Assembly (NCBI GenBank): GCA_022813865.1
Contig: JALDZX010000013.1
Span: 186,001-250,000 of the forward strand
DNA length: 64,000 bases
Reading direction: 5' to 3'
Source: Xylographa opegraphella
Taxonomy: Eukaryota
Shown here: positions 1-64,000 of the stretch, piece by piece
Position numbering within the stretch: the stretch's first letter is position 1
Layout of the letters: each line of letters begins with the position of its first letter
The notes under the pieces: generated by a model
The model's database searches: none
Told to the model about the DNA's origin: nothing
What the model saw: only the letters and a program-made list of their open reading frames with translations
Position numbers and translations under genes: made by a program

Positions 1-3000
1 CACTTCCACTTGGTTGCAAGAAATTGTTGCTGGGAGAAGTGACGGAGCGGGCATGCATGCTGGGGCGAACTTGCAGCGTCGATGTGGCATTGTTTGTGAA
101 CGCACCTGGCGTCATGATCGATGCGTCTTGGGGGGACATGAATGCATTGTGAAGCAGAGTACTTCCATCCTGGTTCAGAGATTTGTGGAGGATCGGGGCG
201 GTCTGTTGATCATAAAGATCGGCTCCGTCGTTAGGACCGGGTCCATATCCAGTAATGGTAATGTCCGAGTACCCGTTCATGTAGCTGTTGTCGGATACTA
301 AAGTATTATCCTCGAAGAAGTCATCCAAGCTATCAAGCTTCGAAACCAGATCTCCCACAGGAACATCAACGTTGACGTTATCATACACTTGCTCGGCATG
401 AGCTTCCTCTGTCGCGACTGCTGTGCTGCCTTCCAATGGGAAATATGAACCATGATGAAACTCCTCGTTATCGAACTCGATCTCCGGTGTAGCCGTCGGC
501 TGCGCTTCTACCCGACCGTCACCTGCAAACGTATAAAACACAGCGTGCACATTGACGCGAGTCACGTTGGCCTTCAGTGCCGGCGCAGGTATTGACCAGC
601 CAGTCTCTTCCGGTATTCCATAGAGACTTTGAGTCTTCTCATACTCTTTTCGAATCGTTCTTGATCCATATGAAGCCATACTCATGCGAAGATGTTGCTT
701 GTCCATTGGGGTCGCGGATACAGTCATGATGTTGTCCATGACTTCCAAAGCCCGAGGACAATATTCTGTTTGCAGAAGCCGCAGGAGCGGGGAGATGAGA
801 TCCGGTCCATGAGAGGCAAAGTCTGACTGGCGCATATCGATGTTTGGTATCACAGCGCATAATATCTGCATAGTTTTAATTTTGTACCATGGCAGACGGT
901 TGGTCAATAGACCCATGAGGAAGACCAAGCACTGGAACTGCAATCCTGGAAAGGGTAATAGCTGTATCGTGGATAGAAACTGATCTAAGAACTCTTTGGC
1001 AGATGTGTATCTGCCATAGATGAAAGTATTGAGTACTATCGACGTCTCGTGAAAATCTTTCGACTCCGTCGCCTCCATCAGCGCTCGTGCTGCAACGGTC
1101 ACGGTAGGATCGTTCGAAAAAGGCCCATTATCGAAGGTGTGCAAGAAGCATGGTAGATGAGAGAGAAGAGCGAAGAGCAGGCGACTCTGATCTCCCAAAA
1201 GCTCACTATCAGGCAGTAGCATAGTGAGCATAATTATCGATAATGTCTTGTGCAGTGAAGTATCGGATTTTAGACCTTTGTACACAAGAGACATGATGCC
1301 GTCAAATGAGCCCTCCCACTTCTCCGGTTTGGCTTCTAAGAGTAGTCGGATTACCGCTGGGTCACTGAAATCCACTTTAGCCAGCAGAGTCTCCAGCATG
1401 CCCAGTGTTTCGACAAATTCACACTCATTGACGGTGTTTAAACAGGCACAGGTTACCCAAAAAAGCTGGGGGTATTTAAGCTGATCTGCAGGTTCTAGTG
1501 CGGCTATTATTGTCTTCAACGTGGCAAGGATCTCCATGGAGAATGATTGAAGTTCTGGTAGTTCATCAGCGATGGTGTTGGATAGTCGGGCGAGCATATC
1601 TTGGAGCATCGTTTTATCCAATGATGAGAGAATACAACGGAAAATCTGAAAGGATCGGCAGGCTAAATGTCTCACAGGGCAGGCAGTTGCCCAAGTCAGA
1701 GTGGTTTTCGCCCATTGCTCGTGGATGTTAGGATATGCTAGTGAGAATAGATTGATGATCTCGTCGCAGACATGTGTCATCGCATTCGGCACTCGATTAC
1801 TGTCAGTGGTGGTGTCCATCGCACCACCATCGTGATAACTCCAGACCACTTTCGCATCCGACTGTCTTATCAAATCGATGAAAGCCTCGATTTTTGCCTT
1901 CGTGGGGCTCGTATTGTCGTCACCTATCTTGGAAATTACCAATTCATGAATCAAGTGGACTAGCATCTCACGTGCCTGCTCCTGCACTACTATTGTGTAG
2001 TGGTCCCACAGAACAATGCAGACCTGTAGAAGTAGCGGAACACTCTCCTTGGCTACCTTTGCAGGTGCGACCATGAGGTCAACCAATAGAATCAGAGATA
2101 GCTGTCCCAAAGAGAGTCCAGACTACCAATATTAGCCACATGTTTGCAAAGGATCTCTCACGAATTACCTTGTTGTTTCCGATCGGAAGGGCTTCTCCTA
2201 GGTCTGCGACATATGGTAGACCGACAGCGTCTGGCGAGATTTCCATAGGGTTCGGCCTGTCCGGATATACCATGTTCCTGGGGGTCAGTTGTAGCAGAAG
2301 AAATTCGACGACTTTTTGGCCCGCCGGAGTGCTCGATAAGAACACCACAATTTGCTTTGCATATCCAACAAAACTCTGTTCTCTCCTATCGATACACAAC
2401 GAGATGACAAAGTCTAAAATCAGTTGAACATTGCCACCATGCGGTCCAGTAGCTAACGCTTGCCACAAAGCTTGTACCTCATTGTGCAGTGCGGTGCTTG
2501 ATCTGGTAGTGATCTCAAGTAGATTCGCTAAAAGCATGTAAGTCTGTGCGGTGGGACGGCCGTTGGGATTCAGCTGCAACTCGATGGTCTGTATCCAAGG
2601 GAGTATAGCAGCGATCATATTCCTTTGAGCGTCCGATTGAACGTTTTTATAGTGTCGTGAAAATTGGGAAAATACCAAAAATGCCAATTCAGGGTATTGT
2701 TTTGCGAGTCTTTTGGAAATTTCGAATTGCGCAAGTTTGTAGACCGCAGTCGTTCTATCTGATATGCTTATGTCGAAGTCCTGGAGCTTGGAACTTCTCT
2801 GTTGGCGTTGCTCCATGGTTCGCAGTAGACGGGCAGATTTTGTTCTGATATCACTTTTTTCGTTTCCTAAAGTTATCAGCACAGCACCTAGGATTCGCCA
2901 GAAGGCCAGCTGATAATCTTCGTGCTCGACCAAGACCTGAGCGACAACCTCGAAGTAGCTCTCCAGAGCTTTAGGCTTTTCGCATGAACAACATTTATCG

Positions 3001-6000
3001 ATAGCATGCTCGAGTAACATCGTAAAGCTCTTATTGTGGATAATTAGATTTTTCAACGCTCTGCGTCCGGTAAGGTGCGACCTATCGCTTACAGTACCGA
3101 ATACTTGGTCAATCCAGGCTAGAATCCGACGAACATCGAACGTTTGACTTAGTCCGTAGCCACGATCTGTGGCAACACTGATCGGTCCAGCCTAATCAAC
3201 TTTAGCCAATCGTGTTTCAGAGCACGATAGGAAGTTCACTTACACAAAGCGAGGCCATTGCACTCAAAGCAGCAATGCGAAGGTCACGTTTCTCGATTTC
3301 CATGGCTGGTGTTGCGTTGGTTCGAGCTCCATTATCACGGTGCTGGTTCAGTGCTGATTGCCTCATACTCTCCTCTCGTATGCTAACTTCGTTCTGGTTT
3401 GGGGAGTAGCCGCACCAATCTTCCATAAGGGCAAAAGCGGCTTTTCTGGCTTCAAACGACATCCATCTCGAAGGCTCCGGAGTTCGATTGACACCCTCGA
3501 AAACTTCTTCTACCAGCCCACAATAATACCGCCTCAGTGTTTGAAACTCCCAATCATTCTGGATGCCGGTATCGCTCAAGAAAATTCGCATGTCGTCAGT
3601 GTACTTGATTAGATTGCCTACAATCCATTCATCACGAAGAACATCTTCCTCATGTAGAAAGCGTGACGTCAACTTGTAGACATGGGTGACTTCTGTCCGC
3701 AGACGATCTATGCGTCGACTCTTTTGGGTATTGCTGTCTGTCCGCTGATGATGTCCTACACGTTCCTTTGCTTCCTCATTGCATGTAGTAACGGCGTACT
3801 GAAGTGATTCGAGAAGTGTTCGATATAGCTTGATATTGACGGAGCCCAAGGCGGTCACGATGGCGTCACGAATAGCGATCGGGCCCGCCGAAAGTAAAGG
3901 AATGACAGAAGCAAACAAGGCACGAGCAGAGCTAATTTTATCGTGACTGTGTTGTGGGCTTTTGGATTTGTTGCGGGCGTGTTGCGTGTTCGCCAACTGA
4001 CTCTGTGTTTGAGCCCCTGCATTGGTCAGTGTTGTACAAGCCATCACAAGGTAGAGCTTCCATTGCTCTATGACAACATCGGGCGGCGTGCTTCCCAGTC
4101 GGTTGAGCGCTCGGTCCAACGCTGTGGACGACTGCCCTTTGTTGCCTTCAGAGAGAATTGAGATCATATTGTGCATTTGCAATAACCTAGCGCAAACAAT
4201 GTCGCGCCCCTGGGTGACGGCGGTTGGGCACTGCTCAAAACTTAAGCGAATCAGATTCGGAAATATCTTGACCCATAAGCTCGAATCATAGTTGCCGTCG
4301 CTACTGCACAATTCAATTAACATATTCTGTGCCGAGCTCTTACGTTTCTCTTTCTGAAGGCGGCTTCTCTCCGCAACCGTGAGGCGGTCATCATTGATGT
4401 CTATAACACGATTGAGGCAACCATCAAGGATCTGTATGATTCTTGAATGCTCCTGACCCAGAGCCATATCAAACTCAGTCACGAGTCTGAATACACTGAT
4501 TGCAAAGGATCGCACCTTCTTTGACTGGGAACTAAGGAAGAATACTCCATGGGATTCAACCTCATCGACGTGGTTAGAAATGCTAGCTAGATCCAGGTAG
4601 ATGCCGCGTGCTGCAGAAGAACTTTCTTGGGGTGATTCTAAGGCAACTGTTTTTGTCTTCCTTCGTATCTCCTCTATCCATATCTGTAACAGTTCCAAGT
4701 ATAGCTTCAAAGTGTGCTCGATATGGCCGGACCCGAGCAGGCCGTCGTCTGACATGGTAGAGTATCGCACATCATAATTGAAGATGAACCTAGCAAAACC
4801 AATAGTCACCAGTTGTGCGTGTGACTCCTTTGCGATTGCCTTCAACGATTTTGCAGAAGAGACAGCAATGTAGGGCTGTACGTGAGCCGTTCCGGTACAA
4901 AGTAGATTGACAATGGAATTCAAAGGTATGTGATTCGACAGGCATCGAGGGAGCGCTTGGACCGCAACATGGAGAAGTTCGTAAAAGCTTTGCTTTTGGT
5001 CGATCCCCAGTGGATGTTCGTCTTTTCGGGCAAAAGTAAAACTTTCGGTAATAGGAGTCTTCGGTGTCTGTCCTCCAAGTTTTTCATCGAGCACAGCCTG
5101 ACCACCAAAAGCATTATCACAAATCAATGCGATCTTACCCAATATCTCACAGAAGCGCGAGTGGTATTCTTGAGCTACGCTATCAATTTTTGATGTCATG
5201 ACTGGTCGGAAAAGCAGCTCGTCTACCTTTGTTGAGGTGTTCGTATCACTCACCATCCAAGGAGCGTAGATCAGAGAAGACTTCCCGGTGCTCGGGACTC
5301 CACTCTCAATACCGAATCGTGGAAATCCAGGGCCACCTGTCTCGGGTGTTTCAAGTTCGGTTATGACAGCTAGAAACGCTCTGATGCCGATCACCATGCG
5401 TTCCGGTTCAAATTGCTCGACCTTTATGTCCCGGCCGGACATAAAGATATCGGAACTGATTAAGGGAAATATAATACTTTTGAAACAGAATTCTGGAAAT
5501 CGGACTCCAATGATGCGAATAAGTTCAATGATCGGATCAGCGAAGGCAGGATCGGTGGTTATATACGTTTTTTTACCGCTTGGAAGGACAATCTTAACGA
5601 CGTCTTCCAATTTACGAGTCATCGTAGAAGGTGCTTCTGTTGTTTTGTGCATGTATGTCCACACCAGTCGACAAATGGCTTGCAGTGCACAGCTTCGTGT
5701 CAGCTTATCTTTCAACTTGGCCTGCAGAGTTGTGATCAAAGACAGCCATTGTCCAACAAACACATCAGTGGCGGATGCACAAAGTAGAAGAGTCGAAAGC
5801 GGGAACGCTTCCACCCAGTGTCGAGGTTTGATCAGCATCTGACTGAGACGAGTATTTAACAAGTTGAGAAATTCCTTCCATTTTGCCGAGTTATGTTGAA
5901 CACTTATAGAGGCGGCCACCGGAAACACGAGAGCTTCGAGGACCTTGCAGTATGCATGCTTGATGGGTTGACCATGGGAGCTTACAAAGAACTTCCCTAG

Positions 6001-7743
6001 TGCATATATCAAGTCGCAAGATTCTCTCCATGCGCTCTCTGGCTGAGTTTGGATGCACAAATACCTCATCGGCAAGACGACAAGCCCGACCCGGCCTTCG
6101 GAATCCTTTGAAATTGCACCTTTGCTGCCTGCTTCTTCTTGAACATGTTGCAGATTCGATATAAATCGCTGTGAGATGACTTGAAAATTTGAGATACTCA
6201 TGACGCCTAGTAGTTGCCCATAGATAATCCAATTTGAATTCAAAAGGATAGATGAGGCTACTCTCTCAGGTTCCAGACGGGTCAATTGATCAAAGATACG
6301 ATCTTCGAGCCTCAGCGGGGTTATGGATCTTATATCGCTCTGGTGATAGACTTCGATCAGTACCCGACAGAGTAGATAATTGGAGACCATAAGTTTTTGG
6401 TTTGCCTGTTTCCATGAGTCATAAGAAGAACGGTGAGCACTGCCCGGGCGATCATCAAGTCCAGATTGAGAGCTTCGACCTTCAGAATTCATCGCCTGTG
6501 CTGGTTCTGTGTTCCTCCTTGGATGCGGTCGTAGTCCATGATTCAGTCTGTCCTATAGGTAACATGTCAGACTTGAAAGTCCCGGTGAACATGATTTACA
6601 AACCTGATACATCTTCTGTTGTGCCTGATTTGCATTTTCCCCTTTGTTTTGCCGCCAGAACATTATGGTGTCAATTAAAGGCTTCGGCTTCTGGCGTGCT
6701 ATGTGGCCAAGTGCCGAGATCAGTTGATCAAAATCATGATCAATACCCGGCCCGCATACGTCCTCAACTCGTGGTTCAGTATCCCGAGAACTTGCAATAC
6801 ATTGGTTGATTTTGCCTTCTGCCTTGCCTACAAACTATACAACGTGTCAACGAGCATGGAATTGATCGGAACGAATTTCACCTACCGAATTGAAAAGATG
6901 GTGCAAAGCGTATTCACCAACGGATATCTGTTCAGCTTGATTTTTAGATTGGGAACGCGCATGTTCTCTGCGAGGCTTTGCACTTGGGGTCCGCTCGATT
7001 CGTCTTTGTGTCAACATGCTCACCTCTTGATCGATGCCCCCATGGTCCTCCGGTAGCGTTGATACCGACGATTGACCGCGCAGGGAACTGGTTGCAATCT
7101 CGGAAGTGGACGTGGGCGATATATAGTCCGGCGGATCGTCCGACATTGAGTCAAACGCCATATGCTCGGGTGAAAATCCATTGTAAAGGCCAGCAGTCTG
7201 GGGACTTCGATGACTCCTAGCAGGGGAATTTGCGAAGCTTGAATCCCTGGAATGGTGTGGCATGCCATGCACAATTGATGTTTGACGATGATGCCCATAG
7301 CTGATAGACTGCTGTCGATCAAGACCACCGCTTGGACCACCGCTTATGACAGCTCCTGCACGTGTCGAATTCTCGCCGTTCCCAGTAATCACTAGTGGCG
7401 ATATCGCACGGCTGGGCGCTTGCCCTTGAGATGTCAAAGCTGGCGATGCGGTGTTCAGGCTTCCAAGCACTCTCCCTCTCGTCGCTGAAGGATCACGACT
7501 ACCAGAATTACCGTGTGAGGCTGCGGTTGTGCGTGGCTCGAGATGGGAGGACGCGTTATATTGGGAAGGATGGTCGGGGCTATTGGTTGCACTGTGCTGC
7601 CGCACTTTCGCAGGCTGCAATCCAGCTTCACATCGAAAAGATTAGCAAGCTGTACCAGACACTCATGCTGTTCCGCCTGCGAAAGAAACACAAGAAGAAG
7701 AAAAAGAAAAGCAGAAGGGGAGGTGTGACGGAGCCTCACCCAT
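1..7743 (-). CDS. TAO3: Cell morphogenesis protein TAO3/PAG1/Mor2 (Furry family, RAM/MOR network scaffold); 3' end lies beyond window start
   Basis: Consecutive minus-strand ORFs 6847-7620, 3217-6492 and 2079-3056 plus an open frame to position 1, joined by short GT-AG introns. Large HEAT/ARM-like protein with MOR2-PAG1-like segments (KPRHW..AFPL, QALWQALATGPHGGNVQLILDFVI). Probable first exon ATG-G at 7743-7740. Confidence 0.9.
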
Positions 7744-8797
7744 TGTGCTCCTTCAGCGGCAGGCGACCGTGGGGCATAGCGCACAGCGTTATCGCATGCA
7801 TACCGCCGTCATGTTAAGCAGCGGAGAAAGCGTTGTGCTCGGAAGGGCTACTCATGCACGTATACTAGACGTTCACCCACGATCATGACAGCGTCGAGAG
7901 CGTGCGGACCGTCCTTGCCTTAGCTTTCACACTGGTAGGGAGAGGTAGAACACGGTGTCGACCGCCGCCACAATTCGGTACCTTGCCTTAGCATCCCGCT
8001 TAGTCTAGCTCGGATTGGCATCGCTTCAGCCCTGTGGCTGTGTTCGAGCAGAGGCGAACTCGGTTACGGGCCAAGGCGCCAGGCTCGAAAGAGCGAGACA
8101 GGATGAGGAGCACACCAGCTAGCTATTCAATAGCGGGGACAGCAAGGGCTTTAGGCGGGACGCCCCTTAAGTTGATAGGTGGCTTAGGCTTCCTGCTCGC
8201 TGAATCGTCAGCTTGTTTCAGAGGGCAAACAAAGTTCGCTAACTACTATGAACCCCATGCCAGCCTGCAAGGTCACGGGTGATGATCCTACTGTTCGTCA
8301 ACATACCCCATTCGGTCGACGTTCAATGAATAAGTTAAAACTGCCTGAATATCTATGAAAGCAGCTATGGCCAAGATGTAAGGTATGTAGTAGCCCGGAC
8401 TTGTCTTTGACCGGTGAAAGTCGGATGAGGGGTTTCGGCTCGCGAAGGTGTCGGGGTTTGCCGTGGCGGGAAAGCAAACTAAGCTCAGAATGGCTCGATG
8501 CAATAGTGTATTATCGTCTTGTCGCTTTCCATGACAATCGTCCAAATACCATGTGTGGGCACTTGTATAGATCTTGACTGCCTACCTCAATAGACATCCC
8601 CTCAGCACACTCTGCTGGACAACTTTATTCTACTTGCTCTTCATCGGAGGGTGGTTTCGGGCATTTCTCCCGCTCGACCAGCGTAAACTCCGAACCATTA
8701 TCGACGGGTCATAAACTTTTGAGAGGAACTCGTCACTCTCTGGTACTCCTTTTTGGCCGGGGACATTGGATTGCGAGCCACGCTCAGATCCTCCGAC

Positions 8798-10941
8798 ATG
8801 GCTCAGCTCGACACGCTCGATTTAGTGGTGCTGGTTGTCCTTCTGGTAGGTGCGACAGCCTATTTCACCAAGGGAACTTATTGGGGTGTACCGAAAGACC
8901 CTTATGCTGGCTCCTATGCCAACGGCAATGCCTCCAAGGCGGGCAAGTCAAGGAATATCCTTGAGAAAATGGACGAGTCGGCGAAGAACTGTGTCATATT
9001 CTACGGGTCTCAGACTGGTACTGCGGAAGACTACGCCTCCAGGTTGGCAAAAGAAGGCTCGTCGAGGTTCGGGCTGAAGACAATGGTGGCAGATCTTGAA
9101 GATTACGACTATGAAAATCTCGACAACTTCCCCGAGGACAAAATTGCCATGTTCGTATTGGCAACCTATGGTGAAGGTGAGCCCACCGACAACGCTGTTG
9201 ACTTCTACGAGTTTGTCATGGGCGAAGAAACAGCTTTCAGCAATGGTGGAACTGCGGACGAAAAGCCTCTGTCCAATCTGAAGTTCGTGGCATTCGGTCT
9301 AGGGAACAATACCTATGAACACTATAACTCGATGGTTCGGAGAGTTAATGCGGCGCTGCTGAAATTCGGTGCGACGAGAATCGGAGAGGCTGGCGAAGGT
9401 GATGACGGCGCAGGGACGATGGAAGAAGACTTCCTAGCATGGAAAGAACCGATGTGGGCAGAGCTGACTGAAAAGATGGGCCTCGAAGAGCGTGAATCTG
9501 TATATGAGCCGGTCTTCAGTGTAACAGAGAGAGCCGATCTTACTGCCGAGGCGAGTGAGGTCTATCTGGGCGAGCCAAATAAGAATCATCTGGAAGGGAA
9601 ATCAAAAGGACCTTACAACTCTCATAACCCGTACATTGCCCCTATTGCAGAGTCTCGGGAAATCTTCACGGTTCAGGACAGAAATTGCTTGCACATGGAA
9701 ATTGACGTTAGCGGATCCAACCTGTCCTATCAGACTGGCGACCATGTCGCAGTTTGGCCAACTAATGCTGGGAAGGAGGTCGACCGCTTCCTGAATATCT
9801 TGGGATTAGCCGACAAAAGACACACAGTGATTAGTGTCAAGGGCCTGGATCCTACAGCTCGAGTACCTTTCCCGACACCGACCACCTACGACGCAGCTGT
9901 CCGGTATCACATGGAGATCTGTGGTCCAGTATCTCGTCAATTCGTTTCTTCTCTAGCTGCATTTGCTCCGGACGAGACCTCGAAAGCAGAAATGACCAAA
10001 CTTGGCAACGATAAGGACTACTTTCAAGACAAGGTATCCCATCAGTACCTCAACATTGCGCAGGTTCTCGAATCTGTTGACAAATCTAAAAAATGGACCA
10101 ATGTCCCCTTCTCAATTATGATCGAAGGCATCAACAAGATTCAACCTCGTTACTATTCCATTTCCTCTTCATCTCTGGTTCAAAAGAACAAGATCTCCAT
10201 CACTGCTGTTGTCGAAGAAATCCGCGTCGCAGGGGCAGAGCATGTGGTCAAGGGTGTCACGACGAATTATCTTCTTGCACTGAAACAGAAACAGCATGGT
10301 GATCTGAATCCAGACCCTCATGGTCTGACTTACGCCATCACTGGGCCACGGAATAAGTATGATGGTTTCCATGTTCCTGTTCATGTCCGACATTCCAATT
10401 TCAAACTTCCTTCGGACCCATCGAAACCTATCATCATGATTGGACCTGGATCTGGTGTAGCTCCATTCCGCGGGTTCGTGCAGGAACGTGCTGCCCAGGC
10501 TAGTGCTGGAGAGAAGGTTGGCAAGACAATATTGTTCTTCGGATGCAGACGCAGCACGGAAGATTTCTTGTACAAGGCCGAGTGGGATGTAAGTTGCCTC
10601 ACAAGCTGTCTGCTCCATGGCACTGCTAACGAATCTCGCAGAAATTTGCTGCTGACCTTGGCTCTTCCTTCGAGCTTGTCACCGCTTTCTCTCGTGAGCA
10701 GTCCCAAAAGATCTACGTACAGCATCGCTTGAAAGAGAAGGCCAAAGAGGTCAACGACCTGCTCCAAAATCATAAGGCAAACTTCTACGTGTGTGGCGAT
10801 GCAGCAAATATGGCCAGGGAGGTGAGCAACACCTTGGTGCAAATCATAAGCGAGGAAAGAGGCATCCCTGTTGAAAAGGCGGAGGAGGTCGTGAAGAGTA
10901 TGCGAAGCAGTGGGCAATACCAGGAAGATGTATGGAGCTAG
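8798..10941 (+). CDS. cprA: NADPH-cytochrome P450 reductase
   Basis: N-terminal TM anchor, flavodoxin motif YGSQTGTAE, FAD motif PRYYSISSS, NADPH motif MIGPGSGVAPFRGF, C-terminal YQEDVWS. One intron 10589-10641. Confidence 0.97.
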
Positions 10942-11295
10942 TGCAGATCCGGATCGCTGAAGTCAAGCGTCAAAAGGCAGAATGTAATGAGGGACAAAGG
11001 TGTTGATAGATGGAGTTGGGATATATTGTTATGGTTTTTTGTCCCATTTGCATCGGTGGTCGGGCTGCTGGATCCTACACTTTGGGTATATCTTATTCGA
11101 GTGTCTTCGCTTGGCTGCCCAATCTAGCATTCGCTGCGTAAGATGTCAGCGCTTGAAAGCTTTGTGTGAAGCCTATGAGAGACCGCACGTTTCAGCAAAA
11201 GTCAATAAAATTCAACATATGCCATGAACTTCCACCCCTTTCGTCACTTTCGCCTTGATACTTAAGATGTGAATCCTCCCACGCCTGGTACTCTT

Positions 11296-12339
11296 CTACA
11301 TTTCCAGCAATGCCCACGTGTTATCATCCACCGTCGTGAATATCAACGATTGCTGCAACAGCTCGTCGCCTCCCTTCATCACTTCCGCGACTCCCATCCC
11401 CGTCGCCGCCGCGATCTGTTGCATGTGTAGCCCTTCGTTGTTCTGCGGCGTCGTCTTCAAACACTGGACAATCCTCCTCGCCAACGAACTCAGCTGCGGC
11501 GGCAGCGACCTCTGCGCCTCACCCCCCGTATTATTGTACCCGTTCTGCTGCTGCTGCTGCCCCTGCTGACCATAGACCGCGTTCTCCGCCGCACCCGCCG
11601 TCGAGAACTGCTCCGGCGGCCCTCGCGTGAAGTACAGGTGCGCATACGTCGCCTCCAGCAGATGGTAGTTGATCTCGTCCTTATCCTGCACCGGACGGAT
11701 GACGTGGGCGCCGACATGCCGCCTGTTGTTGAAGGCTTTCAGGCGGCCCCAGCAGCGGGCCCACTCGCCGACCTTCAGCTCCGGCTTCCCGTTGCGGACG
11801 GGGTCGCCGTGCTCGTCGTATTTGGGCGTGTCGGAGTCGATCCACTGCTTGACTTCGATGCTGCCCGTGCCGTCGTCCAGCTTGTAGGTCATGTTCGTCG
11901 TCTGCTGCGATATGTTCCGGATCTGGCCCAAGAAGGTGATCTGGGTGATTTCGACGTCGTCGAGGGAGAAGTCGGCGTCCGGGTGCGGTTGGGAGGCGGA
12001 GAGGACTTGGAGGATGGTGCAGGGGCGGAGGGTGTCTTTGCTGTAGGCCTGGGTGAGAAAGGTCAGTGGAAAGGATGGGCGTAGTGTGGGAGGAGAGAGC
12101 GAGACCTTTCCTCCTCCTCCGCCACCTTGACTCCCTCCTTGGGATCCGCCTATGAAACCCCCGCCGTCTGCCCCGCCTTGCGCACTGTAGGAGGTGTATT
12201 GTGCGCCTCCATATGCGTTCTGTTGGCCATAGCTTTGGGCACCGTAGCTCTGGTTGCCGCCGTAGTTACTATTATAGGCTTGGTATCAATGTTAATAATA
12301 TTGTCCCGCGAGTAGGGTAGATTGGAATGACCGACCCAT
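11296..12339 (-). CDS. RFA2: Replication protein A 32 kDa subunit
   Basis: G/Y/Q-rich N-terminus, OB-fold (YKLDDGTGSIEVKQW, EINYHLLEATYAHL), C-terminal winged helix (IFTTVDDNTW). ATG-G first exon at 12339 and a second intron near 12046-12104. Confidence 0.92.
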
Positions 12340-12490
12340 TGTTTTCTTAGTGCTTTTCCAGCCCAGAGTAGGGAAGCTCAGGTGTTCGAGATAAGCTTTC
12401 TCCTAAATGGCAGAAGGACTGGCCGTTTGAAATGTGGGCGAAGGACTGAGCAGTGGCGTTTCCGAACCGACTGTTTTTATTTGAATGAGT

Positions 12491-12525
12491 CGCGTTTTGG
12501 GGGACGTGTAGAGTGCTTTTTCGCG
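12491..12525. promoter_or_regulatory. MCB/SCB-like elements in the RFA2-DBP10 divergent promoter
   Basis: CGCGTTTT (12491-12498) and TTTTTCGCG (12517-12525; CGCGAAAAA on minus) lie 150-190 bp upstream of RFA2, a typical G1/S-regulated gene. Function is inferred. Confidence 0.4.
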
Positions 12526-12633
12526 ATTTGTATCGGCGCTTGTAAACGCCGATCATCCGCCCACATCAACCTAAAATTTCGAGCTTCCCTGAAGAGTACT
12601 TGAAGAGCACCCATTCAGCCCCAACTTGTTGAA

Positions 12634-15423
12634 ATGCCTCACAGAGAGCCGTCGCCTGCTGTGTCGGAAAATGAGATAGATATCTCTGGCGCTCTTTTCG
12701 CTGATGCCGGCGATTCTGGGTCAGAAGATGGCGTCGACACCCAGCATCCGGAGCGAAAAGCTCGGATGCGAGCCGGAGAAGGAATGCCAGATTTGGCACT
12801 TGAAAGCGGATCGGATGATGCAGATTTCATTGCCGCAACTCAAGCAGCCTCGAACCGTAAGGCTTCGAATGTCAAGGGCAGAAGTGTCAAGAAAGGTGGG
12901 GGCTTCCAGGCCATGGGGTTGAATGCCAATCTACTCAAGGCTATCACGAGGAAAGGGTTCTCAGTACCGACTCCAATCCAGCGCAAGACCATACCTATGG
13001 TTCTAGATGGACAAGACGTGGTCGGTATGGCAAGGACTGGATCTGGAAAGACTGCTGCATTTGTGGTGCCTATGATAGAAAAATTAAAGGCACACAGTGC
13101 GAGAGTTGGTGCGAGGGCTTTGATAATGTCACCTTCGAGAGAATTGGCGCTACAAACATTGAAGGTGGTGAAAGAGCTTGGGAGAGGAACAGATCTGAAG
13201 TGTGTTCTTCTTGTTGGCGGAGACAGTTTAGAAGAGCAGTTTGGATTCATGGCAGGCAATCCAGATATTGTTATTGCTACACCAGGCAGATTCTTACACT
13301 TGAAGGTTGAAATGGGTCTCGATCTATCATCAATGCGTTATGTCGTCTTCGACGAAGCCGATCGACTGTTTGAGATGGGTTTTGCTGCTCAATTGACGGA
13401 GATTCTGGCTGCGCTCCCACAATCGCGACAAACTTTGCTGTTTTCTGCAACTTTGCCCAAATCACTAGTAGAATTTGCAAGAGCTGGGCTTCAGGAGCCC
13501 AATCTGGTCCGCTTGGATGCGGAGAGCAAGATCTCACCAGATCTCCAGAGTGCTTTCTTCTCCGTGAAATCGGCTGAGAAGGAAGGTGCATTATTACATA
13601 TCTTACACGACATCATTCAGATACCCACAGGTCAAACTGAATCTGCTATTCAAGCTAAAGAAGCGGCTTCGAAAGGCAGTAAGAAGAGGAAGCGGAGTGA
13701 CACTGGTTCCGTGCCGAGTCAATCACCAACAACCCATTCGACCATTGTCTTTGCGGCCACCAAGCATCATGTGGATTACCTTGCAGCATTGCTTTGCCTA
13801 TCCGGTTTTGCTGTCTCCTACGTTTATGGCTCCTTAGATCAGACAGCACGAAAGATCCAAGTCCAAGACTTTCGTACCGGAATGACGAATATTCTTGTCG
13901 TGACAGATGTTGCTGCAAGAGGCATCGACATTCCCGTTCTAGCGAACGTCATCAACTATGACTTCCCCGCTCAGCCCAAGATCTTTGTCCATAGAGTTGG
14001 TAGGACTGCCAGAGCTGGTCAAAGGGGATGGAGCTATAGTCTGGTTAGGGAGTCTGATACCCCGTATCTACTAGATCTTCAGCTGTTCCTCGGGAAGCGG
14101 TTAGTCCTTGGCAGAGCAACTGAGGGTGTCGTCAACTATACTGAAGATGTTGTACTGGGAAGCTTAGTAAGAGACAGGATGGAGCGAAGCTGCGAATCCG
14201 TTACCAAACTTCTTGAGGATGACTCGGATCTGCTGGTTCTCAGATCTGTGGCTGGCAAAGGTGAGAAATTATATTTGAGAACCAGAAACTCTGCATCAAG
14301 CGAAAGCGCGAAAAGAGCCAAGGAGATAGTGACGTCCAAGGGCTGGATGGAATTGCATCCACTCTTCAACGACGATACTGACTACGCTGAGATAGAGAGA
14401 GAAAAGATGCTCGCAAGAGTTAGTGGATTTCGACCTCAAGAAACAGTCTTCGAAATCGGCAAACGGGGCACGCAAAGCGAAACTGCAGAACTAATCAGAA
14501 AGCGTAGGGAGGCCATCCAGGCAAAGCGAAGGAGAACAGAACCATTTCAGGAAAACAGTGAGCATTCTGGCTCTGGTCCCCGAACCGTTCGACACGTACA
14601 AGTGGACGATATCTCGGACATCGACCAAGCCGCCAACATTGATGAAGATATGGTTTCAGTCGAAGACTCCGATCTCGAAGTGACCTTCTCGCAGCCCTTT
14701 GACGACAATATCAACCACAACAAAACTTCAAGCTCCAAACGTACAACCTTCCAAGACCCTTCCCACTTTTTATCCTACACACCTAGCACCATCAACCTCG
14801 CCGAAGACCGTGGCTATGGCGTCCACTCCGGTTCCTACAATACAGCTTCGCAAAACTCGAATTCCAATTTCGTGCAAGCAGCTCGTAACGCTACAATGGA
14901 CCTTACAAACGATGACGGCGCGAAGAGCTTCGCGGAACCCAGCCGCGCGAGGGGTATGCGTTGGGACAAGAAAAATAAGAAATATGTCGCTCGCGCCAAC
15001 GATGAGGACGGCAGCAAGGGGGCGAAGATGGTGATAGGAGAAGGAGGTGGAAAGATCGCAGCGAGCTTTCGTAGCGGGCGCTTCGATCGTTGGAGAAAGG
15101 CAAACAGGGTTGAGCGACTGCCACGCGTGGGCGAGGCAGAGCGGAGTGGTTCAACTGGCGCTAGTGCAATAGGGGGCGGAGGGGTGGGAAGGAAATTCAA
15201 GCACAAGCTGGAGAAAGCGCCGAAGGATGCGGATAAGTTCCGGGATGACTATCACAAGCGGAAGAAGATGGTGGAAGCGGCGAAGGAGAAGCGGGTTGGA
15301 AGGTTCAAGTATGGGAAAGGCCGGAGCGAGATCAAGGGCGTGGATGATGTGAGGAGAGATAGGAACGCGAAGGAGAAGCGGAGGGCGAAGACGGCACGGC
15401 CGCAGCGGAAGGGGAGAGGGTAG
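12634..15423 (+). CDS. DBP10: ATP-dependent DEAD-box RNA helicase DBP10 (60S biogenesis)
   Basis: Intronless 929 aa. Motifs [28 protein letters not shown]10 C-terminal domain ([11 protein letters not shown]...[13 protein letters not shown]). Confidence 0.96.
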
Positions 15424-15925
15424 GTTGAACTTATGAGAGCAATTTATAGAGTCTTTTCTTGTAGTCATGGTATACGCTCGAATCTATCCTTGCAGCAAGA
15501 ACCCTGGGCATTGTTTACTCTTGAAATATCAACGAGTAATACCTTGTTATATGTGAGAGGCTAGACAGGAATGTCTCATCGGTCTTTGGTGGTCTAGTCC
15601 ACGGATTGAACCAAAATGTTTTCTGTCATTAGAAGAAGCCATACCTACATCTGAGTGCTGGGCATATTATTGCCTACCTAGGTGAGTTACCGGCACTCAA
15701 ACTCTGGTATGTACTCCGAACTTCAAGTCGAACTCCGCAGTGACGATATTTACCTATTTCGGAAGGTGTTCGATCTAAGCGAAGATAAAGATATGGGTAT
15801 TCTGATGCCTCGTTTGCGATAATTCTCTCACTTGCGATGACTCTGCAGCAATAACAGCACTGTTTATTACATGCATTTATCAGAATATAGAGACCGTCTG
15901 AGCATTCTTAGTCCTTTTCATCAGA

Positions 15926-18900
15926 ATGTATTCCTTCCATAAATATTTAGCTGCCCTATCCTCTGTTGTTGTATTCACAGCCTTGGTTGTTTTTCTGACG
16001 CCTCCATCTTTCTCATTGCTTTCGGATGGTTGGCAGGCGCCCCCAGTCCAGACGACACACGAGTTTCGAAGCTCGAAAGAAAACGTTTGGGCTGATCTGA
16101 ATGATGTCGAGTTCAATGATGTTCTCGAATTTCTACATTCAGAATCTAACGGCCTGAACTTAACTAAAGGAACTGTCGCTAAGCCGTGAGCAAATCAATC
16201 GTTTCTCAACTGTTCTACCTGTGCTATGTCTAACATTGCTTAGTTGGGATGATAGACTGTGAGGGATCCGGCCTGAAAGTCGTCAGATATCTAACCCTAG
16301 ACAGTCTCCTTGTCGAAGCTCTGCCACCGAACAAGACAGACTCTCTGCAATATCTTGACAATGCCTCGCAGCTTCCAGCACGATGGGCTCGTGTCACTGT
16401 CAGCCAAGCCGCTTCGAAAAAGGATAGAGCTACGATCTTTGAATATATGGTCAGACTTTCTGGCTCTCTCGATACGTGCTCGAGGTTGACGATGATAGGT
16501 TGGACCATTACCTGTAGATGATACAACTCAGATACTACCATTGAATTATTGCTATAACTCAGGAAGGAATTATGCTTGGAACCCTATCCGTAACACCGAA
16601 GCCTTTCTGCAATGGATTATCGACTCGCTTGATGAGGTTTCAGACATTGCGCAGGATCTCCTTGGAGGCGTAGGTTGTATAGTTGATGTGAAATACTGTG
16701 AGCTAATCTAGCGCTCTAGGTGCCGATCCGATACAATCAATCAGATGCGAACAGCCTGACGCCCATTCCTAGGATCTCCGTCATTGAAGACGGACGGATG
16801 GTTATCTGGCTGCAGCTATACAGAGCAGGGCTAAAATCGGATGCATGGTCCATTCTGCCGCAAGGTCTATATGCTAAACTTGGTCTGTACAATTGTGTGA
16901 CATAGTCGAGAACGACCGATTGACATCTCGGCTGGTGTAGATGCGTCTCATAGCGACTTGAGTGAGTGGAGAATCTTGCAATGGTACTACAACGGCATAT
17001 TATACAATTCGACTGCAATGCTTCGCGCTGCATGGCAGAGTCCAGGCTTTGAAAAAGTATTGCCAAATCTTGATGGTGAATGGACGGATATAGAAGACTA
17101 CAGTCGTGGAATTCAAGGCAGAGAAGTGCCTCCTCCAGTCATGGTTCTGCCTGCGGGACCTAGATACGATATTGATCGCAACCAGAAGTTCGTATCTTGG
17201 AGTACGTGATTAGTGTCTTTGCCAGCAAAGCCTTACTGACCGTGTATCATTAGTGGGCTTCGAATTTTATGTTGCCTTTTCGCAAAGTAAGGGCATTAGT
17301 CTTTTTGATATCAAATTCAAGAATGAACGTATCATCTATGAGGTAGACTTCCGCCACTCCTCACACGCAAGACATTGGACTGACTTTGATACGGTTGCAG
17401 CTCGGTATGCAAGAAGCGCTAGCACACTATGCTGGAGCAGATCCTTCTCAGGGTGCTCAATATTTCCTGGACACGTTCTTCAACATGGGTGTGCATATGT
17501 TCGAGCTCGTTCCAGGTAAGATGTTACTTCTCGAACTATCATTTTGTCACCATGCCAACATGCAACAGGATATGACTGTCCCGCGTACGCAACATATCTC
17601 TCCACATCCTATCATGCCGGTGATACCACACTCACAAATAAGAACAACATATGCCTCTTCGAGTACACCGCTGATCACGCTCTCCAACGCCACACAACCG
17701 CTCACTCCGTATCTATATCTCGAAGCCAATATCTTGTTTTACGCTCCGTCTCAACAGTTGGGAATTACGATTACACGATCGATTATCTCTTCTATCTTGA
17801 CGGCAGTATAGAGGTCAAGGTGCGTGCGAGCGGTTTCATCTTCGGCGCTTTCTATGGTTCCTCGGAAGCTAGCAACAAGACCGGAAGCAATGAGTATGGA
17901 TACAGAATCCATGATGCAGTCTCGAGTAGTATACACGACCACGTCATCAACTTCAAAGCCGATCTTGACATCGCCGGGACGACGAACACTCTCGTCCGTG
18001 TAGGCATCGAGCCTACGACAGCCTCCTACGAGTGGGAACGCGAGGAACGGGCTTCTCGAAACACTATGCATCTCGTCAACACCGCTATACAGGAAGAGAC
18101 CGGACTAGATTGGCCAGGGAACTCTGGCGCAATGTACATCGTTCTCAATAACGATTCCACCAATGCATGGGGCGAAAAAAGAGGATACCGTATTACGCCA
18201 GGAACTGGCATGGGTACCCCCCCGCATCTGACAATCCTGAACTCAACAAGCTTAGGCAGGGCAGCAGAATGGGCGGGTCGAGACCTGTGGGTTGTGAAGC
18301 AGAAAGATACGGAGCCACGAAGCGCGAGTCCGGTGAATTTCATCGAGCCTCACAACCCATTGATTGACTTTGCGAAATTCGTTGATGGAGAGGCAATCGT
18401 GCAAGAAGATTTGTGAGTTCTGAAATTTGCTCTATCTGGCGCAAAGGGCTCGACCCTAGTCTTACCATCCTTTGCCGCGACTTCCGATCTATTTTCTCTA
18501 CTAATCAGGTTTTCTACCAGAGTCATCTACTTCAACCTCGGAGCCCATCACATTGCCCACAGCGGCGACATTCCCAACACCCTCATGCACACTTCAGCGT
18601 CCTCGGTGATTTTCACCCCGCACAACTTCCACGACCGAGACCCGAGCCGGGAGTCCGTCCAGGGAGTCAAGCTGGAGCTGGGAGAAGGTGGCCACAAGCC
18701 GCGATACTTCGGTGGACGGTATACCGAGGGTGTGACCCTGAACATTGTAAGTAGCCTCCCCTTTCCTTCCGCGTTGCAACGAGAAAGAGCAAGTAGTTTC
18801 TCGAGCTTTGGAACGTTATCGGCTGACCCATGGACTCGGTAGACGGATCTCGAGCCAGATTTGGAGCGTTATCAGGCCGTCAGGCATGATGTTACGGACT

Positions 18901-18932
18901 TGAGCTTCAATAAGAGCTTTTTGGGGGTTTGA
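15926..18932 (+). CDS. Copper-containing amine oxidase, N-terminal signal/anchor (secreted or membrane-bound type), about 11 introns
   Basis: TPQ consensus STVGNYDY, Cu-binding HDH (SIHDHVINFKADLD) and later HHIAH; hydrophobic N-terminus. Includes a 15-nt micro-exon at 16244-16258. Confidence 0.9.
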
Positions 18933-19178
18933 GATGTTGAATGTGGAGGGTGTGGGTGGCTAAAGGTGCATATGGAGATACGTAACTTCGGTATGTATAT
19001 ATGTGCTATGTACACCCCGGACTTAGGAGTTGGGGGATTGCCCTTTTCGATTGGCTAAAGGGTCACGGCCGCTTTAGAGGGAGCATTGAGGGAGAGGTAG
19101 CACCGAGGAAGCAAAGGGGGGAGCGGCGGGTGAATACTAATAGAGCAACAAGTTTGTTCCTAAATCCTCCTCTCCCGG

Positions 19179-19554
19179 CTATGGTTGCCTGATGGTGCGT
19201 TTTATAAGTGAAGAAAACATGGCCTGGACTACAGCTGCTGGCCCAAGGTTGTCTAATATCTTATTTGCGGATTCTACGTATGTACATGAATGGACAGCCC
19301 AAAGTGCCTGTAAGTTTTCAAGCGGGTATGTGGCCATAATGCCAGCGACTTGAATTCTACTCAAAATAGTTTTCCTGTCTGGGGCCATTCGTTCCCCTCG
19401 ACGAGACGCCAATTATTCGGTACTTGAGCTCGTTCCAGGCAGTTTCATAGTCATCTGGTTCGGTGTCGAAAAGAATTTGAAGATCAGTAACTTCCAATTC
19501 CCGTTTTAGCTGCTTCGATCCAGTGGCCGCAGACTTAGTGGGTAACATAAACAC
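19179..19554 (-). pseudogene. Possible frameshifted orphan gene relic
   Basis: Two overlapping protein-like minus-strand frames (LKRELEVTDLQILFDTEPDDYETAWNELKYRII, then RKTILSRIQVAGIMATYPLENLQALWAV) with no clear intron between them. Confidence 0.3.
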
Positions 19555-20205
19555 ATTTGGATGTTCAAACGATTAATGACTGGAATTATTCGACTATAGA
19601 AGAATACGTGTCACGATATATATGAGACGAGGGGGTTATATGAGGACGGCATTGGTGCAGCTTGTACGCACTTATTGATTTAACGACTCGTAAAGCTCGC
19701 TAAGACCTAACTAAAGCTAGCTTAATATATATGCACTAGTCATCAACCAATCACGTAGAAGCCTCACTTTGGATGTACAGTCATGACAAAGCGCCAAGGA
19801 TCTCAGCATGTACATTTCCCATGCTCGTGATGATCCTCAAAGGGTATCGAATACAGAAGTTGTTGACCCCGATAACGGCAAGACTCGGTATGGAGGAGCT
19901 CAGTATCACGTACTGCGTGCAGTCTTGGGGATTGATATCACTACTACGTGCAAGCTTTGTCACGGCTTTGCTGCCACTGCTTGTTGCCACCATCTCATAT
20001 GACCGAAACTAACGTCAAATTTTCTTGTATTTCTTTCTGCTTTTGCCTACAATATATTTATCCGAGGATTTTGGTCTACATTCTTAAAAGCGATTGCGGC
20101 AGTGATGAGTGAGGAGAATAAGTCAAGGGTCGTTTTTGATATACCTTGATATCTGATGCCAGAGTGATTAAGTCACTACCCATACCGGCCTCTGCCTCCG
20201 TTATA

Positions 20206-22371
20206 ATGATAAACATAGCACAGCATCTCCCGGTGGAGGTTATCCAAGAAATCCTCCGGCAGGTAGACCCAGCTCACATTTTCAATGCTGTATTTGTTTG
20301 CCGAGAGTGGCTCGAGGCTGGCAAAGATGTATTGGCCGAAATACTAGACAGATACACTCCAAAGTACGGAGTACGACGCCGTGGCTGGAGATATTGCTGT
20401 CGATGCTTGAATCCAGTCTGCATGTGTTCCCAAGCCAGCAGAAACTATCATCGACTCGCGAAATGGCGTGCAGCTGGGTCAGGAAACTTATCGTGGTATC
20501 AAGCAGGGCGTCACATCGTACGATTATCATTTGCGGATAACCGAGTGGAGACTGCCAAGAATGTATCAAAGACGTTTGCGTCGACCAACGGACGCTTGTT
20601 GTTGAGAAGTGAAATAGACAGCGGTAAAGCTCGAAATCTTCTCTTCTCAACAGAGGATGTCAGATCTTTCGTGCAATTAGGCGGAAAGTGGCGACAAGTG
20701 AGAAGCAGCAGAATAGCCGACATCGCATATCAGGGGGATGAAATCATGGCGGAAGACTTACAACCTTCTTTCCTCACTACCCTTCCATCCACAGCCCCTT
20801 TGGTTGATGTGTCGTATTATCAGCATAGAGAACCAAGTTTGCTGGTGAGCAGTTACAGGAACTTAATATCAGATGATTTTACGAGCCACTACCTCTCGGT
20901 GCTGGCAAGCTCCGCCGATAAACTATGGCCCTCAGAGTATTGTGTTGATATCGCGATGCTTTCGGAGGACCGAGAAGTGCATCTTCTGACCATCACCTTG
21001 GAATATATGATTACTAAGAAAAAACCATTTCGAAAGATGCATGAAAAGACCTTGGGATGGCATATTACTGGTCAAGGGAGTGTTTCGAATGTGTGTCAAG
21101 GCCACGGTCCATTGAACGCTATTTTGTTAGATGTGAAATTTGAAGCTGTGGTCATAGCATGCCACGATGGAGTGGAAATAATATGTCTTCATCCACGCGA
21201 GGCTTCTCCCGGCGACAAGCTGACAGGATCTACACGTAAATGGATCAGCATGTGTAAGGGTAGCCTTCCGCCATCTAATGACCAGAGTTGCTAAACCTCT
21301 CTAGTCGAACAAGGCCCGGGTCCAATACTGACCATCACAGAGTCTAGGAATGAAATTTTCTTATTGACAAAAGCCAGGGCGTCTGCAGAGCCAATTTTTG
21401 AGAGGATAGCTGGGCTAACATTCAAGTTCAATCCCTTATGGAACCAAAAGAGCCTGGCATGGTCACGGCCGGTGACCAGTCGTACTGCAGATTCGATACC
21501 GAAGGAGGTACAAAGTATTACTCCAGTCAACCATTCCGACCACGAGTATGTACTATGGAACCCAGCCCTTAGATGTGTGCAGCTGGTGTACATCTCCACC
21601 AGTCACACTCATCTACGTCTGTACATGATAGCCCAGCTACAGGATCCACTGTGGAGCGGTGAGCTTCGACCGCCATCGTGTCTAGCCGCAGTTTATCATC
21701 ACCAAGAGAACATCATAATAGCCTCATTTCCGGTGGAGGGTGAACCTCCAAGATGCGACGAAATGCTTCATCGGTCCACAAACACTCCTGTTTTCACGTC
21801 TGAAAAGCATGTACGAGAAGACATTTATCTATCCCAGTACGATGCCACTCTACTGGCTGGCAACATTGACTTTTACCGTCAATCGGCCAGCACGCCTACC
21901 CACGCGGAGTGCGAACCAATCCCGCAACACTACGTAGGCAGTATAACATCCCCATATGGTATACAGACCATAAAAATTGCTATTCGACATGCGGCAGACT
22001 CCAGAACCGATATTTTGCATTCCCAACATCACCAGGACTTCCACCAAAAGAGTTGTTATGACGAAAATGACCACCTTGTTGTTATTGTGTTTGTCCTAAA
22101 GGGTAGCAACGATGTGGTGATTTGGTACCTGGCTAAGACTATGAGAGCGTACCTTCTAGGCGGTAGGAGAGAGATGTGGAGGTGGAAGGAGCAACAGCCA
22201 AGCTTATCCACGAATAATTCGGGAAGAGCGAAACGGGGCGCCAGTGGTTGGCAGACATTGCGTAAGGTATTCAAGCGAGAGGAGCTTCCAGAGGCTCACG
22301 GGCCACTTGCAGGATGGGTAATAGAGAAAGATCCTCAGCCAATTCGGCCGCGACACGACGGCATGTTTTAG
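20206..22371 (+). CDS. Divergent F-box domain protein
   Basis: N-terminal F-box signature LPVEVIQEILRQVDPAHIFNAVFVCREW. ORFs 20146-21294 and 21364-22371 are joined by an intron near 21254-21304 (GTAAGG...CTAAAC...TAG). Confidence 0.7.
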
Positions 22372-22531
22372 GGCAAAGCAGGCTAGGACAGGACATGTGT
22401 ATATGCCCTAAACCAAGTTGCTTTTCGTTCAAGCTCAGCTTCAAACCGCCGAAGCTCTTCTTCCCACTTCATCCGCAATTCTTCGCACCCACTCTCCAGG
22501 TCCAATTCGCTCCTATTACACATCACATCGA

Positions 22532-23040
22532 CTAAGCCTTCCCCTTCCTCTTCAGGTACTCCTCCTCCTCCGCCTGCAGCTCCGCATCGATTTTGGCCCC
22601 CTTCGACGGCTCGTTGCCATGGCTGCGCGCCTACTTTCCTTTAGCAAGCTCCCATGCGGCCAACACAGCACTCGACAAACCGGGAGTGTAGGATCCTTCT
22701 TCAGCATCTCAGTCTCCTTGCTATCCCCGTCTCCATCGCTCTTCTTCTGCTCACCCCTCATTGTAAGCAGATGACAACTTTCAGCAGCAGCGGGAAATGC
22801 AAACCTCCTCGTTTGCTAGCCTGTTGGCGATGGAACGCTCATCCTCTGGAGTCCCTACGTCAGCCAGCCAAGGTGAAAAGGGGTGGAGAGCGACAGAGGC
22901 CTACTGGAATCGTTGGACTTGTGCGAGTTCTCCTTCCCCTCGTTGTAGCGGTCCGCGGTCTCGATCTCGGAGTTCTTGACGTTGCGCTGGTCGCCGGCTT
23001 CGTAGACGGACGACTGGCCGACGGAGGAGGTGCCTGACAT
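22532..23040 (-). CDS. Small hydrophilic conserved fungal protein (stress/spore-type, unknown function)
   Basis: Exons encode MSGTSSVGQSSVYEAGDQRN...DERSIANRL...KKDPTLPA..HGNEPSKGAKIDAELQAEEEEYLKRKGKA*, with clear GT-AG introns. Confidence 0.8.
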
Positions 23041-24052
23041 CTTTGCTGTGTGGGATTCCTTTCCGGTGTTTCACGTGGTGAGGATATTGTTTGATCTGGA
23101 GTAGGACGATTTGTTACAGTGCTATAGTATTGGATATTCACAAGACGGCGACCGAGCTATGCTACGAAATCTGCAGAATAATGACGTCGAACGTGCCAAG
23201 ATCCCAGATGTGCGCTAAACCGGATCGCGATCAGATCTAGGACTGGGCGCCGCTTTACATGGTACTGTGTACCTTACTATACTGCAAAATACTACCACAG
23301 TACCTTACGCAGTACCCAAGTCGAGATGAGTTGACTCCGTACGGATACGGAATAGTTGTTCCGGTAGATACTACATGGAAGCTTGCCTGGACTGGTATTT
23401 GACCTCTTTACTTCCTGAAGCATTCTTACCGATCGCTCCCGCATAGCTGAGTTTCCTCATGTGGAATGACCATCACTGGCAAGCGTGGCTGCGCTTCAAT
23501 CACAGCATCCGTCCATGCGTTGCCACAATTGCACATATCGTCCACTGCCCAAGTCCTTGACAATACTTCCACAGAGACAGATATTCTTTTCGTGAGCGCG
23601 AACCTTGTCCGTGAACATGATGGCGCTCCCAAAAGAGGTTAGTCGGCTTGTATAGGGAGGGTATCATGCTATGTGGCACGGTGGACGAAATGGCAGGCAG
23701 CTTCTCAATCATCGCTGCCAGAGGTTCATCGTGACCAAAGCTTCATTAATCGCCACTCAACATGATTGGATCTCGGCTGAGGCTCAGTCGTGGCAATGCG
23801 CTGTGCCGCGCGGGTAGGCGTGGCTCCTTGTGCTACGTCCAACCGCGACGACCATGTACAGCCTATCATTTTGCTGGCACTATGCGTCAAAGGACCACAG
23901 CTTTAGGCTACATGTCTTCAAGGCTGACTTGTCATCTGAGTGAGGCTGCCTGCATACACGCTGATGTATCTTAAATACCGACTTGTCACCACTTTCCATG
24001 CCAGCCAAATGACCTTTCCCTCTGCACGTGGAGCCAGTTCCTTGGTCTAACC

Positions 24053-25216
24053 ATGCCATCCTGCTACTGTGGCCGTGGCTTTTATGATCCTGGTTCCCTT
24101 GATCAGCATAGGCGGGCAAAGCGACACGGTTGCTGCCGCCACTGCGATCGATTCTTCAATAGCGATGAAGCATACGAGCAGCACTCTTTCCCCTGTGGGA
24201 CTTGTCAGAGGAACTTCGCTTTGGCCACGGCTCTCAGACAGCATCAGGAGAATACGGGGCACGCCTACTGCCGCGATTGCAATCGAGCTTTTGTCGGCAC
24301 GGAAGCGCTTGATCAACATCTCAGCTCTTCAATCCACGCTTCCCACTTCCACTGCTGCGATTGCGACCGAGATTTCGTCAGTGCCGACGCGCTGAACCAG
24401 CATTTGAGAGACAAGGTGCATAAGCCAAGGACAGGCTCCTCGTCGGCTCTCGCAACAGAATCCAGCTGGTCCTGCCGAGAATGCGATAGAGCGTTCGCGG
24501 ACGAGACAGCATTACGCCAGCATCTCTCTTCCGTGGTTCACCATCCCTTGAGCAACATCCCGTGTCCTGGTGACAAACGCTGTAGGAAGCGTTTCACGTC
24601 CCCATCAGCAGCCGTTCACCACCTCGAAAGCGGCGCTTGCCGTTCTGGGATAACGCGGAAGTCGTTGAACGCGCTCATTCGGTCCAGCGATGTCCAGCAG
24701 CTCATCCACAATGGTAGTGGAGGGGAAGAAACGCCCAGCTTATATTGGGACGATAATGCCTCGACGTCCTCTTTTGGCGGCGGGGCACCGATCATGACAC
24801 CCAGATCAAATCGAAGCGTCGCGACCAACCCGCTTTCTGCGTCTCTTCTCTCAGGGCTCCTCACTCCGCTCTCTTCAGGCTCGGACGACTTCGGCTCTGA
24901 CTTCGCACCGACAGCTCCACCTTCCTGTCCTCTATGCCTCCGGACATTCCGCACCATTGGAGGGCTGCAGGACCACATGTCATCGCCAGCTCACGAGTTA
25001 AAGATCTTCCACTGTCCACTCACATTCACAGCACCCTTTCTGGACGAAGCGAGCGCCACGAAGGCCACAAAGCTCTTCTCGACCCTCAGTGGCTTGACGC
25101 AGCATCTCGAGAGCGGCGCCTGTGTCGGAGGCAGCGGCACGTGGCGGTTGGTGATGCAGTATGTGGAGGACCGAGCGAGGCAGAATGGGTGGAAGAACTT
25201 GCGGCTCTTGAAGTAA
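24053..25216 (+). CDS. Multi-C2H2 zinc-finger protein
   Basis: Intronless 387 aa with repeated CxxC-x12-H-x3-5-H fingers (e.g. CRDCNRAFVGTEALDQHLSSSIH) and two HLESGAC motifs. Confidence 0.88.
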   Translation: MPSCYCGRGFYDPGSLDQHRRAKRHGCCRHCDRFFNSDEAYEQHSFPCGTCQRNFALATALRQHQENTGHAYCRDCNRAFVGTEALDQHLSSSIHASHFHCCDCDRDFVSADALNQHLRDKVHKPRTGSSSALATESSWSCRECDRAFADETALRQHLSSVVHHPLSNIPCPGDKRCRKRFTSPSAAVHHLESGACRSGITRKSLNALIRSSDVQQLIHNGSGGEETPSLYWDDNASTSSFGGGAPIMTPRSNRSVATNPLSASLLSGLLTPLSSGSDDFGSDFAPTAPPSCPLCLRTFRTIGGLQDHMSSPAHELKIFHCPLTFTAPFLDEASATKATKLFSTLSGLTQHLESGACVGGSGTWRLVMQYVEDRARQNGWKNLRLLK

Positions 25217-25858
25217 GGCTTTTCGTGTCCTGAGGCTGCATTTTGCAAAGTGCGATGACGATGCAATCATGGGGGTCATTGTATTGAAAGTGTCTACGTC
25301 GTTGGGGAAGTATCCACATAAATTGCCTCAGCTCGTTAAGCGGCGGTTCGAACCGGTCTTCACTTCAGTCAAGCACAACAGGATATAAGTAAGACCGATT
25401 GTTGACAGCGTGAGGTGTGGGTAGAATTTGATATCATTGATACAACATCATCTGAAACTTTCCATATGATCCTCTATTTGCCTGGAAGCCGAGAACGTGG
25501 GGGTGTAATATCTCCGACGGGCATCCATGTGTTGGAGGCTCTAGCGCCCGCTCAGTCCGCTCTCCGTGATATTTCGCAGTACTCCTCTACCCAAGGCGCC
25601 CATCTTTTAATCAAGCCGCGGTTCTCCGTGTGAATCGGAGCGTGCCACCAGCTTGCATACAATTCGAATCCATGAGTTTGCCAATAGGTAAGCGCGGCAA
25701 GGTAGCTTGGCGAAGCGAGCGCCTTAAGGGCTTAGTCGTGTTCTTAGCGGCATCTTGCATCTTGCATATATTCCCAAACAACGACCGTGCGGTTCTGGCT
25801 CCGCCATCTAAGACCACCGATACCTTCCCCCCGACACACCACTCAGATCTTTTCCTCA

Positions 25859-26443
25859 ATGGCCAACAACCCCCTCTTCCCCGCCCGCAACCCGATCAGC
25901 AAGAGCGAAATCCACGATGCCATCGCCGCGGCACTGCTGGTGCAGACGGACGCCATGACGCAGCACCAGAAACGGCCCTTTGCGGCCGTCCTGCTGGGGC
26001 CGGACAACAAGACGGTGCTGCTGTCGCATTTCTCCATCTCGCACGTCGAGCACGCGGAGGCGTGTCTGGCCCGGCTCGCGGCCGTGCATTACTCGCAGGC
26101 GTACCTGTGGAGGTGCACGCTGGTCAGCACGTGGGAGCCGTGCGCGATGTGTACAGGGACGATCTACTGGGCGAATATCGGCGGGGTGGTGTACGCGGCG
26201 AGTGAGGAGACGTTGAAGGTGGTTACCGGAGTGGGGAATGGGGAAAACTTTACGATGGCGATGGGGTGTAGGGAGGTTTTGGCGAGGGGGCAGAAGGCGG
26301 TTTTTGTGGAGGGGCCGGTGGCGGAGATGGAGGGGATGGTGGTGGTGGAGAGTGATAAGTATTGGAGGCCGATCAGAAAACGATTGGAGAGGGAGCGGCG
26401 AGGGGAATATTCGGGGCCCGAGGGTGGGATTGCAAAGAATTGA
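25859..26443 (+). CDS. Zinc-dependent nucleobase/nucleoside deaminase (cytidine/dCMP deaminase superfamily)
   Basis: HAE...TWEPCAMC zinc motif followed by TIYWANIGGVVY; intronless; ATG at 25859. Confidence 0.9.
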   Translation: MANNPLFPARNPISKSEIHDAIAAALLVQTDAMTQHQKRPFAAVLLGPDNKTVLLSHFSISHVEHAEACLARLAAVHYSQAYLWRCTLVSTWEPCAMCTGTIYWANIGGVVYAASEETLKVVTGVGNGENFTMAMGCREVLARGQKAVFVEGPVAEMEGMVVVESDKYWRPIRKRLERERRGEYSGPEGGIAKN

Positions 26444-26489
26444 GGAAGTCAGGCGCAGCATTCCGATGTGTGGCAGCCTTGAATAGCGC

Positions 26490-27254
26490 TCACGGATCTG
26501 GTTGTATGACTTTGTCATCATCAATCAAGGCCCTGAGCTCCTGCAGCGGTGGAATGCTCGTCACCCTCTCGCTCGCCAACTTCTCCCAGAGAATTCCGCA
26601 GGTCGGTTTGTTGGCGTTGGAAACCTCGATGAGCTTCGTCGGCGTGATCACAACATCGCACACGGTATCGAACAGCTCCGGGACGAGTGGTTCCGTCAGA
26701 ACCTGGCAGTCATGCACGATTGCCGCGGATGGAGTGATCGACGAGATTGCGCCTATGCTATACAGCATCGCCCACTCGAGGTCGAAGAATCCGTGCCCTT
26801 TCCCAAACCGAATCCCGTCAAGGTTGATCGCGCCAGTGCCGGTGACCATGAGATCTATCTTCAACCGACGATTCATCATGTCCGACAAGCTTATCGGTTG
26901 TCCTATCCGCTCCATCCCATCCAACGTGGAAGCATACCAATACTTCGAAGGATCAATCCGGCTTGGGTCGAGCAGCCAGAAGCCTCTGCGAATAGCATAT
27001 GTGGTCATCAGAACAAGTTTCCCATTCGCCAAGGCCTCATAACGCAATTGCTCCAGACAGTTGTCAGGGGTAATGAACACGTATTGGGCGGATTGATAGC
27101 TAGGCATCCGTGTGAGACGCTGTGTGGCCTCCGACGAGCCTTGGAAATCCGTGATGAACTTGGTGAAGTCGAAGTCGAAGCGCGAATCCGCATATGCAAA
27201 CCCCTTGAGCTCGGACCATACTCGTTGTCGGATCGAGGATTTATGACTGTCCAT
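26490..27254 (-). CDS. 5-formyltetrahydrofolate cyclo-ligase paralogue (COG0212/MTHFSD-type)
   Basis: Intronless 254 aa. RQRVW N-terminus, FITPDN, IDLMVTGTGAINLDGIRFGKGHGFFDLEW, VHDCQV and DVVITPT, resembling the COG0212 subfamily rather than canonical Fau1/MTHFS. Confidence 0.82.
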   Translation of the reverse strand: MDSHKSSIRQRVWSELKGFAYADSRFDFDFTKFITDFQGSSEATQRLTRMPSYQSAQYVFITPDNCLEQLRYEALANGKLVLMTTYAIRRGFWLLDPSRIDPSKYWYASTLDGMERIGQPISLSDMMNRRLKIDLMVTGTGAINLDGIRFGKGHGFFDLEWAMLYSIGAISSITPSAAIVHDCQVLTEPLVPELFDTVCDVVITPTKLIEVSNANKPTCGILWEKLASERVTSIPPLQELRALIDDDKVIQPDP

Positions 27255-27596
27255 TTTCGTTATTCAACAAGACAATGTTATTTGAAGATGCGCATAAGAT
27301 GATTGATCGAGGCATTCATGTATCCAGCCTCTTCTCTATCTTGCAAATCCAGAAGAGGAAATGTTGATACCCGAGTAAATAGAGTTTTCGAGATCGCCTC
27401 CGCTTATCGCCAACCTAAGCCTCTTTTAGGCAATGCTTACACATCATCTGCATCGTTCGTCATCTTGCTTTTGGTGCGGCGCCGTACAGCTACAGGGACT
27501 GTACCACGTTATGACTTCGATTAGCTGTCCGACCGGGCTGTGACACTGTCTTAAGAGCTTTACACCACCTGTCCCTAACTTGTCACCATACACATC

Positions 27597-29451
27597 ATGG
27601 CAACAGCAGTTCTGGATAGTACCTCAAACGAGAAGGCCAGATATAATGGCTCGGACGATGAGAAGAGAAGGCCGTCGTGGGTTCCTTTGTCGGGAGATGG
27701 GGCACTTGAGGTTCTGCAGCAGGTCAAACTCCAGGATGAGCACCACCCGGTCCACTGGCCGGTCTGGAAGAAGTGGTACATCATCTCCGTCTACTGTCTT
27801 CTTCAGGTCTTCGTCACTCTCACCTCGACCTCGTATGTGGCAATCGAGTTTTTGATCCAGGAGCAGTTCGGCGGAAGCACACAAGTCGTCACTCTGGGCC
27901 AGTCGCTGTTCATCGTCGGCAATGCCATAGGTCCGGCCTTCCTGGGTCCCTTATCGTAAGTGCCGGATTATACCGTCATTAAGTATTTGCTCACTTCGAG
28001 AAGAGACCTCGGAGGGCGCAAGTGGATTTACGTCGGCTCAATCTTGATTTACGCCATTTTGAATATCGTGAGTCGGTCGTCTTGTTAGGCGCAATCAGTA
28101 AAGCTAATCAAATGCAAGGGGACTGCCAAAGCTCTGAACTTGCCCATGCTCATCATCTTCCAATTCCTTGCTGGCGCGGCAGGCAGTACCGCTTTATCGA
28201 ACGTGGCAGGGACCATCGCCGATCTGTTTGGAGACGCGGACAATGCTGGTCAGGCAATGGCTCTCTTCGTTCTGGCCGCGAACGTTGGGCCCAGTCTCGG
28301 AGGCCCTGTGGGGGAATGGGTTGCGGAAAACGTGAACATGGGATTACCGTGGCTGTTCTGGATGAAGTGAGAGCTAACCTTCGCTAGTCGAGATTCTCAG
28401 GAGACTGACATATTGTAGTGTCATCATAGGCGCAGCATTTGCCCTCTGGATGTGCTTCGTCCCGGAAACTTTACCGAGAGTGGTCATTGCAAGAGCCGCC
28501 CGTAAACAACCAAATCCCAGTTCTGATGAGCTTACTGTGGTTGAAGCCAAATTCAACGTGGCGGGAGAGCTTCGCTTTGTCTTCACCATGGCCCTAAAGA
28601 TCATGGTCACCGAACCGATCGTCACTTTTCTTGCGGTATACAATGGTTTTGCCTACGGACTGCTCTTCCTCTACCTGGACGGAGTGTTTGACGTGTTTGT
28701 CATCAACAACGGGTTATCGTATGTTTATAAGTCTAGCGCTAACTCTGTAAGATGCTGTACTGATTCGTCTTCAGCTATATCGGCGCAGAGCTTACCTATC
28801 TCAACTTTGTGGTTGGCGTGTGCGTCATGTTTTGCTTTATTCCAGTTCAGACATACCTGTACAAGCGCGATCGCTTGAGAAGAGGTGGTCTTGGCAGGCC
28901 GGAAGCTCGATTTCTGGTCTCGCTCGTCACCGTCTGGGGTTTCCCACTCAGCCTGTTCTGGTTTGCGTTCACAAGCGACGGAAATACATCCTTCTGGAGT
29001 CCGGTGGTGGCCGGAGGTCTTCTCGGGTTTGTAGATCCATTGCTATATCTTAGCATGTTGAACTACATCACAGGTACTTGTCCCCTATTTTGACAATAAT
29101 CGTGAGGGGGCATACTGATCAAAGTTCGCCATTCAGATGCCTATCCCAACGTCGCAGCCTCCGCTATCGCCGCGTTCCTCATCCCGTCTTTCATCATCGC
29201 TGCGGCCTTTGCTCATATCGGTAGGACCTCCCCTATTCTCTCCTCCTCCTCCTCCTCCTTCTCGTGTAGATCCTGTACCGCAATGCTGACGCACGTGTGC
29301 CGCAGGTATCGTCATGTTCAACAACATGAGCACGACGTGGGCCATGGCAACGCTGGCTTTCGTGTCCCTGGGGCTTGTGGCTCTCATCTACGTGCTGTTC
29401 TTCTTCGGTCCCGTCCTCCGGAGGTGGTCTAAGCTGGCTCGGACATTTTGA
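27597..29451 (+). CDS. MFS transporter, DHA1 family, Bsu1 (vitamin B6/thiamin-pyrimidine transporter)-like
   Basis: HPVHWPVWKKW, GPAFLGPLSDLGGRKW, NVAGTIADLF, PETLP, RPEARF, YITDAYP motifs across about 7 exons. Bsu1-likeness is from recalled sequence resemblance. Confidence 0.85.
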
Positions 29452-29528
29452 GTGTGGAGGTAGGTCTTGAGTTACATATAGCGTTTGGGGGGGTTGGTGC
29501 GCTTTTCGAAGTCTTCGATTATGGTCGA

Positions 29529-29555
29529 TTTAGAATTTAGAATTTAGAACTTAGA
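29529..29555 (+). repeat. Short tandem repeat (TTTAGAA)x3-4 in the convergent 3' region of the MFS gene and GUA1
   Basis: tttagaatttagaatttagaacttaga. Confidence 0.6.
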
Positions 29556-29896
29556 GTCTGTTATACGGATGTTGGGAGGGTTAGAGATCACCATCTTAAT
29601 CTTGTAATCAGTGACAAGTATTCCTTTGAATGCGAAGAAAGTCTCTGGCTCCTCATATCTATGGTGATTTTTATGCTGCGATGGTCTTAATCCGTCGGAA
29701 ACACTCTACCGGCCATCAGCCCTCTCTCATCCCAAGATCCTTAAACTTCTACGAAAGCGGTCGCTCGGCTTCGGAGCAAGGCCCAGGGTATCGATCACTC
29801 CACCCTTTCTCTATATGCGGCCTCCAACCCCCAAACGCCAAAAGCCATGCATACACACACAATACCCTCACCCCCACCTCCCCACCCCTCCCAAGC

Positions 29897-31595
29897 TCAC
29901 TCGAACTCGATCGTCCCCGGCGGTTTACTCGTCGCTACCACCAACGCATTAGCCCAACGCCTCACTCAAATGCCCGCACACGGGAAGGAAAAACTCACTA
30001 TCGTACGACACGCGACACACGCCCGGCACCTCATTGACGATGCGGGCGCTAACGCGCTCGAGGAAGTCCCAATCGAAGCGAAAAGCGGTGGCGGTCATGA
30101 AGTCGGAAGTGCAGACGGCGCGCAGGGTGACCATCTGCTCGTAGACGCGCTTGTCGCCCATGACGCCGACGACCTGCACGCCCGGGACGGCGACGAGGGC
30201 CTGGCTGATGGCGCGGTACAGGCCCGCGGCGCGGATCTCGGCCACGAAGATGGCGTCGGCGTGGCGGGCGATGCGCAGCTTCGCGGGCGTGATCTCGCGC
30301 AGCACGCGGATGCCGAGCCCCGGCCCCGGGAACGGGTGCCGCCACACGAGCGCCTCAGAGATGCCGAGCTGGGTGCCGAGGGCGCGCACCTCGTCTTTGA
30401 AGAGCTCGCGCAGGGGCTCGATCAGTTTGAGGTGCATGCTGGCCGGGAGGCCGCCGACGTTGTGGTGCGTTTTGATGGTGGCTGAGGGGCCTTTGAAGGA
30501 GATGCTTTCGATGACGTCCGGGTAGAGGGTGCCTTGCAGGAGGTACTCGATGGGGCCGGCAGATGGAGAGTGGGCCGCCTCGGCGGCGATGGCGCGGGCC
30601 GTCTCTTGGAAGACGTCGATGAAGAGGCCGCCGATGACTTTGCGCTTGCGCTCGGGGTCCACGACGCCCTCGAGGGCGGCGAGGAAGCGCGCCGACGCGT
30701 CGATGACGTGCAGGTTGATGCCGAGGTGGGCGGTGAGGGTCTCGTGCACGCTCTCGGCTTCGCGCTCGCGCAGCAGGCCGTTGTCGACGAGCACGGCGTG
30801 GAAGCGTGGGCCGATGGCCGCGTGCATCAGTTTCGCGGCCACGGTGGAGTCGACGCCGCCGGAGACGGCGCCAATCACTTGCCCCGTGGGGCCGACGAGC
30901 GTGCGGATGCGCGTGATTTCTTGGTCGCAGAAGGAGGTCATGGTCCAGTTCTGGCGGGCGGAGCAGATGCTCGTGGCGAAGTTGCGGAGGACGGTGGTGC
31001 CGCATGCGGTGTGCGTGACTTCAGGGTGGAATTGGATGCCGTAGAGGGGGAGGGAGTCGTGGGCGATGCCGGCGAAAGGGGCGTTCGGGGTGGTGGCGAT
31101 GGTGTGGAAGGAGGAAGGCAGGTGCGAGAGCTTGTCGCCGTGGGACATCCACACCGTGTGGAGTGTGGTGACAGGGCCCATGTCTGCGAAGAGAGGGGAG
31201 ATGAGGCCGGTAGGGGAGGCGGTGAGGGAGAGTTTGGCGTCTCCGTACTCGCGCTTCTCGCCCGCAAGGACGTTCTTGCCAAAGTGCCAGGCCATCTCTT
31301 GCAGCCCGTAGCAGATGCCGAGGACGGGGATGGCGAGCTCGAAGATGGCCGGGTCGACGTGCGGGGCGCCGGGCTCGTACACGGAGTACGGCCCGCCGGA
31401 GAGGATGATGCCTTTGGGTGACCAGGACAGGTCGGAGATCTTCTGGGAGCACGGGAGCATCTCGGAGTAGATGTTCAAGTCGCGCAGCCTGCGGGTGATG
31501 AGATGCGAGTATTGCGAGCCAAAGTCCAGTACCAGGATCGTGTCAAAGGTCTTGTGCGGTTCGGTTTCCTCGAGTATGGCGCCATTGGTGGCCAT
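29897..31595 (-). CDS. GUA1: GMP synthase (glutamine-hydrolysing)
   Basis: LDFGSQY, GICYG (GATase Cys), QFHPEV, SGGVDS PP-loop, [20 protein letters not shown]. Intron 29935-29998, last exon [11 protein letters not shown]. Confidence 0.97.
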
Positions 31596-32850
31596 ATTTT
31601 CGAGGCGGGGACTCTTGCGAGTCTTTGTATTGTTCTTGTATGGTATCTCCTGGCACACTGTCTATCGTGCGTAGAATAATGCTGGAAGCACACGTATGGA
31701 GCCGTAGGAAAGTTTCACCACTTGTTCAAATTGCTCTCTGTAAGTCGCTTAACTTTTCTTTAGCGGAGGTTTTAAGGGCTATATCAGCGGCTAGTCCTGG
31801 AGAGGCTTAGTGTATTAGTCTCGCTTAGGTCCTTTTGTTGTCGTTCCTTCGTTGTTGGCGATTCTCAAGGATACGTATTCTATCCAATCATGATCTACCT
31901 ACATGTACATTCCAGGCACCTACGTTTCATTGAACGCTACGAAGACCTTTGGCACGTTGACGAAGTACCCTTTCAATTATGCTTTGTATTAGAAAAGCCC
32001 AGGGAGCGAGTCTTGAAGGCGTCCAATAAGCTTTCCGAGTCTGGTAAACCTTTCAACGTATCATCACCTTGTGCCTACCAAATCAGACTGTTTAGGTTTC
32101 ATAAGAAGACCCGACCTCACTATCTCTTAGCCGGAGCCGCATGGTCTGAGCTGGCTGTATTTCACAGGAAGACATTGCTCCCGAATGCTTCGCCAGTTTT
32201 CTCGAAAATCAAGTGTTTTGTCTACTCCTGCGAATACATAACGGTGAGTGAGGCGATCGTTTGAGAAAGCAATATCGTTACTGCTTGCCACATTATTTCG
32301 AGAGGAATAATTGCACGGTTAAATCTGGAGGAACCATCTGCAGAATTAAGCGCCGGCGAGTACCTACCTTAGAGCCAAGGTTTTAGCCGCGGTTCGTTCG
32401 CAGAATATTGATGCCAAATCTCCTGTATAAATGATAAATGTCGATCAACAAGATCTATGGATACCGATGATCGAGCACTCATACACTAGAAGTCATTATC
32501 CACTCATCACTCTCCAACGATGGCTCAACCCAATCGCTCATAGATGCACTCAAGCACCAAGCTCGCAGCACATGCAGATCCATCGCCGATGATATCATAG
32601 ATAACCCTCCCGATAAGCGAACCTTGGCAACGGGCCCTCCCCGCCTCCGTCATCCATCCCGAACCACGGTTGTATTGCCCTGATGCTAGAGAGTACTGGG
32701 TAGCTTAAAGTCCAACTCAGCTCCCAAAACCTCCAAACGTCGCCCATCAAACCCCCAATCCTCAACCACTACCCATACCACATCCCCAAGCCCCCCATCA
32801 CCCAACCCCACTCTCCCAGACCTTTCTCACCTCAAACCACAACACCCACA

Positions 32851-33346
32851 ATGGAAGGCGCACTAGTCGACGGCGCCGCCAACCAAGGTACCTTCTCCCC
32901 CCCTCACAACCTGGCATACCCTTCCCCCTCACACCAGCAACTGACTCCCCCACGCGCAGAGATCAACAAACTCGCCGGCGATGTCGGCATCCCCTCGGGC
33001 GCGGACGGCATGATCGACAAAGAAGCCGACCAGTTCATCGGCGGCAACGCCAGCACGGGCGGTTCTACTGGCATGGCGCAGACGGGAGGTATGTCCCTTT
33101 CCTCTTGGAACCATCTATGTTACCCTGTACTGATGTGTGGGTTGTAGAGGACGGGATGGTGAATCAGGGCGTCAACGACGTTGCTGGGGATATGGGTGTC
33201 CCGGGGGCTGCGGACGGGGTGATTGATAAGGGTGAGTTTGCGTGATGCGATGGTTTTTGTTCTGGTACGGTGAGGGAGGCTGCAGTGGGCTAATTCTGGG
33301 TTTGTGTGTTGTAGAGGTGGATCAGGAGGCGAACAAGTTGCTGTGA
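32851..33346 (+). CDS. Small acidic Gly-rich protein with an internal duplication, unknown function
   Basis: Four exons give MEGALVDGAANQEINKLAGDVGIPSGADGMIDKEADQF...EDGMVNQGVNDVAGDMGVPGAADGVIDKEVDQEANKLL*. Introns have canonical GT-AG ends and branch points. Confidence 0.75.
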
Positions 33347-33973
33347 GGGTGCAAGGCTTGGAGGGATTGATAGGTATGGATAGTTCGCAGAGCTTGTGCG
33401 TTGTATGTGCCTTGCGGTAAAGGAATATGCTTATTGGCGTTTACAGATCTTATTCCTAAGTCTTCGTCGACGGGGAGTAGTGAGCTTCATGATAGATCTT
33501 GACTAGAACCAAAGCATTCTACAATCCCACTCGATCGTCTTCGTGATATGTCCTGTGCTATATGCAGTTCCTGATTCCTCGAATGCGTGGTCAAAACACA
33601 TTCCTTATTTGTCAAGAAACGCTGTCAAAAAAAGACCCAGGACAGACAGCAAAATCACAGTGTGCCAGGGGCTTGAAGTAACGACAACAAGGATAAGATT
33701 GACAAACCGGGCTTCTGCAATAGAAACTGACGCCTCTCCCAGCTGCAGGGAACATCTCATCTAGCGTATTGCTCTGCCTACAATCGCAATATGCATATGG
33801 GCCCCAAAAGCGCCTGCGCTATGCTGTCGCAACCAACAATCAGCTCACCGGTTCAATTTCAAACCATTCGTTCCCAGCTCACACCGGCCCGCTGGTACGC
33901 ATGCCCCCATTCCCAATTAGGGCCCGAATGGGACAGACGTGAGGGATGACATTCTCGACTGTAAAGCCGGCTC

Positions 33974-35775
33974 TCACACCCGGAAAACCGCTGTTTTGCT
34001 CGTGATGCCATCGAACACGCAGGTGTTGTCTATAGGCACGTATTGCTTCGTCAGGACCTTGATGACCTCCTGCGCCACCATGCCCCCCGTCAGCGCAGAG
34101 ATGTTGTGCAGCTCCGCCAGCCCACCCCTCGCTAGCTCCATGATGACATTGTTGAGCCGCTCTTGCGTAGCCTCGGTGTCGACTTCGACCTCGCTACTCT
34201 TTTTGAGCCCCTCGACGATCTTGTCGGTGTATTGAGTCATGCTCCACTTCAGCTTCCGCTGCTCGGAATTCTCTGCATCGCTGCCTAGCTCGCTGCTGGA
34301 ACGAGCCGCTGGGTTGCGCTCGTAGTAATCATCGAACGCGAGGAGCGCCAGGTAGATTGTGACGAGCGATTCCTCGTTCTCAAGCTCGCGCAGAATGTAA
34401 GTGGCGCGGTCCGACCAGTTCATGGAGTCGGGATCTTCTGGGATACGCAGCCGACTGCCTTTGATCAGCTTCACAAAGCTAGCGCCTTTGCAAAAGGCTT
34501 CGATCTCCTTCTCGTCGATTGCTGCTGACCTGCTGAGTTGCTTCTCGAGTTCTCGGACACGCCGTGTGACATCGGCAAGATCTTGGCGAGCTTTGGACTT
34601 GTAGATGTTTTGTAGTTGGATGTAATCTGCAGACTGCGCCTTCATATCTGGCAAAGCCCCCGGTAAAGGTAGGACGTTATGTGCCTTGTGAAATGCTTGC
34701 AGTGCATTGGCGATGACCCAGAAGTTTGGCGACTGGAGCAGTTCTAGTTAGCTCGAAAATGAAGACATGCATTACCTTAGCATACCTGCGGTGTAGGATT
34801 TTGGCAATGGTCGGCCTCAAAGACTTCTCTCAATCCACTGGATATTGACGGCGGATTCAAACTTTTCAGTACGGCACCAACAGCCTCGTCAAAATTCTCC
34901 TCACCACCTTCAGGGTTATTTTTCCGCGCCCCATTTCCGACCATTGACCGGAATGCAGATTTCTCTTTATAGTTCTCTGGAAATCTGCCATCATTCCGGG
35001 CCTTCCACTCATCAAGAAAATAGAAAAGCACAAGGAGATATGGAATGTGCCCATGTTCATGGTCACTCATTTCCATGATGTTGTGTGTTTTCGTATGCAT
35101 GAAGTTAAGGAGTTCAGGCCAAGGATTCAAGAGGCGAAGGTCTTGCGTGGATACAGGATCGGGGTGCGTATCAACTATCGGAAATTCAAGCGGCAGCTGT
35201 AACGAAAACTGGGAGTAGAACCCATTTGAATGTATGTACAGTAAGGGTATCGAAGCATCCCAGGCATAAGAAGCTACTGTCTTGAGGACAGTTGACAGAC
35301 TGGTAGGTGCAGTGATCAGAATCAAGGTGTATTTTCTCAGGTTGTCTCTCGATGACACGAAATGTCCAATGTTCTAAATTCAATGAGCTCATTGCCTGGG
35401 GCTTCCACAACGCTGAACTCGTCTTACCTGATTTATACCATTGCCCCTAACCTCCGGATTCAGCTCCTGTAAATAACTACAACATTCTTCCGCTCGAGAA
35501 CGTCCCAAGCTCTCTTCCGCAAGAAAGAAGTTTACCCCCAGATCCTTCTCTTCGACCAGCCGGTCATCCACAATCGTAAAGTTCCCCACCCCAGGAAGCA
35601 CTAAATTCTTCAGTGTCTCAACACCAACCGTACCTGCTCCATCATTCAACAGAAGAACATGAGCATCCTCAAGCGCCATTTGCCCACTTGCTGCCCACAA
35701 ACGGAGTTGCCTGTCATACTTTTTCTCCTTCGCTGTTGGTCCTTGAAGGGGTGGGGGCGTCACGCTGGTTGCCAT
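33974..35775 (-). CDS. ULA1: NEDD8-activating enzyme E1 regulatory subunit
   Basis: KEKKYDRQLRLW, ETLKNLVLPGVGNFT, HGHIPY, EENFDEA, ELHNISALTGGMVAQEVIK..TKQYVP; two introns. Confidence 0.95.
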
Positions 35776-36867
35776 AATGGCGGCGGCTAGGCACTGAGAC
35801 GATAGTGGCTAACGTATCATGACTTTGCAGCAGCTTTGTAACAAAATCTCTATCCGTGATTCTGGCGGTAGTGGTAGGAATAACAACGGTCTGAATTCTG
35901 GTCTTCGAGCTTCTCCATTTCCATGAGCCTGACGCATTGCGGAAGCGCTAAGACTATCTTAGGCTAGTCCCAAGATGAAGACTAACACTAATAAGCGCGC
36001 TTTCCGCACGCAGCACAATTTGTTAATGGGCCTAATGAGAAATTCACATGAAGAAGTTATCCTACCCTACTGCTCTTCCATGTCGTTTGTGGGCTTTAAA
36101 GGCAAGATGCGTGTACTGCAACTGGTAGATATTGGTCTACGTTCTTGATCATAAATCTATTGCTTCCTATCGCGCAGTATCAATGATGATTTTTCCCCAA
36201 AAGATATATCTTACAGATGCAGGACGTATTGCAAAAATCCGATGAACTTCGTCTCTTGCAGCCGGGATCCTGCCATCCAGAAGGATTGAGATAGTCAAAG
36301 TTGAGTGCAAGCTCGATATGGCACAACCGCGCGCCGGTTGGAAGTAAGTTGTGCAGTATACGGAAGGCAGGTAACTTGGCTTTTGCTGCAGTTGAGGACA
36401 TATCCACAAAAGCATCAATAGAATTTGGTATTATTGAACACGGCCTTTGATCTCCTTAGTCCTCAGACTTGAGTTGAGTGAAGAAGGTACTCAGCATACA
36501 ACAAGTGTGAAATGGTTTCAACTTTTACCATACCTGCGGTATATTGAACCGTAGAAGCACGATTGGCTCAATGGCTCGGTTGGTCCAAATGATGTGTTCG
36601 ACTATTTATGTTTTCAACAGCCAAGTGTCTCGCCGAGCATTATCTTCTTTACAACTTGCCTGGTCTCCGTAACAAACACGAACGTTGACCTACCACAAGT
36701 CCGGAAACAAAAGCTAGTCGATGACACCCTGGCACGACTCTACGGGGGCTATAAGAGAACTACATGAATGCTGACATCGAAGGCCTCCATCACTGAATGT
36801 CAAAGTGATTAAGACATCGATCCGTCAATATCACAGCTCGCTCATAGGTACTGCTCGTCCAAGCAGC

Positions 36868-37707
36868 TCAAATATGTTTTACTCCAATAGCAACATGAAG
36901 GCGAACCTCTTCTCGAACAACGCCCGACGGAGCTGCAGCGTTGCCAAACGCCTTCAAAAATAATTGCTTGCACTTTTCCTTGACGTCAGGGACACTAGAA
37001 CCGATCAAGCCCGATTTATCATAATACCTTTCAAAAACCTTCGGCCCGTCGTCTACACTATACGACCCTTGCTCGTAAGCGTCTGTCTGAAACACTCTTG
37101 TCGTCAGCCCAGAACTCTCACAAGCCTCTTGCAAAGGACGTTGTGAAACAATCCACGCAGGATCATATATTGGAGCCGCCTTAGGATCCACATCTCTCGC
37201 GACCTCGTCCAACAAGAAAGACGCCACCATCGCAATCTGACACGGCGTATCGACCAGAAGCCTCCCTCCAACCGCTAGTAGCGACGCCCAATGTTTGATC
37301 GCCTCTGTCGGGTTCTTCAACAGCACAAGCGCAGAGCAGCACGTGATGACGTCAAATCCGCGCGTTTCCTCAGCGACGAGAGCCAGCGAGCCCAGGTCGG
37401 CGATGTCGTGGTTGACGAACTCGACGGCCAGTCCCTCTTTAGCCGCTTTCCGCCGCCCGACGTCCATCATGCCGTCGCTTATGTCGACCGCCACTACTCG
37501 ACCGCCAGGGCCTACTTTTCGCGCCGCGGGTACGGCTACTAGGCCGGTGCCAGCAGCGAGATCGAGGACGGAGTCTCCAGTGCGGAGGTTGGCCCATTCG
37601 ACGAAGTCAGCCGCGATGTGGGCATGGAAGGCGTTATCGTATTGCTCGCTACGGGCGTCGTAGATCTGGGCGACGGAAGCTTGGTGCGTGTGCTGCATCT
37701 TGACCAT
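36868..37707 (-). CDS. Class I SAM-dependent methyltransferase (UbiE/Methyltransf_25-like)
   Basis: Motif I VLDLAAGTG, VAVDISDGMM, FDVITC; intronless. Start may be 37707 or 37698. Confidence 0.85.
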   Translation of the reverse strand: MVKMQHTHQASVAQIYDARSEQYDNAFHAHIAADFVEWANLRTGDSVLDLAAGTGLVAVPAARKVGPGGRVVAVDISDGMMDVGRRKAAKEGLAVEFVNHDIADLGSLALVAEETRGFDVITCCSALVLLKNPTEAIKHWASLLAVGGRLLVDTPCQIAMVASFLLDEVARDVDPKAAPIYDPAWIVSQRPLQEACESSGLTTRVFQTDAYEQGSYSVDDGPKVFERYYDKSGLIGSSVPDVKEKCKQLFLKAFGNAAAPSGVVREEVRLHVAIGVKHI

Positions 37708-38256
37708 ACAGATTTTTGGGATCCTGCGCATAGATTTATGGTGTTGATTTGTTATAAAATGCATCTGCCATCTATAGATGCTGTGAGGGTTCACAATTCG
37801 AGACACTCTGTACAGCCTCAAGGTTTGATGTCGAAATCTGAAGCCATACCTTTAGGCTTTAGCATATCTGCCTCGGCTAAAGTTAGCTCGGCTCGTATCA
37901 CGCGCTTGTTGAAGCGCGCAGCGGCGGGGCAGAAGAAAAGACCCCTCCGCAAGAGCAAGTCTTGAAACACAGCTCCACGACCGTTATCCCATCCATTGAG
38001 CGCCGCGCTCTGTGTTCTTCCACACATCGTTCACTCCACAATCGATTGATGATAAAGCTGCCCAGCCTCCGCCTCCAAAGAATCCCCCTTAGGTACTTCT
38101 GCCCACAATAGAACCCCCCCCTCACCCCCGTCGCAAGATGATTAAACCGCTTACAGATGCACACATAATCCCCTCACCTCCCACGCGCAATCCCACCCGC
38201 CTCCCTTCCCTCGAGCCCCACAACACACCCTCTCCGCCTCCCCTCCCCTCCCCACC

Positions 38257-39206
38257 ATGGACATCGAAACCGCCAAACGCAACGCCGCCATCCGCGCCGT
38301 GCACGACCACTTCGACGCCTCGGCGCGCTACATCGGCATCGGGTCCGGCACCACGATCGTGTACGTGGTCGAGGCGATCACGCAGCTGGGGATCGACACC
38401 TCGGGCATCCGCTTCGTGCCGACGGGCTACCAGTCGCGGCAGAACATCCTGCACTACGGCCTCACGCCCATCGCCTTCGACTCGCTGCCGCCTAACACGC
38501 TGATGGAGGTCGCCTTCGACGGCGCGGACGAGATCGACGAGGACCTGAACTGCATCAAGGGCGGCGGCGCCTGCCTGTACCAGGAGAAGCTGGTGGCGAC
38601 GCACGCGAAGAAGTTTGTCTGCGTGGCGGGTGAGTCTTTCGCGCTCCTGGGGGGAAAAAGGGGGCCTCGTGGGGGGGGCAATGAATTGTGTGTGTTATGT
38701 GTTTGGGAGACTGATGGATGGGGGGCGTGCTAGATCATCGGAAATTGCAGCATCGCTTGCTTTCGCATTGGCCGTCCGTGCCGATCGAGGTGGAGCCGCT
38801 GGCGGCATCGGTGGTTCTGACCGCGCTGCGAGCGCTGGGCTCGACGGACCCGAAGCTGCGGACGGGGCCGATGTCGAAGGCGGGGCCGTTGAAGACGGAT
38901 CAGTCGAACTTCATCATCGATGCGCCGTTTCAGACCCTGCTGCTACCCCAGGACAAGGGCGCGATGGAGCCGGGACATAGTCAGGGGTGGGAGGTGGAGG
39001 CATTGGCCAAGGAGATCAAGCTGATCGAGGGGGTCTTGAGTGTGGGCATCTTCTGTGGGGAGAACGGGCAAGAGGCGGCACAGGCAGGGAGGAAAATGGG
39101 GGGACAGAAACCCATCGCTGCATACTTTGGAATGGAGGATGGAGGTGTGGTGGTCCGGAGCGCCGGGTCGAAAACTGTATCAACAGAGGAGGTGCCCATT
39201 AAATAA
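38257..39206 (+). CDS. RKI1: Ribose-5-phosphate isomerase A
   Basis: GIGSGTT, DGADEID, IKGGGACLYQEK, KAGPLKTD; one intron ~38630-38733. Confidence 0.96.
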
Positions 39207-39391
39207 TGTCACTGCACTGCAATAGATTATGTTTGAAATCTCTACTTGGTCTATAAGAGAGCTCAATGCTCAAACGTGCAATCGTGTGCATACACATCAA
39301 TTCGGCTCTGCAGAAGTGAAATGAGCACAGAAAATACAACGCAAACATCCGAATCGTGCCCACAAACAGTTCCGATCAAAGCATTTTCCGA

Positions 39392-42300
39392 TCAAGAAGC
39401 TCTCCTTTTCCCTTTCCCCTTGGTGTTGTTCGGGGGACTTGGGGTCTTGGACAACGCAGGAAAGTCTTCTTCCAACTCTCGCCGACTCTGCTCCTCAGCC
39501 AGACTCAACTGCATTGCAAAATCAAGATCCGCTTCCTCAGCTTGGCGACTTCCACCGGCTGATGATGCAGCGGCCCTTGTGGGTGAGGTGGAAGGGGACT
39601 TTTTTTTCTTGGCATATTTCACTGGAAAGTCCATGACGAGAGCACGGTCCATAACCAATTCCGAATCAGCACTCTCTTCTAGGCTAAGTCTGATGGCTTC
39701 CGCAATGTCGGCCTCTGTTCGCTCGTCATCCGCTTCGTTGGAGGTCAAGGGCGAACTGAAAACCTCGGTGATTGTAGTGCTTGTTCCCAAACCATCACTG
39801 CTTTCGCTTTCGCTTTTCCTTCTCGTCTCATCAGCCCTGGCAGCCTCTTCACTGAGCAAAGTTGCATAGGCCATTATCTCATCATCACCCGCACCAGGGC
39901 CTAATAGACCCAAGCCAAATCTACCTGCTAGCCTCTCCTCTTCTTTGCGTCTTACCTCTTTCTCTCGTTCTAGGTCTGCTCTTTCATTTGCAATATAGTC
40001 TTGTAGAGCACCACGACCAGTCTGACTGAACTTCTCTCCGCCTTGGTTACTACCACGTTCTGAACGTCGTGAGCGACGTTTGGTGCTTTTGTACTGATCG
40101 GCAGCCGACGAGCTATAGCTCCAATATCGAAGGTGGGTACCAAGAGAGACCATGCCTCGAAGCACGGTAGGGTCAGGATCAAGACAAATGGTTCCAGCCG
40201 CGAAAAGGTTGATCCCAACGCCTTGTGCAGACGCCTCAGCTTGAACTAATCTACGGCGAGCCCGAGACGAGAAGCGCGAATTGAGTGTCCGTATTGGTTG
40301 TGTAGTGGAAGCCAGAGGATCCCAAGCCTGTACAAGCCCGTCATTCCCACCGTGAACAAGATAAAGTGCAGACATTGCTAGGCAAGATATTTGGGGAGAA
40401 TCAGTGTGGATTATTCGGACTGGATGAACGGTGTTCATAATCTCGGTCGACCCAGAAATTGGTGCTCGTATATTCCACAGCAACACTGTCCCAAACTTGG
40501 TGCCAGCCGCGACAAATCGAGCTCGTTGACCAGGGATATCATTTCGAGATCCGACAGGAACAGCTTGACCCCATGGAGAGGACAGCGGCGAAGATGCGTT
40601 TGATGAGCCACTCAAGGTAAGAAGAGGGTCTTCCAACGCCGTCAACGAATTGTAGTTCGACTCATCAATGGCCATTGTAGTAACTTGGGTTGCTTTAAGG
40701 TCACCAAAAGAAAACTCTGACATTCGCCATTCTTCCAGACAGGGAGAAGTAATTCCATGATCTGATCCGTAAGCAGAGCTGGTACGCGTGGTTGGAAGCG
40801 TTTCAAAGGACCAGTCTGAAGTCTTGGATGCTTGGAGAGATGGTCCTCCAAACACGGAGTTCTCACCAACGATGTTTGGAAATTGAGAGTATGAGGCCTC
40901 CAGTATCGGTTTTGTATCTTGACTTTCTACGACCTGACATCTTGTGAACCTCTGAAACTTAACTGGTTGATCATTTAAACCACAGCAACAAACGAGTGTT
41001 GCTTCGCCGGCAGCATTTCCACAATCACCGGCGAAATCGATGACGAGACGTCGCCTCATGTCCCAGCCATCACAAATTCTGCGGAAATGCTTTGGCTTTT
41101 CTTTTACAAAGCTCTCTATCTCCTTGGTCTCGGCAACGATCTGAGCCTTATCGAGTCCCATAGCATCCCAGGAACTCCTGGGTGAGTAGCTTCCATCGGT
41201 CACAGAGCTCTCAAACGGGTCGACCCGGGCCTCACGCCGGGTTAGCTCTATCATAGACCAAGAAATTGTACGGCCAGTCTCCCATGCCAGTTCATCCAGC
41301 CTTTGCGGGTCAAGTTTTGCAGCTCTATCGATGAACCTCCGTGAAGGTAGCTGGGTCAAATAGAAGACTTCTCCCAGAGCATTCAGTGCAACAGCCCACA
41401 GTCGATTTTGCGAGAGACGTTTAACAGAGAAGTTTTCGTCAACAACAATAGCAATGATTGGAACACCGGGACTCAGCATCCATCGGGCAGTGATCTCACC
41501 CCTTTCAATTCGTCGACCACCGACGTTGGTGGTACCTAGAGAATAAGCGGTGACAACACCAGAAGACGAGCCAGATATTATGCCGATGAGCCCTTCGCTG
41601 ATGGTAGGTACGTTCGGATTCTTAGCAATCCAAATACAGCACATTGCTTCCTTTGCAGGATCTAGTCTGGGTATACCATACTCCGGCATAGAGTACAGAC
41701 GCGAAGATGCTAAAGCAGTACCTCTTTGTTCTTCCGTTGATCTGAAATAAATAGAGCCTCCAGGAAAGCCTTCAGCATATGCCATTCCATACGGCTGACT
41801 GACATCCATAGAATTTGGCAAGCCTACTATGTCCCCAGCACCAAGACCATATTGGGTATCGCCCGGAAATCGATCGACAAACTGAACAAATGATTGCGGG
41901 TCGAGGGAGCCCCACTTGTCAACTTTGCCATTGTTCGGGTCACTTGAAGACGCTGAACCTGTTTCGTCGGCTCCGTGGATAAATCGTGGTAGTCTCTTGT
42001 TCAATCCGGTACCGAACGACGCATGGAGATGGTTCACAGTAGTGAAAAGCAACGAATTGTAGGTTATCTGGGCATTACCACTATGACCAGGACCAGAACG
42101 AGAAGATCCCGGAGTTCCCAGACCTTCGAATATTGCCGGTTTTCCTCGGGCTAGCGATCTGAGTAATCGAGTTCGAAGAATGTACTCACTCCGCCACGAT
42201 GCGAATGCTGTAAGACGAGTGAAAACACGTTTATCCGATGAAAAAATTTCCTGCGCCTCGCTTGATACATCCGTACCAGCATCCGATATCTCGAGTGAGT

Positions 42301-42882
42301 CGGATCCAGGAAAGTATCGCGAAAAGGCAATCCGCCACGCATGTGGTGTAGTCACCAAGGCATGAAAGCGCCGGGATACACACGCGACAGCTGACAACGA
42401 TGGAGGAGGAAGGTGCGAAAGGATATGAGTCAGGACCTCTAAATGTAAATCAGAAAGTTTCTTAGGAAGGTGATTGTCTAGCTACCATTGGGAAATTCTG
42501 CCAAAAGCGTTGCTGAAGAACTGGATTTTCTCGGCCTTGATACAACTTTGAAATCAGGTCCACGCGATTTACTCTTTGATTGAGGTGTCGTGGCCCTCTC
42601 ATATTGGGTGATTCGATCTGGCGCCAGGCGCGTCTTTGGCGATGCCTCGGGACTCAATCCCCTTGTGGGCGTTTCCACGAGATTGACTGGATTCTCAGTG
42701 GATCGTACAGCGGCAGGCGCTGCAGACTGAGAGTCCTGGCGCCCTCCCCCTTCCGTTCCAAAGGAGGTAGGATATGATGATGGTTCATCATGACGAATGA
42801 ATCCATGTTGGCGCTGTTGATGATCTTCGGAAAAGTCGACTGAAGAACTGGTGTTGGGTACTTCGATGGGCCTTGATTGCAT
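39392..42882 (-). CDS. F-box/WD40-repeat protein with C-terminal UIM-like motifs (Pof10-like)
   Basis: F-box split by an intron (LLAEFPN|EVLTHILSHLPPPSLSAVACVSRRF), WD repeats (GGNDGLVQAWDPL), UIM-like EAIRLSLEE and DLDFAMQLSLAEE. Start codon uncertain. Confidence 0.85.
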
Positions 42883-44516
42883 ATAACGTGAGACTGGAGA
42901 ACAAGAAAGAAAGAAAGATGACTGAGCCAATCGAGGTCAGTCAAAGAAAATGCGGAGGCCAGAAGTCGTGAGGATAATGTTGAATGTGGACAAGAGGAGC
43001 GTGACGTTTGGAATAAGTAGTGCAATTACTGCAAATTGGCTGTAGGGCGCTAGTGAGTCACTTCGGACTGGTCTAGCTGAAACGGGATGAATTTGTAACC
43101 TTTTCCACGCCCGGACAAATATGAATAGAACGCGTCCTTGATGACACGATTCGCAGCCGCAATATGATTCTGAACCCGCCATGTTCCTGCGATTGTACCT
43201 ATATCTCATCTGTCTGACGTCCTCCGCCGACTTCTCTGCAACCGGACATACATTAGCTTGTTGTCACCAAATTCGTCGTTTCCTGATGAATTAGTTTCTC
43301 CGTTTTGATCTGCTTTGGATGGACATACCAGTTACGTGGCATCCCTTCTGAGCAGCTGGAGTTTGAGGTCGATGTACTGAGAAGTGAGATGATTCATCTC
43401 TTCACCTGACTCTACTATCCCATCCCATTTTGTGTAAACATCAATTTCTGGTTTGGCCAGCATTAAAACCACGCGGCACTAGAGGTCGTAGTTGTTTGTT
43501 GGAGGGTTAAGAAGTCTATAACTGGCTATGATTACTTCATACACGTACTGGACGTTCTAGTATTGTGGAAAATCTCTGAAAAGCAAGTTGCTGTCACAGG
43601 TTCTAAGGAGACAATACCAGACTATTTGGGCACGCGCGACGGCGACCAAACAGCGCATAAAATCCTACCTTGCTGGAAGACGATATTCTCAGTGGCAGAC
43701 CATGGGTCCGTCGGCTGAAGAAACTTTTTCGAAAAAGACATAACTTTGAAGCACGGATAGACCAATTTCTACGGAGAAATGGCAAATGAAGCATATGCCC
43801 AGTATGAGCATTCAATGTCTACACAATCAATTCTGTGGCAACAAAGCTGAGCATGGTCTCACAGGTGAGTGCATACACGGTGGGAAGTTGCAGAAACGCC
43901 TTCTTTGGTTGATAGAAACACATACACTTCTATCTATCCGGGCATGGCCAACGAAGTATTATACTGAAGCCCCTGCTCCAGCACTACCAGTCAGTTCTAC
44001 CAGAAGCAAACCCCTCCCTCTGCACGTGGCCGCAGCTCTGGAACTCTGCGAAAGGGTTATAGTGTAAGCACTGCTTCCCGTTTCACAATCTAGTACTCGC
44101 TTCTTGATCATGTAACAACCGAGGACTATATAGAATCCTAGCCCTCCTCTGGTAGTTGATACTTAGGCTTACTTAGAGACACGACGTACGCGCTCCAGTT
44201 GTTCTGCATCGGATATTGTTACCGTCTTTCCAAGCATAATGCAAGAATTTCTAGACTTGATGAGCGATCGGATATTTTTATCCGGAGCATCCATGTAGCA
44301 ATCGGAGGTTGTGTACACCTAGACCGTCTTTCGTCTGATGTATTCTACGCAAGTACGCGGAAATAATTGACGATCGGTATTACCCAACTCACCCACGTAT
44401 CACTAGAAAAGTCGCTAGGGTCTTGCCGCGAGCCGAGAAGCGCGATATGCGATACTTTTCTTTTCTCGTTAGCCAGATCCATTCGATTTGTCCTTTGGCC
44501 CGCCAATTGTAAGGAT

Positions 44517-46758
44517 ATGCGAGCCACAAGCTTTCGTTCTTTCTCAACTTCTACAGCTGTACGCAGTGTCACCAAGAATCAAATTGGTTCAAAACCTCCT
44601 GTGATAAGAATTGCCAATGCAACTTTCTATAAACAGCATCCTGCATCTGCAAATGCCTCCAATCCACCGCTGTTTTCTGGTTTGACATTTTCTTTGCCTT
44701 CTTTTCCAAAGCGTCCTGAACGTTGGTCAATAATAAGCCCGTCATCTACAGGGAAAACCACATTCCTCGAAGTTCTTCAAGGCCAACATATCTGTATTCC
44801 GCCTAATGGACGATCTTTCCCATATTTGTCTACGGATGATGTTGCGGCTAAAGACCCACATCTGAGAGTACCGACAAGGGCGATACAGTACGTAGGATTC
44901 AATGGGACGAGTAGCACTGCCGCCAGCACCGGGACTAGGGGCGCATATCTCAGCGCAAGATACGAGAGTCGGCGAGAGGAAACCGATTTCTCCTTGCTAG
45001 AGCATCTCAAAGGAAAGACGAGCCTCAATTTATCCGAAGAAGTGGTCGAGAATGGAGGAGCTGTCAAGAAGGAGAAGACTTTGCGTGAAGTGATTCGGCA
45101 ACTAAAGTTGGAGGCTCTCCTGGACTTACCAGTCGGAAATCTAAGTAATGGCCAGACGAGGAGGGCCAGAATTGCAAAGGCCCTAATGAGTGCGCCCGAA
45201 GCTTTACTGCTGGACGAACCTTTCAGTACGTGAATCGGATTTCAAGAACTCTGTATTGTCTCCTTCATGAGCTGACACATCTAGTGGGCCTTGATCCCCC
45301 GACCACATCGACTATATCTTCGCTGCTATACAATCTGGCGGCGTCGAATTCACCTCGGATAGTTTTGGGACTTCGACCTCAAGATATTCTACCCGACTGG
45401 ATAACGCACCTTGTATATTTAGACTTAGACCATAATGTAACGCAACTAGGTCCGAAAGACGTTGTTTTGAGTTCTCTTCGTTCTTTGTCGCATCCTGCCT
45501 CACTACCGAATAATCCCCGGCCTGCTAGATCCAAGGTGATGTCGTCTACCATCGTAAGTCAATATATACTAACACCCACATTTGGAACAGACCAAGCCCG
45601 CTGCAAACAGTGTCGTTTCTCCGTCGAGTCAAAACGCAATACAATCTAAAGCGGACCGCTCTGAGAAATCTCCAGCGAAAGCTAGTCTTGAAAAGAGTCG
45701 AGAAGCCCTCATTGAAATGTCTGGCGTTGAAGTCAAGTACGGCGACATGCAGGTGCTCGGCGCCTGGGAGCAAATGGTAGACGGGCAACCAAAGAAGGGA
45801 CTCTGGTGGACCGTCAAACGTGGCTCACGATGGGGAATCTTCGGTCCTAACGGTAGTTCTATTCCCCGCCACCATCTCCATCCATATGCTAACCACGCCA
45901 GGGTCCGGGAAAACGACCATCCTTTCCCTCATCTGCTCCGACCACCCACAAACCTACTCCCTCCCCATCAAGCTCTTCGGCCGCTCTCGCCTCCCCACCC
46001 CCGGCCAGCCCGGCATCTCCATCTTCGACATCCAATCCCGCATCGGGCATTCCTCCCCAGAAATACACGCCTTCTTCCCACGCGAGCTCACTATACGCCA
46101 GACGCTCGAGAACGCGTGGGCGGACACCTTCCGCGGGAAAGCCACGCTGAGCCACGACAACGACGTCGTCGTCGACGCCTGCCTCCGCTGGTTCGAGCGC
46201 GAACTGAACCCCGCCTTCAGCGGCCCCGACCCTGCGGAGCCGGTCCCGCACGTGAGGGCTGCGAGACACGGCGGCAGGCTTGGCAAGCAGGTGGCGGAGT
46301 ATCTCGAGCGGGACATCGACTGGGCGGACGGCGTCCGCTTCGGGGATGTCTCCGTCGCGGCGCAGCGGGTCGCGCTGCTGCTGCGTGCGCTGATCAAGAA
46401 GCCGGATGTCGTCATTCTGGACGAGGCGTTCAGCGTGATGGACACGGCCACGCGCGACAAATGCATGACTTTCCTCGCGCACGGCGAGAGTGCCTATTTG
46501 CCGGAAACGAAGACGCGCAATGCGCCTCCGGAGACGCTGGTGACGACTCTGGCGAGCGAGGGCACAGTGGCCATTTCGGGGCTCGAGGCGCGCCAGGCTT
46601 TGGTGTGTGTCAGTCATTTGGCGGAGGAGGTGCCTGACTTGGTGACGGAGTGGATGTGTCTGCCGGAGCCGAATGAGGGGAAGGCGGTGCGGTTTGGAAC
46701 GAGAAAGGACTCGGGGCTCAATGACGGAACGTGGTGGGATGCTGTCTGGAAGATGTAG
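44517..46758 (+). CDS. Soluble ModF-like tandem ABC ATPase (YDR061W-like), probable mitochondrial presequence
   Basis: Two NBDs: SPSSTGKT/LSNGQTRRARIA/LLLDEPF and GPNGSGKT/ILDEAF. No TM domain; Arg/Ser-rich N-terminus; three introns. Confidence 0.85.
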
Positions 46759-47038
46759 ATCATCTAGCTGTCGATAGGAAAGTCATGGTCATCGCGTGGT
46801 GGCTGGTAGTAAGATAGATTCAAGCTTGGCCTGATCGCTGCCTATTTACAAAAGCCCGTTCTAACGAAGTTTGGCTCTGTAATAGATTGACTATGGTCCT
46901 AACGCCCAAGAAGCCAATTCGCTCACAAGTACCAGCCGACGAAAATCACCTGCGCAAATCAATGGCTCCTTGAAAACGTAACATAGACCGCAGAGGTGTA
47001 GGAGACAGTATCGAGCAAAACTGAGGGTGTTTTGACTG

Positions 47039-47927
47039 TTACCGACCAACACAGCGATTCCATGCTAGCACTGCAGTCAATAACTATTTGTGTGCAAATA
47101 AATGGAGTCAGACGCACCTGGCAGCCCGCACCCAAAGCCAATGAACAGGTAGAGGAGGAAAACTATAGTAAGGCCTGAAAGCAGTCAGTCCTACTCCACC
47201 AGAATGAAGTGCAGTGAATCACCTAGCAAAACCATCAACTTCACATTTTTCCACCACATCCTCCTCCTTAGCCCCCTGCTCCTCACTCGGAAATCGTGAG
47301 CGCCCACTCCCAACCTATCCGTCTTGTCCACCAGCAGATCGATCCTCTCCCCTCTTTCCAAAACTCTCTCGATGTTCTGCGTCATGATGCCCTTGACGTC
47401 CTCAATCTCACTCTGCACATTTCCAATCGCATCCTCCTTCCCAGCCTGCGTGGTTCCGATGCTCACCATCAGACCCTTCAGCGTACTGTTGAACGCTGCA
47501 GCTCCGTACGGGGGTAAGCTCACGAAGTCGGTGTCTTCGGGTCTATAGCGCGCGAGAAATTGGTTTTTTATCTCGACCAAGAAGCCGAAGGGGATGCGGC
47601 GACCGAAAGCGGAGGATGCGACGACGAGATAGGTGAGACCGCCGGCAGAGGTGCCGGAGGGGTGGTCGGAGGGCGCATCGGCGATGTAGTGGATGAAGTT
47701 TTGGTTGTGGGTGTAGGTGAGCTTCTGTGGTGTGCGATGGTCGATCTTGGGGAGGATGAGGGAGGCGAGAGACGAGGTCTGGGACGAGGCGGACGTGGTA
47801 TGCTCGGTGAGAATGGTAGTACGGTAAGCGATACACGAGCTACGAAGATTGTCAGTTGGTGGCTTGCAGTGGGAGAGGTTGCCGCCTACTAGAGGAGCGG
47901 AGTGGAAGGCGTAGAGGAGGACGCCAT
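47039..47927 (-). CDS. Longin-domain R-SNARE (VAMP7/Nyv1-like)
   Basis: Longin domain (GRRIPFGFLVEI), R-SNARE motif IMTQNIERVLERGERIDLLVDKTDRL, MWWKN, TM tail ending GCGLPAWNRCVGR*; three introns. Confidence 0.92.
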
Positions 47928-48582
47928 GGTGTGCGCAGTCGGGTTGTGCAATGCTTTGGTCGCTACAGAGTAACACCTCTTCTCTTACAAAAGGAGTATA
48001 CAGGCCAATATTATGAAGCTTGCGTTGTGGTACAGCGGAAGAATGTAATCCTCAAATCAAATCACCACAGAGAGTGACGTTTAAGGTACAATGGACCAGT
48101 CGAGTTAGTCCCAAATCGGATTAGTCATGGAGCAGTCACCAAGTTGCTGTTGTTGTCAACAGAGGTAATCAGCCCGATCTTGTGCACTTGATCGACAGTA
48201 AAGCACGACCACGATCTGTCATGAATCTGTGTAGAAAGCTCCACGATGTGATATGCCACGAGTCATTTCAGTCAGCTAGGGGGTCCTGGCATTGCATGGT
48301 GTACTTTGGATAAACAATCATAAGATATCAATTTACGGACTGGATCATGAGTACGGCGGCTCATGCTCCGCATCATAGTAGGCTATCGGCTGTGGAAGAC
48401 AAGAAGTCTAGAGTTCATGATACATGAGGAGAGATTATATTGCTGTTACTTTACACCAGGACGACAATGCAACGCTCCTTTTATGCTGTTGGTATCGCTA
48501 TTGCTCCAAATAGTACCGGTACATATAACACAGGTGACACGAAGGAAGTAGAGGCTCTACCGGTATAGATTGGAACGACCTT

Positions 48583-49068
48583 TCACTCATTGATCTTTGC
48601 GAGGAGCCTGGGAAGCAGTATCAGCTAGGACGCGGCACCGTAAAGAGAGGTAAAGCCACTCACTCATGATCCCGAAAGAGCGAGTACTCCTCGTCTCCAA
48701 CCTTCACAGGACTTCCGCCATACTGGGAGAGATGTTAGTATCGCACGTGTGTCTGCATTACCATTTTGGCCAGCATACCTGAGGTATCAGAACCTTGTCA
48801 CCCGGTGCGACGCTTGGAGTTATCCTCTTTCCGTCCTTGTCCAGTCCGCCCGGTCCAACAGCTAATACTTTTGCTTCGTTGAGCTCTTTCACACTACTCT
48901 CTGGCAGAAAGATTCCGCCTGCTGTTTTGGTTTCGGCCTTGATTCGTTGGACGAGGATTCGATCAAGGAGAGGAGCGAGCGACTTGATGGATTTAAGAGC
49001 GGTGGTCTAGGCGCAATGCTGTCAGCCAGTCACTCCGAGAAACAGCTTGAAGCTGAAACCCATACCAT
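48583..49068 (-). CDS. HSP10: 10 kDa mitochondrial chaperonin
   Basis: ATG-only first exon, then PLLDRILVQRIKAETKTAGGIFLPE...AVGPG...GDKVLIPQ|YGG...LFRDHE|LLAKINE*. Confidence 0.95.
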
Positions 49069-50181
49069 GATGTGCTTCGAGATTGCCGAGCTGTAGAGGG
49101 TTTGGATGGGCTGTGTAATGATAGTGGTCTGCGCGACGTGCAAGTGAATTTTCTTACTTGGCAATAAGGTGAAGCTCTCCCTGAAAAGTTTCTGGGCCGT
49201 TCTAGCAGTCCGCAGTGCACGGACCAATCGCTTGCCGGATCGATTGCAGGCTAGCCTTTCGAGTAGCTAGTCTATATGTAGAAATATCAAGGTATCGCTT
49301 GTTCCGGACGTACTCACCTAGGTATGAGTCGTGCTTCATGGCGAGGCAATGCTAATAATCTCTCGGTATTGCATCTCGTTGGAGTACTTCTGTAAGACGC
49401 AGAGTCATCATCATCATCATCTCTATGCAGCGGATGGCACGATGTAGAAGTCGAGTGAAGTCGGCTGCCCATTATGGGCTCTGATATAATTCACAACAGA
49501 AGTGATCGTATCTGAGTGATGCGTTCACTTCTGAATAGATAATCAGTGGTCTTTTGTGTCTCCAAAGTCTGATGTGCCTCGTTTACTCGCAAACAATTTC
49601 TTCGTGTCTTTCAGATTCACTGTCGGGTCCTGTTTTTTACTGGTGACTTTCTTTGTTGAAGTGAATTTGACAATGTATTAGAGCGTTGCAGTGCGCTGGA
49701 GATTTTACGAATGAGGTCTTGGTGAGCGCTGTTTCCTCTCTGTTGTGCTCACTTCGTCCATTTCCTTGTAAAGAAAGGTCGTGTGAAGGCCCATGGCATT
49801 GGAATTCACTCCACGCCTTCGTTAGAGACCTTATGAAATGTTCTGCGGAAGATGTATATAAGACATAGTATCGTCTGCCCATAGAGGTTTTCCAGCAGAC
49901 CTCAACCTCAATTTCAAAAAAAACATACTCGTTAAACCACATCGGCTTTCAATTATCATCATAACTCAGCTCTTTGACAAGCTTCATAGCCCACACTCTG
50001 CGAAGCATCGAGATTCAAGATTTATATCGAGGTATCTTATGCTTCCTACTCCCTCTACACTTGGCTTTGAGATTCGATCCCTTTAATGATACTAATATTT
50101 CAAAGCTTCCAGCATCAATTGATACCGTATCGTTGGGTTTTTCAAATACACTATCTACGATACATCGGTTTCCTCATCAAT

Positions 50182-50868
50182 ATGGCACAACCTCAAGATC
50201 CTACAGAGCCGTCCGGTTGTGTAATTTGGATCCCAGAGGCTCCGATACGAGCAGCGATGTACCTCAGTCGACTCGATGCTAAACCAGGGCAGGATGAAGA
50301 GCTTATCCTTGCTTGGATCTATCAGCATTACTTTCCGTCATCCATTAAGCGGAAGGACAATAATAAGGGAGGTGCTCATTTGGGTTACACTACAAAAGAT
50401 CTCCAAGAATTTGGGCTTATGGTTGACCATGCCCCCTCGCTGTTTGTGACGATGATTGCCGTGGAGGTATGGTATCCGAAAGCTGTGAGGATTGTAGGAT
50501 TTGATGAGGTGAGATTCGGCCTCTTACGTGGAAACTTCAGCGAAGCTGCGGACAACAGGTGGGGCAAAGTGGACCCGTGGGACAAAGTGGACCCGTGGCG
50601 CACAGATGACTTGAACAAGATCTATGCCACCTGTCCCGGCGTGCCCAAGCTTGTTGAACCACTCACCATTGAAAAGGTCAAAAACGATGAGTGTCCATAC
50701 CTGAACCCAACTGAGCTCAGCCACAGGAAAGATATATGGATTAAATCTTCCACTATTGGTACTGCTACTGAACCGCCTCCATTCAAGTTGTCATACATCA
50801 TCGATGGGGAGTACGAATTCACTTGCAAGATAGGCCAGGGTACGGAGGAGGGAGAGAATCCCTGGTAG
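50182..50868 (+). CDS. Intronless orphan protein (~228 aa), unknown function
   Basis: Long open frame with globular-protein-like composition starting MAQPQDP; no recognised motif. Confidence 0.6.
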   Translation: MAQPQDPTEPSGCVIWIPEAPIRAAMYLSRLDAKPGQDEELILAWIYQHYFPSSIKRKDNNKGGAHLGYTTKDLQEFGLMVDHAPSLFVTMIAVEVWYPKAVRIVGFDEVRFGLLRGNFSEAADNRWGKVDPWDKVDPWRTDDLNKIYATCPGVPKLVEPLTIEKVKNDECPYLNPTELSHRKDIWIKSSTIGTATEPPPFKLSYIIDGEYEFTCKIGQGTEEGENPW

Positions 50869-51270
50869 ACTGGCCTAATATGGTCTACTTAGTGTTTGAA
50901 CGCGCCGTCACCAGTAGCTAGACTACCGTACTTGGCTGACAGTCGCTCGAACCGAGCTGGGTCGCACACTTCACTTTTGTCCTGGATTTGATTTATTTCT
51001 TGGAAGTTTGCAGTCTATCATCATGTATGATCATCATATTCTTGAGTTTCACAGGCGGACCCCTGGGGATCTGTACGATTTGCAATGACGACTTCACGGA
51101 TTTCTTTTGTGGCCTTGGGGCATCATGTGTAGGAGCGTGCGACTGAATAATGTACTTCATAATGTCTATTACCAGTTTCTGGCATGTTACGAAGGGAGGA
51201 CTGAGGCTTGTCTCTTTGGTGGCGAGATCACGAATTCTTTTGTAGCTTTTGAGTATTGTGTCTGCGAGTA

Positions 51271-51331
51271 TGCGTGCGAGCGTGCGTGCGTGCGAGCGTG
51301 CGTGCGTGCGAGCGTGCGTGCGTGCGTGCGA

Positions 51332-51362
<31 letters not shown>
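51271..51362 (+). repeat. Tetranucleotide microsatellite (GCGT)n interrupted by GCGA units
   Basis: About 92 bp of tgcgtgcgagcgtgcgtgcg... Confidence 0.97.
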
Positions 51363-51548
51363 GAGTAGGTTACAGGGCTTGGGATCACTTATCATTAGGT
51401 TTCATACAATGAGAAGTTTCCACCACGAGACGTTTGAGTGCTGTATTGGGTGCCTTTTGTGATTCATGATTATATCAACAAGTATGATTATACCAGCCAG
51501 TCAATACCGGTTATACACTACACCAAACCACGTTTGAGACCGGCCCCC

Positions 51549-52973
51549 TCAGGTGCTATCTCCGGGCTGTAGGCTTCCCAGATCTTGATCGAAAGCCCAC
51601 ACCTTCAGGCTATTATCGCGACTTGGCTCGTCGTCGCCCAGGTCCCCCAGATGCCGCTGCCCAGAGCACGTAGCTAGAACCGTTCCCGAAGGGTGCATGA
51701 CTGCTGAAGAAACAGCATCTAATCAAAGAAGTTAGGATCCGATCACTCGAACATGATGGCAGTGCTTACCTTCATGTGCTCTAAAATCATATGCTGCATC
51801 TATCAACCCTTCGTGGTATCCTAAGCCTTCCCACACCCTCACGACACCATCAGTGCCTCCGCTCCACAGTTCTGAACCCATAATGTCTACACTCAGCCGT
51901 TGCATCGTCTTCGCTTTCCGGCCTCGCAGCCAGCTCAATCTCTTGCCGGTACTGCGGATGTCCCAAACCCCTATACCCTCGCTTCCTCGTTCGACGATGC
52001 AGAGGTATCTCCCACACGTTGACCATAGCAGCTGTGTAATACCAGCGCCGTCTCCGATTCCATCCTCGTCGTTGTCGAGCTTTCCAACCTCAAATACACC
52101 GGTGGTCCCTCCCCTTCCACCACTATCGTAAAGCCCAAGCCATCGCCCGAATGTCCCAGCAGCAAGTATACCTTCCGGGCTCATGGCTAGGGCGCTCACT
52201 ATTCCCTTCATCCCGACTCCTCCTCCAACGATCTTCTTCCTCCGGCTTGGAATTGTCTTCATCCTGCTCAGAGGGTCCTCCCCATTCCTATTAATGTCGA
52301 ATATGCTAATTTCGCTTTCACTTCCAGCAAAAAAATGGTTCACATTATCTCCGTACGCATCGAAGAGAAGGCTATAAGGCGCTATGAACGCTTCTGTTGT
52401 CGGGTTTATGAGTGGATATGAAGCTAGGATACCTGGAAAGAAGGGGGAGATGAGGCGGATGGGAAGAGACGAAGGAGAGGCCAGGTACAAAGCCACGTTC
52501 GGCGTTGAGAGATCATAGGAGGGATAGATAGCCAAAGCATAGGCCGGAGATGGTAGTGTATGGCTTGTATACGGCTGGAGAGCGTGCAAGTTGGGGGCGG
52601 AGAGCAGGTCTGGGGGTCTTTCTTAGTAAGAAATCAGTCAATTGTTTCTAGAAACATGAGGGATGGTTAAGTACAAAATGAAAGTTCTTAAAATATTATC
52701 GGCGGAAGATGTGAGAAGCGTGGTTCCGTCGGCAGACCTGCATATACATCAGTAAATACTATAGGCACGCGGCCAATGAATGGAGTACCATTGAGCGCTT
52801 TTGAAGTAATTAGACTCTTGCTGAGCATTTTCTTCCTCTGGATGATATGCAACCTCTTTGTTGGCTTCAACAAAGCAATCGATATACTTATTATTATTCT
52901 TGGCTTCAACTGTGCCATTGTACAGGCCTCCTGTCGAGCCTACGAGACGGGGTGGTTCCTTGAGATCCCGCAT
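51549..52973 (-). CDS. WD40 protein, TCAB1/WRAP53/Swt21-like
   Basis: NYFKSAQW, EAFIAPYSL, GGGVGMKGIVSAL, GITQLLWSTCGRYL, VWDIR, T.QRL, HPSGTVLATCSGQR; three introns. Confidence 0.85.
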
Positions 52974-53212
52974 CGCATACACTGAATCTGATGAACATAT
53001 GATGCCGCCAAGCCTGATAAGACTCACATACCACTATTTGCAAAAATCCCCATTGAGGACAAGAATAGGCCGCTACCACGAGCTCAGATGTAAAGCATCC
53101 CGCAAACGCTTACCCGGTAATGATTTTGCGCCGGAGTTTACTTTGCTAAGCTCCGCGAACCCCACAATATTGCGAAAAGTGTCAAAAACACCCAGCGCGA
53201 TTGTTTTCCGAG

Positions 53213-55746
53213 ATGGTGGAGGCTTTCAATCTGGCCGGTGAGTCAATGGAACACTGAGGTGAAATGCCAGATCATTGAGCTGGGCTAATGATCAAACAGG
53301 ATGCTTGGCATCATGGCACGATTACCGATTGGCGATTTTCTTTACCTTGATTGTTCTTGTGGTTATTGCCGTTACAGTGCAGTATGGCCGAGAGTATTAC
53401 AAGAGGCGCCGGACTGCATCGTATGCTTTCCCGACATCGTTACCTGTGGAGAAGTTCGTGGAGAAATCTGTCAATTTCAGCAGCGGTCCCAACACAAAGC
53501 GCAGGAAGAGCAGCGAGGATTCGGGGTTGGTGGATGAGAAGCTTGTCGTTGCGCCAGCGCAGACTAAATCAGCGTCCAGCACTTCAAAACGACTCCGTAA
53601 CGAGCCGAAGAGGGTCACACGTACCAATGCTGGGAAAATTTTGAAGTCTCAAACCTCCGCTGAGGCTCAGAAACCAACTCAATCATTTTCGATTCAGCCA
53701 TTGGTATTCTTCTCTTCTCTGACTGGAACTACAGAGTCGTATGCGAAGCAAGTCATTGACGGTCTCAATGAAACATATGAGAATGAGCAGCCATCTTCGA
53801 TACTCAAGCCAGAACTCCATGACCTATCCTACATCGACTACGATGATTATTTTGTCTCTCCCCCACGTCCTACCGAGCCGAACGACAACATTAAATACTT
53901 TTATCTTCTTATACTGCCTACCTACAATATCGATACAGTCTTGAACAACTTCCTTGCTCATTTACAGGAAACTCATCATGATTTCCGTATCGACACTGCA
54001 CCATTGTCTGGCTTGCTTGGATATTCGGTGTTTGGCTTTGGGGACAGAGAAGGCTGGCCGACTGAAGAGGAGGGATTTTGTTCCCAGGCGAAGGAGGTTG
54101 ACAGGTGGATGGCAAAACTGACCGACAAGAAACGAGCATTTCCGCTAGGAATGGGTGACGTCAAGTCGGACGCTTCACATCGATTAAGGGAATGGACTCA
54201 AGGTATTGAAGAAGTATTGAGAACTATTGCCGAGACTGGCGGACTAGGTGAAGGAGTTCTCGGAAGTGGAGAGGCAGTGGAGAGCGACGAGGAGGACGAA
54301 GAAACACAAGAGGTGACCACATCACCAGCCAGGAAGACAGCTTCCACCAACAAGAAACGGATTACCAAACTGCCCACTCCAACAAATCTTGGTGATCTCG
54401 AAGACCTAGGCGGCTCCTCGCCTCTCCCAATCGACTTCACCACTTCAAATAGCAAACCCTCCGGCCCGGGTCCTCAAATACCCAAACCCATGGTCCCCAT
54501 TGCTTCCCCGACCTACGCTGCTCTTACCAAACAAGGCTACTCGATCATCGGCACGCACTCGGGCGTCAAGATCTGCCGCTGGACGAAATCGGCGCTCCGC
54601 GGCCGCGGCTCCTGCTACAAGCACTCATTCTACGGCATCGCCTCCCACACCTGCATGGAAACGACGCCCTCCCTCTCCTGCTCCAACAAATGCGTCTTCT
54701 GCTGGCGGCACGGCACCAACCCCGTAGGCACCACCTGGCGCTGGCAGGTCGACCCCCCGGACCTCATCCTCGCCGGCGCCATCACGGCCCACCTGCAGAA
54801 AATCAAATCCCTCCGCGGCGTGCCCGGCGTGCGGGCCGAGCGCTTCCAAGAAGCCATGCAGATCCGACACTGCGCCCTCAGCCTCGTGGGCGAGCCCATC
54901 TTCTACCCGCACATCAACGCCTTCGTCGGCCTGCTGCACGCGCGGCGCATCTCCAGCTTCCTCGTGTGCAACGCGCAGCACCCGGAGCAGCTGGCCGCGC
55001 TCGCGCCCGTCACGCAGCTGTATGTCAGCATCGACGCCAGCAATCGTGACTCGCTGCGCCGCGTCGACCGCCCGCTGCACCGCGATTTCTGGGAGCGCTT
55101 CACCCGCTGCCTGGACGTCCTGCGCGCGCACCGCCTGCGCATGCGCACCGTCTTCCGCCTCACCCTCGTCAAGGGCTTCAACGTCGAGGACGAGGTCGAC
55201 GGCTACGCGGACCTCGTCGCCCGCGGCCTGCCGTGCTTCGTCGAGGTCAAGGGCGTCACCTACTGCGGCACGGCCAGCAGTGGGGCCGCGGGCCTTACGA
55301 TGCAGAACGTGCCCTTTTACACTGAGGTCGTGGCCTTCGTGACGGCGCTGGACCGCGCGCTGGCGGCGCGCGGCCTCGATTACGGCATCGCGGCCGAGCA
55401 CGCCCACAGCTGTTGCGTGCTGTTGGCGTCGACGCGCTTCCGCGTGCGGGGCAAGTGGCGCACGCTGATCGACTACGAGGCCTTTTTCGACTGTCTGGAT
55501 CGCGGTGGGGACTTCTCGCCCGAGGACTACATGGGGGGCGAGACGCCGGAGTGGGCGGCGTGGGGGCGGGGCGGGTTCGATCCGAGGGACGAGAGGGTGG
55601 ATCGCAAGGGGAGAAAGATTGTGGTGGAGGAGGGGGTGGCGGGGCAGTTGAGGGTGGGGGAGGTGGTGGGAGTGGGTGTGAATGATAAGGTTGTTGACGT
55701 GAAGGTGCAGGAGGTCTTGGAGGGCGATGCAGGCAGTGCTGAGTGA
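53213..55746 (+). CDS. TYW1: tRNA wybutosine-synthesising protein 1 (flavodoxin + radical SAM)
   Basis: N-terminal TM, flavodoxin-like FSSLTGTTE, HSGVKICRWTK, radical-SAM CSNKCVFCWR, SLVGEP, EVKGVTYCG. First exon 53213-53237. Confidence 0.95.
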
Positions 55747-57419
55747 AAGGGGTGCTGGAGTGCGATACCTTAGCAATGGCAACCGAGGCTGTATCGTCAC
55801 TTGCACACTCTTGTGCTAGGAGCGCTAGGTACTCAATGGCTCTGATAGTCCACTCTAGAAAGTCAATCATGTTTGACTCGCGTGCTACATATTGGACTCC
55901 ATTGTTGCCAGCAGCGTCACACGACCCGTCTGATAGCATGCCGTCGAGCAATAACAAGGGGCTCGAGGCAAGAGCAGCACGTTTCGACGACATGCCGGCG
56001 CCTCCTCAGCCTGTGAATCGCACACCAAGCAGCACCGCAGTGATTGCAACCTCATTGCGGATAAGGCACGTTTGCATGAGGTGGCGACAGCGATGTTCCC
56101 CCATTCACACAATGGTCGACAAGCCATGGACCTGGTTTCCCGATCGCTTCTAGCGCACGCCCGTCGCTCAGCAGTGCTCGGATCGGTACTTGCTGGACGG
56201 TACCTAGCTTTATCGGTGGCAAGTCGAGGCTTTGGATGGCAAGGCGAGATAAACATGCGGAAGAGGATCCGGAGGACCTGCGTCGAGATAGGAATATAGT
56301 GTCAGACTAGGCGCAGACGCTTGCTTGCTGCTTAGCCCCGACCCTGAGGCTATCCCCGAGATGTGGGAGATATGCATGCGATAAAGATAGGTTGCAGTGT
56401 TGGAGCGGTCAGACAACCATGATGCTGCGAGGCGGGACGGGGGCAGGTTGTCAGAGCCCAATGGCAGAATAATATTTTAGTAGACAATCCATGCTTGAGA
56501 TGGTTCAAGCACGCAGCAGATAGAAGGAAGAAGCGAGGTCGACGCTCGGCAAGGGGCGGCACTAGTGAACAGCACAGCAGGACGACTTGCTGTATCGATG
56601 CAAAATGATTGGGTGGTGAAAGACGAGGTTCTGTTAGCTCGCAGGCAGCGTTGTGAAAATGATGGTGTGAGGCCGTTAGCTTGGATGATTACCTGACTCT
56701 CCTTCTGCATCTCGCAGCTTTAGCTCTCCCTACCATCGCCGAGTCTTGGCGTTTTGCGCGGGAAATCCCAGTTGACGTATATTGTACGGACTTCCACCAG
56801 AATGTGAAAATGAACGACTTTTTCCAAGGGTTGGTGTCCAGCAAGGCCAAGGAGGCGTGAGTGAAGTCTTCGCTGGGAAAGAACCGACGCGCATCTGCTG
56901 TTGATAAGTCGGGGCGGCGACAGCCAGTGGGCATCAGAAATTGGTGTTCTGCTGGTTGGGTGTTTACCTGTCTCGTCCGGACGTGAGCGTGGCTCCTGTG
57001 ACTGCAGAGAACCATCATACCTGGCCTGCTGACTCTCGGACGGCCCAATTACTCGTGGACGATCCGTTCTCCGAGTGGTAGTCTGCTTGTCTTCGAGGAG
57101 TGCTGCCCCACATAAGCTATGCCAAAAGGAGAGTACACTTGCTTCCGAGTTGATACGGCTTTCCCATCCTTTCGTGGCACCCGGGTGCAGGTCAGGATCA
57201 CCCTCCGCCACTGTTGCATTCATACTGTAGGCGGAAAAACCTGTACCTGCAGTGAATGACTGAGACCGTAAACAATTGCAAAAACACGGAAGGTGATATA
57301 AATTTCTTGTATCAAACAAACGAAAATTCAGTACTTGCAAATAACAGGATGAAAAATAGGAAGATCGAGAGAGATGGAATGAAAGCTATGCTACTGAATC
57401 ACCTCTTGCGATCCGGACG

Positions 57420-58526
57420 GCTACTTGAAGTGTATGTCCAACCACTCTTCGAGAAAGGTGTTGAAGTCATCACGGTATTCCAGATTGACAATGTGCCTGG
57501 CCTTGTACTCCTGCAGCGTTGACGCTGGAACGTCGTCGTTGACATATCGCATGGCAGAAATGATACTCGACTCATCAAGAGTGCCCATGGCTACAGCCAC
57601 TGGAGTCTTGATCTCTGCTGAGCGTCCTACTACTGACGGGTCCGGATCCTGATTTTCGAAATCAGATCCACCAGTATAACTAGACTCCCGTTCTGCAATG
57701 CCCTTGCACTAAGTGTATGGTTATTGCCTTGCTTTTTGACGGAGGCTTCCTTCAGGTTGAAGGGGTCCATCACCCCAGAGGTGGAATTGACGACCTGCCA
57801 AGCCTTCCACATCGTTCAATGTGAGGAAGAATGTCTCCTGAGAGAACTATCCGTCTTCTTTTTGTGTATTGAGACCGATGAATCCCGAGATCCATCCTGC
57901 GACCACAACAAGATCACCAACAAGGTCCTCAAAGGCGAAGTCAATTGAAGTGGCAGCGGCCATACTCAGTAGGCGGAGGGCATCGGTTTCATGCATGAGG
58001 CACTATCGCTGCCGCGTGTTGGTAGTGCTTGAGCTTCAACCATCGACCTTGATCGAGATATGTCTGCTCGGGTCGGGACTTGCCACAGCCAAAGCGATCC
58101 TATCCCAGTCTATCCCAACCCTTGGAGCTGAAGTATGCCACTTGGCAGTCCCACCAGGCCCGATCCGCTACATCGACATGCATGGAGAGCTTTCGTGAAC
58201 GAGCAATGGCTTCCGTATCCAGTGACGAAGCCGTATGTAGTTCCCAGACCAGCTCTTCCTCTTCGACGTCAATATAGCCATCATGGATCATGGATATGAG
58301 GATAGATGCGCTGAAGCAAGTGACGTGGGCAGGACAGCAAAGACCTTGATGTGTGAAAGTCCCGGACGAATGAGAGAGGGGAAAATCCCAACGAGATCTG
58401 GTATCGTGTATCCGAGGAAGTGGCCAATACGGTACGTGGGGTGGAAACGGGCATTCGAATATTCATCACAATCCTCGCTACCAGGGGAGCTGTCACGCTA
58501 ATCAGGCGGGGTATCGCATTGACCAA
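57420..58526 (-). pseudogene. Decayed protein-coding gene (in-frame stops and frameshifts)
   Basis: One minus frame reads protein-like through several stops (IDWDRIALAV...*...SIDFAFEDLVGDLVVVAGWISG...*FSQETFFLTL...EYRDDFNTFLEEWLDIHFK*). Upstream ORFs are joined by removing a 7-bp duplication at 58281-58294. Confidence 0.55.
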
Positions 58527-59220
58527 TCATATCGATACTCGTCACAGTAGCGGCCTTTCATGTACCGTTAGTGCGCTGCTGCACGTTGCGGCGGCTCCGG
58601 CTTCGTTGCAGGCTTGACGTCGAGTCTTGAATAATGCGTGCGCTCGAAAGAACACCGCTGAACAGGGGAAGCAACGCTCTGCTGGTCAGCTTCACTGTTG
58701 TTGCTCTCCACCTCCCGCATCTATGCCCCCGATTGCGTGGAAGGAGCACCCGGTCCCACGGTCTCACTTATGCTGATCACGCGTCGTCGTGCTACTTGTA
58801 ATCAAAAGAGGCTCCAATGCTGCCCCATCCTCTCTGCGAAAAGTGAAGCTTTGTCCGGCCTAGGTGCAGCCGAACTACCCTTTCATGGGCTTCTTTTCCA
58901 AATCTGGCATCTTTCCTTGATGTGGGGAATCGTCACGCGCAATTGTGATAGAAGCATCTCGCAAGTTGAAATTGGCGTGCTTGTCGTCCTTCATGGTGCC
59001 ATGCTCCACTAGCATCTATTTAGTCAGCCGGCCACCGCCCTTCTTATGGACATCCATCTCTTCCCTTTCATTTCTCAACGCCGTCCATACTTCAGCCTCT
59101 CTTCTGTCCTGGTCATCACATTCTCTTGTTCTCTGCTACCTCAACGTTAACGGTCTCAAAACACGTTTCAGTGCGTCTCATTGATTTCACAATTTTCTCA
59201 CTTCCTGTCGTGACTTGATC

Positions 59221-60576
59221 ATGGCACCCTCCATCATAGATACCATGTATGAGCCTGCACAGGGTTATACAAAGTTGCTTCGTGCGGAGTTCCTCCAGAA
59301 GAACGAGGAGCCTGCTTACATACCGGGTCGTACGAGTGTCGTTAGACCCGAGGATTATGAGCATCAAGATCTTCTTCCAAGGTTTCCGAACCTCCGTTGG
59401 GATCCATTGGAGGAAGTTCCGTACGTGGAGAAGGGCCTCCTTGGTCATCCGGAATTCAAGAACTTGCTGGAAGCAGCTACTGACGTGTTCGATTACAATC
59501 CAAAGATCGGAACCGAAATCCATGGGGTCAACCTTGCCACGCTCACTGACGCCCAGAAGAACGATCTGGCTCGCCTCATCTCCACCAGAGGCGTCGTCTT
59601 TTTCCGCAACCAAAAGGACTTCGGTATCGATGATCAACGGAAGCTTGGTCAATATTTCGGGACTTTGCATAAGCACGCAACCACGTCAGTGCCAAGGAGA
59701 GCAGGTTTTGAGGACGTTCACGTACGTTTTTCTCATCGGTAACGTTCACATTGACCAAAGCAGTTACTGATATCTTGTCGAAGGTTGTATATACGGACGA
59801 AAAGTCGAAGGAGCAACGAGCGTATTTTACACCCACCTTCCTATGGCATTCAGATGTAAGCAAACTCTTGGCGTGCTTCTCTCCTAAGAAAAGCTGATAT
59901 TCGTTCAGGTGACTTATGAGATTCAACCACCGTCATATACATCACTGAAGGTATTGACCGGTCCACCACGTGGCGGCGGCGGAGATACGCTTTGGTCTTC
60001 TCAGTATGCAGCTTACGACGTCATGTCGTCTCACATGCAGAAATATCTCGAGCAATTGACAGCTTTACACTCTTCGGAGCTTCAAGCCGAGGGTTCTCGA
60101 GCCCTCGGACGTCCAGTTCGTAGAGAGCCAATCATCACCGAGCATCCCATCATTCGTACACACCCTTTGACTGGCTGGAAGTCGTTGTTTTTCAATCCTG
60201 GGTTTGTCAAAGCTATCGTGGGAATTCCCAAAACGGAAAGTGACGCGATCATCCGTTATCTTAACGAGGTTATTTCCACCACGCAGGAATTTCACGTCCG
60301 CTTTCAGTGGAACAAAAATGACGTTGCGTACTGGGATAATCGCATCTGTGTATGCAGGCCCTACCACTTATGGAGAGCCGTCGCTGATTCTCATAGAACC
60401 ATTCAGCTTCGTATGGCTTTGCTCCGCATCGTCGCCATGCGGTCCGTGTTGCTTGCCAGGCAGAGCGGCCAGTACTAGACCACAATGGGACTTCTCAAGA
60501 AGATGAGCTCAGCGCCAAATACGGGCTACCGAAAGTCAATAAGGATGGATCCGGGACATCCAACTACAACGACTAG
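59221..60576 (+). CDS. Fe(II)/2-oxoglutarate dioxygenase, TauD/TfdA family (sulfonate dioxygenase Jlp1-like)
   Basis: PKIGTEIHGV, RGVVFFRNQ, LWHSD|VTYE (HxD), GGDTLW, HPIIRTHP.TGWKSLF, WDNR; three introns. Confidence 0.93.
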
Positions 60577-61141
60577 TTCCTCACGCATCAATGCATGGGG
60601 TCGAGCAATTGCTGTGAAGGGGTCCCTAAATTGCTATTTCGGTGAATTCTGCGTGCTACTATAGATCGGATGGTTGCGATTCAGCGGGTGCGGGTCTTGC
60701 TTGCGGTTCATGAACATGTAAGTAGTTCAAGTGCTTTAGGGCCCCCCAAATTGAGGGCAGAGATAGTTTAAGCTTCAAAATCGTCAACTACTCCAAGATC
60801 AAGTCGATTATGAGAGAGCAACTCTGGCATGTTCCCAGACATGCGGAAGTTACGTGAACCGCTGTTGTTAAAAAGCTTGAGCTTTTGAAAGGCTTGAGCT
60901 CAGCCACTTTGATCTCCGGACGATGATTTATACAGCTGATTCTGGCTGGATCCAGATGACGCTATCATGTTAGCGAGCCCTAAGCGCACCATCTTTGGCC
61001 CTATTTGAGACTTCTTTCCTCTAATGTACCTTGGGCTTCCATGCGTCATCAACCACGATAGGTATCATTAGAATAACAGACGGCATATTTACAGCATCGC
61101 ATATCGAGTATTGTCATTATTGTTGGGCCTGCGATTGATCA

Positions 61142-64000
61142 ATGTGGCAGGACAACGAGCCTTCGATACTTGAATATGCGCGCTTTTACGGCTTGACAGT
61201 TGACCATCGGCATTCACATCCACTGGCTGAAGTCCCTCAATCCCTTTCCACTGCGTCGAGTGTTTACGAGTCAGACGTTCTCGAGATTTCAAAAGATCTA
61301 GGGACAATTGCGACGGAGCGGTTAGAGCTCGAGAAAGGCGCTGCCATCTTCTTAGTATCTATCACTAACACCAAAAACTATGCCTCGAGCGCTGGTGAGG
61401 ACTCGCTGCCAAAGACTCACCGCGTGCGAGATCTCAAGTTTGAGCTTCCACTTTTAAAAAGCGACCATGAATTGGATCTCCGGCAGTTCGTTGGTCGCAT
61501 TGTGCCAGATCTTAGTAGTGAGCGCCTACCACTCGAAAACCTCAAAGATGACCTGGACGAAGGATTAGGCTTGCAGTCCTCCTACGACGAGCTGTATGTT
61601 AAAGTATCAGCGAAATATTCAGTCGAAAAACTTGCTATCCCTAAAGATGCGCTACTCTACCTTCGAGATACTATTCAGCAGCTTAAACCAGGAGATGAAC
61701 AGCCGAGGCATGATTACCATTTCACGCAGTATCAAAGGGTAATGCTTACCTCCCGGGGATGTAGACTGAAGCTGAAAGGAAAGTCAGAGCACGGTCCGGG
61801 ATCCGATCACGCCACCTCTACTTCCCATGTCTCCTGAGATAGTACCCTTTGTACCGTCTTCGGAAGTTGGCTATTTAGATCTACTGTCCGAACATAGCAG
61901 CCCGTTTCGTGACGAATTACGGGACCTCGACAGATCCATACTAGCGGAAGACACAATTGAGCCAAATTTTAAAAGCAGTGGGTCAGGGTCAAAAGATGTG
62001 ACTATTAATTCCGATACTATCGAGGATCTATACAGTCCTCTCAAGCGTACCAGAGACCCTCCCTCTCCGCCTATAATCAGAAGAAGCAAGGCAGCATGTC
62101 TGAAAGTAGACGGACCGCTTACGCCACCACGATCCGAATTACCTCCACCGTGGAAGTCTAAGAACGTGTCATTCTCGGAGACACTTGTGCAGATCATCCC
62201 AGATCTTCTCTCTCAAATCCCTAATCCCAAAGACACATCTTCGGAAGACATCGATCGTTTTTTTGCAGAAGTCGTCCGCCCAATCGCGGAACAAGCGGAT
62301 CGGTGGATAGAACAAGAACAATTACAAGAAGCAGACACAACGATCAGAGTCAAAGTGCCAATCATGGATTTCGCTCGTCCCATAGCACCATGGAAGCAAT
62401 TTCTGACTGAGAAGCGAGATTTCAAATTGCAAGGCAAGCTGCTCCAAGAAATCAAACATGACCATCTCAGCAACTGCTTCTGGCCGTTATCTGGTAAAGC
62501 AGAGCGCGCCCTCCAGTGGTCTCCCTTTCCTTCGAACCTAGCCAGAGTGGCAATAGAAGAATTCATAGATGATGATCCGGCCCTGGAAGAACTGATTACT
62601 CAACCGGAACTTATCGATCCCATGACTTTAGTATGGAAACTGGATGGTATACGAATTATGGACAGCGAAGATTCGGATACAGCAGAAATTGAGGTTGGCC
62701 ACTTTCCAGAAACCGTTGACATGAAGAGCCTGATCAGGAAGCGTAAGATGGACCTGCAAGAAGACATGATTAACTCAGGTTTGGTTCTGCCATCAAAGGT
62801 TGTCAAAGATGATTTTCACGATGGGTTATCAAACAATTACGAGCTATTCGGGAGTTTCTTCTCCGCCCTTAGCGCCCTGGATCATTTCACAAGCATTCGG
62901 ACCGGGGAAGTGAAACGGAAAAGGCTTGAGACGAGTTCATACCTTGCAAAAGGAACCGACATTGCAAGACCTGAACCGCATCCGACCATCAACAGTCCAG
63001 CTGTCATATCTATCCATACGCCTCTTCCAAGCCTCGACAGACCGCCAATATCTCTTCCCGAATTCATCATTCCAAGCTCGCCTCGCGCGTTCGTAATCCC
63101 TACCTCACTCCTACTTAAACGTCCGCTCTTCCGCTTGATTCAGAAGCTCTACCCGACCGCTGAATTTATCGAACGCGACTTTACTCTCCACAGCACCCCC
63201 AGCGTCCCCTTCGTGGCCTCCAAACAATATTCTAAGCCCCTGACTCCCACCAGCCCTCTCCTACATGAAGCCGATATCATCCTCTCTCCATCAACAGGCC
63301 TCTTTCTCGCCACTCTTGCTCAAATCGCGCAGCGCCCCCTTCCTGGTAGCACTGGCCTACCACCCATCTACGACCGCATCCTCCACACCGCACCACGCTA
63401 CGAAAGCCTTATCATCCTCGTCAGCGACCTTTCGGCCGCCAATACAGGAATAACAACCTCCCTGGCGCCTCTACGTTCCCTCCACGCCTTCTGCGCGTCC
63501 CTCCCACTTTCCACCCCGCCTTCCATAATCTTCGTCCCCGCCAGCACTCCCACAGCGCCTTCATCCCATCACGAGCCCCTTCTTCCGCTCGCAACGTACA
63601 CCATCCACCTCATGACCACGCACAGCCTCCCCTCAGAGATCATCTCGCTCTCCCCTACCGCACCTACCGCGCTGCGCCTCCATCAGGAAGAAACAACCTG
63701 GGAAGTCTTCCTCCGCCGCGCCGGGCTTAACGCTTTCGCCGCGCAAGCCGTGCTGGCGGCGCTGCGACCACCAGTACTGAACAGGGAGTGGGGTGAGTTG
63801 GATGCTCAAGCGGCTGGGACGAACGGAGTGAGTGTGGGTGGTGTTTTCGCTGACAGAAGGGGTTGGACGGTCAAGGATAGATGCGGGGAGGAGAGCACGC
63901 TGTGGGGGTTGGCGGCCTTTGTGCGGATGGGGCCGGAGGAGAGGATAAGGAGGTTTGAGGGCTTGCTTGGGGGAAGGGGGATGTTGGAGAGAGTGGGGAG
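61142..64000 (+). CDS. Large conserved ascomycete protein, probable Zip2/SHOC1-like (inactive XPF-like + HhH C-terminus); truncated by window end
   Basis: Exon 1 at 61142-~61738, then a long open frame to the end: FIERDF, EADIILSPSTG, RYESLIILVS, EETTWEVFLRRAGLNAFAAQAVL, AFVRMGPEERIRRF. The Zip2 assignment is inference from recalled motif similarity. Confidence 0.65.

Follow-up and report, generated by a model that had tools for sequence, protein, structure and literature searches.

What pathway, if any, joins three neighbouring genes of a lichen fungus, namely those for a zinc deaminase, a 5-FCL-like enzyme and an MFS carrier, and on what substrate would it act? The earlier note had read them as a module for import, ATP-dependent modification and deamination of thiamin or vitamin B6 breakdown products, or of a related N-heterocycle. 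In the window, by which we mean the whole stretch of 64,000 nucleotides of Xylographa opegraphella DNA analysed here, the locus is laid out as follows:

25859–26443, plus strand: zinc (CDA-fold) deaminase gene, a single intron-free ORF of 194 aa
26444–26489, no strand: convergent gap between the deaminase stop and the 5-FCL-like stop, 46 bp from the coordinates
26490–27254, minus strand: 5-FCL-like (PF01812) enzyme gene of the 'B' subfamily, a single intron-free ORF of 254 aa
27255–27596, no strand: divergent intergenic region between the 5-FCL-like gene and the MFS gene, 342 bp from the coordinates
27597–29451, plus strand: MFS (DHA1-like) transporter gene, a 7-exon model of 499 aa
27597–27955, 28004–28067, 28119–28366 and 28419–28718, plus strand: MFS exons 1–4 of the exon model
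28775–29073, 29137–29220 and 29306–29451, plus strand: MFS exons 5–7 of the exon model

All three genes are intact, and their positions, orientations and spacings (46 and 342 bp) agree with the earlier description. The MFS model has 1500 nt of coding sequence with one terminal stop and six GT..AG introns of 48–85 nt, and its product shares 96.6% of all 499 residues with an annotated protein of Xylographa parallela (P0121). The intergenic region between the enzyme and MFS genes showed no clear conserved promoter blocks when compared with the one related metagenome contig that has upstream sequence (L057; mean column identity 67%). The genes flanking the locus in the window are housekeeping genes, by which a larger cluster in the window was ruled out.

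The 5-FCL-like protein matches PF01812 at 55.2 bits and scores below the equivalog cut-offs (19.8 bits vs 84.9 for MTHFS_bact, TIGR02727, and 20.1 vs 343 for NF007661). It groups apart from MTHFS in the tree, and three Rhizobiales genomes that carry an orthologue of it hold a true MTHFS elsewhere, which scores 130–136 bits. Thus its identity as a canonical MTHFS was ruled out by the scores and the tree, in line with what the earlier note had proposed. The structure model of the enzyme (pLDDT 92.5) has an MTHFS-like fold, with a TMt of 0.63–0.71 at 15–17% identity to the MTHFS structures in Foldseek (1ydm, 2jcb and human 3hy3/3hy6; best E-value 7.6e-10, to 1ydm). A PDB search with the single sequence returned nothing relevant at E<=1, and the best profile match in the PDB was 1sou (E 0.1). 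In an alignment of 36 enzyme sequences from fungi, bacteria and one archaeon, 37 columns are invariant, those of RFGKGHGFFD among them, and this stretch aligns with GYRLGFGKGYYD of 1sou, the glycine-rich MTHFS motif, 1wkc being aligned as well. The motif G-x-R-x-G-x-G-x-G-(F/Y)-(F/Y)-D and a later D-x-x-x-D stretch of MTHFS (Fau1, YgfA) both find their counterparts in the window enzyme, whereas the latter is about 60 residues longer and its type sits among transporters, not folate genes. Judging from the invariant columns, the motif and the modelled fold, the enzyme looks catalytically active.

On sequence grounds the window enzyme is a member of a rare and highly conserved subfamily, whose fungal members are 58–62% identical to one copy (B) in Rhizobiales operons. 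Matches at E<=1e-40 were found in 2 of 301, 5 of 251 and 2 of 251 genomes of three phylum samples; among 81 Haloferacaceae, three have a close orthologue of the window-type archaeal protein and 65 more a paralogue with 30–40% identity to it. This widespread haloarchaeal paralogue is probably the one studied genetically for thiamin, and the window enzyme probably belongs to a subfamily separate from it. Thus the earlier assignment to the COG0212 paralogues is right insofar as the protein is a non-MTHFS member of PF01812, but it probably does not extend to the thiamin-studied type. The fungal enzymes and the Rhizobiales copy B form one clade (support 99/100), within which the B copies of bacteria cluster by themselves (100/100) and the AU test is compatible with monophyly of the fungal ones (p-AU 0.49); the tree thus gives no direction for a transfer between the two groups. 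Those proteins of the 5-FCL family that are not MTHFS have no known reaction, a case open since 2011, when Pribat et al. reportedly found such members in all domains and Arabidopsis embryo viability to need them; the study reportedly also obtained negative assays when related proteins were given products of thiamin breakdown. Passages in three papers (PMC4120688, PMC3223725, PMC5041015) describe the 5-FCL-like family as thiamin-associated and of unknown function, and a passage in the first raises detoxification as an option for it. The COG0212 paralogues At1g76730 and the Haloferax gene are likewise PF01812 proteins other than MTHFS with an orphan reaction, and the window type lies beside transporters of several types, carriers of the thiamin pyrimidine being among these types; however, the window type is probably a rarer subfamily, and thiamin genes or riboswitches were not found beside it.

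Consecutive NCBI locus tags place the enzyme next to the MFS gene in nine named species of five ascomycete classes (Lecanoromycetes, Candelariomycetes, Xylobotryomycetes, Sordariomycetes and Pichiomycetes), namely X. parallela, X. pallens, X. bjoerkii, X. trunciseda, X. soralifera, Pycnora, Cirrosporium, the yeast Ogataea haglerorum and Cytospora schulzeri. The arrangement exceeds chance, for these neighbours recur on consecutive tags from one fungus to another. In the literature on the COG0212 family, thiamine, transporters and gene clusters, we found no published description of this fungal pairing. The pair is not universal: six metagenome contigs carry an MFS homologue (45–66% identical) with more than 1.1 kb upstream and without the enzyme, and the four of these homologues that were placed in the MFS tree fall into one clade. 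A metagenome scan for the MFS orthologue gave nine loci, most of them short, with the enzyme or the deaminase in none. In X. carneopallida the enzyme and MFS genes are on different contigs, and in Trapelia the two are separated by one gene model.

The deaminase takes part in this linkage in a narrower circle. All three genes are consecutive in four Xylographa species and in Pycnora, and the deaminase accompanies the pair only in Xylographaceae and Pycnora; it adjoins the enzyme in seven named species and shares a small contig with it in four further assemblies, while in Capronia and Saccharata it is not adjacent to the MFS gene. Its family is widespread in fungi that have no enzyme homologue among the top 120 enzyme matches listed. 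The deaminase is thus a lineage-limited neighbour outside the conserved core of enzyme and carrier. The protein itself matches PF00383 at 44.8 bits, and its zinc site (HAE at H65-A66-E67 and PCxxC at P94-C95..C98) is invariant in 30 homologues. The closest solved fold to its model (pLDDT 92.7) is Msmeg3575 (Msd), an ammeline/5-azacytosine deaminase (TMt 0.81–0.84), with NE0047, another free-base deaminase of the CDA fold, at 0.59–0.65. Both resemble the window deaminase in fold and zinc site, but identity is 22–24% and the fungal family has blocks of its own (KRPFAA, LTGxGNxENFTM and GQK).

As for the carrier, a PF07690 match of 117 bits in the orthologue P0121, and yeast Qdr2 as the closest chain of known structure in a sequence search (E 3e-6), place it among the twelve-helix MFS_1 carriers of DHA1 type. 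Such proteins are often exporters, usually proton antiporters. The carrier belongs to one well-conserved fungal orthologue group (56–82% identity across classes), which sets it apart from a fast-evolving drug-pump family. Its putative place in the Bsu1 clade is backed by names that sources give to hits: 7 of 75 are called 'vitamin b6 transporter bsu1', and 8 are called 'multidrug resistance protein' (JGI). Bsu1 (Car1) of S. pombe, described in passages of two papers as a thiamine-repressed pyridoxine proton symporter (PMC6253932, PMC4153625), has MFS_1 in common with the window carrier and lends its name to several MFS orthologues in public records, but a thiamin-dependent control element was not found around the MFS gene in the Rfam scan of the window.

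In prokaryotes, too, the enzyme homologues keep company with transporters. An importer lies beside the gene in 8 of 16 loci (ECF in five, and a Bmp-type ABC, an NMT1-type ABC and an NCS1 system in one each); the other eight have no visible transporter, and four of those are short contigs. The Rhizobiales unit, present in 7 of 10 loci, consists of an RpiR regulator and, in order, copy A, an NMT1/THI5-like (ThiY-like) binding protein, an ATPase, a permease and copy B, and in three of the ten copy B stands alone. The solved structure nearest to the binding protein is ThiY (3ix1; E 4.6e-16, 62 bits), which binds N-formyl-4-amino-5-aminomethyl-2-methylpyrimidine, and THI5 is also near. Like the ThiXYZ importer of Bacillus halodurans, the operon encodes a binding-protein ABC system, but the similarity to ThiY at 62 bits is moderate, and the operon differs in its RpiR regulator and two 5-FCL-like genes and in being without a TPP riboswitch, TenA or YlmB. 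Among the other neighbours, the Bmp-type binding protein resembles proteins that bind nucleosides and atrazine, the NCS1 neighbour is weakly similar to the predicted HMP carrier CytX (64 bits vs a cut-off of 310), and the putative ECF S-components (253–317 aa) have no match in Pfam or NCBIfam even at E<=1. A separate comparison with the ESM Atlas returned generic names only. One bacterial locus (L003) has an MFS gene beside the enzyme, and its product lacks specific kinship with the fungal carrier (best BLASTP E 0.29), so the carriers were recruited independently. Moreover, 3 of the 16 prokaryote loci and 10 of 39 long homologues have the 5-FCL-like domain as the sensor half of a GntR regulator, from which we take the domain to bind a small ligand.

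Considering these neighbourhoods, we tentatively favour, with confidence a little short of even, a core made of a dedicated MFS carrier and an ATP-dependent enzyme for the uptake and conversion of a substituted aminopyrimidine-like heterocycle, to which the deaminase would be a lineage-specific addition. Starting from the genes, intact motifs, folds and the fungal and bacterial neighbourhoods observed, we draw the following inferences on transport direction, ATP use, chemistry and substrate class. Proton symport through the carrier would bring in a small N-heterocycle that resembles a substituted amino- or formylamino-pyrimidine. At the cost of ATP, the enzyme would activate a carbonyl or formamide oxygen of the imported compound, which may then be converted by closing a ring, by losing water or by being trapped. 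The free-base zinc deaminase of Xylographaceae and Pycnora would strip an exocyclic amino group from the substrate or the product.

The best surviving alternative, which we nevertheless consider unlikely, is a strict vitamin salvage, in which the carrier, of Bsu1 type, would take up pyridoxine or the pyrimidine of thiamin, and breakdown products of thiamin or B6 would be fed back into the vitamin pathway by the enzyme and the deaminase. Several of the observations above are consistent with it: the thiamin association of the family, the nearness of the Rhizobiales binding protein to THI5 and to ThiY, a binder of a thiamin breakdown product, the weak CytX likeness of the NCS1 neighbour, and the Bsu1 name among the MFS hits together with the properties of Bsu1 itself. 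However, no Rfam family, the TPP riboswitch included, reached the gathering score over the 64 kb of the window, and none matched at E<=10 in positions 25000–30000, where the 342-bp intergenic region lies; nor was a TPP riboswitch found in any of 32 prokaryote loci holding family members. The 198 neighbour ORFs scanned (84 + 61 + 53) contain no TenA, ThiD, ThiM, ThiE or YlmB-type domain, and no fusion with a thiamin enzyme occurs among the 39 long homologues. The probable thiamin-studied paralogue is, as said, only distantly identical to the window type, which is found in few Haloferacaceae. In addition, oxythiamin and oxy-HMP, the deaminated forms, are antivitamins, so that a deaminated thiamin pyrimidine would be an antivitamin. 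RpiR and GntR-fusion regulators are typical of catabolic operons, and these regulators, together with the missing riboswitches, make us lean to a catabolic or scavenging role, perhaps for nitrogen, rather than salvage of a vitamin moiety. Thus the pathway claimed earlier fits better in its broader form, for a related pyrimidine or N-heterocycle, and its thiamin/B6-specific version is weakened.

It is also quite unlikely, in our judgement, that the three genes are neighbours without a shared pathway, that is, that adjacency comes from a compact shared promoter or from inheritance, with an MFS carrier that exports drugs or cations in general and a base deaminase that does unrelated housekeeping. 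MFS homologues without the enzyme, a deaminase family far wider than the pairing, the 'multidrug resistance protein' names and the housekeeping flanks would all agree with this. On the other side, the adjacency has been kept between Pichiomycetes and four Pezizomycotina classes, whose gene order is otherwise almost wholly scrambled, and the bacterial enzyme lies independently beside four unrelated importer types. Taken together, these two facts are hard to account for unless the enzyme is functionally linked to uptake. Detoxification, in which the enzyme would modify an endogenous toxic heterocycle or antimetabolite and the MFS carrier pump the product out, is improbable, for although DHA1-type carriers are usually antiporters, Qdr2 is the nearest solved chain and the thiamin literature raises the option, the bacterial partners are all importers by architecture (binding-protein ABC, ECF and NCS1) and Bsu1, the one characterised transporter whose name is borne by members of the MFS group, is an uptake symporter.

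Returning to the uptake and conversion of an aminopyrimidine-like compound, a more specific version can be imagined, which we regard as a long shot: the enzyme may act as a cyclo-ligase that uses ATP to restore the ring of formamidopyrimidines imported in the ring-opened state, the candidates being the thiamin fragment N-formyl-4-amino-5-aminomethyl-2-methylpyrimidine and FAPy-type purine remnants. By MTHFS-like chemistry, a formamide next to an amine would be turned into a cyclic amidine. If true, this would be a previously unrecognised heterocycle-recycling pathway common to Rhizobiales and ascomycetes, in which the lichen deaminase would process the re-formed base.

The locus of this lichen fungus adds to the 5-FCL family a distinct and very conserved subfamily, with its high identity between fungi and Rhizobiales, that is tied to uptake in both kingdoms via unrelated carriers, which argues that the substrate comes from outside the cell. 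The ThiY-like binding protein and the GntR-fusion sensors are tools with which the ligand could be captured. Ogataea is a yeast with good genetics, and since the pair is present there, a knockout combined with a nutrient screen is feasible. The enzyme–carrier pairing in fungi and the nutrient-uptake operons in bacteria thus provide a practical route to the function of the enzyme.

The three genes occupy positions 25859–29451 of the window and are arranged as follows.

25859–26443, + strand: zinc deaminase gene, intron-less, 194 amino acids (PF00383)
26490–27254, − strand: 5-formyl-THF cyclo-ligase (5-FCL) family gene, intron-less, 254 amino acids (PF01812, 55.2 bits)
27597–29451, + strand: MFS gene, modelled with 7 exons, 499 amino acids

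The MFS gene model contains six GT..AG introns of 48–85 nt each, and its product is 96.6% identical end to end with the MFS protein of Xylographa parallela (P0121). The gene coordinates bear out the spacing described in the earlier note: the convergent genes are 46 bp apart and the divergent ones 342 bp. The flanks consist of housekeeping genes, among them those for a C2H2 zinc-finger protein, GMP synthase, a DBP10-type helicase, copper amine oxidase and RpiA; thus the three genes do not belong to a larger metabolic cluster. The zinc-finger protein (C2H2/JAZ type, several fingers, 387 amino acids, 24053–25216, + strand) is encoded directly upstream of the deaminase. A ThiF-family (E1-like) fragment (35392–35808, − strand), the copper amine oxidase gene (17520–18839, + strand, interrupted by an intron) and the gene for ribose-5-phosphate isomerase A (38146–38730, + strand) are located within 12 kb and have no evident tie to the three genes.

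The central gene had been taken for a non-canonical cyclo-ligase paralogue, and this assignment holds. Its product scores 19.8 bits against the cut-off of 84.9 in the bacterial MTHFS equivalog model, which rules out a canonical MTHFS, and the MTHFS sequences form a very distant outgroup in a tree. A true MTHFS (130–136 bits) is encoded elsewhere in three Rhizobiales genomes carrying the closest bacterial homologues of the enzyme. Excerpts of earlier papers describe the 5-FCL-like family as thiamin-associated, with no assigned function, and as not a 5-FCL (PMC4120688, PMC3223725, PMC5041015). Searches with the single sequence or a 36-sequence profile gave no confident solved relative (best match 1sou, E 0.1). 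The predicted model (pLDDT 92.5) has the MTHFS fold (TMt 0.63–0.71 at 15–17% identity). The next matches, eIF2B and ribose-1,5-bisphosphate isomerase, are relatives from that fold class that bind sugar phosphates. The glycine-rich motif RFGKGHGFFD lines up with GYRLGFGKGYYD of Aquifex MTHFS. It shows little or no variation across 36 fungal, bacterial and archaeal sequences (one archaeon), a sign that the predicted enzyme may be active and use ATP.

Adjacency in other fungi was read from consecutive NCBI locus tags of the search matches. The enzyme and MFS genes have consecutive tags in nine species spanning the Lecanoromycetes, Candelariomycetes, Xylobotryomycetes, Pichiomycetes and Sordariomycetes, and so the linkage for which the earlier note had suggested a synteny search is indeed conserved across five classes.

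Locus tags of the enzyme and MFS genes in nine fungal species
X. parallela: enzyme 7572, MFS 7571
X. pallens: enzyme 2688, MFS 2687
X. bjoerkii: enzyme 4435, MFS 4436
X. trunciseda: enzyme 2937, MFS 2938
X. soralifera: enzyme 4272, MFS 4271
Pycnora praestabilis: enzyme 4444, MFS 4445
Cirrosporium novae-zelandiae: enzyme 6086, MFS 6085
Ogataea haglerorum: enzyme 000081, MFS 000082
Cytospora schulzeri: enzyme 08600, MFS 08601

There are exceptions: in Trapelia one gene model separates the two genes (2728, 2730), and in X. carneopallida they are on different contigs. The enzyme is also absent from six metagenome contigs that carry MFS homologues (45–66% identity) and sufficient upstream sequence; of these, four were placed in the MFS tree, where they group together in one clade, and the rest of that tree matches fungal taxonomy. 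The window MFS is 56–82% identical to orthologues from other classes, which fits one orthologue group with a presumably conserved job. In some Ogataea annotations the 5-FCL-like gene is merged with its other neighbour into one model (O. angusta P0323 and P0326, 475 amino acids; cf. P0321 and P0322), and no Pfam domain was found in this other-side neighbour (171–283 amino acids) in Ogataea.

In prokaryotes, an importer is found beside the homologue in 8 of the 16 loci retrieved with the fungal protein (ECF in five, and a Bmp-type ABC, an NMT1/THI5-type ABC and an NCS1 carrier in one each), while four of the other eight loci are short contigs. Each of the five ECF modules includes an unclassifiable membrane protein, and one ECF locus also has an MFS gene. 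Kinship of the bacterial MFS protein (L003) with the fungal one was rejected, the two being unrelated. The Bmp-type binding protein resembles nucleoside-binding lipoproteins as well as the atrazine-binding protein. Of ten Rhizobiales loci examined, seven (L047–L053) share a unit of a divergent RpiR gene, paralogue A, an NMT1/THI5-like binding protein, an ATPase, a fused permease and paralogue B, the counterpart of the fungal enzyme (A and B about 41% identical); B is present alone in the remaining three, and in L053 it lies on the opposite side of RpiR. The nearest solved structure to the binding protein of this operon is ThiY (3ix1, E 4.6e-16), a binder of N-formyl-4-amino-5-aminomethyl-2-methylpyrimidine, followed by 4nmy and THI5. 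Unrelated carriers accompany the same enzyme in different lineages, which is our strongest argument that the enzyme and uptake belong together and that the fungal MFS may take the place, in eukaryotes, of the importers seen in bacteria. A single 612-amino-acid frame (L007:5983–7818) joins the 5-FCL-like gene to that of a Bmp-type binding protein in one Mesorhizobium MAG; the long-read assembly has probably lost a stop codon there, and a true fusion is less likely. In two Chloroflexi loci, a formamidase-family gene and DUF1028 lie immediately upstream of the homologue.

Judged from its sequences, the subfamily is scarce and sharply conserved. At E ≤ 1e-40 it occurs in 2 of 301 sampled genomes of Actinomycetota, 5 of 251 of Chloroflexota and 2 of 251 of an archaeal phylum, the centre genome being counted in each sample, and at E ≤ 1e-20 in 32 of 301 Rhizobiales genomes. 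A profile search against 1.84 billion representatives returned 296 matches at E ≤ 1e-30, a number that rises to 2180 with the cut-off relaxed to E ≤ 0.001. In Haloferacaceae, close orthologues of the window-type protein are confined to 3 of 81 genomes, and 65 more have a 30–40%-identical paralogue, probably the one studied in Haloferax for a thiamin phenotype. In three loci of this common paralogue (L075, L078 and L079; PF01812 80–100 bits), neither thiamin genes nor a riboswitch were found beside it; small GTPase, DUF389 and SIMPL genes are nearby, together with a NUDIX and IF-2B-family fusion in L075. One Anaerolineales MAG has the homologue in two short ORFs of 96 and 102 amino acids (L005:3484–4233), which may be broken or mis-assembled. 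The fungal enzymes are 58–62% identical to proteins of Martelella, Hartmannibacter, Rhizobium, Ochrobactrum, Devosia and Shinella, and form one clade with bacterial copy B (support 99/100), within which the B copies are themselves a clade (100/100). The test leaves monophyly of the fungal enzymes standing (p-AU 0.49), so the tree tells neither when a transfer, if any, took place nor which way it went.

The deaminase gene adjoins the enzyme gene in X. pallens, X. bjoerkii, X. trunciseda, X. soralifera, Lambiella, Ptychographa and Pycnora, and small contigs of 5.9, 7.4, 22 and 25 kb carry both. Among the best 120 matches listed, none is on the same contig in Trapelia, Cirrosporium, Bachmanniomyces, Cytospora or Ogataea; the deaminase family is common in Dothideomycetes, Chaetothyriales and Leotiomycetes among the matches listed. 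All three genes of the earlier note's module are consecutive in four Xylographa species and Pycnora, and the deaminase is a narrower partner of the enzyme than the MFS. No variation is seen in its catalytic residues (HAE and PCxxC). The nearest fold to its model (pLDDT 92.7) is that of Msmeg3575, whose structure was solved with ammeline and 5-azacytosine (TMt 0.81–0.84), ahead of NE0047, plant guanosine deaminase and TadA. Given the intact residues and the nearest fold, it is most likely a free-base amino-heterocycle deaminase, as predicted from sequence and model.

Ten of the 39 long homologues are GntR regulators with the 5-FCL-like domain as the sensor half (P0345, P0346, P0351, P0358, P0365, P0369, P0387, P0401, P0403 and P0415), and in three loci (L008, L009 and L015) such a regulator is directly upstream of a stand-alone copy; this recurrence predicts that the domain binds a small ligand. 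Among these regulators, one carries an additional UTRA domain and another a 4Fe-4S domain. The other fusions, one each, are with GTP cyclohydrolase II, Tpt1/KptA RNA 2'-phosphotransferase, a DSP-type phosphatase domain and zinc knuckles; there are also a tandem double (517 amino acids) and an 1810-amino-acid protein with seven matched stretches of the domain, and all of these non-GntR cases (P0445, P0406, P0426, P0431, P0335 and P0336) could be gene-call artefacts. Some Rhizobiales genomes have a third paralogue (identity with the window protein about 30%), which is set among AtzE-like amidase and other catabolic genes in all six loci examined (L080–L085; genomes G294, G078, G131, G025, G037 and G206), with an AtzH-like protein in 2, allophanate hydrolase in 4, an isochorismatase-family hydrolase in 3 and an ABC ATPase in 4 of the 6. 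AtzG-AtzE-AtzH gene sets are reported to serve the catabolism of nitrogenous compounds, and the excerpts of the AtzH paper make no mention of a cyclo-ligase-like gene (PMC6219798). The setting of the third paralogue is nitrogen-compound catabolic. As a whole, the neighbours of the family suggest a broad range of small nitrogen heterocycles and ureides, and our best single guess for the substrate of the window-type subfamily is a formylamino- or amino-pyrimidine.

From the parts list and its conservation, which are observed, we tentatively infer each chemical step of a route of import, ATP-dependent conversion and lineage-specific deamination. The MFS would import the compound, and the enzyme would use ATP to phosphorylate a carbonyl or formamide oxygen, as in MTHFS; a neighbouring nitrogen or water would then resolve the phosphorylated intermediate, and in some lichen-forming lineages the deaminase would strip an amino group. 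Salvage of a vitamin in the strict sense, as the thiamin/B6 side of the earlier note had it, is unlikely. It is favoured by the ThiY-like binding protein of the Rhizobiales operon, the thiamin-associated reputation of the family, one NCS1 neighbour with a weak CytX-like score, and the Bsu1 names on MFS matches in source records, Bsu1 being described in excerpts as a thiamine-repressed pyridoxine proton symporter (PMC6253932, PMC4153625). However, no thiamin enzyme domain was found among the scanned neighbour ORFs and no thiamin-enzyme fusion in the 39 long homologues, and the regulators belong to types known from catabolic operons. A TPP riboswitch usually accompanies bacterial operons for thiamin transport, yet none was found with Rfam, either in the window or in the 32 prokaryote loci scanned. 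That the genes are neighbours without a shared pathway seems improbable to us, and detoxification with export is very doubtful.

That the family is an orphan, and that it is linked to transport genes in prokaryotes, was already known. The distinct A/B subfamily, the two-copy importer operon of Rhizobiales, the enzyme–MFS pair conserved in five classes of ascomycetes, the recruitment of the deaminase and the third paralogue in Atz-like clusters all appear to be new; no earlier description of these five features was found in the literature searched, and a 2011 paper (Pribat et al.) may list some of the bacterial clusters. The finding offers tractable routes to the reaction of the enzyme in the binding protein, the sensor domains and a yeast with good genetics.
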